Shown one piece after another: positions 1 to 39,236 of a DNA stretch of 39,236 nt. Every line of letters starts with the position of its first letter. Positions within the stretch are counted from its first letter, which is position 1. Made by a program: the position numbers and the translations under genes. The notes under the pieces are model-generated. The model saw nothing but the letters and a program-made list of their open reading frames with translations. It did no database searches and was not told the origin of the DNA. Where the stretch lies: the NCBI GenBank assembly GCA_963663405.2, contig CAXXSM010000163.1, forward strand, positions 1 through 39,236, read 5' to 3'. The DNA is from a bacterium. GTDB taxonomy: Bacteria; Hinthialibacterota; Hinthialibacteria; Hinthialibacterales; Hinthialibacteraceae.

Positions 1-2
1 AA

Positions 3-1309
3 TCAACAGATCCTGAAATAGTAAAACTCCGTGAAGAAGAAGCGCAACTCGATAAAGACCGGGTTTCATTAATTCAAAAAGAACTAGGGCCATTAATCAA
101 AGATTATCTCTCAAGTAAGATCGATATTCAGGCTTTCAAATCTAAAATTGATAGTTACAACAAGCGCTTTCAGTATTGGGGATTCAAGGGCATAAAAGGC
201 CAAATGTTTTTTAACCAATTAATCAACGTATCCGAAGTCATCGGTGAAACGGATGCCGAATTGAAGACCGCGATAGTTATTCCGGATAGCGAACAGATGG
301 CATCAAGCCGCATTAAGACCTTCGAAAGCTACGTAAAAAGAATTGGTGATGAACGTGTTGAGTCGGGAGGATCAAAGCATAGCCGCCCAAAAATAGGGAG
401 TATTCCATTCTTCCTTTCGTATTTCTGGCAATTACAAGATAAAGATAAATGGCCGATTTATTATACGATCAGCGTGAACTCTATGATTGATTTGAATCTT
501 TGGCAACCCAAAGAAGAATTAGCCGAAGATTACATCCAGTTCAAACAAATTCACGATGAACTAATTGAATTATATTCTGAAAAGACCGGTCACCCCTATG
601 ACTATTTCACAGTTGAACATATTTTCTGGTACAAAAGCGGAAATCCATTTGATGGAACGAAAGTTGTGGCGAAAACCAACGGAGAGCAAGAATCTTTCAT
701 TGAACCAACCTCTAAAATAATCGGACTCCCAGAAAGTTATGTTCCACCTATTGTGGCTGTTCTTCCCAAAATGGCAGAGCGAAATAAAGAGATTGAAGAG
801 TCTGCCAAATCATCTACAACGAATTTAGAATTTGAAAAGCACGTCAATGCAGCATTTACAATTTTGGGTTATGAAACCAAACTCCTTGGCCAAGGACAGG
901 GACGTGTGCCTGATGGTACAGCCATTGATAGAGACAACTCATATGCCATCATTTGGGATGCGAAAGTACGCTCAAATACCTATAGCCTTGGGACTGATGA
1001 TCGTATCATACGTGAATACATCAGCACACAAAGCCGGGCTTTGAAAAAAACGTTCTTTATTGAGGAATATCTATTACTCTATCATTTCCTCAAAATTCGC
1101 TGATGACTACGATGATTCAATCCAGCTTTTAAAGATGGAAACCGATGTGAGTGAAGTTTGTCTCGTAGAAGCAAGCGCCCTCGTTGTCATGGTGGATGCA
1201 AAATTGCGCTCACCGCTTAACCTATCCCCTTGGCCCGGACGGTATTCAAAGACTCTTTAGCACGAGCGGTATTATGAACGCGGATATGGTTCGGGAACAG
1301 TTGATGTGA
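3..1309 (+). CDS. Putative restriction-type endonuclease with C-terminal FokI-like cleavage domain (5'-truncated by the window edge; two apparent +1 homopolymer frameshifts)
   Basis: The frame of ORF 204..1103 is open from position 3. Segment FEKHVNAAFTILGYETKLLGQGQGRVPDG...AIIWDAKVRSNTYSL resembles the FokI catalytic domain (FE..V...F...GY...LGG.RKPDG...VIVDTKAY..GYNL). Removing one A at A7 (1044-1050) and one C at C4 (1226-1229) extends the frame through RNIYYSIISSKF... to TGA at 1307-1309. Confidence 0.7.
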
Positions 1310-1521
1310 GTAATGTGATACACTCTACTATTTTGATAAAGAAAGGATGTTGAAGTTAGATTGGTACGAAATCTATCGTTTTTTAAAAATTTTGATGATT
1401 AAGACTGAATTTCATGGGATAGTGGTGTACTAAATCCTCTATCGCAATATTCCATGAAGACGAACAGGGGATTTAGTTTGAAAAGAGTATTCTGAAAAAG
1501 ATTTGTATTTTTCTCTCGGTT

Positions 1522-1590
1522 GTTGACTCCTGGTTGACTCCAGGATTTTAGAGAGATGAGGGGATGTGCCGTAAGTCCAGTAAAATCAAA
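1522..1590. mobile_element. Probable att arm of an element integrated at the tRNA-Arg 3' end
   Basis: Tandem direct repeat GTTGACTCC at 1522-1530 and 1533-1541 (11-bp period), plus AT-rich GTAAGTCCAGTAAAATCAAA (1571-1590) directly abutting the tRNA 3' end. The DNA beyond is AT-richer and carries a nuclease gene. Confidence 0.4.
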
Positions 1591-1591
1591 A

Positions 1592-1665
1592 CGCGCCGGG
1601 AGGGACTCGAACCCCCAACCGCCTGATCCGAAGTCAGGTGCTCTATCCAATTGAGCTACCGGCGC
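1592..1665 (-). tRNA. tRNA-Arg (anticodon TCG), CCA not encoded
   Basis: Reverse complement GCGCCGGTAGCTCAATTGGATAGAGCACCTGACTTCGGATCAGGCGGTTGGGGGTTCGAGTCCCTCCCGGCGCG folds as a cloverleaf: acceptor GCGCCGG/CCGGCGC, anticodon arm CCTGA-CTTCGGA-TCAGG, T-loop TTCGAGT. Confidence 0.97.
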
Positions 1666-1922
1666 TTTTTGTTTTATTCAGATTACTTGAATCATCTTTC
1701 TTTTTTGTTTGCCTGGTTTATCTATACGATTCGCTTATATTTTATTCTCCTTGGTTTTTGAATATCGTCAAGGATCATTTCATACGCGGTTCAATACTTA
1801 CTCTCTTACCAGCGGTTTAATCGAATCATTTTTCGTTTTCGTAATTTTATTCTTGCAGAAACAATGCCAGTGAGGATTTTCTTTTCGGCGTTTTACCACA
1901 TCTTCATCGCTCATTTTGTTAC

Positions 1923-5143
<3,221 letters not shown>

Positions 5144-5484
5144 TTAGAAATCAAACAGTTCAGATTAAGATAGAATGTAGACTAAATGTTCATGAAATTA
5201 AAGGAATGTGGGAAACTGGTTGCTTGCCGTGATATTGTGAGAACGATGTTCATTCAAATCGATCAGTGGACGTATTTTTTAAAAACCTGTGATACGCTCA
5301 AAATGGAAAGAGCGCTTCACAAATAGTATGAAGAGATTGAAATGAGTTTGAATCTGTGGAATGATTGATCAAGATAACGTATAGATTAATGCTGTACAGT
5401 AGGCGATTGATTCGAGAGAGTACAATCTTCTTTTTGTCTCGTTCTACGTAACAATCAAATATTGTATAAGAAAAGAGAAGAATA

Positions 5485-6450
5485 ATGAAACGATTCTTAA
5501 TTGTATTTACCGTATTCCTTCCCATCTTCGTGTTGAGTCCATTTGAAGGAAACACCGAACCAGTATCTTTCACTGAAAATGATCAAGGATTTTTATTTCA
5601 AGAGAATGGAGAAAAAATTCTCTTCTATCAACGGGCGCCAAAATCGTTTCAGGGCCGTTACACACGGAACAATTATATCCATCCTCTTTGGAACTTGGAT
5701 GGCTCCATCATCACGGAAGACGCGCCGGGGGATCATTTTCACCAACGTGGGATCTTTTGGACTTGGCATCAAACAGTGGTTGGAGATGTGAAGTGTGGAG
5801 ACGCTTGGGCGTGTCAACGGTTTTCATGGGATGTTAAATCGACACGCATCGATTCTCTATCCAATGGGGCGAAAGAACTTCACGTCACCGTTTTATGGAA
5901 ATCACCGGATTATGTAGACAATGAAGGAAAGCCGATTCCAATCGTACAGGAAGATACGCGGATCACAATCCATCCCAAGGAAGAGAACTACCGCAATATT
6001 GATTTTAACATCCAGCTGCTTGCGCTGCAAAAGGGCGCCGCGATCGGCGGTTCTGATGACGACAAGGGATATGGTGGTTTTTCGCTCCGTATAATGATGC
6101 CGGAAGATCTGACATTCCATTCCGGTGGAAAAACAATCCAACCGGAGAACACAGCGGTCAAAGCGGCAAACTGGATGGATTTTATGGCTACGTTTGATCC
6201 ATCGAAAGGGAGAAGCGGGGTGGCGGTTTTTGTTCATCCGGAGAATCCGGGGGATACAGACCAGTGGATATTACGGCAAAGAGGGAGTATGCAGAATCCG
6301 GTCTTTCCGGGACGTGAAAAGGCGCCGATCTCACAGACTGTGCCCCTGGTTTTGAATTACCGTGTCATCGTTCATACGAAAGACGACATTCCGCTGGATA
6401 AAATGTATCAGGAATACGCGCAATCGAATCGTATGAAGAAGAACCAATAA
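5485..6450 (+). CDS. Secreted DUF6807 / PmoA-like (PF14100) family protein
   Basis: Signal peptide; family-typical YIHPL...G...TEDAPGDHFHQRGIFW, KGYGGF.LR, W.D and W..R motifs. Confidence 0.75.
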   Translation: MKRFLIVFTVFLPIFVLSPFEGNTEPVSFTENDQGFLFQENGEKILFYQRAPKSFQGRYTRNNYIHPLWNLDGSIITEDAPGDHFHQRGIFWTWHQTVVGDVKCGDAWACQRFSWDVKSTRIDSLSNGAKELHVTVLWKSPDYVDNEGKPIPIVQEDTRITIHPKEENYRNIDFNIQLLALQKGAAIGGSDDDKGYGGFSLRIMMPEDLTFHSGGKTIQPENTAVKAANWMDFMATFDPSKGRSGVAVFVHPENPGDTDQWILRQRGSMQNPVFPGREKAPISQTVPLVLNYRVIVHTKDDIPLDKMYQEYAQSNRMKKNQ

Positions 6451-6471
6451 CCAAATCCTGTTTACAAATTG

Positions 6472-8874
6472 TTATTCACGCGCTAATCGATAGTTCGCTG
6501 CCTCCCCATCAAGTTTGATTCGAAAAACAACACCGAAACGGCCATCATCGCATACATACCGTTGTTGACCTTCTCCTTTGATCCCAAGATTACGGCCGCT
6601 TTGTGAGGGTATTGATTTCCAACCGGTGGAAGTTTCTTTTTGCAGTATCCAACCGTCATACTGATTCAACCCTTCAATACAAACACCGATAACCGCATAA
6701 CCCCCCTGGATGGAAAACTCTAAATGTTCATCAAGTATTTGAATTTTTGGTGGAAAATGAGATCGTATCTTTCCTCCTTGGACTTGATTGATTCTAACTG
6801 GATTGAGACCGTACCGCCGCCGTTCGGTCATCGCCGCAGTATAATCATCGCCTTTTTTACCAAACGGCATGATGAATAAGTCTATTTCAAATGCGTCGCC
6901 TTTCTGTAATCCCTTTGCGTTTGTGTAAGGCGCCAATACTAGATTGCTTTCATCGTTTTCTCTGCCTTCGCATGAAACAGCCAATGATTGGAGTGGCTTC
7001 CCACCGATTGTTCCTTTCACTTTTTCGACGATAAAAGCGTTATTGCCTTTGGGGGAGTTCCATAAAACCACGGTTGGTGATTGGGCCGTCATCGGCGTCC
7101 CTTTCAGCGTCCATAATCCATCAAATTGAATCGGCTTAGTTACGATCCTATCCTCTTCGTCAATGTAAGTTACGTTTTGATAACGTAAATGTTGTGTATG
7201 CGTGTCGATTTGCATGATACGAAAATCAGTGGCCCAATCGTTGATTGGAATATCCTCCAACACAGCGCATTTCAATCGAATAAAATTACGCAACTCATCC
7301 AACTGCGCGTATTCGAATGTTTCTAATTCGATTTTCAAGCGTTCATCACTTGAATGATAGTTGAATGTGATATCCGCCCAATTAGGGCCGGTCGAATGGT
7401 AGGTTGTTCCCTCATAAACGATGGTTTGTTTCTCGTTCGGACGATCCGCCGCCGTATATTCCATAAAGATATGTCCGCCTACATTATCGTGTTGAGGTTG
7501 GCTCTCCCACATGCGCCCGCTCATACCGCGCAGATCGGCGATGCTGATACCGGTATAAAAGCGAAATGGGACATAACAGGTGGTCTCCGTTACGCCTGTT
7601 GACATGTGAAAATAATCCATCCATGCGCCGAGTGAGGAAAACTGCTTTAGCGGATGGTTTCCCCAATTTTGATAGAGTTGTAGACTATACAGTTCGACAT
7701 TTTCATCGGGTTCTAATAGTAAAGGGAAATAGATTTCACTGAATGCGTCATCGCCTGGATTATAGAATTTCTCTTCTTTCTCGCCAGCGAAGTTTTTACT
7801 GATTTGCACTCTAATCGGCAACAATTCCTTTTGGTTGTTTAAAACAACACCGCACTCAACCTGCCCCTTGCTGCCGCTGCCTATTTCATGCCGGACATAG
7901 ATTTTTCGTTTGATATGATTGTTGAGAAACTGTATATGCGCCATGCGATAATCATTTTGATTTTCGTAATAATGATAGTTGAATCCACCAGGATTATGAG
8001 ACGATACCACGTAATCTCCACGCCGGGCATCGAACCGCAGTTCAAGCCCCTCTTTGAGGATTAAACGATCGCCTTGTAATGGGTTGAGCGCCGCTTCCAG
8101 TTCCTTCTCACCCTCTGCAAGGGAAATCATTCCCACATCAAACTGTTTGGGCTGTTTGGGAATAAGTGCGTACGGCGCGTTTTCATCATGCCATTGAATG
8201 GCAAACGTTTTGTCATCAATCTGTGTATATTTCGCATATGGATTCGTGGTCGCAAACCAGGCGATTTTTGAGCCATTGTTTTGATGGGTGACTAGATGCC
8301 GTTCATGGAGGTCAGATTGTCGCGCTATAGTAGTATCATGGTTTTTCTGCAAAACAAACGAGAGGGTTTGGATCTGAATTTCTTCGGTCGCATGCAAAAC
8401 AACGCCGATTCTACATGTTTCCGCATAGCTATAAAAAACAATCTCACCTCGGATAGGCGCTGTGACATCATCGCCGTTACAAAACGAAACATCAAGCCAG
8501 TGGATCTCGTTATAATACGGTCCACGGCGATACAAGTTGATTCGTGAAGGGGATGATGTATGTAACGAGGACCAAACGGTTCCAGCCTGATCGATCAATT
8601 CGAAATGGCCTTCATTATATATTATACTATCATTAACGCTAAGCGAATGAACCGCATTTTTCTTATTGTTTTTCAAGTCAAGTAAGATTGAATACCGCTC
8701 CGCATCAATAAAAAAACGATCTCGGTTTGAAGACATATAGCGCGCTTCCAGTTTAGGGACATTTCCCGGCCGCTGGCAAGCGAAATCGTTTTCCCAAAGC
8801 GCAGACGCATACGTTACACTGTCTATTAAAACGATGATTAAGAGAGGAAGTAAAAGTTGTTTAATATTAACCAT
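6472..8874 (-). CDS. Large secreted hypothetical protein (800 aa)
   Basis: Intact long ORF with GGAG RBS and signal peptide (MVNIKQLLLPLLIIVLIDSVTYA); no family recognised. Confidence 0.8.
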   Translation of the reverse strand: MVNIKQLLLPLLIIVLIDSVTYASALWENDFACQRPGNVPKLEARYMSSNRDRFFIDAERYSILLDLKNNKKNAVHSLSVNDSIIYNEGHFELIDQAGTVWSSLHTSSPSRINLYRRGPYYNEIHWLDVSFCNGDDVTAPIRGEIVFYSYAETCRIGVVLHATEEIQIQTLSFVLQKNHDTTIARQSDLHERHLVTHQNNGSKIAWFATTNPYAKYTQIDDKTFAIQWHDENAPYALIPKQPKQFDVGMISLAEGEKELEAALNPLQGDRLILKEGLELRFDARRGDYVVSSHNPGGFNYHYYENQNDYRMAHIQFLNNHIKRKIYVRHEIGSGSKGQVECGVVLNNQKELLPIRVQISKNFAGEKEEKFYNPGDDAFSEIYFPLLLEPDENVELYSLQLYQNWGNHPLKQFSSLGAWMDYFHMSTGVTETTCYVPFRFYTGISIADLRGMSGRMWESQPQHDNVGGHIFMEYTAADRPNEKQTIVYEGTTYHSTGPNWADITFNYHSSDERLKIELETFEYAQLDELRNFIRLKCAVLEDIPINDWATDFRIMQIDTHTQHLRYQNVTYIDEEDRIVTKPIQFDGLWTLKGTPMTAQSPTVVLWNSPKGNNAFIVEKVKGTIGGKPLQSLAVSCEGRENDESNLVLAPYTNAKGLQKGDAFEIDLFIMPFGKKGDDYTAAMTERRRYGLNPVRINQVQGGKIRSHFPPKIQILDEHLEFSIQGGYAVIGVCIEGLNQYDGWILQKETSTGWKSIPSQSGRNLGIKGEGQQRYVCDDGRFGVVFRIKLDGEAANYRLARE

Positions 8875-8946
8875 TCAAACGGATCTCCATATACATAATG
8901 TTGTCTTCTTTATAAAAATTGATTGCTTTCAACAAATGGAATTATG

Positions 8947-9798
8947 TTATTTCAGCTGGTATACGCGAACATAATCGACCTCAAACCGGGCGGGGAATTT
9001 TGTTTTTGAGGGATCGCCTCCGCTGGTTCCTCCAATGGCCAGATTCAGTAGAATGTAGTGTGGTTCGTGAAACGGATTTTTCTTTTCCCGGTCTTGATTC
9101 ACAGTCTTTTCCATTTCAATGGTATTTAATAATTCATCATCGACATAGAGATGGATGAAATCCGGACTCCAATCCATACGCCAAATGTGAAATTGACTGG
9201 ACCAATTGGGATCATTAAACGTTGAAATCGGTTTTTTTAAATTATCCCAAATCGCTGACCATCGTTTTCCGCTGGCCCAACAGGCGTTGGCCAAGAGCAT
9301 ACCCCGGTAATATTCCATAATATCGATTTCTCCACATCCGGGCCATTCGCGCGCGGAGCCTAATGTCCAGAACGCAGGCCAGAGACCCGGCCGCGTATCG
9401 ATACGGCCCCGCATGACAAACCGGCCATAAAGCCATTGATGCAGACCAACTGTTTTCAAGCAAGCGGAAGTGTACTCCGCATAGGCTCTTTCATACATCC
9501 AGATTCCACTTATAGTATTGTAATTTGGGTTTTTCTTTTTCTCACGTCGCGCTTCGATAATCAGCAAGCCGTTTATACATCGCGCGTTGTCTGGTTGATA
9601 CCATTGTAATTCTTGATTGCGGACGAAACCGTTTTCATACGTCCAGTTTTGTGGATTCGGGCGGCCGTCTTGATTAAATTCATCGGCCCAGACCAATTTG
9701 TATTCTTTTTCTTTCGCTAGCTCTGTTTCGGCGGAAAACGCTGGAGTATTTGTGATTGAGATAAGAATGAAAAGTGCAATCAGTCTTCTTGAGTTCAT
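8947..9798 (-). CDS. GH16 beta-1,3-glucanase / laminarinase-like, secreted
   Basis: LVWADEF, GLWPAFW, catalytic GEIDIMEY, ILLNLAIGG, VDYVRVYQ. Start placed at ATG 9798 (MNSRRLIAL...) after an AAGGA RBS. Confidence 0.92.
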   Translation of the reverse strand: MNSRRLIALFILISITNTPAFSAETELAKEKEYKLVWADEFNQDGRPNPQNWTYENGFVRNQELQWYQPDNARCINGLLIIEARREKKKNPNYNTISGIWMYERAYAEYTSACLKTVGLHQWLYGRFVMRGRIDTRPGLWPAFWTLGSAREWPGCGEIDIMEYYRGMLLANACWASGKRWSAIWDNLKKPISTFNDPNWSSQFHIWRMDWSPDFIHLYVDDELLNTIEMEKTVNQDREKKNPFHEPHYILLNLAIGGTSGGDPSKTKFPARFEVDYVRVYQLK

Positions 9799-10064
9799 TT
9801 TAGTTCTATCCTTTCCACATCCAGAAATATTCAACCAATACCTTATGTTGTAATACCATTTTCATATGTTCCGCGGAAAAAAAATGTGGTCAAGACCATT
9901 GCGATTTCATCAAAATAGGCTTATTTTTTAGACGCTGTTTTTTTGCGGGAACAGAATCAGGGGGTGATTTACCGCTTCGATGGGGGAATGAATACATTCC
10001 GCCATTTCCTCCTTTTGTCATTGTTTCTTTTGAGTACCAACATTTTACACTATGAGGAACCAGA

Positions 10065-11210
10065 ATGTTTTTAAAACTTGTTCTGAACCAAGCAGCGCAT
10101 AAATGGGGGATCAATCTATTGATTTTCCTGGCGCTGACAACCGTTGTTTCGCTTTACATTTATCTCAAAAATTCCAGCCAATTCGCCAACCGTTCCATGC
10201 AGCTGATTATGAAAAATATGGGACACAATTTATTACTGCTGCCCGAAGAATCAAATCCACTTGACAGTTATCTATGTACGAATCAGCAAGTCCTTTTTTC
10301 GGAAAACGTAACCCACGAACTCGCCAAGCACACGCGATTAGCCTCTCGATACTATGTCTCCGTTCTCCAACAAAAAATCAATATAGACGGACATGAATTA
10401 ATCCTGACCGGGATTGAACCGGTTCCACGAAAAGATGAAACCCGCGAAAAAGGAAACCTGATCAAGCCATTGAAACGTGGCAGGATTCGCCTGGGCCATA
10501 CGGCGGCGGAAACATTGAACGCAAAAGAGGAATCGGAAATTGTTATTCTTGGCAAGAGCTGCTTCGTATCCGAAATACTCCCACCCAAAGGGACACTGGA
10601 TGACTATCGGATCTATATCGCCTTGCCGGAAAGTCAAGATATATTAAATCAACCAGGTCAGATCAACGCGATCATGTCCTTCGCCTGCCTTCATGTTGGC
10701 AACTTGGAGCAAACCGAAGCGTTCCAAAATCGAGAACTGCCAAAAATTGTACCGGGTATCAAACAGATTACCAAAACTGACATATTTCAAGGACGCTATC
10801 TTGCCCGGATAACAACACAAAAATCGTTAAAATTTTTACTTGCGATTGTTTTCGGTGTGGCGGTTTTGCTGATCACAATTACTGGATTTCAAGAAGTGGC
10901 GGAACGCCGCCGGGAATTGGGGATCCTTGTTTCGATGGGCGCGAGTTATTTCTATATCGCCGCTTTATATTTCGTTAAAATATTCATACTCGCGCTTGTT
11001 TCTTCGATCGCCGGTTTCTTCATCGGATCGTATCTATCGATCTCCTTAAACGAGCCATTGCTAATTGTAAACACATCCTCCATGCGCATTTTGTGGAAAC
11101 ACTTACCGAATACGATTTATATGACCTGCGCGATCGCGCTAATCGCCGAGTTCCTGCCACTTGTGAAACTGGTGAGAATGGATCCAACCGCGACTTTAAT
11201 TGAGGACTAA
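10065..11210 (+). CDS. ABC transporter permease, FtsX/MacB-like
   Basis: One N-terminal TM, large extracytoplasmic loop, C-terminal TMs with V.ERRRELGILVSMGA and terminal MDP...L. Confidence 0.85.
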   Translation: MFLKLVLNQAAHKWGINLLIFLALTTVVSLYIYLKNSSQFANRSMQLIMKNMGHNLLLLPEESNPLDSYLCTNQQVLFSENVTHELAKHTRLASRYYVSVLQQKINIDGHELILTGIEPVPRKDETREKGNLIKPLKRGRIRLGHTAAETLNAKEESEIVILGKSCFVSEILPPKGTLDDYRIYIALPESQDILNQPGQINAIMSFACLHVGNLEQTEAFQNRELPKIVPGIKQITKTDIFQGRYLARITTQKSLKFLLAIVFGVAVLLITITGFQEVAERRRELGILVSMGASYFYIAALYFVKIFILALVSSIAGFFIGSYLSISLNEPLLIVNTSSMRILWKHLPNTIYMTCAIALIAEFLPLVKLVRMDPTATLIED

Positions 11211-11216
11211 ATACCG

Positions 11217-11897
11217 ATGATACAAACTAAGGAACTGACAAAAATATACACGAAATCAAACGAAGATATTATTGCCATAGATAAACTGAACGTATCTATC
11301 AACAAAGGAGATTTCACCGTGATCTACGGCCCCAGCGGCTGTGGAAAGAGCACGTTGCTGCTCCTATTGGGCGGCATGCTCCATCCCACATCCGGTGAAG
11401 TCCTTTTTCAGGATAAAAACATCTACTCCCATGCGCCGTTTTTTCGTCAAAAATACCGCAAATCCATTGTAGGATTCATGTTTCAGAAATTCTTCTTAAT
11501 GCCCTATCTGACGGTGAAGGATAATATACGTCTAGCGTTATCCCTGCGGCAAATGAATCATGGCGCTGAAGAAAGAATCCTTTCGCTTGCGGAACGACTT
11601 GGGATTAAACAGCGGATGAATCATCGGCCGGAGGAACTCAGTGTGGGAGAACAACAACGCGCCGCGTTGGCCCGGACTTTGGCGGGTAATCCAGAACTGA
11701 TCCTGGCGGATGAACCAACGGGGAATCTGGACAAAGAGAATAAACGTATAATCGCCGAATGCATGAGCGAAGAACACTCGCGGGGAAAAACGATCGTTTT
11801 GGCGACGCATGATGAATCACTCATCGAACTTGGAACCAAACGATTCCACTTGGCGCCGGGTCAGCTAACTGATGATAGTCAGAGAGCTGAACAATAA
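11217..11897 (+). CDS. ABC transporter ATP-binding protein, LolD/MacB-like
   Basis: Walker A GPSGCGKS, signature LSVGEQQR, LADEPTGNLD, ATHD. Confidence 0.95.
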   Translation: MIQTKELTKIYTKSNEDIIAIDKLNVSINKGDFTVIYGPSGCGKSTLLLLLGGMLHPTSGEVLFQDKNIYSHAPFFRQKYRKSIVGFMFQKFFLMPYLTVKDNIRLALSLRQMNHGAEERILSLAERLGIKQRMNHRPEELSVGEQQRAALARTLAGNPELILADEPTGNLDKENKRIIAECMSEEHSRGKTIVLATHDESLIELGTKRFHLAPGQLTDDSQRAEQ

Positions 11898-11921
11898 TAT
11901 TTATCATAAGGAAACAATACA

Positions 11922-13916
11922 ATGAAGTTCAAAAAGCGTATTGCATACATCATCATTCTTCTAACAAGTATTGGTTTTTCAGGATTTACACAATCGATTG
12001 CGCTACACTCACTCCATCCTAATGAGATTTTTGAGAAAATCGATTTGAATCTCCCTGGATTGGAGCCGGTCAAGGAATCGGTTGAACAAGGAAACCATTC
12101 AGAAGCCTTTAACGCGCTACTCCATTTTTATCGGGATAAATTCCCGAAAAAGACGCTTTCACCCCAATCGGGTACATTTACAAATGCAGACAACATTGTC
12201 AATCATATTTTCCAATGGGGGCCTTATGAATCCGCCGATTATGGGGAAGAGATCAATTGGGAGTGGGATCCTCGAGGCGATATTGAATGGGTAGCCGCTA
12301 TTTATCGTTTCTACTGGGCGAAAACACTCGCTTCCGCTTATGAAGCGAGTCAAGATGAAAAATACGCAAAAGCGTTTGTTGAACTCACAGCGGATTGGAT
12401 TCAAAAACATCCGCTCGAAAATTATAAACAAATCCATCCGGTATATACTCACTGGCGTGGATTTCCGTGGCTGGATATCCAAACCGGTATCCGCGCCACG
12501 AACCTTTGCCAAGTGATTCCTGCCTTTATCCATGCGGAATCTTTCACTCCAGAATTTCTCGGCGTTCTCATGGCAAGCCTGTACGATCACCAAGTTAAAA
12601 CCAAACTCCTTCCTATGAACAAAGTACACAACAAAGCGATATTCGAGCAGCGTGGTTTTATCAATATCGCCCATACCTTCCCTGAGTTCAAAGAATCGAG
12701 GGAATGGTTAGAACTCGCGTTGGACCGGGTAGAAGAGAATTTATTGGCGCAGACGACCAGCGATGGAGTTCAGCGTGAGTGGTCGGGTGGGTATCACTTG
12801 GGCGTTCTTCGAGACGCGGTTGAAATTATGCAAAGGATGAAAGCAGCGGGGATCAATGTGTCTTCAGAATATCTGGATCGAGTACGGAAAATGTATGACT
12901 ACATTTTCGCGATCGCGTCACCCGATCTGGGATTTCCCATGTTCGGTGATGCCAGTAGGCCGCTTGTGAATATGGATGAACAAAGAAGCCGGTGGCCACT
13001 CTATAAAACACTGAAGGAAGCGTCCCAAATTCTTGATGCTAAAAAATATGAAGCGCGAGCGGAACTGGATATCAACAATCTTCCAGATCAGACCAGTTAC
13101 GCGTTTTCTGAAGCCGGTATTTATGCCATGCGGAATGAATGGGGGCCGAACCAGATCTATATGACGCTGCATTGCGCGCCGCCCGCCATCTCCAGCCACG
13201 ATCAACAGGATAACGGAACGTTTGAACTGTACGCGTTTGGGCGGTGGTTGATGCCGGACACTGGATTTTACACGTATGGTCATGACCGGGAAGCGCGGAA
13301 CTGGCACCGGCAGACCTGTGTCCATCAAACACTGACGCTGAATAATGACAACACAAAAGTAGATGGCAAAGAACTTCTTTGGCGAACATCCAGCGATTAC
13401 GATCTCCTTGTTGTGGAAAATCCATCGTATAAAGACTTAATCCATCGGCGCTCTGTGTGGTTTGTGGATAAAACTTTCTTTGTGATTCTAGACGATGCGA
13501 TTGGTCAGGCGGATGGGGATTTGGATCTTCACTTTCAATTCGCTCCTGGCGCTGTGGAAATCAATGCGGAGGAAAAATGGGCGGCCACTCGATTTCAAGA
13601 CGCGAATGTTCTTGTATGGGCGGATATGAACGCCCCGGTATCACTCGAAAAAGAAGAAGGATGGTTTGCTTGGAAATATGGTTCGAGAAAGCCCCGCCAA
13701 GCGATACGCTTCCACCATAATAACCAAGCCCCAGCGACATTTTTAACGCTTGTGGTTCCGTATCAAGGAGTCACGGCTCCCCACGTATCCGCTGCGTTCT
13801 CTCATGAACATACACCTGGATCGGATGAAGTTCAGATACGAGTGAAATACAACAATCAAATTTGGGATATGGGATACGGCTTAGCGAAGAAAAAAGGTTG
13901 GTGTGAAAAGATATGA
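11922..13916 (+). CDS. Heparinase II/III-family polysaccharide lyase, secreted
   Basis: Signal peptide; alpha-helical N-domain with DGVQREWSGGYH and P.FGD; C-domain with HDQQDNGTFEL, D.G.YTY, HQTLTLN, HRRSV.F, as in heparinase III-like (PL12-type) lyases. Confidence 0.85.
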   Translation: MKFKKRIAYIIILLTSIGFSGFTQSIALHSLHPNEIFEKIDLNLPGLEPVKESVEQGNHSEAFNALLHFYRDKFPKKTLSPQSGTFTNADNIVNHIFQWGPYESADYGEEINWEWDPRGDIEWVAAIYRFYWAKTLASAYEASQDEKYAKAFVELTADWIQKHPLENYKQIHPVYTHWRGFPWLDIQTGIRATNLCQVIPAFIHAESFTPEFLGVLMASLYDHQVKTKLLPMNKVHNKAIFEQRGFINIAHTFPEFKESREWLELALDRVEENLLAQTTSDGVQREWSGGYHLGVLRDAVEIMQRMKAAGINVSSEYLDRVRKMYDYIFAIASPDLGFPMFGDASRPLVNMDEQRSRWPLYKTLKEASQILDAKKYEARAELDINNLPDQTSYAFSEAGIYAMRNEWGPNQIYMTLHCAPPAISSHDQQDNGTFELYAFGRWLMPDTGFYTYGHDREARNWHRQTCVHQTLTLNNDNTKVDGKELLWRTSSDYDLLVVENPSYKDLIHRRSVWFVDKTFFVILDDAIGQADGDLDLHFQFAPGAVEINAEEKWAATRFQDANVLVWADMNAPVSLEKEEGWFAWKYGSRKPRQAIRFHHNNQAPATFLTLVVPYQGVTAPHVSAAFSHEHTPGSDEVQIRVKYNNQIWDMGYGLAKKKGWCEKI

Positions 13917-13933
13917 TGAAATGATTCATATTA

Positions 13934-14153
13934 TTGGTTCATCCGGTAAATGAGTACTATTAGTGAATGTTATTTCTAATGAGAAAGCGCATTCCTCTAT
14001 CCCCAGGATTGAAATCCTAGGCTATTATTTATTGTCCCGGAGGGACATTAGATACTAGCCTAGACTTTTAAGTCTGGTTGAACATAGTTCCGCTTTCTTT
14101 CATGAAAAGGTAATTATTTTTTGCTTTACGTACTCATTTACCGGATGAACCAA
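13934..14153. mobile_element. MITE-like non-autonomous element (220 bp) with internal REP-like hairpins
   Basis: Perfect 24-bp terminal inverted repeats TTGGTTCATCCGGTAAATGAGTAC (13934-13957) and GTACTCATTTACCGGATGAACCAA (14130-14153); no coding capacity; internal hairpins CCAGGATT-GA-AATCCTAG, TGTCCC-GGA-GGGACA and AGACTT-TT-AAGTCT. Confidence 0.7.
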
Positions 14154-14159
14154 AAAAAA

Positions 14160-14368
14160 ACAGACAAAACTGCCGAATGATAACTCTTTCATTTATAAGC
14201 GCTTAAGAAAAATCATCCTTTCCACGTCTCTATTTCTTCGACGAAATCGCCGAATCTAAAATCAGGTCCAATCGATCTCCTTGATCGATATATAATTCAC
14301 TAAACTCATAAATTTCAATGACTTATAATCTTTTTACTTAAAAAAACGAATGTGGCATGTTTCTTTCT
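14160..14368 (+). promoter_or_regulatory. sigma54-type promoter region 1: two activator boxes, IHF-like box, -24/-12 element
   Basis: ACAGAC-N6-GCCGAA (14160-14177), TTCGAC-N6-GCCGAA (14237-14254), TAAACTCATAAATTTCAATGACTTATA (14301-14327), TGGCAT-GTTTC-TTTC (14353-14367, non-canonical -12). Same layout as 18925-19131. Confidence 0.65.
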
Positions 14369-14420
14369 TTATGAAGAGGCAAGAGGAATAAAAGACATTA
14401 CACGCACAAGGAGAGAGATC

Positions 14421-15401
14421 ATGAAGAAACATTATGTAATCATCACTTTAGGAATCTTATCAGCGGGATTGTTTGCGCTCACATCACTGGCCCAAAATAA
14501 TGGAAATGGAAAACAAAGGTTATTGGCCACTCCATCCAATTGCCAAGTTGAATCAGCACAGTATGGAGTCCAAATGAAGGGACAGGGTAATGGACGTGGG
14601 CAGGGCGCTCAAAACGCGAATTCGCAAGCCGGCCCTAATAGTAAACGGATGAAGGGACAAGGTAATGGACGTGGGCGGGGAGCCTTTTGCGCCAATTCGC
14701 AATCCGGCCCTAATAGTAAACGGATGAAGGGACAAGGCAATGGACGTGGGCGGGGAGCCTTTTGCGCCAATTCGCAATCCGGCCCTAATAGTAAACGGAT
14801 GAAGGGACAAGGCAATGGACGTGGGCGGGGAGCCTTTTGCGCCAATTCGCAATCCGGTCCTCATGGTAAACGGATGATGGGACAGGGCAATGGACGTGGG
14901 CAGGAAGCCTTTTGCGCTAATTTGCAAGCCGGTTCTAATGGCAGGCGGATGATGGGACAAGGTAATGGACGTGGGCAGGGAGCCTTTTGCGCCAATTCGC
15001 AATCTGGCCCTCATGGTAAACGGATGATGGGACAAGGTAATGGACGTGGACAGGGAGCCTTTTGCGCCAATTCGCAATCTGGCCCTCATGGTAAACGGAT
15101 GATGGGACAAGGTAATGGACGTGGGCAGGGAGCCTTTTGCGCCAATTCGCAATCTGGCCCTCATGGTAAACGGATGAAGGGACAAGGTAATGGACGTGGG
15201 CAGGGAGCCTTTTGCGCCAATTCGCAATCCGGACCTCATAGCAGACGGATGATGGGACAGGGCAATGGACGTGGGCAGGGCGCTCTATCCGCTAATGCGC
15301 AATCCGGCCCTCATGGCAAGGGTCAGGGCAAAGTAAGGCGTCTGGGTAATCAATATGGAATTGAGAAAATAAATAGTGACGAAGTAGAGAATGAACAATA
15401 G
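14421..15401 (+). CDS. Secreted low-complexity tandem-repeat protein (ten 25-aa Gly/Arg/Gln/Asn/Met/Cys repeats)
   Basis: ATG 14421 after an AAGGAGAG RBS; signal peptide MKKHYVIITLGILSAGLFALTSLA; repeat consensus M(K/M)GQGNGRG(Q/R)GAFCANSQSGP(H/N)(G/S)KR. Confidence 0.85.
   Translation: MKKHYVIITLGILSAGLFALTSLAQNNGNGKQRLLATPSNCQVESAQYGVQMKGQGNGRGQGAQNANSQAGPNSKRMKGQGNGRGRGAFCANSQSGPNSKRMKGQGNGRGRGAFCANSQSGPNSKRMKGQGNGRGRGAFCANSQSGPHGKRMMGQGNGRGQEAFCANLQAGSNGRRMMGQGNGRGQGAFCANSQSGPHGKRMMGQGNGRGQGAFCANSQSGPHGKRMMGQGNGRGQGAFCANSQSGPHGKRMKGQGNGRGQGAFCANSQSGPHSRRMMGQGNGRGQGALSANAQSGPHGKGQGKVRRLGNQYGIEKINSDEVENEQ
14574..15323 (+). repeat. Ten tandem 75-bp coding repeats
   Basis: Unit ATGA(A/T)GGGACAAGGTAATGGACGTGGGC(A/G)GGGAGCCTTTTGCGCCAATTCGCAATC...AAACGG repeats with a 75-nt period; variants are clustered (units 2-3 alike, units 6-8 alike). 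Confidence 0.95.
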
Positions 15402-15456
15402 TATTGATTCCACTCAATTCATATTCCAGTTATAAATCAATTTGCGATTCGGTAAA

Positions 15457-15492
15457 AGAGACGATGAGGTTATTCAACACCTCATCGTCTCT
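15457..15492 (+). terminator. Strong hairpin, probable intrinsic terminator after the repeat-protein gene
   Basis: 14-bp perfect stem AGAGACGATGAGGT / ACCTCATCGTCTCT with an 8-nt loop; weak U-tract. Confidence 0.6.
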
Positions 15493-15554
15493 CGCTTGTA
15501 TTATATATAATATTGTTATGTCTAATATTGAATGTTTTAAGGAGTTTTAATCCA

Positions 15555-17591
15555 ATGGAAACAACTCCTCATGGAGAACAATCTCCCGCCTTGTTTTTTA
15601 GATTTTCCACGTTTCGAACAATTGTTTTGATTGTTCTGATATTCGTGATTGCATGGATAGGAATCAGCGCTTCGCATTACCTGCAGTCCAAACGGCAAAT
15701 TCGCGAATTATTCAGGCGTCAAGCGCATGAGATGGCTTCTATGTTAGCCCTGAGCGAACGATCCATGACGCGCGCGTTAGAACGAATCGAAGACGAACAA
15801 GCGTCGCGGCTAACAGCGATTGGATATTGGCTTCGCGATTTGGATTCCCGGCAGACACTCTCGCTTACCGAAATCCAGCGAGTGGCGGATGAAAGCAGCG
15901 CGTTCAATATAGTGCTGTTCAAGCCCACTGGAGAGCGTGACATAGGATTGCGAGGAGGAGGCCCAAGGTACGGCGCGCCTCCTTGGGCGGGAAGAGGCCG
16001 CATGGGGAGAGGACAAAATTCCCAGCACGAACATTCCACAACGAGTTTCCTTGAATCCGGGGAGGAAGCGGCTGTTGAAGGTTTTCACAAAGCCGGCCGG
16101 ATGGGGGAATTCCGTTTCTCTGTTTTTGTACGGCGAAAAAACGGAGGCGCGATTTTAATCAATCTAGATACGGCGATTCAGGAACAACTGCGCCGGGATT
16201 TCGGACCAGAGGCGTTGCTTAGCCAATTTACTGAAAGACCGGAGATTCTTTATTTACGACGGAAACAGGCGGGAACGATCGATATCGATCTGGGCCATTT
16301 CGATCCCACCGAGAATGAATCCAACGCTGAAGCTGTGGAAGTCAACATTCCAGACCAAGATGATTCCTCACTCATCGTAGGATTTGACAACACCGCCATA
16401 CGCAGAACAGAATACGAACTGTTGCAGCGATTACTCCTATCCGCCGGTTTAGCTGCGACTCTAGGAGCCTTGTTGATCATATGGTCGAGACTGACCAGAC
16501 GTCATGGTCAATTGGCGAAAACCTTGGCGCAAATCTCATCCTACCATCGAACCGTGTTGGAAACGATGGATGACGCTGTACTCGCATGGAACGAACACGC
16601 GGGGATGACATTTTGGAATCCGAAAGCCGAATCCTTGTTTCCCGAATTGAGGAATGCCAAATCCACGGGTAAACTGCCATCTCCAATCGCGAAAATCGCA
16701 GACCAAGCGCGGGAGCCCAATTATGAAACAGTGTTCGACCTTGAAGATAAAGAGAAAGGCCCACGCCGGTTCCGGGTAGTCGAACAACATATCGAGCAAC
16801 CTATCCAAACTCGTTTGCTGCTGCTTTCCGATGTGACCGCTGTAGAAAACGCAACACGGGAAAAAGAGAAACGCGAGCATGTAGAAGCGCTGGCGCGGGC
16901 GGCTTCCGGCGTCGCTCATGAAGTGAGAAATCCTTTGAACGCCATTGATATGACGATTCAGACGATGTGTATGGAACCCTCGACGCTCAACGAGGAAGAT
17001 CGCATCACACTTGAATCCCTGCGGGATGAAATCAAACGCATCAATCGAATGGTGGAACACTTCCTCGCCTATGGAAGGCCCCAACCTCCTGTCTTTTCGG
17101 AAACCGATCTAGGCGCTTTGCTAGAGGACGCTGTATCCTTTATGAAACCAGCCGCACAGGAAAAAAGCGTCGAATTACAATTCAAATCCTCAGGTCCTTT
17201 GAAATTCCAGGCGGACGCGCAACAGATCCGCCAGGCGTTGCTCAATATCATCCTGAATGCGATCGAAGCCTCTTCTGAAGGAAGCGTCATTGATCTCCAC
17301 GTGGAATTAGGAGAGGATGGAATCCGCTGCGTCTGCACGGATCATGGAACAGGGATGACGGACGAACAAATTAATACGATCTTTGATCCCTATGTGACAC
17401 ACAAACCCGAAGGCACAGGTTTAGGGATGTGTATCGTAAAACAAATCATAGAATCTCATCAAGGAAGAATCATCATCCATAGTAAACCGGGAGAAGGAAC
17501 GGCGATCGCGTTTCACTTTCCATACGATAAAAAGGATGATTCTCCCGTTAAGGAGCCGGTGAATGCTGAAAAAAACGATTCTCGTCATTGA
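15555..17591 (+). CDS. Membrane sensor histidine kinase (two TMs, periplasmic sensor, PAS-like, HisKA, HATPase); NtrB/ZraS-like
   Basis: H-box GVAHEVRNPLNAI, N-box QALLNIILNAIEA, DHGTGM, IFDPYVT, GTGLGM. Start ATG 15555 after a TAAGGAG RBS. Confidence 0.93.
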   Translation: METTPHGEQSPALFFRFSTFRTIVLIVLIFVIAWIGISASHYLQSKRQIRELFRRQAHEMASMLALSERSMTRALERIEDEQASRLTAIGYWLRDLDSRQTLSLTEIQRVADESSAFNIVLFKPTGERDIGLRGGGPRYGAPPWAGRGRMGRGQNSQHEHSTTSFLESGEEAAVEGFHKAGRMGEFRFSVFVRRKNGGAILINLDTAIQEQLRRDFGPEALLSQFTERPEILYLRRKQAGTIDIDLGHFDPTENESNAEAVEVNIPDQDDSSLIVGFDNTAIRRTEYELLQRLLLSAGLAATLGALLIIWSRLTRRHGQLAKTLAQISSYHRTVLETMDDAVLAWNEHAGMTFWNPKAESLFPELRNAKSTGKLPSPIAKIADQAREPNYETVFDLEDKEKGPRRFRVVEQHIEQPIQTRLLLLSDVTAVENATREKEKREHVEALARAASGVAHEVRNPLNAIDMTIQTMCMEPSTLNEEDRITLESLRDEIKRINRMVEHFLAYGRPQPPVFSETDLGALLEDAVSFMKPAAQEKSVELQFKSSGPLKFQADAQQIRQALLNIILNAIEASSEGSVIDLHVELGEDGIRCVCTDHGTGMTDEQINTIFDPYVTHKPEGTGLGMCIVKQIIESHQGRIIIHSKPGEGTAIAFHFPYDKKDDSPVKEPVNAEKNDSRH

Positions 17592-18948
17592 AGACGAAGC
17601 CTCACAGCGAAAGGCGTTATGCGCGTTTCTTCATAAAAAAAAGTATCAGATCAATGAGGCCGCCAATCAACAAAACGCGCTGGAACTTTTTGAGAAAGAA
17701 ACATTCGACCTCGTATTGAGCGATATGCGCCTTCCTGACGGCAGCGGCGAAACAATTTTGGAACATGTCAAGAAAATCCGGCCCGATGTTCCAGTGATTA
17801 TCATGACCGCGTATGGTAATACATCGCAGGCTGTAGCCGCGATGCGCAACGGAGCGGCCGATTATATAACCAAGCCACTCGATCTCAATGAACTCGATTT
17901 GATCATCCAACGCGAATTGAAACACTCCACTTTGGTCTCCGAAAACCAGCGTTTGCGTGAAATCGTCGAACAACACAGCCGCGCCAAGAATATGGTCGCC
18001 AACAGCCCGGCAATGCAAAACGTCGTCAATACAGCGTTACGCGCCGCGGATTCAGACGCCACGATTCTCATTCTCGGAGAAAGCGGGACAGGTAAGGAAA
18101 TTCTCGCTCGCGCCGTTCACGCCGCCAGCCCACGGGCGGATAATGCGTTCGTGCCCATCCACTGCGCCGCCATGCCGGAAGGATTGATTCAAAGCGAATT
18201 ATTCGGTCATGAAAAAGGCGCGTTCACAGGCGCCACAGCCCGGCGTCAAGGACGATTTGAACAGGCTGATCAGGGAACCGTCTTTATCGACGAAGTCGGC
18301 GACATCCCTCTGAACATACAGGTTCAGCTATTACGAGTTCTTCAAGAACGGAATTTCGAACGTGTCGGCGGCAATCAAACAATAACCGTTAATGTACGAA
18401 TCATCGCCGCCACAAACAAAAATATCCAAGAAGCGATACAAAACCAGGAATTCAGAGAGGATCTTTATTACCGGCTCGGAGTGATTACCGTAGAGTTGCC
18501 TCCCCTCCGAAAACGGAGAGAAGATATCCCGCCCCTGATCCAACATTTTCTAAAACGCTACGCCCCAGGCCGTTCATTGGAAATCTCCCGTGAAGCCCTG
18601 GACCGGTTGATGAAATATCATTGGCCGGGAAATATCCGGGAGTTGGAGAATGTAATTGAGCGAGCGGTCGTTTTATCCCGTGAAGACATAATCTCCACAT
18701 CCGATTTACCTTCCCACATTGCCGCAGATTCCGGCGAGCGGACAATATCGTTAGATCGTTCCCTTCCCGAGTTGGTCCAGGACCTTGAACAGACACTCAT
18801 CCGTCAAGCGCTCCTAAAAGCAAACGGCAACCAATCCCAGGCGGCGCGATTGTTGGGAATCAGCGAACGCAACCTCCGCTACAAAATCAAAAAATACGGC
18901 GATTCCGATCGTGAATCTGATCAATTCGACGAATCCGGCGATCTCTAA
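17563..18948 (+). CDS. sigma54-dependent response regulator (REC-AAA+-Fis HTH), NtrC/ZraR/AtoC family
   Basis: REC (ILVIEDE, DLVLSDMRLP), GESGTGKE, SELFGHEKGAFTGA, FIDEVGD, WPGNIRELEN, GNQSQAARLLGI; overlaps the kinase 3' end. Confidence 0.96.
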   Translation: MLKKTILVIEDEASQRKALCAFLHKKKYQINEAANQQNALELFEKETFDLVLSDMRLPDGSGETILEHVKKIRPDVPVIIMTAYGNTSQAVAAMRNGAADYITKPLDLNELDLIIQRELKHSTLVSENQRLREIVEQHSRAKNMVANSPAMQNVVNTALRAADSDATILILGESGTGKEILARAVHAASPRADNAFVPIHCAAMPEGLIQSELFGHEKGAFTGATARRQGRFEQADQGTVFIDEVGDIPLNIQVQLLRVLQERNFERVGGNQTITVNVRIIAATNKNIQEAIQNQEFREDLYYRLGVITVELPPLRKRREDIPPLIQHFLKRYAPGRSLEISREALDRLMKYHWPGNIRELENVIERAVVLSREDIISTSDLPSHIAADSGERTISLDRSLPELVQDLEQTLIRQALLKANGNQSQAARLLGISERNLRYKIKKYGDSDRESDQFDESGDL

Positions 18949-19131
18949 TCTACTCAATTCACTAATCTTACAGCCAATCCTTTTTATTCCTCTATAATCG
19001 TTCGACCATTTCGTCGAACAACACGCGATTCATCCTACTATTAAATTCTGAAATAGAAAATACATAAACTCAATAAAAACAATATGTTATAGAAAATAGA
19101 AAAATAAAAAACTCTTGGCACGAGTCTTGTA
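18925..19131 (+). promoter_or_regulatory. sigma54-type promoter region 2: two activator boxes, IHF-like box, -24/-12 element
   Basis: TTCGAC-N6-GGCGAT (18925-18942, inside the regulator 3' end), perfect palindrome TTCGAC-CATTTC-GTCGAA (19001-19018), TAAACTCAATAAAAACAATATGTTATA (19065-19091), TGGCAC-GAGTC-TTGTA (19116-19131). Confidence 0.75.
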
Positions 19132-19188
19132 TTTATATCCTGTCACATAGATTCAAACACATAATTTCAAAGCAAGGAGTAAAGAATC

Positions 19189-20016
19189 ATGAAGAAGCAA
19201 TGGTATTATCAATCCGTCATTATTGGCCTCGCGATCAGTTTTCTTTGCGCAGCCAATATCAGCGAAGCGCAAGGCCGCCGGGGAAAAGGACTTTTGATTT
19301 CCGGCTCCCAGAGAACAAACCAGGGAGCCTTCCAAAACAAAGGAATTCAAGGACAAGGTTTGGGTCAGGGATATTTCTTCATCGATCTTGATGGAGACGG
19401 GATCTGTGATAACACGAACGGGCAAGCAGCGCTGGATCCATTAAGTGACGCTGAGGCAGTCACTCTCACATTTATGCGGGAAGAGGAAAAACTGGCCCGT
19501 GATGTCTATCTAGCCCTATACGACTTATGGTCAAATCCCGTGTTTTCAATGATCGCCAGTTCCGAACAAAAACATATGGATGCGATCAAACGTCAGCTGG
19601 ACACGTATGGTCTTACCGATCCCATTCAAGATACAGGCGTCTTCACAAACGGAGAATTACAATCCCTGTATGATTCTTTACTGACTCAAGGAAGCCAATC
19701 TGTATTGGAAGCGTTGAAAGTGGGCGCTCTAATTGAGGAAGTGGATATCGAAGATCTTCAAATCGCCATCACCGAAACAGAGAATCCCGCTTTGTTACAA
19801 GTTTATACGAACCTGTTGAAAGGCTCAGAGAACCATCTTCGCGCATTCGTCCGGCAAATCGAATTCCTGGGTGAAACCTACAACGCGCAACACCTTTCAC
19901 AGGAGATTGTGGATGAGATTCTTGCCAACACCAACAATCAAGGCGGCCGCCGGAATAACCGGGGAATCACGATTCTTGGAAATTCAAAACGCGGAAATGG
20001 ATACGGCGCCCGGTAA
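19189..20016 (+). CDS. Secreted DUF2202 ferritin-like protein
   Basis: Signal peptide; FMREEEKLARDVY, IASSEQKHM, GALIEEVDIEDL, LLKGSENHLRAF (paired ExxH diiron-type motifs); N-terminal FIDLDGDGICD loop. Confidence 0.88.
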   Translation: MKKQWYYQSVIIGLAISFLCAANISEAQGRRGKGLLISGSQRTNQGAFQNKGIQGQGLGQGYFFIDLDGDGICDNTNGQAALDPLSDAEAVTLTFMREEEKLARDVYLALYDLWSNPVFSMIASSEQKHMDAIKRQLDTYGLTDPIQDTGVFTNGELQSLYDSLLTQGSQSVLEALKVGALIEEVDIEDLQIAITETENPALLQVYTNLLKGSENHLRAFVRQIEFLGETYNAQHLSQEIVDEILANTNNQGGRRNNRGITILGNSKRGNGYGAR

Positions 20017-20105
20017 TACAGTTAGAGATTAGCGCATCATACCGCTGGACTTGATGAAAAAAACGAGACAAGAAACAAGAATCCCTAAAAAGATATTTTA
20101 AAAAT

Positions 20106-20139
20106 GGAGAGGAGGTGAGGATAATCTCACCTCCTCTCC
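20106..20139. terminator. Hairpin between convergent genes, probable bidirectional terminator
   Basis: Perfect 14-bp stem GGAGAGGAGGTGAG / CTCACCTCCTCTCC with a 6-nt loop; A-rich tract upstream serves the minus strand. Confidence 0.7.
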
Positions 20140-20176
20140 GCTCTAGTAATTTCAATTGTCGATCAATGAATATTTA

Positions 20177-22099
20177 TTACTGCAGTTCCCAGTCTATAAC
20201 AATGGAGGCGGCTGATGGAATCGTGAATGGAACGGATTGCAAGTATCCGGTTGGGCCATCACCTGAGTTCGCGGAATCAGCCGAGAAATTCCCGTCGATA
20301 TAAGCGATATGGTCGTTCAGTGAATTATGGAGACCAAGATCTTGCGCGACTTGATTGCCTGACAACCAAGTACTTCCATAACCTTCCGCGCCCGTTATTT
20401 CTTCTTCCCAGTTGGTCATGTCGCCCATTTCAAAGTCAGAATTGGGGAACGCCAATTCAGCGGTCTCGCCATCCCAGAAATAAAAGTCATCTACGCCCAA
20501 CCATGCCCACTCGCTGGTCAGTTGGTCGATGATGAAAAACCGGGCTTGCTTGCCTTGGTGTTCCTCTTGAATATAAAAACGGTACGGGGGATAGTTCCAT
20601 TCATCGATTCCGCCATTGGCATATTGCTCGCGGTTCCAACCGCCGCCTTGGCTGCGCACTTTATAGGCGTAGTCGGAGGAATCGGTAAATTCGCCGTTGG
20701 CGTTCATATCGACTTGCAGCTGGATATCTTTGACATTCCCATCCGGCTGCGCTTTATATCCCGTCTGTCCAATATCAAAGGAGGTAAAAACGCTGCTGGC
20801 GGCATCGGGGATCGGCTGGATGACAAAGACATCAGAGCGAAGTTCGATCCCGGTGTTTCCCCGCACTCCATGATCGTTATTCGCGTCACCTGGTGTGGAG
20901 CCGGAAGCGACCCATACACGGCCTTCGCGAGAGAAATTCGCTCCAGGCCATGCGAAAAAGGTCCAATCGCCTACCGCGCCGGCGGATTTAATTTGGGTCC
21001 ACCCGGGAAGCCCGCCGGAAGGGTGATCGGACAACGCGCGGATGGGAATGCGGCCATTACTTGGATTATCGATGAATCCTTCTGGAAATTCATCTTCGAA
21101 GCCTTCTTCAAAATTCCCGTTACGGATGACGGAGGTATCGTAGTTCATACGAATGTTATCCAATCCGATTCCATCAAACGTATCGTTATCAACCGCAACA
21201 ACTTGCGCGCGGCGTCCTTCCAATCCGGACGTATTCAACATATTGGCTTGCAGGGTGATTCGGTCTTCGTCACTATCGTCAAAAAGGACGCCTTTCAAGG
21301 GCACATCCACACCCTCGGTGTATTCCCCATCGGGATCTTCGGTTTCAGTTCCCACATCGACATAAACCATCAATCCGTTTTCCGTCAACCAAGCGCCTGG
21401 TTTGTCAAAATACGCTGAAACTGGACCGGCGAATGTCCCATAGACAAAACTCGAAACAGGACTTAATACGAACGGTTCGGATTCAATGACAGCGATGGTT
21501 TCATCGCCGTTGATCTGGGTGTTATAGAATTTATCTGTGTTTGAAGAGAGGCTGAATTCTGTATCAACGGTAATCAGCTGATCGGCGGTCGCATCGCCTT
21601 CAACGATCGTCCAACCATTCAAGTTCGGCTCTGCATCAAACCAGCCGTTTGGAACGTTATTGGGAACAACCAATCCATCTGCGTTATTATGACGGATCGA
21701 ATTGACCGCGATATACGCATCGGGCGTTTTGTCGACGATGCGAAGTTTTACGGTTTCTCCCGCATATTCCTCCAGCGCAATGATTACATTCATCCATCCC
21801 GCTTCGGATGTTAGATTGTCGACAAAAATTGTGTCCTGATTGGTTCTAGATTCCCGTACGATTGAAGGATCTTCGGACATCCAATATTCATATGTTCCAT
21901 CCGCTCCGACATCGACACCAATGTCAATTGTTGTATCAGGCGCGGTTTGATCCGCGTGCAAAGCCCACCCATTGGATACCATTTGCACGACCAGAAAGGT
22001 GGGATTATTGCCGTTGTTGTTCGTCGCCGATTGGGAAGGCGCGGCAAGCAACATACATAAGGCCATGATCCCTACGGCGCGTAATACATTTGTTTTCAT
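20177..22099 (-). CDS. Secreted acidic protein with three internal beta-sandwich (CBM-like) repeats
   Basis: AAGGAG RBS, signal peptide MKTNVLRAVGIMALCMLLAAPSQS; three copies of N..F(D/E)..G...(G/N)W, S.(P/V)F.(I/L) and G......VD......(I/L).(V/L)(D/N) patterns. Confidence 0.8.
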   Translation of the reverse strand: MKTNVLRAVGIMALCMLLAAPSQSATNNNGNNPTFLVVQMVSNGWALHADQTAPDTTIDIGVDVGADGTYEYWMSEDPSIVRESRTNQDTIFVDNLTSEAGWMNVIIALEEYAGETVKLRIVDKTPDAYIAVNSIRHNNADGLVVPNNVPNGWFDAEPNLNGWTIVEGDATADQLITVDTEFSLSSNTDKFYNTQINGDETIAVIESEPFVLSPVSSFVYGTFAGPVSAYFDKPGAWLTENGLMVYVDVGTETEDPDGEYTEGVDVPLKGVLFDDSDEDRITLQANMLNTSGLEGRRAQVVAVDNDTFDGIGLDNIRMNYDTSVIRNGNFEEGFEDEFPEGFIDNPSNGRIPIRALSDHPSGGLPGWTQIKSAGAVGDWTFFAWPGANFSREGRVWVASGSTPGDANNDHGVRGNTGIELRSDVFVIQPIPDAASSVFTSFDIGQTGYKAQPDGNVKDIQLQVDMNANGEFTDSSDYAYKVRSQGGGWNREQYANGGIDEWNYPPYRFYIQEEHQGKQARFFIIDQLTSEWAWLGVDDFYFWDGETAELAFPNSDFEMGDMTNWEEEITGAEGYGSTWLSGNQVAQDLGLHNSLNDHIAYIDGNFSADSANSGDGPTGYLQSVPFTIPSAASIVIDWELQ

Positions 22100-22266
22100 G
22101 AATATTCTCCTTTAATAATTTGTTGACTGGAGATCAACGATCTGAAAATAGCATTAAAAAAGGAGTAATTCAAGTTAAAAATAAAAAAAATACTATTTGT
22201 AATAATTATTTTTCTGATATTCAATTTGATTTTTATTACATTTAATAGAATCGTATTAAAGAATAA

Positions 22267-25029
22267 TTAGTAGTGGATTAAGAAGGTTTGATTTAATTCG
22301 AAATCAGTGTATGTTTTTTGAGGTTGATGAAGCCAATATACTGTAATATTATCGATTTTTTTCAGGTCTCCAAATCCAAAATGGAGAATGTGAGAGTTTT
22401 GTGATAAGTAACCAGATCCTCCATCGACAGTTCGAGTCCATTGCCGTTCTCCACGTTTCGCCACAACCCGAACGCCATACGTTTGCGCTGATGTTCCTGC
22501 CAGTTTGACTTGAAGCCAATTGCCTGAAGGTGTCTTATTTTCCAACAACCGGGGGGAATCGTCTATACAATTGATAACAATATCCATATCTCCATCGCCG
22601 TCAAAATCCAATAGCGCGCTTCCTCTTCCCGCGATAGTTTCTATTGACTCAAAAGAGATTTCTTCATTTGTAAAGAATTCACTGTGCTGATTTTTGTAAA
22701 ATGAAACGCCTTGGGGATACGTGCGTTTGTTATCCAAATCCTCGACTTGGGGATAGGTATGTCCGTTGACAGTGTATATATCAAGAAAACCATCAGAATC
22801 AAAATCGCAAAATCCAGATCCCCATGTTGTTAACCAGCGCGTGGGAGAAATTAGTTTTAAGGGTCCTCTCATATCGAGAAACTGGTTTCCATCTTTGTTC
22901 TGAAACAAGACGTCAGATTCTTGTTCGTAAGCGGTTATATAAAAATCAAGAAAACCGTCATTGTTGTAATCCCCCACCGCCACACCCATGCTGGCGCCTT
23001 CACGCCCTGATTCATTGACGGCGGCGCCTGAAAAGAAACTGAAATCTTCAAAAACCGCATTCCCTTTATTCTTCAACACATGGTTATAGGTCGAATCGTT
23101 GGAAACATACAAATCCAAGTCGCCATCCAGATCGATATCCGCGAACGTGGCGCCCATCGCCCGCCCTTCAGAGACATTGATTTCACTTGGGCCAGAGAAA
23201 TCAGTAAATGTGCCGTCGCCTTTATTGAGATAGAGTAAATCATCTTGATGCTTTAATCCCATCGGGCCTTTCATCACATCCAATCCATGAAAGTGATCCC
23301 GTAAATCCCCATGTTGAGCAGGATTGAATTCCACATAATTGCCAACATATAAATCCAGATCGCCATCCAAATCCAAATCCCCAAAAACCGCCGCCGCGGC
23401 GTACCCGTGATGATTCAATCCGGCTTCATCGGTTCGATCTGTAAACGTTCCATCACCGTTACTGAGATAGAAGGTGTTGGCGCCGTAGTTGCCGACAAAT
23501 AAATCCAGCCAACCATCATTGTTGACATCCCCGAAAATCGCGCACATGCCCCATCCCATGTCACCCACACCGGCGCTTTCGGTGACATCCGTAAATCTTC
23601 CGTTATCGTTGCGGAACAGCCGGTTCCGCCATTGGGGATCGGGTTTGTCGAGATCTGGCCGGCCATTCACAAAATAGATATCATCATCTCCGTCGTTATC
23701 ATAATCCGCAACCGCGACGCCCGATCCCATCGCATCGATGATCCACCGTTTATCCTTATGGCCCAATCGATGTTGAAAGGAATCCAGTCCGGTTTGTTTG
23801 GAGACTTCTTTGAATTGAAATCGATTGTCCTGCGGCGCCGAATCGGTTGAAGTTTTTGAATCGGCGTTCCATTTAGCTAACGCGGCTCCCAATGCTTTGA
23901 AATTGTCTGATTCTGCAAACCGGTCTTTGTGTTGATTATAGATAGCCTGGCTTTTTGTCACTTCCTTTGCGCCGAAGAGTGACCACCCTTTGATTCCGAT
24001 ATACTGTTCTGAATTTTGGATAGACGAATCTTTAATTTCATTTAATAGTTGTAAGCACTCTCGGAACTCTTTCCGATCGTACCACAGTTGCGCGAGAGTC
24101 ATTCGCAGGGGATCGTTGATTAAATTGTGTTGACGTAAGTTCGTTAAATACTGGATCGCTTGGTTATGCTGCTGGATGGCGATCAGTTCCCGCGTCAGAA
24201 CTTCGCGCATCTCTATGGGGATGGTGTAAGCGTTTTCGTACATATAGCGTAATTGTCTGTATTGGTTTGGATTCCAGTTCCGCATGTATTTCAATCGCTG
24301 CTGTACTTGGTCGAACTCTTCGTTCCGGCCAAGGCGGGATAATGACGTGCGCATGGCGCTATACGCTTCGCGAAAGAAGGGATAAACCGCAACCGCTCTG
24401 TTTAAGAGCGAAACCGCCTTTTCATCATTGCCCAAGCGGGTTTCCAATTTTCCCAATTCGAAAAGGGATCGGAGATGTTTTGGATGTGTGGCGAGAACGG
24501 ATTCCAACGTGAGTTTTGCTTCTTTGTTGTTTCCTTCTTCGGCGTAAATGCTGCCTAGCAAGAAACGCGCGTCGGGGTGTTTAGCGTCCAATTTAAGAAT
24601 CGCGTTGATCCGATTTTTCGCTACATCGATTTCTCCCAACGTGCGCGCAATGGCCGCGCATTTGTAGAGCAAATCCGCATTATCCGGCGCCGCTTCAATC
24701 GCTTTTCCACTCGTGTCAATAGCTCCATCAATATCCCCCGACCGCCACATGGCTTGTGATAAAAAGAACAAGAAATCTGGATTGGAACCGCTTTTTTCGG
24801 CCAGGCACTTTAAAAAGGGAATCCAGTCTCCTTGCGGGGAATGTTGTTTGAGAAACGTTTCCAATTGTTCTTGTTCCGCCGAAGTCAGAGTATGGGGATA
24901 CTCTTGCAACATAACCGAGGCTTTGGAAAACTGATTATCCCGCAATTTGTCAAGGATTTCATCGATACTCGTTGAAGTTGTGGTTCCAGTTTGAGTAACG
25001 ATATAGAATATGAGAAAAAAAATGTACAT
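22267..25029 (-). CDS. TPR + FG-GAP/VCBS beta-propeller + ASPIC/UnbV (CRTAC1-like) secreted protein
   Basis: N-terminal TPR helices; repeated DYDNDGDDDIY, DVNNDGWLDLF, DLDLDGDLDLY, DFDGDGDMDI loops; C-terminal GGSGYLSQN...LHFGFG and V.W (ASPIC/UnbV). Confidence 0.9.
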   Translation of the reverse strand: MYIFFLIFYIVTQTGTTTSTSIDEILDKLRDNQFSKASVMLQEYPHTLTSAEQEQLETFLKQHSPQGDWIPFLKCLAEKSGSNPDFLFFLSQAMWRSGDIDGAIDTSGKAIEAAPDNADLLYKCAAIARTLGEIDVAKNRINAILKLDAKHPDARFLLGSIYAEEGNNKEAKLTLESVLATHPKHLRSLFELGKLETRLGNDEKAVSLLNRAVAVYPFFREAYSAMRTSLSRLGRNEEFDQVQQRLKYMRNWNPNQYRQLRYMYENAYTIPIEMREVLTRELIAIQQHNQAIQYLTNLRQHNLINDPLRMTLAQLWYDRKEFRECLQLLNEIKDSSIQNSEQYIGIKGWSLFGAKEVTKSQAIYNQHKDRFAESDNFKALGAALAKWNADSKTSTDSAPQDNRFQFKEVSKQTGLDSFQHRLGHKDKRWIIDAMGSGVAVADYDNDGDDDIYFVNGRPDLDKPDPQWRNRLFRNDNGRFTDVTESAGVGDMGWGMCAIFGDVNNDGWLDLFVGNYGANTFYLSNGDGTFTDRTDEAGLNHHGYAAAAVFGDLDLDGDLDLYVGNYVEFNPAQHGDLRDHFHGLDVMKGPMGLKHQDDLLYLNKGDGTFTDFSGPSEINVSEGRAMGATFADIDLDGDLDLYVSNDSTYNHVLKNKGNAVFEDFSFFSGAAVNESGREGASMGVAVGDYNNDGFLDFYITAYEQESDVLFQNKDGNQFLDMRGPLKLISPTRWLTTWGSGFCDFDSDGFLDIYTVNGHTYPQVEDLDNKRTYPQGVSFYKNQHSEFFTNEEISFESIETIAGRGSALLDFDGDGDMDIVINCIDDSPRLLENKTPSGNWLQVKLAGTSAQTYGVRVVAKRGERQWTRTVDGGSGYLSQNSHILHFGFGDLKKIDNITVYWLHQPQKTYTDFELNQTFLIHY

Positions 25030-25372
25030 CGTTTTTTACTTTCCATTTTGAAATAAATATATTAATGAATAGCGTTATTCACAAATGAATCGTCTTCTAT
25101 CAAGCCAGAGAGGATTATATCTTGATTGGATTGTAGAATGTAGGATTTGATTGAATTATACATGGTGAAGGGCGTTGATAAACAAAATACTAACTATCGT
25201 TTTGTAAATAAACGCGGGAGATAATGGACTACTGCGAGGTTCATTGATAATGGATATGTGGGGGATGCGTTTTGAATTGTTTTGCGCCTCTGTTGCATCG
25301 TTGTCAGGTCACGCTATTCTCATAGAAATAAAATGTATTTGGTTTCTCTATGGTCTGGAAAGGTAACTTTGT

Positions 25373-25963
25373 ATGAGAATTCTTGCGGGGAAATATAAGA
25401 ACCGGGCGCTCGTGACTCCGCCCGGCGTAGTGACGCGCCCGATGCTCACCCGGATACGGAAATCGCTGTTTGATATCTTACAGCCCTATTTGGACCGCGC
25501 GCGGGTGTTGGATCTCTTTTCGGGCACAGGAGCCGAGGCGCTGGAAGCATTCAGCCGGGGCGCTTCTTTTGCGATCAGCGTCGATTCCGACGCGGTGGCG
25601 CTGCAGACCGCAAAAGATAACCATCAGAAAATTTGTCCGCAAGAAACCTACCGCATTCTGCGCGGCAATGTGATTACCTTGCTACCCCAAATCGCCGTTC
25701 AGAATCCACCGTTCGATGTGATCAGTGTCACTCCACCGTATGGGCATGGACTCGCCGACGCCACGCTGGAGATCATTGACAACAATCCCCGGTTGCTGCA
25801 CGAAGAGACAGTAATCTACGCGCAACGAGGTTTTACAGAAGAAATGAAACTGGAGTGGACAATATTAGAACACTTGAGAACAAAGAAATATGGAAAGACC
25901 GTAATGGAATTTTTTATGCCGAAAGAAACGATTAATCTTACGGCAATGAAAGAAGATCGGTAG
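25373..25963 (+). CDS. rsmD: 16S rRNA m2G966 methyltransferase
   Basis: MRILAGKYK.R.L, TRP, LDLFSGTG...LEA.SRGA, motif IV variant TPPY, KKYG.T. Confidence 0.85.
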   Translation: MRILAGKYKNRALVTPPGVVTRPMLTRIRKSLFDILQPYLDRARVLDLFSGTGAEALEAFSRGASFAISVDSDAVALQTAKDNHQKICPQETYRILRGNVITLLPQIAVQNPPFDVISVTPPYGHGLADATLEIIDNNPRLLHEETVIYAQRGFTEEMKLEWTILEHLRTKKYGKTVMEFFMPKETINLTAMKEDR

Positions 25964-25966
25964 CCG

Positions 25967-26566
25967 TTACTCCAAGGTTTTGAGGAAATCCACAATGTTG
26001 CGCATCGCTTTTCCCCGGTGGCTGACGCTATGTTTTTGGTCCGCGCTGACTTGCGCCAGCGTTTTCCCGAAGGGCGGGTAGAAGAAGATAGGATCGTACC
26101 CGAAACCTCCCGATCCAGCGGTTTCGTGAGTGATGAAACCTTCTACGGCGCCTTCGGTCGAAAAGAGTATATCGTCTTCAAATGCAAGGGTGGCGGCGCA
26201 GATAAATCGCGCCGTTCGCTGAGGTTCCGGTATTCCTTCCATTTCTCTCAGAACGCGAACGGTGTTTTCTTCATCAGTTGACTCTTCACCGCACGCATAC
26301 CGGGCGGAATAGACGCCGGGAGCGCCGTTTAACGCGTCCACAGCAAGACCCGAATCGTCAGCGAGCGTAAGCAAGCCGGAATGAGTGGAAGCGGATATCG
26401 CTTTTTTAACCGCGTTTTCCATAAACGTCTGTCCGTCTTCTACTACATCTGGAATAGAATCAAAATCACACAATGTGAGTACACTCCAACCTGTTTCCGC
26501 AAGGAGTTGTTCCAGCTCTTTCTGTTTTTTAGGGTTTGTGGTTGCGATTAGGAGGGTTTTCTTCAT
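25967..26566 (-). CDS. rdgB: Non-canonical purine NTP pyrophosphatase (XTP/dITP diphosphatase)
   Basis: ATTNPKK, EDGQTFMENA, ADDSGL.VDAL.GAPGVYSARY, GFGYDPIF, SHRGKA. Confidence 0.95.
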   Translation of the reverse strand: MKKTLLIATTNPKKQKELEQLLAETGWSVLTLCDFDSIPDVVEDGQTFMENAVKKAISASTHSGLLTLADDSGLAVDALNGAPGVYSARYACGEESTDEENTVRVLREMEGIPEPQRTARFICAATLAFEDDILFSTEGAVEGFITHETAGSGGFGYDPIFFYPPFGKTLAQVSADQKHSVSHRGKAMRNIVDFLKTLE

Positions 26567-26585
26567 CGATTTACGCTATTATTGA

Positions 26586-27173
26586 CTAAAAATGTCCAGG
26601 GTAATTCCGCAGGCAACGGGGCCGTTTCAAGATTTCCGATAAAATCACGGCGCTGCGAAGCGGATCCCGCTCCCCTTCTTTCGCTAACCGCACTAGGATC
26701 GGGGAGCGTGGCAAAGGCGCCGGAGCGGCGGGTTTCGAAATTGGTTTTCGTTTATGCGCAACGCTCTTAGTTTGTTCAACCGGTTCTTTTTTTACAATGG
26801 CCTTTTTCTTCTTGGGCTTCGGAGGAGGAACAGGAATTTCGACTAATTCGGGTTGTGGCTCATCTATCTGCATCAGTTCACGCAGCATCTTCGCCCACGG
26901 AGATTCCTGTACTGGTGGCGTTACAGTACGAGGCTGCTCAGGACTGGGACGCGGTGAGGGCTCTCTGACAGAAGTTGTCTGTGGCTGGGGCCGTGTAGCT
27001 TGACCGTACGGATTCGGCGTTGTTTGTCTTGTCGTTTCTGCTGATTTTATTGGATCCATCATCGGTTCATCCTTTGGAGGCGCCGCTTTCTCCTTCATCT
27101 TCTTACTGAGTGCGGATAATCCGTAGAACACCATTACAATAATGAATATTATGATCTGCCCAAAATCTTCCAT
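26586..27173 (-). CDS. Membrane-anchored proline-rich hypothetical protein
   Basis: N-terminal TM, Pro/Thr/Lys-rich linker, C-terminal PLRSAVILSEILKRPR motif (YqfB-like from recollection); AAGGG RBS. Confidence 0.7.
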   Translation of the reverse strand: MEDFGQIIIFIIVMVFYGLSALSKKMKEKAAPPKDEPMMDPIKSAETTRQTTPNPYGQATRPQPQTTSVREPSPRPSPEQPRTVTPPVQESPWAKMLRELMQIDEPQPELVEIPVPPPKPKKKKAIVKKEPVEQTKSVAHKRKPISKPAAPAPLPRSPILVRLAKEGERDPLRSAVILSEILKRPRCLRNYPGHF

Positions 27174-27204
27174 CGTTTAACCCTTCTAAAAAGAGGATAC
27201 GCTT

Positions 27205-27234
27205 ATCATAGCATCACTATTTCAGAAAAGACAA
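27205..27234 (-). promoter_or_regulatory. Candidate sigma70 promoter (extended -10) for the 27173 gene and rdgB
   Basis: Minus strand TTGTCT-N18-TATGAT with TGn extension (TGCTATGAT). Confidence 0.4.
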
Positions 27235-27323
27235 TTTTTGTATTGCAGACTAAAAGGACGTAAGTGAAAAGTATTGCCTTCAACTTGGCGTCCAGCGCAC
27301 ACCATGCTATTGGTCTTCGCCAG

Positions 27324-28277
27324 TTATATATTTTTTTTACGTGATTTGTTCTTAGTCTCAGCGGCGCTTCTTTTTTCCCAATCTTCTTGTAGACCTGGCA
27401 CTTCGTCACGAAGAAACGCGTAAAATTCATCCCGAAGATCTTTGCGATAGAGAGCGAATTCAACCGTGGTTTTTAAATAATCCAACCGGTTCCCGATGTC
27501 GTGACGTTTGCCTTCAAATTCATACGCGTACATGCGTTGATCTTGGCACATCATTTTTAACGCGTCGGTCAGTTGGATTTCGTTGTTCTTCCCGGGCGGC
27601 GTTTTTTCAATGTATTCAAAAATATCCGCTGTGAGGATATAACGTCCACCTACAGCGAGATTGGACGGCGCGGATTCCACATCCGGTTTTTCAATCAGGT
27701 CATGTACGATACTGGTCCGTTCATCCACCGGTTTACCTTGTATGATTCCGTAATTAATGACCTTATCATCAGGCACTTTTTCAACCCCGATAACCGGTCC
27801 GCGCCAAACCCGGAAAAAGTCCATCAGCTGTTTCGTACAAGGTGAGGGAGACTTGACAATCGTATCCCCAAGCAATACAACAAAAGGCTCACCCGCCACA
27901 TGCTGCTTGGCGCAGTAAATCGCATCACCCAATCCTTTGCAGACCTTTTGACGGATAAAATGAATATTGACGAGATTGGAGATTTCCGTGACGCTTTTGA
28001 GCAATTCCGTATGTCCGGATTCCTCTAATGCGTTTTCCAATTCGAGAGATCGGTCGAAGTGATCTTCAATGGACCGTTTGCCCTTCCCCGTAATAATCAA
28101 AATATCCGTGATTCCCGAATCCACCACTTCTTCGATCACATATTGGATCGTCGGTTTATCAATTAATGGCAGCATTTCTTTTGGCTGCACTTTTGTGGCG
28201 GGTAAAAACCGGGTCCCCAATCCCGCCGCTGGGATGACGGCTTTTCGAACTTCACCGGAATGCAATTCAGAATTCAT
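27324..28277 (-). CDS. galU: UTP--glucose-1-phosphate uridylyltransferase
   Basis: KAVIPAAGLGTRFLPATK..PKEMLP, GLGDAI, LLGD, EIQLTDA. Start ATG 28277 after GGAGG. Confidence 0.96.
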   Translation of the reverse strand: MNSELHSGEVRKAVIPAAGLGTRFLPATKVQPKEMLPLIDKPTIQYVIEEVVDSGITDILIITGKGKRSIEDHFDRSLELENALEESGHTELLKSVTEISNLVNIHFIRQKVCKGLGDAIYCAKQHVAGEPFVVLLGDTIVKSPSPCTKQLMDFFRVWRGPVIGVEKVPDDKVINYGIIQGKPVDERTSIVHDLIEKPDVESAPSNLAVGGRYILTADIFEYIEKTPPGKNNEIQLTDALKMMCQDQRMYAYEFEGKRHDIGNRLDYLKTTVEFALYRKDLRDEFYAFLRDEVPGLQEDWEKRSAAETKNKSRKKNI

Positions 28278-28308
28278 ACGTTGTCTTACCTCCAAGAGCC
28301 AGATTCAT

Positions 28309-29106
28309 TCAATCCGCATGGCGGGATCGTCCACGGCCCCTTTTTTGGTGACTTCGGACTTCATCAAGCCGGAAATCATCCGCTTTAATTTCAATTTCTA
28401 CACACATATCGATGATACGGGACGCGAGAGATCTGTCAACTTGAACGCTGTTTCTCACGTCCTGCATTGTGATATTGGACGTAATGACGATTGTTTTACA
28501 GTCCTGGTAACGGCGGTTAATCAGCGCATACAACCGGTCCGCGACCCAGCTTGACATTTTTTGCATTCCGAAATCATCTAAGACGATAATCTGCCTTTTC
28601 AAATCACGCTCAAGACGATTTTTGGGGATCCCAGAATTTTTCGGATCATATGTGGACCGGATCGCATCTAATAAATCGACAACATTATAGAAAACACCTT
28701 CGAATCCTCTCGCAATGAGGGCTTTCAAGATCCCGACGGCGATGTGTGTTTTCCCGACTCCCGTCTGCCCATAGATATAGAGTCCTTTTGAATTTTCGAG
28801 AGAATATTCCTCCACATATTTTTTTGCTTTTTTTTTCAATTCTTTCAGCGCGCTGGTTCGGGTTTCAAAGGTATCCAGGCTTGCTTTGGCGAATCGCTGG
28901 GGAATACGCGCGTCATCGATTTCCGTTTGAATCACTTCCGCATCACGCATCGGCAAGGGCGCGCGCCCGTTTCATCTATGATGTTCCCATAGCCGTCACA
29001 GAGTTCACACCGGGCGTCGGGGATCCTGTTCGGGAAGAGTATCTTGGTTGTTTACTCTCTCTAAAAGGTTTTCCAAATCTTTGTTGATGGATGAAAATCG
29101 TTTCAT
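28309..29106 (-). CDS. DnaC/DnaI/IstB-like AAA+ helicase loader with N-terminal Zn-binding motif (two apparent frameshifts)
   Basis: GLYIYGQTGVGKTH, LDDFG, LINRRY, ITSN, SRI. Upstream ATG 29106 (GAGGA RBS) reads MKRFSSIN..., then with 1-bp corrections at G4 (29019-29022) and TT (28936-28937) gives CELCDGYG...ARPCRC in front of ORF 28309..28956. Confidence 0.85.
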
Positions 29107-29162
29107 ATCCGTTCCTCAACCCGCGTCAAATATGGACGTCAAAAAAAGTTAGGTACAGAGTA

Positions 29163-29780
29163 TCAGTCCGGCTCTGTTTCCACAACCTTTTTCAAGTGGG
29201 ATTTTATCCAGGCGAGGCTTTTGGCTTTTTTGAGATGCGCCTCGTTAAAAATATCGTAGATCACTCCCATGTTGTATGAATTGGCGATTTCTTCGAGATC
29301 TTCGGCGATACGGGGGGAAAAACGCGCGCCGAAAAGCATTTGATAGAGGTATACGATCCGCTCCACATTGGATAAACCTTCCTGGTTTTGATAGTAGCGG
29401 AGAATGAAGGCCCCACCGTGGACCTCTTTGCCGCTTAGGTTCTCCCGGATCGCGGCTTCGTTTAATGGAACCTCCAGTGGTGTGCAGATTCGGCATGTTT
29501 GCACATCTTGATCTGTGTTCGCGCGTTCGATCCATTCTCCCTTTTCTAAATCGGTAAGCGTTCGTTCTATAGGAGAAACAGCCAGACCGGTCCAACGGGT
29601 AAGATCGTTGACTTGGAATGGAAACCATTGGGGAGTCAAGTTGAAGTCACAATCCAATTCCACTAGTTTACGAAAGATCAGCCAACTCTCCATTCCCAGT
29701 TGGGAAACGAGAAATTCCGGCAATCCGCTTTCCTCAAGCCAGCGGGGAAATGATACCCATAAAGGATCCCGTTCACTCAC
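29163..29780 (-). CDS. DnaD-like protein (N-terminal wHTH, C-terminal DnaD/DnaB_2 domain)
   Basis: C-terminal LYQMLFG.RFSP...EDL........VIYDIFNEA...KAKSLAWIKSHL matches the DnaD-domain pattern; N-terminal DLTRWTGL....IERTL..LEKGEWI wHTH; GTG start overlaps the extended cysE end. Confidence 0.7.
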   Translation of the reverse strand: MSERDPLWVSFPRWLEESGLPEFLVSQLGMESWLIFRKLVELDCDFNLTPQWFPFQVNDLTRWTGLAVSPIERTLTDLEKGEWIERANTDQDVQTCRICTPLEVPLNEAAIRENLSGKEVHGGAFILRYYQNQEGLSNVERIVYLYQMLFGARFSPRIAEDLEEIANSYNMGVIYDIFNEAHLKKAKSLAWIKSHLKKVVETEPD

Positions 29781-30490
29781 CGGCGTCCTCCGTGTTTCCC
29801 GTTACTGCGGCTAAATGATTGTACCGCTCTCTCTGCCGCCGCTGGCATTCTTCCATTTCGCAGTGTATTGAAAGGATATTTTCTTTCAATAATTCCAAAC
29901 GTTCCATGATGGGATCGGGCAAGTTGACTTGATCCAAATCAATCCCTTTCGGGATTTTAAGCCCCTCCCGGATTACAATCCGGCCCGGGCACACCGACGA
30001 CGGTGCAGTTATCGGGAACATCTTTCAAGACGACAGACTGCGCGCCAATCTTGACATTGTCTCCAATTGTAATGTTGCCCAGGACTTTGGCTCCAGCGCT
30101 GACCATCACATTATTACCCAGGGTGGGATGCCTTTTACCCGCTTCTTTTCCCGTTCCACCAAGAGTTACGCCCTGAAAGAGGACACAGTTGTCTCCAACA
30201 ATGGCTGTCTCACCAATGACAACCCCCATGCCGTGATCGATGAATAAGCCCAGGCCGATTTTTGCGCCAGGATGAATCTCGATTCCTGTAAGGAACCGGC
30301 TGAATTGGGAGATGACACGGGGAAAGAAAGGAATGCGCAATACGGTATGAAGGAAATGAGCGATTCGATGAAAGATGACCGCATGAAAACCCGCATACGT
30401 GAAAAACACTTCCAATCCACCCACAAAACCACGGGCGGCGGGATCGTTTTCCAAGCAGGTCTTAAAATCAGCTGTGAATGTTTTGAACAT
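29773..30490 (-). CDS. cysE: Serine O-acetyltransferase (one frameshift near 29985)
   Basis: [47 protein letters not shown]. Removing one G on the coding strand at 29984-29986 continues GRIV...LPDPI to the stop at 29773. Confidence 0.93.
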
Positions 30491-30692
30491 CAGATTCTCT
30501 CCTAAATAAAGGATGAGATGACTAACCGGACGCTAGGCGGTTTACCTATATAGAATTATACTTCTTCCATAGCCATTCGTGTTAATCGGCTCCTTAATTC
30601 GATTATTTTTATGTAGAAACGGAGTATAAACACGGTTTTTGGCAAATAAAAAAATTCCACATGGATAGCGAGAATCAAGAAATCCAGTACGT

Positions 30693-31807
30693 ATGATCCC
30701 GAAAACAGTTTCACAATCAACTTTAACAGTGTCTTCCATTTTTGATTACAGTCCAGATCAATTAGGTGATTGGCTGCAAACAATTGGGCAGCCATCTTAC
30801 CGAAAACACCAGATTCTTCAATGGATCTATAAACGTGGCGTAGAAACGTTTGAAGAGATGACGGATCTCTCGCGTTCCTTGCGGGATAAGTTGCAAGAAG
30901 CGTTTTCGATGGAACTCCCTTCCATCATCGAGCGGCGGGAAGACAAAACTGACGGGACGGTGAAAATGCTCCTTCAGTTATCCGATGGTGAAGGCGTCGA
31001 GACGGTGCAAATGCCGCGATATACGGGGAAAATCCACATCCGCCCCGCCACTGGTAAAGTGGTGGGCTCTTCCGAAGCGCGAACTCACACACTCTGCCTG
31101 TCGACCCAGGCGGGATGCCTTTTCGCCTGCCGGTTTTGCGCGTCGGGGCGATTGGGATGGAAGCGGAATTTACGCAGTGGAGAGATCACCGCGCAGGTCC
31201 TATCGGCTATCCGTGAGGGGATCAATGTTTCCCATATCGTCTTCATGGGGATGGAGAGCCGCTGAATAATTTTGACGCGCTGCGTGACGCGATCACTATT
31301 CTTTGTCATAAAGACGGTCTAGGAATTTCCGCCCGCCATATAACAGTCTCGACCGTTGGGCTGGTTCCTGAGATTTACCGCATGGCGCTGGAGAATTGGA
31401 AGGTGAAACTGGCGGTCTCGCTTCACGCGGTCACGGATTCCAAGCGCGCGAATTGATTCCGTTGGCGCGTTCCTATCAGCTGGATCAATTAAAAGACGCT
31501 CTGCTCTTTTATCAGCGCCGTAATGGACGGCGTATTACGTTTGAATACCTGACGATCAATGGATTCAACGACCGTCCAACCGACGCCGAACGCCTGAAGG
31601 AATTATGCGAAGGGTTGCAGTGTCACATCAACTTGATTCCTTACAACAAAACACCGCAGGAATCCTATCAATCCACCTCCCCCTGCAAAAGTCGAACAAT
31701 TCCGGAAACGTCTGCGCGAACACCACCTCGACGTAACCACACGTCACAGCCGTGGACGCAACATCGAAGCCGCCTGCGGCCAACTACGGCTGCGTTGCAT
31801 GGAATGA
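30693..31807 (+). CDS. rlmN: 23S rRNA m2A2503 / tRNA radical-SAM methyltransferase (three apparent 1-bp indels)
   Basis: CLSTQAGCLFACRFC, VFMGM(G)EPL.N, ITVSTVG, LAVSLH, TFEY, INLIPYN, RG.NIEAACGQL across frames; indels near 31253, 31445 and 31679-31683; stop TGA 31805-31807. Confidence 0.92.
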
Positions 31808-31821
31808 AGGCGCTCGAATGA

Positions 31822-33750
31822 TTATAAAGCATTCCGGCGCGCTTCAGCTATTTTGTATGAGTTCCATGCTTTTTCCAAAACTGGTATTAGACGTGAACGC
31901 GCTGTTACAATCTTATTACTTATCCTTTTTAGATTGTTCGGACCTTGCTGTAACTTCGACAATAAATTTTTACGGCGAACTTCCAATTCTCGATTGAGTT
32001 CGTTGATTTCTCTCTGATCTATAGGTTCATTGGGATTAAATCGGAAATTCCGTTCATGATATTTTCGCCACTCAACAAGTTGAGATGTCAGAAAATCACC
32101 AAAGCCCGGTATCTGTATAATTTTTCGGTAGTCCACATCAGATGCAGTCTCAATTCCGTATGAAGACAGAATTGAAGTCCTTGTTGATCCGATGTTATCA
32201 ATGCTAGCCCGATCGATACGATAACGATCGAGATAGCGTTGACGCTGCAGGCTTTCGCGCTGGATTTCTAGTTTCTTTATGCGTCTTCTGCGTTCATTTG
32301 GTTGATCGACTAATTCGATCCGCGCCATATCCAAACTTTTATACTCTTCTGAGAAGGTGTTTCGGGATGCTTCTTGTTTCCATTTGCCCAGTGCAAAATC
32401 CCATTCGGCTTTTGCTGCGGAATACGCTTGATTAGCAGCCGAAAGTTCTTCAGACGATACTCGTGGCCAAACAGCGCAAGCTAGGCCATAGAGAATAAAT
32501 GCACCTAACAGTCCTCCGTCTTCTGCCAAAGAACTACAAGCGATAATCCCAGTTAAAACGAGACCTATACTGATAATCTTGCGAAAACCTTTTAGAGTTG
32601 TATCCGGAAGTTCGACATCGGACGGTAAACTCCATGGGCGTTCAGATGGTAGAGCAGGATCATCGCCAGGATCATTGACTGCTTTTATTGCACTCCACAG
32701 TACACCAACATCAATAGTTCCTGTCTGATCAGTGGTGGTTATACGTATTCCAAACAGGCGGACAGAAGTTTGATTTTCTAATACGCACCAAGGGCAAGAA
32801 TTAAGCTCTTGTGGGTACTGGTGAGAAACATTATCTGAGCATATATGAAGACTCTCTGCGAGTTCTCTAAGGACTCTAATCCAAATCTTAGGGCTTGGCC
32901 GTGCTTCCTCTGCTCCAAGCCTTCCGAAAGCAATTTCAAAATATCTTGATACTATCGATCCCATTGTATTGAGAGAAATAGTTCCGGGAGGCTGCTCCAT
33001 TCTATGTGTTGCCCGATCTGATCCATACGCAAACGATATTCAGTAATGGCCTTTTCGATCGGCATATCGCCATTACCTAAATAACGTCCAGCAAAGGGGA
33101 TGGCGCCCCATATAGAGAAGGTGAAATAACAGAACAGCTAGACCAAATCGATCATGATTTTGTTTTCGTTCAAAACCTTTAAAAGATTGACATTGGAGTT
33201 CTGGTGCAGTAAATAATGGAACTCCGACATCACAAGTGTAAACGTGATCTCCTGCATTGATCTGGAATGAATCGCAGTCGATTAGTATCACTGTACCATT
33301 GGGTGCGATTAAGAGATTTCCATGATTAACGTCACCAATTACGTGACCATGTTCGTGAACAACTGCGAATGCTCTTGCTATATTAGCGCCAACGTGGATT
33401 AAAAATCGAAAATCCGCTTCCGGAAAAGAATCCGCACGGCTTTTGGGGCTATAAAGTTCATGAATATCTCTGCGCGCATTTACACGTGGCATTATAAAAC
33501 CACGGATAGCACTATTTTTATCTGTTAAAAGATCCATTGGCCAAGCTGCGATCTTTAAAAGACTTGATGTAGCATAATCGGTCATTACTCTTAGTTTGTG
33601 AATTTTTTGTTCATCAGGAGGACGGTTGTATATCTTTGCAACTTGCTCACTTTGACCTACAATTTCAAAGACATTGCCTTCTCCTCCTCGGCCAAGTTCA
33701 TTACCGAGACGGACGTAATTGCCTCTTTTAACTAACGCATACTGTTTCAT
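31822..33750 (-). CDS. TerY-P triad Ser/Thr kinase with Zn-ribbon, TM segments and helix-hairpin-helix (YegI-like); two compensating frameshifts
   Basis: LGRGGEG.V, VAKIY, IGDVNHGN, LIDCDSFQ, APE, D.FGLAVL.F.LL..GRHP; C.....H.Y......CPWC; IPGFG HhH. ORFs 33073..33750 and 31822..33000 share a frame and are bridged (PFAGRYLGNGDMPIEKAI) by a +1/-1 indel pair. Confidence 0.88.
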
Positions 33751-34511
33751 TGAAAATCTTGATGCTCACGACATGTAGCAAGTATCAAAGATACATCGTC
33801 GTCGGTCCGAGATTGAATACGCTCGGAAGTCAAAAACTGTTTAAGAGAGGTCGAAAGCGTAGAAATCTTTCCGCTACCTTCAGTCTTCAAAAGTGGTTGG
33901 AAAATGCCCTTAAAAAAGGGATTATAAACAGTTTTATCTGAATAATTTAAGGCTAAATGTTCGAGACCATCACTCATAAGCGCGACATCGGTCACAGGAT
34001 TTACTATCTTATCTATTACTAAATTGTCGAGAGCACCTTCATCCGTTAGAAAATACGTAGTGTTGGCGTATTCACCTCGTTGTGGCCAAAACACCCATTT
34101 CCAATCATCAATACCTTCACTGACTACAATGACACCATCGCCTATCTGCATAAATCCACCATCATTTGGAGTAAGAATTACCGCGAGAAGTGTTGAAGCA
34201 TAGTCTTGTAGCGCGATTGTTTTGCTATCTGCCTCAGCTTTGATTTTCTTCCGTGCCAGATCCGCAGCTTCACGAAGAATAGACTCTATTTCTGTACGTT
34301 TTTCTAAAAGACCTATTTTTAGATATGCGAATACTGTATCAACGACAATCTCTGCGCCCCGTCTAGCCATGGAGGCTGAGCCTGCGCCATCCGCAATCAC
34401 AGCGATTAAAGAACCATTCTCAAATGCCTCGCAGGCGAGCCAATCTTGACATGGTTGATTCGTTTTGAGGTGTGATCCTCCTGTTGTACTAGCTGCTATA
34501 AACCGCCACAT
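33747..34511 (-). CDS. TerY-P triad PP2C-family phosphatase (YegK-like)
   Basis: G.SH.....PCQD, IADGAGSA, STLL, IGDG, GEYANTT.F, MSDG, TDDDVSL; ATGA overlap with the kinase. Confidence 0.9.
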   Translation of the reverse strand: MWRFIAASTTGGSHLKTNQPCQDWLACEAFENGSLIAVIADGAGSASMARRGAEIVVDTVFAYLKIGLLEKRTEIESILREAADLARKKIKAEADSKTIALQDYASTLLAVILTPNDGGFMQIGDGVIVVSEGIDDWKWVFWPQRGEYANTTYFLTDEGALDNLVIDKIVNPVTDVALMSDGLEHLALNYSDKTVYNPFFKGIFQPLLKTEGSGKISTLSTSLKQFLTSERIQSRTDDDVSLILATCREHQDFQ

Positions 34512-34514
34512 AAT

Positions 34515-35192
34515 TTAATCAGCAACCACCCAACCGTCTGGTGCAGCGGGATTTTCCAAAGGAACCGCCTCACCAGGCTGTGATCTCGAGACACTGCCAA
34601 GTGAGTTGGAGAGCCAGACGAATAATTCTCGAAATAACAACTCACGGAGTTTTACTGGCTTTCGAACCGAGATATGTTTAAGTTTGTCCATGTCAGCATC
34701 TTCAACACCAACAGCATAAAACATAAATGACTTTGAATCTTCACCTTCTTGAATCGCCATTGTCGCTGCGCTGGTATCGTCCGTTGGAGCGCCATCTGTG
34801 ATTAGAAATATCCAGGGTCGGTAATATCCAATACCATTGGCTCTATAAACAGACTTTCGACTAGTTACGATTGAAACTGCTTCCATAATTGCAGAACCCA
34901 TCGGTGTATTACCACCAACCACAAGGGCAGGCGCCTCAAAATCATCCGCAGTCACAAAATCTTGGACGGTTTGAACTGGGCCAAAAGTAATAATTGCGAC
35001 TTCTACACGCTTTGCAGCCATAGCATCGGAGTGAATTTCTTGGGCGAAAGTCTTAAGTCCTTCGTTTAATTCATTGATCTTCTTACCGCTCATTGAGTAC
35101 GAAGTATCAAGAAGAAGAACGCAAGGGCATCGTGGTTCTGGATTATCAGCAAATTCAACTCCTTCAAATGGTACTTGATCGAGTTCTGACAT
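34515..35192 (-). CDS. terY: TerY-family vWA domain protein (YegL-like)
   Basis: [18 protein letters not shown] (MIDAS DxSxS), [31 protein letters not shown]. Start placed at ATG 35192, 7 nt after AAGGAGG. Confidence 0.9.
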
Positions 35193-35361
35193 CATCATAC
35201 CTCCTTGACTGATAGTTATGACAGTCTTGCGCACATTATAATCCAACAGCAGAGAGGATATAGGCAGACAGTTCACAATACCAGCTATTGCTTCATTTTC
35301 TAGATAACTCACGATGGCCGCTATCAATAATCATTCTAATTTCAATCCTAAGTCTTCACGG

Positions 35362-35391
35362 TTGCGCCAAACCTTACCTGTATGCTATGAT
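35362..35391 (+). promoter_or_regulatory. Candidate sigma70 promoter (extended -10)
   Basis: TTGCGC-N18-TATGAT with TGn extension (TGCTATGAT), about 45 bp upstream of ORF 35435. Confidence 0.4.
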
Positions 35392-35434
35392 CAAATCTGT
35401 TTGATCAGCCAATTTTTTCGTTGGGAGAGAAAAG

Positions 35435-36724
35435 ATGATGAGAAAAATAGGCGTACTAGCGATCGTGTTACCTTTTGTCCTTATTTCAGTATCCCTTGAT
35501 GGCTACACGAAAGGGATCATGGCTGGATTCGCGAAGGTGGATATCACCGCGCCGACGGGGGGGATTAATATGGGGTATTCGTCGGCGAAACCGACGGATG
35601 GCGTTCACGATCCGGTGTTTGCGAAAGTGTTGATTCTTCAGTCAACCGATACGACAGCCGCTCTTGTTTCATGGGATGTTTGTGAATTTCAATCGCCGTG
35701 GCTGCGGGACCAGATGGAAGCTGTCGGCGTCGATCATCTCTTGATGCTGAGCACTCACACCCATGCGTCGCAGAATTTAAATCAAAAAGATTTTCCTTCC
35801 GAGGATACACCTTGGCGGCGCACCGTCGAAGAGCGTATTCTTGAGACCATTATAAAAGCGAAACAAGATTTATTCCCCGCATACATCGCCGCTGGACAAG
35901 GAAGCATTCAGCTGGGATACAATCGTCTCGTGCGGCAGCCGGAAGGTCACGCCATCACGCATTTCGAGAATCCCGAACGAATTCCCTATGGGCCGGTCGA
36001 TCCAACCGTCAGCGTTCTTCGTATTACCGATGACACCGGCGCGGTCCGGGTGATTCTCGTTCAATACGCCTGTCACCCGGTTGTGCTGGGGCCAAGAAAT
36101 CGAAAGATTTCCGCCGATTATCCAGGCGTCATGTGCCGGGAAGTGGAACAACACATCGGAGGAGACGCGCAGTGTATGTTTGTACAAGGCGGCGCGGGGG
36201 ATATCAATCCACTCTTTCTCGCTAGAACAGGCGATCCGGAACTCGATTTTCCCATCGTTGAAACGATGGGCAAACTCCTAGCGGAGGAAGTGAACAAAAC
36301 ATTTGACCGCATGAAATCAATCCAAGGCAAGTCCGACCAATTCGCATGCGCCTCAAAGGTAATTACCGTCGATCACCGATGGGAAAGCGATAAAACGATG
36401 CAGCTGGGTGTAACATCTATATTAATCAATGATGATATCGGGATTATTACTATGCCCGGCGAGCCGTTTGTCGATTTTCAGTTTCAGATTCGGGAACGGT
36501 CGACGTTGCCCTTTACACTTTTGTTCGGGTATTGTGATGAATCATATCAGGATTGGCCCTGGTATATTCCCGATCTTGAATCCGCCGCCCGTGGTGGATA
36601 TGGAGCAAGCGATACGACACTGCCGGAAGTGGGCGCGGGAGAACATCTGGTGAACCAGGGATTAGCGCAGCTCTACAAAATGCAGGGCTTGTTGAAATCC
36701 AAGCCTCAACGACATATCCGGTAA
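35435..36724 (+). CDS. Neutral/alkaline ceramidase-like secreted metallohydrolase
   Basis: Signal peptide; AG.AKVDIT, GVHDP, STHTH, NR, YACHP, SADYPG, F.QG.AGDINP, PGEPF. Confidence 0.8.
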   Translation: MMRKIGVLAIVLPFVLISVSLDGYTKGIMAGFAKVDITAPTGGINMGYSSAKPTDGVHDPVFAKVLILQSTDTTAALVSWDVCEFQSPWLRDQMEAVGVDHLLMLSTHTHASQNLNQKDFPSEDTPWRRTVEERILETIIKAKQDLFPAYIAAGQGSIQLGYNRLVRQPEGHAITHFENPERIPYGPVDPTVSVLRITDDTGAVRVILVQYACHPVVLGPRNRKISADYPGVMCREVEQHIGGDAQCMFVQGGAGDINPLFLARTGDPELDFPIVETMGKLLAEEVNKTFDRMKSIQGKSDQFACASKVITVDHRWESDKTMQLGVTSILINDDIGIITMPGEPFVDFQFQIRERSTLPFTLLFGYCDESYQDWPWYIPDLESAARGGYGASDTTLPEVGAGEHLVNQGLAQLYKMQGLLKSKPQRHIR

Positions 36725-36756
36725 TTAATCACATACGGGATTTATCACAGGGAAGA

Positions 36757-38499
36757 CTAGTTTTTCTTCTCTGTGGATGGATCGTCGAGGAATTTCAGCG
36801 CGCGTTCGAACCAGCTGATATCGGGCGCTTCATGTCCCATGTTGGGGACTTGGAGATAGATTACGTTCTTTAAGATTTTGCTATAGCTCCTCCTATAGTA
36901 CGTGTACATTTCCTCCCGATTCGCGTCATAATCTCCTGTAAGTAACACATATCGTCCATGATTCGCCGCCCAGTTAAGAATGTTTGGAAACGGTTTTTTT
37001 AAACGTGGCGGGCCAGCGGTAACCGGGTTACTCGGTTTGGACATCGAACTCCAATAATTCGCTCCGATGATAAATAATCCACCCGCCCATACGTCTGGAT
37101 GATGAAACGCCGTCATACTGGAAACCCGCCCTCCGCCAGAGACACCAAATACATAGATCCGGTTTGAATCGATATTGTACAATGTCCGCATGTTGTAAGC
37201 CGCATCGAGCGCCAAGGGGATCCGCCGCAGGAAAACTTCCTCTTGGTTGCCGGATTTATCAGCGCCGGCGACGACGAATTTCATTTTTTCGATCAAGGAT
37301 TTAAAGCCTTCCAGTGGAATATCGGCTGTTTTCCCCGGCGAGATATTTACGAGCAGGCCGTAGGGGTTTTGTGGATTGTATGAATCCGGAACATAGACTT
37401 TGAAACTCTCTTCTTTGATATTGTAGTAATGACCACCGTTTTCTCTTGGGCCCAATTTCAACTGCATCCGATCTGAAAGCGCGCGAAGATTTGAAAAAGG
37501 GCTATTTAGGACGAATTGCGCGCGGAATTCTCCTGTTTTATCGGCCAGCGCCGCGCATTCACTCGCGGGGATTTCCCGCATCACCTCTTCCATCGAGGCC
37601 GGCGCGAAAGGTTCGCTGATACTGCATTTTCGCTGCCAGAGGAATTGATGAACTAAAAAGAGAGACGCGCTGTAAAAAGGTTCATTTTTGAAAAATCCAA
37701 AGCCCACATTGTTCGCCGCGTAAAGAGTCGCCGGAACGCCCAATCGATTGGCTCGCGCTACATAAACTTGTCCTTGAACCAATAAGGGATCTTTTGTCCC
37801 ATAGAGAAGCAATGTGGGCGCCGTATCCGTGGATAGATTTAAGTTGGGAGAAAGCAAACGGGCGGTTTCCGGAGAACCAGTAGTGCGGATTAAGTCTGCT
37901 GTTGATAGATTGAGAACGGGATTAAAGAGGATAAGTAAATTCGGTTTTGATGAAAAGGTATGATTCTCGCTTTTCGCTTCGCAACCTTCCACCGTTGACG
38001 CGCAAGCGGCGAGATGTCCTCCCGCTCCCTCTCCGGCGGCGGCGATACGATCCGGATCGATTCCGAGTTTCTTGGTGTTCTCCCGCAGCCACCGAACCGC
38101 GCTTTTCGCGTCTTCGACACATTTCTCCAATGGAACGACGGTTCCCTTCTTAGCTCGATAATCCGCCCGCGCGGCCACCATACCGCGCTGGGCCAAGTAT
38201 TGCGCCTGATAGAGAAATGGATCAAGCGAGGTTTTTGGTCTTTTGTCTTCACAAAAATAAAGGATAACAGACCGGGTGTCATCTTTCGTCCATTCGGGTG
38301 GATAGTGGATGTAGATAGACAGATTTCCTTGTGGAGTGAATTTGTAAGTAAATTCCTCTACGCTTTTGGCGTTTTCTTTATTCTCCAGACCCAATGGGAT
38401 TTGCGCACATGCGCTGCGGATGAATAGAAACACGATGAAAGAGAGTAGAATGCGGAGGCTGTAATAGGTGCTATTTCCCGTTCGCAGGATGGTCATCAT
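36757..38499 (-). CDS. Secreted tandem alpha/beta-hydrolase (degenerate esterase domain plus intact esterase/depolymerase-like domain)
   Basis: Domain 1: ADYR...CVEDAKSAVRWLR....LGIDPDRIAAAGEGAGGHLA. Domain 2: VYVP, IDSNRIYVFGVSGGG, GDYD, MGH. Confidence 0.8.
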   Translation of the reverse strand: MMTILRTGNSTYYSLRILLSFIVFLFIRSACAQIPLGLENKENAKSVEEFTYKFTPQGNLSIYIHYPPEWTKDDTRSVILYFCEDKRPKTSLDPFLYQAQYLAQRGMVAARADYRAKKGTVVPLEKCVEDAKSAVRWLRENTKKLGIDPDRIAAAGEGAGGHLAACASTVEGCEAKSENHTFSSKPNLLILFNPVLNLSTADLIRTTGSPETARLLSPNLNLSTDTAPTLLLYGTKDPLLVQGQVYVARANRLGVPATLYAANNVGFGFFKNEPFYSASLFLVHQFLWQRKCSISEPFAPASMEEVMREIPASECAALADKTGEFRAQFVLNSPFSNLRALSDRMQLKLGPRENGGHYYNIKEESFKVYVPDSYNPQNPYGLLVNISPGKTADIPLEGFKSLIEKMKFVVAGADKSGNQEEVFLRRIPLALDAAYNMRTLYNIDSNRIYVFGVSGGGRVSSMTAFHHPDVWAGGLFIIGANYWSSMSKPSNPVTAGPPRLKKPFPNILNWAANHGRYVLLTGDYDANREEMYTYYRRSYSKILKNVIYLQVPNMGHEAPDISWFERALKFLDDPSTEKKN

Positions 38500-38736
38500 G
38501 GCAAACGCGCCTTTCCCCAGAATTGTGACATGATTTTATTATTACAAAAACAATGCATTAGATCCCATTGAATATAATGGTAGTCTTTTTACTGTCGTAG
38601 TGTCAAATTAATGGATTATTATATGGAATTGGAATGTTGGTTTTGGGATAGAGTAATTTGTGCGGATGTATCCAGAATCATGCTGATTGACTTCGTCAAA
38701 TTCATGATGCTCCTTTCGGATTAAACAGACTGAAAT

Positions 38737-39234
38737 CTACCACCCATTATATTCATGAACGGCGCCGATCATGGCGATGATGTTTTTAACGGGGGTTTTC
38801 GCTTGGATGTTGTGGACGGGATTAAATACGAAGCCGCCGTTTTTTGAAAAAATCTCGCAGCGTTGGAGAACTTCATCACACACTTCTTCCGGTTTGCCGA
38901 ATGGGAGAGTTCGTTGTGTGTCTACGCCGCCTCCCCAAAATGCGATCCGGTCTCCGTATTTCTCTTTTAAACCTTTAGGTTCCATGTTGGCGGCGGAGCA
39001 CTGCACGGGATTGAAGATATCGAATCCGCAATCAATAAAATCATCTAGAAAATTTTCCACGGAACCGCAGGAATGTTTAAACGTCTTCCAACTCGTATTC
39101 ATATGAATCCAGTCATTGACCTGTTTATAATATGGTTTATATAAATCACGGAATGTATCCACCGAACAGAAGGCGGATGACTGCGTGCCGAAATCCGTTC
39201 CACAGATGTAAGCGATATCCACAAGCGAACCAAC
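38737..39234 (-). CDS. UroD/MetE-like (methyltransferase) family protein, C-terminal part, truncated by the window edge
   Basis: DFGTQ, FKHSCG, G.DIFNPVQ, LKEKYG, FWGGGVDTQ.TLPFG.PEEV, GGFVFN.VHNIQ; frame open to the window end. Confidence 0.85.
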   Translation of the reverse strand, partial: VGSLVDIAYICGTDFGTQSSAFCSVDTFRDLYKPYYKQVNDWIHMNTSWKTFKHSCGSVENFLDDFIDCGFDIFNPVQCSAANMEPKGLKEKYGDRIAFWGGGVDTQRTLPFGKPEEVCDEVLQRCEIFSKNGGFVFNPVHNIQAKTPVKNIIAMIGAVHEYNGW

Positions 39235-39236
39235 CA

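Follow-up and report, generated by a model that had tools for sequence, protein, structure and literature searches.

A candidate sigma-54 regulon contained in one locus, with an orphan repeat protein and a ferritin-like DUF2202 protein as putative exported targets

Four genes follow one another on the plus strand of the 39,236-nt bacterial contig analysed here (the window), and the question raised by this locus is whether they form a self-contained regulatory circuit, which genes this circuit would control and to what it would respond. A known system of this kind is ZraPSR of Escherichia coli and Salmonella, presented in the review PMC4987338 as a sigma-54 two-component envelope-stress system with a periplasmic accessory protein, ZraP. 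The order given in the initial annotation, i.e., repeat protein, sensor kinase, NtrC-type activator and DUF2202 protein on one strand, was recovered. The repeat-protein gene (14421..15401, 326 aa) was started at an ATG with a AAGGAGAG ribosome site; the listed ORF begins at the GTG at 14352. It is followed by the sensor histidine kinase gene (15555..17591, assigned with Pfam, AlphaFold2 and Foldseek), the gene of the sigma-54 activator, a response regulator (17563..18948; Pfam, NCBIfam and a tree), which overlaps the kinase gene by 29 nt, and the gene of an exported DUF2202 (MJ0754-type) protein (19189..20016; Pfam, PDB match and structure model). The signal peptides claimed for both flanking proteins were recognised by eye in the translations, where a start rich in Lys leads into about 18 hydrophobic residues and then into a cleavage region rich in Ala. 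The hairpins proposed to close both transcripts were also found. A terminator-like hairpin of 14 pairs lies 3′ of the repeat-protein gene (15457..15492, plus strand; -26.6 kcal/mol, z -6.35), and none of 200 shuffles folded equally well. A second hairpin (20106..20139, no strand assigned; -30.4 kcal/mol, z -5.8) lies between the DUF2202 gene and a convergent minus-strand gene of 640 aa; the minus strand has the better T-run, and this hairpin may thus serve both genes. No locus-containing run was found among the RNA runs searched. The neighbouring genes in the window encode an ABC transporter, glycan hydrolases and a heparinase II/III-type protein; no metal gene is among them.

The sigma54-type upstream regions proposed for both flanking genes correspond to -24/-12 elements on the plus strand, TGGCAT-N5-TTTC at 14353..14368 (68 nt before the ATG at 14421) and TGGCAC-N5-TTGT at 19116..19131 (73 nt before the ATG at 19189). 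The -12 GC deviates by one base in both, the G being replaced by T in the first and the C by T in the second. A loose sigma-54 pattern was at chance level in the window (6 matches against 5.17 expected, with 45 of 100 shuffles reaching 6), and the two elements are therefore taken as real on the basis of a common enhancer and of the comparison with relatives. This enhancer, first described here, is the palindrome TTCGAC-N6-GTCGAA, located 115-116 nt upstream of both -24 elements (no strand assigned). The candidate site of the repeat-protein gene (TTCGAC-N6-GCCGAA, 14237..14254, 23.4 bits) lies 116 nt upstream of the -24 element, in agreement with the 116-117 nt of the relatives, and the proximal candidate site of the DUF2202 gene (19001..19018, 28.0 bits), a perfect palindrome, lies 115 nt upstream. 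A distal candidate site (18925..18942, 20.4 bits) falls inside the activator gene, at its 3′ end, and precedes the proximal one by 76 nt. When the 8.44-Mb genome to which the window belongs (G000) was ranked with a matrix trained on 10 sites from five relatives and on none of its own, the site at 19001 came first, that at 14237 second and that at 18925 fifth, although the regular expression that gathered the training sites came from the G000 sites, so that the matrix test is not fully independent. The pattern TTCGAC-N6-GYCGAA occurs at 7 distinct sites in the whole genome, and two of these are the ones at 115 and 116 nt from the two -24 elements. Genome-wide, the two flanking-gene promoters were the only intergenic ones with a sigma-54-like element at the right distance; a fourth case of site plus element, at 28041, falls within a coding region. 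The claim of co-regulation is supported by the shared enhancer at equal distance, and the promoter analysis favours both flanking genes as putative co-regulated targets of the adjoining sigma-54 two-component system. Upstream of the kinase gene no enhancer, -24/-12 element or autoregulatory promoter was found. The stretch from the activator gene to the DUF2202 gene contains no terminator, so that read-through could contribute to DUF2202 expression. The rpoN gene (Pfam Sigma54_DBD) was not found in G000, a genome that is 82% complete and has 36 Sigma54_activat matches; rpoN is present in 33 of the 35 genomes of the phylum.

By its sequence, the activator is assigned to the NtrC-family sigma-54 enhancer-binding response regulators, with Pfam matches to Response_reg (96.8 bits), Sigma54_activat (239.9 bits) and HTH_8 (54.3 bits), and with the GAFTGA motif of the AAA+ domain visible in the translation. 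The kinase consists of a transmembrane helix, a periplasmic dCache-like domain, a second transmembrane helix, a weak PAS domain, HisKA (46.6 bits) and HATPase_c (83.4 bits). The AlphaFold2 model of residues 1-316 (pLDDT 88.6) matched in Foldseek the dCache sensors KinD, Mlp24, Tlp3, DctB and CqsR (E 1.8e-5 to 6e-4), and the sensor is accordingly modelled as a dCache fold, not a ZraS-like one. Domains of the dCache type usually bind small organic ligands and give no pointer to metals. The sensor domain also holds a 30-residue Gly/Arg-rich loop (23% Gly, 13% Arg), comparable in composition to the repeat protein (24% Gly, 9% Arg). All the Gly/Arg/Gln motifs quoted in the initial annotation are present, but the likeness is compositional, with no alignable motif.

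Conserved synteny, whose absence from related genomes was to refute the system according to the initial annotation, was indeed observed: the kinase sensor was found in 6 of the 35 genomes of the phylum, i.e., in G000 and in 5 of the 34 others. All five relatives carry the kinase, the activator and the palindrome together with an exported target whose gene follows a canonical TGGCA-N6-xTGC element; their promoters are all canonical, unlike both promoters of G000. The relatives' target is an exported protein of the LTXXQ type (CpxP/Spy/ZraP-like) that contains FVDxDGDGxCD repeats (Pfam PF27309, MJ0753_N), and no LTXXQ protein was found in the window or elsewhere in G000. Paired enhancer sites 75-79 nt apart were also present in G009, G020 and G021. 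In G021, a DUF2202 gene that is unlinked, at a distance of about 680 kb, is likewise preceded by the palindrome and a canonical element; this is also the only relative whose target operon includes a DUF4405 membrane protein.

The DUF2202 protein (192.9 bits against a Pfam cut-off of 22) begins with its signal peptide and a disordered Gly/Gln-rich stretch carrying one FIDLDGDGICD motif, which is the repeat unit of the proteins annotated PF27309 (MJ0753_N). This is followed by a four-helix bundle (residues about 83-250, model pLDDT about 97) and a Gly/Arg/Asn-rich C-terminal tail. The core is that of MJ0754 of Methanocaldococcus jannaschii (PDB 3q4n, 3q4o, 3q4q and 3q4r), with a sequence match of E 1.8e-46 and, against 3q4r, whose entry title gives MJ0754 with Zn2+, a Z of 28.6 and an rmsd of 1.1 over 168 residues (48% identity in the structural alignment); unlike MJ0754, the protein of the window is exported and has disordered Gly/Arg-rich ends. 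Dps-like proteins and bacterioferritins, which align with Z 17-19 and an rmsd of 1.6-1.9 over about 134 residues, share the four-helix bundle and the Glu/His ligands, but they are cytoplasmic and only 14-19% identical, and we found no evidence of cage formation by the exported protein. All family-invariant residues (E98-100, E126, H129, E183, D186, D189, S213 and H216) are present, and at position 214 the protein has Glu in place of the Arg of MJ0754 and of 45% of relatives. Overall, the protein is modelled as a ferritin-like four-helix bundle in which a Glu/His site of the dimetal type is conserved. In the preprint 10.1101/2020.01.10.902569, DUF2202 is listed with the proteins conserved in the gene clusters of ferrosomes (iron storage); the Pfam family is what these fez clusters have in common with the window, where no fez genes (P1B-ATPase FezB, FezC) were seen. 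No published function for the DUF2202 or the MJ0753_N family was found in the literature searched.

Outside the phylum, a sigma-54 response regulator accompanied DUF2202 in 22 of 80 loci, in 15 of these within 500 nt. The relatives' matrix gave 25 matches of at least 15 bits in 841,399 nt of outside loci, and nine of them, including the top three, preceded a DUF2202 ORF start by 41-201 nt, so that the same palindrome precedes DUF2202 in 8 outside loci. A sigma-54-like element (at least 9 of 11 matches) was located near the DUF2202 start in 7 of 14 activator-linked loci, as compared with 1.7% of shuffled windows. In the tree, the clade of the phylum's activators has those of L081 and L099 as its sister (SH-aLRT 99); the latter show 48-50% identity, versus 42% for the best G000 paralogue. 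The name of PF27309 is MJ0753_N, and DUF2202 is MJ0754; going by the locus tags, MJ0753 and MJ0754 would be neighbours. The two families are adjacent in L072, L081 and L099, and L084 and L097 encode them as fusions, which points to a functional link of the two effector types. Judged from these sequences, the activator lineage, the palindrome and DUF2202 are conserved together in other phyla, and DUF2202, initially regarded as a second, add-on effector, would instead be a conserved core target of this lineage.

The repeat protein consists, after its signal peptide, of 10 units of 25 aa (consensus MKGQGNGRGQGAFCANSQSGPHGKR) and a short acidic tail, encoded by a tandem array of 75-bp units on the plus strand (14574..15323 by TRF and unit register; TRF alone gave 14574-15316, period 75, 9.9 copies, 91% matches). 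The units are rich in Gly, Arg and Gln and carry Met and often His, and 8 of the 10 have one Cys. No family was matched in Pfam or NCBIfam, and no relative was found in a collection of 5.8 billion proteins (177 candidates scored, none at E 0.001), in the ESM Atlas (best 0.77), in the 34 other genomes of the phylum or in JGI metagenome contigs; its likeness to relatives' tails was not significant in BLASTP (E 3.7). This orphan status, together with an opposite strand that is also open across the array (228 aa) and with public contigs that break inside it at a depth of about 2-6, would suit a non-coding or mis-assembled tandem repeat that is open by chance, with DUF2202 as the sole real target. 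We hold this to be quite improbable, since the gene has its own enhancer at the same spacing to the -24/-12 element as that of DUF2202, is preceded by a ribosome site, encodes a signal peptide and is followed by a strong terminator hairpin, and its frame is open across 326 codons. Furthermore, the units differ by 30 distinct variants, 13 of them synonymous and 17 non-synonymous, and 14 of the 30 fall at third codon positions; a second study yielded a strain of about 95-96% identity that has the 5′ and 3′ parts of the array gene beside the same neighbours. No public contig spans the array, so that the copy number is that of this assembly alone. From the sequence comparisons, the repeat protein appears to be a lineage-specific, recent addition that occupies the position of the relatives' LTXXQ/MJ0753_N protein, and it plausibly stands in place of ZraP.

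Could the locus then simply be a diverged ZraPSR orthologue? The general logic is alike, with a membrane kinase, an NtrC-type sigma-54 activator and the gene of a periplasmic accessory protein beside the regulator genes; NCBIfam gives ZraR and ZraS among its best matches, and the relatives' induced target has the LTXXQ motifs of the CpxP/Spy/ZraP family. However, the scores are far under the equivalog cut-offs (ZraR 431.9 of 760 bits; ZraS 164.7 of 479 bits, limited to the kinase core, residues 435-659), AtoC and NtrC score above ZraR, and the regulator tree that the initial annotation had called for places ZraR outside the activator's clade. In addition, the sensor is of the dCache type with a Gly/Arg-rich loop, the putative targets of the window comprise a DUF2202 protein and an orphan repeat protein but no LTXXQ protein, the genes are in tandem where those of ZraPSR are divergent, and the kinase gene lacks a detectable autoregulatory promoter, so that orthology is highly improbable. 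The ZraPSR-like reading of the initial annotation stands as an analogy: the system is ZraPSR-like in its working but is not a member. A different doubt concerns the signal, because the same circuit might sense a small organic molecule or another envelope cue through its dCache domain, with the DUF2202 and Gly/Arg-rich proteins serving a different purpose in the periplasm, for instance to counter oxidants, to handle minerals or sulfur or to bind anionic polymers. The sensor fold matches receptors of amino acids, carboxylates and purines, sulfur-oxidising Chromatiaceae and their relatives, along with Pontiella, account for many of the nearest DUF2202 loci (a sample biased by likeness to the query), the window neighbours are glycan and transport genes, and Arg-rich disordered stretches could bind polyanions. 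Against this stand the Dps- and bacterioferritin-like core with its conserved Glu/His ligands, the Zn2+ of the 3q4r title, the ferrosome association and the Cys, Met and His of the repeat units, and we consider a non-metal task possible but rather doubtful.

The reading that we prefer, and regard as probable, is that of a small sigma-54 regulon wholly inside the locus, in which the kinase-activator pair drives both exported-protein genes, with a likely role in periplasmic stress. The kinase-activator operon (15555-18948) would be expressed on its own; a periplasmic signal would be sensed via the dCache-type domain and, as the domain make-up suggests, the kinase would phosphorylate the activator. 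The latter would bind to the conserved TTCGAC-N6-GTCGAA sites about 115 nt upstream of the two sigma-54 promoters and switch on two single-gene transcripts, so that a dimetal-type bundle and a disordered Gly/Arg/Gln string would both be exported. Their function would most likely be a periplasmic response to metal, redox or envelope stress, with ZraPSR-like logic built from different parts. The locus would thus represent a previously undescribed, cross-phylum sigma-54 regulon for the MJ0753/MJ0754-type pair.

The four genes lie in the order that the initial annotation had given, on one strand between 14421 and 20016: a repeat-protein gene (14421-15401, + strand, 326 aa), a sensor kinase gene with HisKA and HATPase_c domains by Pfam (15555-17591, + strand), an activator gene with REC, Sigma54_activat and HTH_8 domains by Pfam (17563-18948, + strand), which overlaps the kinase gene by 29 nt, and a gene for a DUF2202 protein (19189-20016, + strand; PF09968, 192.9 bits). 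Strong hairpins were found 3′ of the repeat gene (15457-15492) and 3′ of the DUF2202 gene (20106-20139). The genes around the locus, which show no evident connection to it, encode glycoside hydrolases, an ABC transporter, a heparinase II/III-type protein and FG-GAP/TPR proteins. Convergent with the DUF2202 gene, and having the terminator hairpin in common with it, is a gene on the minus strand (20177-22099) for a 640-aa exported protein without a Pfam family. Elsewhere in the window, a beta-galactosidase is encoded on the minus strand (1923-5128) in two ORFs, a GH2 large part of 739 aa and a Bgal_small_N part of 240 aa, separated by ~260 nt, an arrangement that fits an enzyme of two subunits or, alternatively, a gene that has been disrupted; an IstB-like IS21 helper ATPase ORF of 215 aa (28309-28956, minus strand), without a normal-sized transposase ORF alongside, may be an insertion-sequence remnant.

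In front of each flanking gene, 68-73 nt ahead of the ATG, there is a TGGCAY-N5-TTKY string. Taken alone these strings are weak evidence for promoters, and a loose sigma-54 pattern matched 6 times in the window, with 5.17 matches expected. Compared with the sigma-54 consensus TGGCAC-N5-TTGC, the -24 element and the spacing fit at both sites, and the -12 GC is off by one base in each, reading TC at 14353-14368 and GT at 19116-19131. What renders the two strings credible is a palindrome common to both: a perfect TTCGAC-N6-GTCGAA at 19001-19018, 115 nt upstream of the DUF2202 -24 element, and a one-base variant at 14237-14254, 116 nt upstream of the repeat-gene -24 element. A further site of this type (18925-18942) is located 76 nt upstream of the proximal DUF2202 site. 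The expression TTCGAC-N6-GYCGAA has just 7 distinct sites in the 8.44-Mb assembly. A weight matrix was then built from 10 sites of five relatives within the phylum, the training sites having been gathered with an expression derived from the sites of the window's own genome; over that whole assembly it ranked the site at 19001 first, that at 14237 second and that at 18925 fifth, and among its matches there an intergenic sigma-54-like element was located downstream only at these three. A match at 28041 (16.7 bits), with a sigma-54-like string nearby, was rejected, since it lies inside a nucleotidyl-transferase gene, and a second enhancer for the repeat gene at ~14160-14178 was dropped at <9 bits. 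Neither the palindrome nor a sigma-54 element was found upstream of the kinase gene, and therefore the synthesis of the regulators appears not to depend on the signal they respond to. Of the phylum's 35 genomes, 33 have the rpoN gene; a search in the window's own genome, which is 82% complete and has 36 Sigma54_activat matches, did not find it. The reading that a single kinase-activator pair would serve two sigma-54 promoters through a common enhancer is well supported by the comparison with other genomes.

Directly upstream of the control region of the repeat gene lies a 236-nt element (13925-14160) whose terminal inverted repeats are 27 nt long (13931-13957 and 14130-14156) and 96% complementary, and which has a further, inner inverted repeat of 36 nt. 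By blastn it matched 46 segments (~67-93% identity) spread over many contigs of the genome, hence it looks like a MITE family; in two cases the copies adjoin other sigma-54 activator genes (contig C149 near 181.2 kb, contig C75 near 20.4 kb).

The kinase sensor region was found in six of the 35 species genomes of the phylum, namely the window's own and five relatives (G009, G014, G016, G020 and G021). In these five the kinase-activator pair adjoins a gene whose exported product is 223-326 aa long (in G016 the contig ends after 140 aa of it) and has FVDxDGDGxCD repeats, linkers rich in Gly/Arg(/Met) and C-terminal LTxxQ motifs. The Pfam LTXXQ match of the G014 target (43 bits) is above the cut-off of 24.3, and those of G009 (22.5), G020 (17.2) and G021 (15.8) are below it; NCBIfam gave weak CpxP/Spy matches. 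The precomputed Pfam assignment of the G021, G020 and G009 targets (P0152, P0156 and P0158) is PF27309, which carries the name MJ0753_N in the ESM Atlas. Each target promoter has the palindrome, once or twice, plus a canonical sigma-54 element, and the palindrome and the -24 element are, as read off the sequences, 116-117 nt apart in three cases and 102-104 nt apart in two. The palindrome also precedes the kinase gene in G014 and G020. In G021 a DUF2202 gene (63% identical) is located ~680 kb from the two-component system and has no adjoining regulator, yet the palindrome and a sigma-54 element are found upstream of it. When the exact palindrome was searched in the five relatives' genomes, an intergenic sigma-54 element accompanied it only at the known targets, among the 30 loci listed. 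In G021 the LTXXQ/PF27309 target is separated from the kinase gene by a gene (L017:11197-11973, minus strand) whose product is a membrane protein of the DUF4405 family (58 bits) with a tail rich in Gly/Arg; DUF4405 is named among ferrosome-cluster proteins in the accessible text of a preprint (10.1101/2020.01.10.902569).

In order to look beyond the phylum, 80 loci from named genomes were retrieved with the DUF2202 protein, with 6-kb flanks. By tblastn, a full sigma-54 response regulator was present within the flanks in 22 of them, in 15 cases within 500 nt of the DUF2202 ORF; an ORF-based count of activator-holding loci had given 15. Such loci occur in Chromatiaceae, Competibacteraceae, Pontiella, Kiritimatiellales, Ignavibacteriales and Melioribacteraceae, and in one Bacteroidota and one deltaproteobacterial MAG. 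A quick IQ-TREE of 37 activators (LG+G4, with SH-aLRT as the only support) comprised the six of the phylum, 15 DUF2202 neighbours, 12 paralogues from the window's genome with alignments of at least 400 aa, and four E. coli sequences; 8 shorter paralogue matches and the additional activators found only by tblastn were left aside. The activators of the phylum formed one clade (support 100), sister to those of loci L081 and L099 (support 99), and the gammaproteobacterial (8) and Kiritimatiellales (4) activators formed separate clades. When the 80 loci (841,399 nt) were scanned with the relatives' matrix, 25 matches of at least 15 bits were obtained, and nine of these, including the three best, lay 41-201 nt upstream of a DUF2202 ORF start, in eight loci (L099, twice, L097, L084, L044, L057, L079, L072 and L035). 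The putative enhancer is, as judged from these matches, common to a wider set than the clade of the sister activators. A sigma-54-like element with at least 9 of 11 matches was found near the DUF2202 start in 7 of 14 activator-linked loci and in 9 of 59 other loci, as compared with 1.3-1.7% of shuffled windows.

A conserved gene of ~340-376 aa without a Pfam family was also observed within DUF2202/sigma-54 two-component modules of several phyla (L081:10232-11362, L072:3475-4593 and L099:155-1276), with similar genes in L036, L040, L042, L046, L068, L069 and L082. It probably encodes an outer-membrane barrel, since one copy hits SlipAM (25.4 bits, cut-off 22); tblastn gave no match to it in the window's own genome.

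The window's DUF2202 protein fits its family model (192.9 bits against a cut-off of 22) and matches archaeal MJ0754, a protein of solved structure, at E 1.8e-46. The core of its predicted structure (residues 83-250) has a pLDDT of ~97, with the N-terminal region 23-76 and the C-terminal tail disordered in the model, and it superposed on MJ0754 (3q4r, with Zn2+ in the entry title) with Z 28.6 and an rmsd of 1.1; Z values of 17-19 were obtained with the Dps-like protein PA4880, a mini-bacterioferritin and bacterioferritins. All family-invariant residues (E98-100, E126, H129, E183, D186, D189, S213 and H216) are present. The family is large (7,578 of the 8,000 candidates that were scored reach E 1e-5), and among 82 relatives inspected nearly all have a signal-peptide-like start and many have Gly/Lys/Arg-rich ends. 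The listed PF27309 members are small, exported proteins with FVDxDGDGxCD units, Gly/Arg/Gln linkers and Gly/Arg/Met tails. In L072, L081 and L099 PF27309-type genes adjoin DUF2202, an orthologous kinase or activator and the barrel-like gene; in L084 and L097 the FVDxDGDGxCD motif is fused to the DUF2202 C-terminus; and the N-terminal part of the window's DUF2202 protein holds, by pattern only, one FxDxDGDGxCD unit (FIDLDGDGICD). PF09968 and PF27309 occurred together in one protein in 1 of the 120 DUF2202 relatives listed. Because of the side-by-side genes, the fusions and the motif in the window's protein, DUF2202 and PF27309 look like a functional pair, and the locus tags alone suggest that MJ0753 and MJ0754 are neighbours in the archaeon. 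In the text accessible to a full-text literature search, neither a function nor a regulator was found for DUF2202, PF09968, COG4902, MJ0753 or MJ0754; DUF2202 is mentioned in the portion seen of the ferrosome preprint (10.1101/2020.01.10.902569), and in the accessible parts of two papers on sigma-54 regulons (PMC4641369 and PMC12316311) there is no mention of ferritin-like proteins or of DUFs.

The repeat protein occupies the position held by the PF27309/LTXXQ protein in the relatives. It has a Lys-rich start, a hydrophobic signal-like segment, ten 25-aa units and a short acidic tail; the unit consensus is MKGQGNGRGQGAFCANSQSGPHGKR, with one Cys in 8 of the 10 units. At the DNA level the tandem array (14574-15316) has a period of 75, 9.9 copies and 91% matches. 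Distinct variants between the units comprise 13 synonymous and 17 non-synonymous changes, with 14 of the 30 at third codon positions, a pattern that lends mild support to the annotated, predicted reading frame. Public contigs of what is probably the source sample show full identity to the window and end inside the array, and those of a second study represent a strain ~95-96% identical with the gene order conserved; no array-spanning contig was found among the public contigs compared. No family was matched in Pfam or NCBIfam, and no homologue was found in the large protein collection searched, where the low-complexity filter may mask relatives, nor in the ESM Atlas or JGI metagenome contigs; in the 34 other genomes of the phylum no relative was detected, two matches at E 0.002-0.004 being taken as noise. 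By these searches the repeat protein is lineage-specific. A likeness seen by eye between the repeat protein and the Gly/Arg tail of G021's target was discarded (BLASTP E 3.7). Outside the window, the same genome encodes a second exported repeat protein of 491 aa (contig C22:54234-55709, minus strand), with Arg/Gly/Met-rich units of the type GMRPGMRRGFRGQGEGPEGMRAGMGRGF and 32% identity in the match; some 2.8 kb away is the gene for the nearest paralogue of the window's activator (42% identity), a further sigma-54 response regulator (C22:58479-59864).

The sensor was modelled from kinase residues 1-316 with 46 sequences (pLDDT 88.6), and a dCache layout was found, in which two TM helices enclose a long stalk helix and, after it, a pair of PAS-like alpha/beta modules. 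Foldseek matched it to the dCache domains of KinD, Mlp24, Tlp3, DctB and CqsR with probability 1.00 and E values of 1.8e-5 to 6e-4, at TM scores of 0.3-0.44 on the target. The window's kinase gave no match to the Pfam dCache models, and the L081 homologue gave a weak dCache_3 match (E 0.0059). A Gly/Arg-rich stretch in the membrane-distal module was modelled with low confidence as a loop of 30-45 residues. All six genomes of the phylum have this loop (24% Met in G014), and long Gly-rich loops occur at the same place in many of the distant family members and are absent in L072 and L081. A profile search of 1.84 billion representative proteins gave 208 family members at E <=0.001, 10 of them at E <=1e-30; a metagenome scan with the sensor found nothing. 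Across the six genomes, the composition of the loop and that of the targets did not clearly co-vary beyond a common Gly/Arg richness.

The initial annotation had proposed a ZraPSR-like envelope metal or redox stress module; the comparison with ZraPSR holds as an analogy, and the locus is not a member of that system. The activator is of the NtrC family (Response_reg 96.8, Sigma54_activat 239.9 and HTH_8 54.3 bits, all above the cut-offs, with GAFTGA in the translation), but it scored 431.9 bits with the ZraR equivalog model of NCBIfam, whose cut-off is 760, and higher with AtoC (502.3) and NtrC (450). In the quick tree E. coli ZraR, AtoC, NtrC and GlrR fell outside the phylum's clade, with their placement not resolved, which argues against orthology with ZraR. 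The kinase scored 164.7 bits with the ZraS equivalog model, against a cut-off of 479 and over residues 435-659 only. Its modelled sensor matches dCache domains; no ZraS chain was among the Foldseek matches listed, an absence that counts for little. ZraPSR, as described in the accessible part of PMC4987338, has an accessory protein of the LTXXQ (ZraP/CpxP/Spy) type; in contrast, neither of the window's two targets has an LTXXQ match, and tblastn of the relatives' LTXXQ targets on the window's genome matched only the N-terminal part of DUF2202.

What the system senses and what its products do biochemically may be inferred only from the ferritin-like fold of the model and from the Cys/Met/His and Asp-rich motifs. 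A joint reading, which we offer tentatively and hold to be somewhat short of probable, is that of a widespread, undescribed sigma-54 regulon in which one activator lineage would recognise TTCGAC-N6-GTCGAA and be dedicated to the MJ0753/MJ0754-type pair (the PF27309 DGDGxCD-repeat protein and DUF2202), for periplasmic metal handling, with a range that takes in archaea-derived families and several bacterial phyla; here the PF27309/LTXXQ partner would have been replaced by newly amplified 25-aa Cys/Met/His repeats. ZraP and CpxP feed back on their own sensors, and as the Gly/Arg loop of the kinase resembles the disordered tails of the effectors, similar feedback, from the effectors or from their ligand, may act on the sensor here.

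The conserved enhancer, the cross-phylum tie of the activator lineage to DUF2202, the DUF2202-PF27309 pairing and the lineage-specific repeat protein are new. They provide three new handles on DUF2202, i.e., a defined regulator lineage, a defined DNA site and a recurrent partner family, PF27309, so that the function of two uncharacterised families becomes directly testable. They also point to a change of regulon cargo within one phylum, where the same kinase, activator and enhancer go variously with a chaperone-like LTXXQ protein, a ferritin-like protein or a repeat protein of recent birth.

Follow-up and report, generated by a model that had tools for sequence, protein, structure and literature searches.

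An exported protein of ten 25-residue cationic repeats encoded ahead of a sensor kinase and a sigma-54-dependent response regulator

The repeat gene and its neighbours

The window analyzed here is a single stretch of 39,236 nucleotides of bacterial DNA (contig CAXXSM010000163.1). The features surrounding the repeat gene, all on the forward strand, are listed in order of position.

14160..14177, forward: distal enhancer-like site, degenerate (4 mismatches to TTCGAC-N6-GTCGAA); the -24 element lies 193 nt downstream
14237..14254, forward: proximal enhancer (UAS) palindrome TTCGAC-N6-GcCGAA; the -24 element lies 116 nt downstream
14353..14367, forward: sigma-54-type promoter-like site TGGCAT-N5-TTTC, 2 mismatches to TGGCAC-N5-TTGC
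14408..14417, forward: ribosome-binding site starting AAGGAG (14408-14413), read from the sequence
14421..15401, forward: repeat-protein gene, ATG start, stop codon included, 326 aa, exported product
14421..14495, forward: predicted Sec signal peptide of 25 aa without a lipobox, read from the translation (helix at residues 6-22 in the structure model)
14574..15323, forward: ten tandem units of 75 bp (25 aa), from Tandem Repeats Finder and in-register cutting
15457..15492, forward: 14-bp stem-loop with a weak T tract between the repeat gene and the kinase gene, from fold analysis
15555..17591, forward: sensor histidine kinase, double-Cache-like periplasmic domain with a disordered Gly/Arg-rich loop (Pfam/NCBIfam, structure model)
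17563..18948, forward: sigma-54-dependent response regulator with receiver, AAA+ and Fis-type HTH domains (Pfam/NCBIfam)
18925..18942, forward: distal enhancer-like site (2 mismatches) belonging to the DUF2202 promoter, whose -24 element lies 191 nt downstream
19001..19018, forward: perfect palindrome TTCGAC-N6-GTCGAA of the DUF2202 promoter, 115 nt upstream of the -24 element
19116..19130, forward: sigma-54-type promoter-like site TGGCAC-N5-TTGT of the DUF2202 gene, 1 mismatch
19189..20016, forward: exported DUF2202 ferritin-like protein, candidate second target (Pfam, family profile)

The signal peptide of the repeat protein (residues 1-25) was recognized by eye from a basic N-terminal end, a hydrophobic core, and S-L-A ahead of the predicted cleavage point. 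A GTG at 14352 would give a longer frame; this start, which overlaps the promoter-like site, is unlikely. Tandem Repeats Finder returned a single array (14574-15316, period 75, 9.9 copies, 91% matches, no indels, score 1094), and in-register cutting of the open reading frame (ORF) gave ten 25-residue units rich in Gly, Gln, Asn and Arg, one example being MMGQGNGRGQGAFCANSQSGPHGKR. A preliminary description of this DNA had reported a signal peptide followed by ten such units, and its sequence observations proved accurate throughout when each unit was inspected: a single Cys occurs in each of units 2-9 and none in units 1 and 10; units 1-9 end in a dibasic pair (KR in seven, RR in two) and unit 10 ends in KG; G-K-R is found in units 4, 6, 7 and 8; and the sole acidic residue of the array is a Glu in unit 5, Asp being absent. 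A ninth Cys (residue 41), missed by that description, lies in the 26-residue linker ahead of the array. The block kept across all ten units is a Gly/Asn/Arg stretch and not the dibasic boundary and, because the terminal units keep this block without a Cys, the Cys may not be what selection keeps.

The mature protein (301 aa, 24% Gly) has a net charge of +36 and a pI of 11.7, with 27 Arg and 16 Lys counted as polycation content and Gly-Arg-Gly in all units. Regularly spaced residues of ligand type were counted as 8 thiols, 15 Met thioethers and 6 His imidazoles. Mean hydropathy (0.365) was below the charge-hydropathy boundary (0.456 at a mean net charge of 0.12), which places the protein in the disordered region, and the mean pLDDT of the AF2 model, 58, agrees with disorder.

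The other two forward frames are interrupted by stops, and the frame of 14421-15401 is the coding one. Differences among the units numbered 16, 15 and 29 at codon positions 1, 2 and 3, with a mean dN of 0.098 and dS of 0.38 (ratio 0.26). A relative of about 94% identity from an independent run (X3) had 12 synonymous and 7 non-synonymous changes among 19 listed coding differences (binomial P = 2e-4, given that 23% of the gene's sites are synonymous; P = 6e-3 if its 6 unlisted differences are all non-synonymous), and its frame was intact, ending one codon earlier. Judged from these comparisons, the frame is under purifying selection. The minus strand likewise has an open frame of 228 aa through the array, but the first positions of the forward frame, the less variable ones, serve as its third codon positions. 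Units 6 and 8 have the same DNA sequence, from which unit 7 departs at a single base. Ten units is the assembled count, the array being bridged by no Logan contig, including those of X1 and X2 (probably the source sample). RNA run X5 held one 100-nt piece, within the kinase gene, which says nothing on repeat-gene expression.

The kinase carried HisKA and HATPase_c domains and the regulator carried Response_reg, Sigma54_activat (239.9 bits) and HTH_8, such that an NtrC-family sigma-54 regulator adjoins a sensor kinase as in ZraPSR-type systems. Against the ZraS model the kinase scored 164.7 bits (cut-off 479) over the kinase core only and is not a ZraS orthologue; the regulator scored 431.9 bits against ZraR, below the equivalog cut-off of 760. 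The modeled sensor matched the double-Cache domains of KinD, Tlp3 and Mlp24 (best E = 2.8e-5), a fold that usually takes small organic ligands. A complex prediction for the kinase periplasmic domain with the mature repeat protein scored 0.00, which is evidence neither way.

The DUF2202 protein consists of an N-terminal Gly/Arg-rich module with one D-G-D-G-I-C-D, the DUF2202 domain, and a Gly/Arg-rich tail. The genes in this part of the window encode GH16, FtsX/ABC, heparinase II/III, the kinase, the regulator, DUF2202, a 640-aa ORF without a Pfam match, and an FG-GAP/TPR protein. The heparinase II/III-like gene lies directly upstream of the repeat gene, and other glycan-degrading genes are present in the window. 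Within about 10 kb of the repeat gene, no protease, transporter or modifying enzyme was found; for the protease and modifying enzyme this agrees with the preliminary description.

Mimicry of the sensor loop by the repeat unit was also considered and is unsupported, because the kinase ranked only 1400th of 17,538 ORFs in a Smith-Waterman comparison. As a separate observation only, the sensor loops and their cognate exported proteins are alike in composition in five genomes.

Promoter geometry and orthologous loci

The operon context is the most informative feature of this locus and was left unused by the preliminary description in its account of the repeat protein. By sequence, the repeat gene and the DUF2202 gene have the same enhancer palindrome at equal distance from a sigma-54-type promoter, and their upstream regions have an exact 11-mer in common. 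At the repeat-gene promoter, TTTC takes the place of TTGC as the -12 element. The X3 relative has T in place of C at 14250, giving a perfect palindrome, and no difference is listed across the promoter core (14353-14392). The distal site at 14160..14177 retains the right half-site with one mismatch and is weak alone; its position agrees with distal sites at 191-196 nt in two orthologous loci (L035, L036) and at the DUF2202 promoter.

Palindromes with up to 2 mismatches numbered 7 in the window versus 2.8 expected, a count reached by 3 of 100 shuffles. The 8.44-Mb assembly held 34 palindromes with up to 1 mismatch, 7 of them with a sigma-54-like site within 300 nt, and a palindrome-to-promoter spacing of 115/116 nt occurred only at the two sites of the repeat-gene/DUF2202 locus. 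The sigma-54 pattern alone was not enriched in the window (29 matches vs 30.7 expected). No rpoN was found in the 82%-complete assembly; it was present in all four related genomes searched. Between the repeat gene and the kinase gene, the fold of 15395-15550 gave z = -4.33 (0 of 200 shuffles folded as well), and the stem-loop is a candidate partial terminator or RNA-stabilizing hairpin.

Orthologous kinase-regulator pairs in four related genomes are predicted to drive an exported LTXXQ-motif (CpxP/Spy/ZraP-like) protein that bears Gly/Arg/Met/Cys-rich segments, through sites of the same geometry. The proximal palindrome spacing was 116 nt in L035, 117 nt in L036 and L037, and about 102-104 nt in L038. 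This last locus (genome G014) has TGGCAT-N5-TTTC and a perfect palindrome directly ahead of the orthologous kinase gene, with the promoter about 80 nt before the kinase start and no intervening gene. The LTXXQ score exceeded the cut-off of 24.3 bits for the G014 target (42.6 bits) and fell below it for the other three (22.4, 17.2 and 15.8 bits); all four targets had weak CpxP/Spy matches far under the NCBIfam cut-offs. A profile of these targets matched the first 77 positions of the window's DUF2202 protein (E = 2.3e-9), and 359 relatives of the targets were collected (E <= 1e-5), many with Gly/Arg/Gln/His/Cys-rich tails. Neighboring genes differ among the orthologous loci.

No recognizable copy of the repeat protein was found in five other genomes with an orthologous sensor, and the kinase-regulator system can therefore be taken to work without it. 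Elsewhere in genome G021, a DUF2202 gene has two such palindromes and a sigma-54-like site. Two loci from other phyla (L115, L061) show kinase and regulator genes followed by a palindrome, a sigma-54 site and an exported DGDG-repeat protein, and L079 has the same arrangement except that the regulator was not resolved. A search for sensor-domain relatives among 80 family loci returned only L048, the G020 locus itself; the kinases of Gemmatimonadales-type loci therefore have unrelated sensors. The related genomes are partly filed as Candidatus Omnitrophota, and similar loci occur under Hydrogenedentota. In Clostridia-type genomes, the small exported proteins of the family adjoin genes for an ECF sigma factor and an RsgI-like anti-sigma factor.

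Homology searches and comparison with known systems

A word search of 5.8 billion proteins of near length (179-571 aa) gave 177 candidates, none at E <= 1e-3. The repeat protein matched only itself in its own genome, and the best non-self match in 60 other genomes (E = 8.1e-4, 18 bits) was not convincing. Pfam and NCBIfam, with ZraP, CpxP, Spy and SilE included, returned no family at E <= 10. Among 1.84 billion representatives there were 38 matches, all to unrelated repeat proteins, the best (E = 5e-18, 24% identity) being an Asn/Gly repeat protein that also has a 25-residue period. The best ESM Atlas score (0.77) was uninformative. Back-translated motif scans gave 0 and 2 matches in metagenome contigs and 0 in genome contigs; the two were attributed to chance because they lay in a LysR-type gene and a non-coding-looking contig. 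Neither this protein nor a bacterial dibasic-processed repeat precursor was described in the open-access literature searched. At the level of sequence, the repeat protein is without a detectable homologue. An origin of its 5' part by duplication of the 5' part of the DUF2202 gene is unsupported (against the DUF2202 protein the pre-repeat region ranked 8094th, or 1653rd with the signal peptide).

The closest parallel in arrangement is ZraPSR, which likewise brings together a sensor kinase, a sigma-54 regulator of the NtrC type, and an accessory protein that is small and exported. As there, the accessory gene has its own predicted sigma-54 promoter and upstream regulator sites, and in related genomes the accessory protein combines LTXXQ with Gly-rich, Cys-bearing low-complexity segments. 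The repeat protein itself, however, lacks LTXXQ and has no similarity to ZraP; a search of the whole 82%-complete assembly with PF07813 (LTXXQ) gave no match at E <= 0.1, and a PDB sequence search with the G014 LTXXQ protein gave nothing at E <= 1. The kinase is far below the ZraS cut-off with a double-Cache-like sensor, and the second target is a ferritin-like DUF2202 protein. Whereas zraP is divergent from zraSR, the repeat gene is upstream of the kinase gene and co-directional with it. ZraP is reportedly a periplasmic chaperone and a repressor of ZraSR. ZraPSR has been called a functional homologue of CpxPAR, with zinc and lead as its activators (PMC12314577), and a preprint names DUF2202 and DUF4405 proteins among the conserved proteins of ferrosome iron-storage gene clusters.

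Published work presents SilE as a molecular sponge of the periplasm that is intrinsically disordered (PMC5008109). The repeat protein resembles SilE/PcoE as an exported disordered protein with regularly spaced soft-metal ligands and predicted two-component control, and differs in having no sequence similarity or Pfam/NCBIfam membership, Cys ligands, strong positive charge and exact tandem units. In our leading account, set out below, the repeat protein, which belongs to neither family, would work like ZraP or SilE by analogy.

Two further groups of proteins resemble the repeat protein in composition or periodicity. Proteins with F-V-D-A-D-G-D-G-(I/V)-C-D, uncharacterized and in many cases carrying a precomputed PF27309 assignment, have the same regulator family and promoter geometry, together with a signal peptide, Gly/Arg/Gln/Asn low complexity, scattered Cys and His and frequent internal tandem repeats; their N-terminal module is that of the window's DUF2202 protein, which ranked 18th of 17,538 genome ORFs against the repeat unit. 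The repeat protein nevertheless lacks D-G-D-G, the family profile did not match it at E <= 1, and the best BLASTP value was E = 3.8. The second group is TSP_3: three of five inspected representative matches were TSP_3 proteins with a 23-residue period and a core like G-x-G-R-G-x-A-C-x-N, and other proteins of the regulon have related D-G-D-G motifs. The TSP_3 model (PF02412), which does score P0003, P0005 and P0031 (246.5, 107 and 52.5 bits), did not match the repeat protein at E <= 10; Asn, Gln, Gly or Ala stands wherever TSP_3 has a calcium-ligand Asp, there is no second Cys, and the period is 25.

Candidate functions

Since the repeat gene is the first gene of a stress-type signaling operon, its product probably belongs to the cell envelope and is inducible, rather than being a precursor of hormone-like peptides. 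Our leading account, held tentatively and with rather less than even confidence, is that of an inducible periplasmic polycation, disordered and specific to this lineage, in which Cys, Met and His would act as a buffer for a metal or an oxidant and which may feed back on the sensor. The operon, comprising the repeat gene, the stem-loop, the sensor kinase and the sigma-54 response regulator in that order, would be sigma-54-dependent and autoregulated, with the downstream DUF2202 ferritin-like protein co-regulated. The kinase would sense an envelope signal, the regulator would then bind the palindrome, and the repeat protein would be switched on, with the stem-loop keeping the repeat transcript more abundant than the kinase-regulator one. 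Within the periplasm, the thiol, thioether and imidazole groups would soak up a soft metal or oxidant, and the protein may act back on the sensor, much as ZraP and CpxP do as accessory proteins of their own systems. Its most likely origin would be within this lineage, through amplification in tandem of low-complexity Gly/Arg-rich sequence like that seen in the regulon's other exported proteins.

A metal or redox sponge had been proposed in the preliminary description, and this reading is partly supported and the best fit to context. Its disordered composition and regulon setting (DUF2202 here, LTXXQ proteins elsewhere) favor it; the repeat protein nevertheless has no canonical metal-binding motif and no homology to sponge proteins, and a sponge built on Cys must accommodate two terminal units that have none. 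The charge of +36 would disfavor cation binding except via soft ligands.

The same charge and pI, with the disordered composition, suit a protein that binds anionic polymers of the envelope or outside the cell, such as LPS, sulfated or uronic glycans, polyphosphate or DNA, and neutralizes or cross-links the polymer or phase-separates with it, the Cys residues adding reversible disulfide cross-links. XBBXBX is a heparin-binding pattern, and four unit junctions (K-R-M-K) fit it; the odd number of Cys (9) favors intermolecular bonds, and the heparinase II/III-like gene and the further glycan-degrading genes could supply a glycan context. That adjacency looks accidental, however, because neither a palindrome nor a sigma-54 site belongs to the heparinase gene itself and neighbors differ at the orthologous loci. 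The remaining regulon members are not polycations; they carry acidic motifs or are LTXXQ or ferritin-like proteins. We regard polyanion binding or condensate formation, also raised in the preliminary description, as unlikely, though worth keeping in view. A folded beta-solenoid, with each unit a two-stranded coil and ladders of Cys, Asn and Phe forming a structural or binding scaffold, would be improbable: single-sequence AF2 did place two strands in each unit (pTM 0.52, pLDDT 60-69 over the array), the weak fold matches were beta-helix proteins, and the best sequence match has the same period, but mean pLDDT was just 58, the fold search gave nothing at E <= 0.001 (best 1.4), and an array with 26% Gly, about 4% large hydrophobics (Phe, Leu) and 6% Met makes a poor core. 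Structure predictors tend to give regular solenoids for any tandem repeat.

Equally improbable is a young gene with little function of its own, in which tandem expansion within the leader of an autoregulated kinase operon opened a frame and the main effect is regulatory (spacing, translation-coupled attenuation via the stem-loop, or a transcription sink). The same promoter type stands before the G014 kinase gene with nothing between, neither the protein searches nor the DNA scans of metagenome and genome contigs found a homologue, and the DNA-identical units 6 and 8 point to recent amplification; against this stand the signal peptide, the good ribosome-binding site, the intact 326-codon frame, the low dN/dS among units, and the excess of synonymous changes in the X3 relative with its frame kept. 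The preliminary description had also raised a multi-core precursor cut at dibasic sites. Such a precursor, made under two-component/sigma-54 control and exported, would be cut after the dibasic pairs by a periplasmic or outer-membrane protease into up to nine cationic 23-25-mers, eight with a single Cys, that might disulfide-dimerize or carry metal and serve as antimicrobials or as diffusible stress or interference signals. Fungal Kex2-processed repeat proteins (KEPs) have been mined by a signal peptide and highly similar repeats with dibasic separators (PMC7329392), both of which the repeat protein shows (the signal peptide as a prediction, KR/RR in 9 of 10 units), and one proprotein-convertase P-domain match (39.5 bits) lies at the end of contig C131. 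This fragment has no visible catalytic domain, however, and the host, being a bacterium, has neither a Golgi nor Kex2; the searches turned up no processing enzyme, omptin had no match in the 82%-complete assembly, and PF01082 (peptidylglycine monooxygenase) had none in the genome, although its control matched no genome either. The neighbors include no clustered modifying enzyme, protease or transporter genes of the RiPP kind, and the setting is a stress regulon rather than a biosynthetic cluster. The peptides would be Gly/Gln/Asn-rich and not amphipathic, the block common to the ten units is not the boundary, and basic residues beside Gly or Met are general, occurring away from any unit boundary in the disordered sensor loops of the cognate kinases and in the low-complexity tails of related exported proteins. 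With the dibasic boundaries as its sole support, the precursor reading is very unlikely.

If the inducible periplasmic polycation is the correct reading, an envelope-stress regulon would have gained a new exported effector through low-complexity tandem amplification. The conserved part would then be the wiring (a sigma-54 regulator, together with a TTCGAC-N6-GTCGAA enhancer placed roughly 116 nt away from the promoter), and the effector would be swapped by lineage among LTXXQ proteins, a DUF2202 ferritin-like fusion, D-G-D-G arrays, or a Cys/Met/His polycation. The repeat protein would offer a model of metal or oxidant handling in the periplasm by spaced thiols and thioethers in a disordered cationic chain; were the precursor reading true instead, fungal Kex2-processed repeat proteins and animal prohormones would have a counterpart among prokaryotes. 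The locus defines a testable regulon in a poorly known phylum and ties it to a large uncharacterized family of small exported proteins.

The repeat gene and its product

The features of the repeat gene and its surroundings are listed below in window coordinates.

Features of the repeat-gene locus
14353-14367: sigma-54-type site TGGCAT-N5-TTTC, 5' of the repeat gene
14421-15401 (+): repeat protein ORF, ATG start, 326 residues
14574-15323 (+): ten 25-residue units, cut in register
15457-15492: 14-bp stem-loop, 3' of the repeat gene
15555-17591: sensor histidine kinase
17563-18948: sigma-54-dependent response regulator, overlapping the kinase gene
19116-19130: sigma-54-type site TGGCAC-N5-TTGT, 5' of the DUF2202 gene
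19189-20016: exported protein with DUF2202 ferritin-like domain, after a 240-nt gap from the regulator
20106-20139: strong 14-bp GC-rich hairpin between the convergent DUF2202 gene and 640-aa ORF, probably a bidirectional terminator
20177-22099 (-): 640-aa ORF, Pfam scan without match

An AAGGAG-containing ribosome-binding site lies seven bases 5' of the ATG of the repeat ORF. The N-terminal 25 residues resemble a Sec signal peptide and lack a lipobox; after them come a 26-residue linker with one Cys, the array (native unit MMGQGNGRGQGAFCANSQSGPHGKR) and a 25-residue C-terminal tail with five acidic residues. The mature protein is 24% Gly, with a pI of 11.7 and a net charge of +36. Tandem Repeats Finder recovered just one array, free of indels, with 9.9 copies at period 75 and 91% matches. 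With the units in register, the counts of the preliminary description were reproduced: Cys is confined to units 2-9, each of units 1-9 closes with KR or RR, there are four G-K-R motifs, and one Glu is the only acidic residue of the array. At the DNA level unit 6 equals unit 8, and unit 7 is one base off; ten is the number of units as assembled, the array being bridged by no contig in any run compared. The terminal units are the most diverged and retain the Gly/Asn/Arg block without the Cys.

The remaining two plus-strand frames across the gene are closed, and the minus strand also has an open 228-aa frame. Differences between units were distributed 16/15/29 over codon positions 1/2/3, which argues for the plus frame over the minus-strand frame, and among units dS was 0.38 and dN 0.098 (ratio 0.26). 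A ~94%-identical relative was present in X3, an independent sequencing run of another study, where a contig reaches into the array from either side and short contigs match internally; its frame stops one codon sooner. Within the ORF, 12 of the 19 listed differences are synonymous and no indel is listed, an excess over the 23% synonymous sites of the gene (P = 2e-4, or P = 6e-3 when six unlisted differences are all counted as non-synonymous). These substitution patterns show the ORF to be a constrained coding gene. At the position of the Cys of units 2-9, unit 1 (codon 65, window 14613) carries Asn (AAC) here and Tyr (TAC) in the X3 relative; a single step separates TAC from the Cys codon TGC, a hint that unit 1 may formerly have borne Cys.

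Promoter sites and orthologous loci

A palindrome (TTCGAC-N6-GTCGAA), the putative enhancer site of the regulator, was located 116 nt before the sigma-54-type site of the repeat gene (one mismatch) and 115 nt before that of the DUF2202 gene (none), with an exact 11-mer common to the two palindrome sites. Near-matches to the sigma-54 consensus were not enriched in the window (29 observed vs 30.7 expected). Across the 8.44-Mb assembly, palindromes with ≤ 1 mismatch numbered 34; seven have a sigma-54-like site ≤ 300 nt away, and the 115/116-nt spacing was found at the repeat-gene and DUF2202-gene sites only. In the X3 relative the repeat-gene palindrome is perfect and the promoter core has no listed difference, while the surrounding intergenic DNA is ~15% diverged. 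Searches of this 82%-complete assembly for rpoN gave no match to TIGR02395 and only a sub-threshold match to Sigma54_DBD (20.7 bits, contig C110); the assembly encodes sigma-54 activators, all four related genomes searched have rpoN, and the gene probably sits in the missing ~18%.

Orthologues of the kinase periplasmic domain were found in 5 of 60 other genomes searched (40-47% identity) and, within the phylum, in 6 of 35 genomes, the window's own included. Four loci with sufficient flanking DNA were compared, and in each an exported protein of 223-340 aa is encoded next to the kinase-regulator pair. These targets carry F-V-D-A-D-G-D-G-(I/V)-C-D motifs, paired LTXXQ motifs and Gly/Arg/Met-rich segments, the last with Cys in three of the four; LTXXQ scored above the Pfam cut-off in one (42.6 bits) and sub-threshold in three, and CpxP/Spy matches were weak in all four. 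All four target genes have a sigma-54-type promoter that departs from the consensus at one position at most and the same palindrome at a spacing of 116, 117, 117 or 102 nt, and two have a second palindrome at 191-196 nt. In genome G014, TGGCAT-N5-TTTC and a perfect palindrome stand directly before the kinase gene, the place taken by the repeat gene in the window, so that the repeat gene lies between a putative autoregulatory promoter and the kinase. The DUF2202 gene of genome G021, elsewhere on its chromosome, has two palindromes and a sigma-54-like site. This comparison of sites shows that the promoter region of the repeat gene has the architecture of the regulon's conserved targets.

Two further gene arrangements were observed. 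In G021 the LTXXQ target is followed by a DUF4405 (cytochrome b561-like) membrane protein (L037:8197-9033, minus strand), and in an unrelated small genome (G054, locus L022) a DUF2202 protein is flanked by a histidine kinase and by a membrane protein of similar appearance to the DUF4405 one.

An AF2 model of the kinase sensor (pLDDT 74) gave 33 double-Cache matches at E ≤ 0.001 (e.g., KinD, Tlp3, Mlp24 and PctA), a modelled fold which suggests that the signal is a small organic molecule. A Gly/Arg-rich loop (alignment residues 137-157) was modelled at pLDDT below 50. This disordered Gly/Arg(/Met)-rich loop of the sensor (window 15555-16520) is flanked by two conserved blocks, and its composition varies among orthologues (L035-L038; five genomes) in a way similar to that of their exported targets, both being Met/Gly-rich in G014. 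For the window's own pair a direct test did not support similarity between kinase and repeat unit, the kinase ranking only 1400th of 17,538 ORFs against the unit.

Searches for relatives and the wider target family

The repeat protein matched no Pfam or NCBIfam family even at E ≤ 10, and a word-indexed search of 5.8 billion proteins returned zero matches among near-length proteins. It is single-copy in its own assembly, and no copy was found in 60 other genomes and no relative in the ESM Atlas, nor did the protein turn up when metagenome and genome contigs were scanned by motif. Exhaustive phmmer against 1.84 billion representatives gave 38 matches at E ≤ 1e-3 (best 5e-18, identities 24-36%), the majority far longer than the query; E-values are inflated when repeat proteins match repeat proteins. 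Five of the 38 were inspected and four of these Pfam-scanned: three are thrombospondin type 3 repeat proteins, the fourth is an Asn/Gly repeat protein with a 25-residue period and no significant Pfam family, and the fifth, outside the scan, is an unrelated repeat protein of 267 aa. The TSP_3 model itself does not match the repeat protein, and the phmmer matches are regarded as unrelated repeat proteins. No described family includes the protein, and searches of the open-access literature gave no description of it.

A second exported repeat protein is encoded in the same assembly (contig C22:54234-55709, minus strand; 491 aa, signal peptide), with about six 38-residue Gly/Arg/Met-rich units that include acidic residues. 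In a Smith-Waterman comparison with the 25-residue unit it scored highest after the repeat protein itself (72 vs 58 for the next). A sigma-54 regulator gene lies ~3 kb away, and no palindrome/sigma-54 pair was seen upstream of the C22 gene. Two more ORFs have long Met/Gly-rich low-complexity stretches (C93:5210-7549 and C68:11993-12610, both minus strand).

With a profile built from the targets of the four orthologous loci, 359 proteins were retrieved at E ≤ 1e-5; small exported proteins with Gly/Arg/Gln/Asn/His/Cys-rich tails are numerous among the 120 listed. The profile matched the window's DUF2202 protein over its first 77 positions (E = 2.3e-9) and did not match the repeat protein. It also touched an FG-GAP/TPR/ASPIC protein (window 22591-23019, minus strand; E = 1.9e-4), presumably through calcium-binding D-x-D-x-D-G loops. 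Small exported proteins that combine F-V-D-A-D-G-D-G-x-C-D motifs with Gly/Arg/His/Cys tails make up a large, uncharacterised family with members in Clostridia, Coriobacteriia, Chloroflexota, Desulfuromonadales, Gemmatimonadales, Hydrogenedentota-titled MAGs and Methanosarcinales. Neighbours in 80 genome_contigs loci included RsgI-like anti-sigma factors (27) and ECF sigma factors (16), by which the family members look like general extracytoplasmic-signalling targets, along with ABC ATPases (14), heavy-metal P-type ATPases (3) and chromate transporters (3); a response-regulator cluster whose representative is a sigma-54 regulator was near family genes in 21 loci.

A palindrome with a sigma-54-like site was present in five of the 80 loci (L115, L061, L079, L048 and the doubtful L060). 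The order in L115 and L061 is kinase, sigma-54 regulator, site and exported D-G-D-G repeat protein, and L079 has the same order with the regulator not resolved; L048 is none other than the G020 locus. The kinase sensors of palindrome-bearing loci in other phyla had no detectable kinship to the window's sensor. Sensors and targets thus differ from locus to locus under a conserved regulator-site-target wiring, and many of the targets contain tandem repeats. The G014 target (L038:10351-11373) has its D-G-I-N-D plus LTXXQ module tripled as ~58-residue tandem repeats, and the L079 and L115 targets have four to six repeats of ~45 residues, so tandem amplification has recurred among the regulon's targets.

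Candidate functions of the repeat protein

Our preferred but tentative reading takes up the disordered periplasmic sponge for metal or oxidant of the preliminary description and places it under inducible sigma-54 two-component control; the regulatory part, taken alone, is quite probable. The regulator would activate the repeat gene from the palindrome, and the stem-loop would boost repeat-gene expression relative to kinase and regulator. The product would be periplasmic and disordered (hydropathy 0.365 vs a disorder boundary of 0.456), a soft metal or an oxidant could be taken up by its Cys (8+1), Met (15) and His (6) residues, serving as ligands or as sacrificial groups, and the protein may feed back on the sensor. 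The metal connections are indirect: the LTXXQ family is described as including zinc-associated ZraP (PMC12314577; PMC6737893), a ferrosome preprint counts DUF2202 and DUF4405 proteins among the conserved proteins of iron-storage clusters (the G021 target being followed by a DUF4405 protein), and His/Cys-rich tails are common in the orthologous-target family. Counting against a sponge are the strongly cationic chain, the absence of a canonical metal motif from the protein, the retention of the Gly/Asn/Arg block but not the Cys in the two terminal units, and the modelled double-Cache sensor, which points to a small organic molecule as signal.

The charge and the glycan-degrading neighbourhood would also fit polyanion binding or condensate formation, raised in the preliminary description as well, but adjacency to glycan genes is not conserved and we regard this as unlikely. 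That the gene is young and acts mainly through regulation fits the absence of relatives, is at odds with the selection signal and is quite improbable; a folded beta-solenoid, suggested only by a low-confidence model, is likewise quite improbable. The third early proposal, a multi-core peptide precursor, is very unlikely: both formal criteria for Kex2-processed repeat proteins (KEPs; PMC7329392) apply to the protein, but the locus has no processing or modifying gene, an omptin search of the 82%-complete assembly was negative, and the one P-domain of convertase type found there is fragmentary and lies where a contig ends. Basic residues beside Gly/Met are, moreover, a general compositional trait of the regulon's proteins.

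In its logic the window's system is like ZraPSR and CpxPAR, but by their membership tests it falls outside both. We class the repeat protein as a putative accessory or sponge protein, exported and under two-component control.
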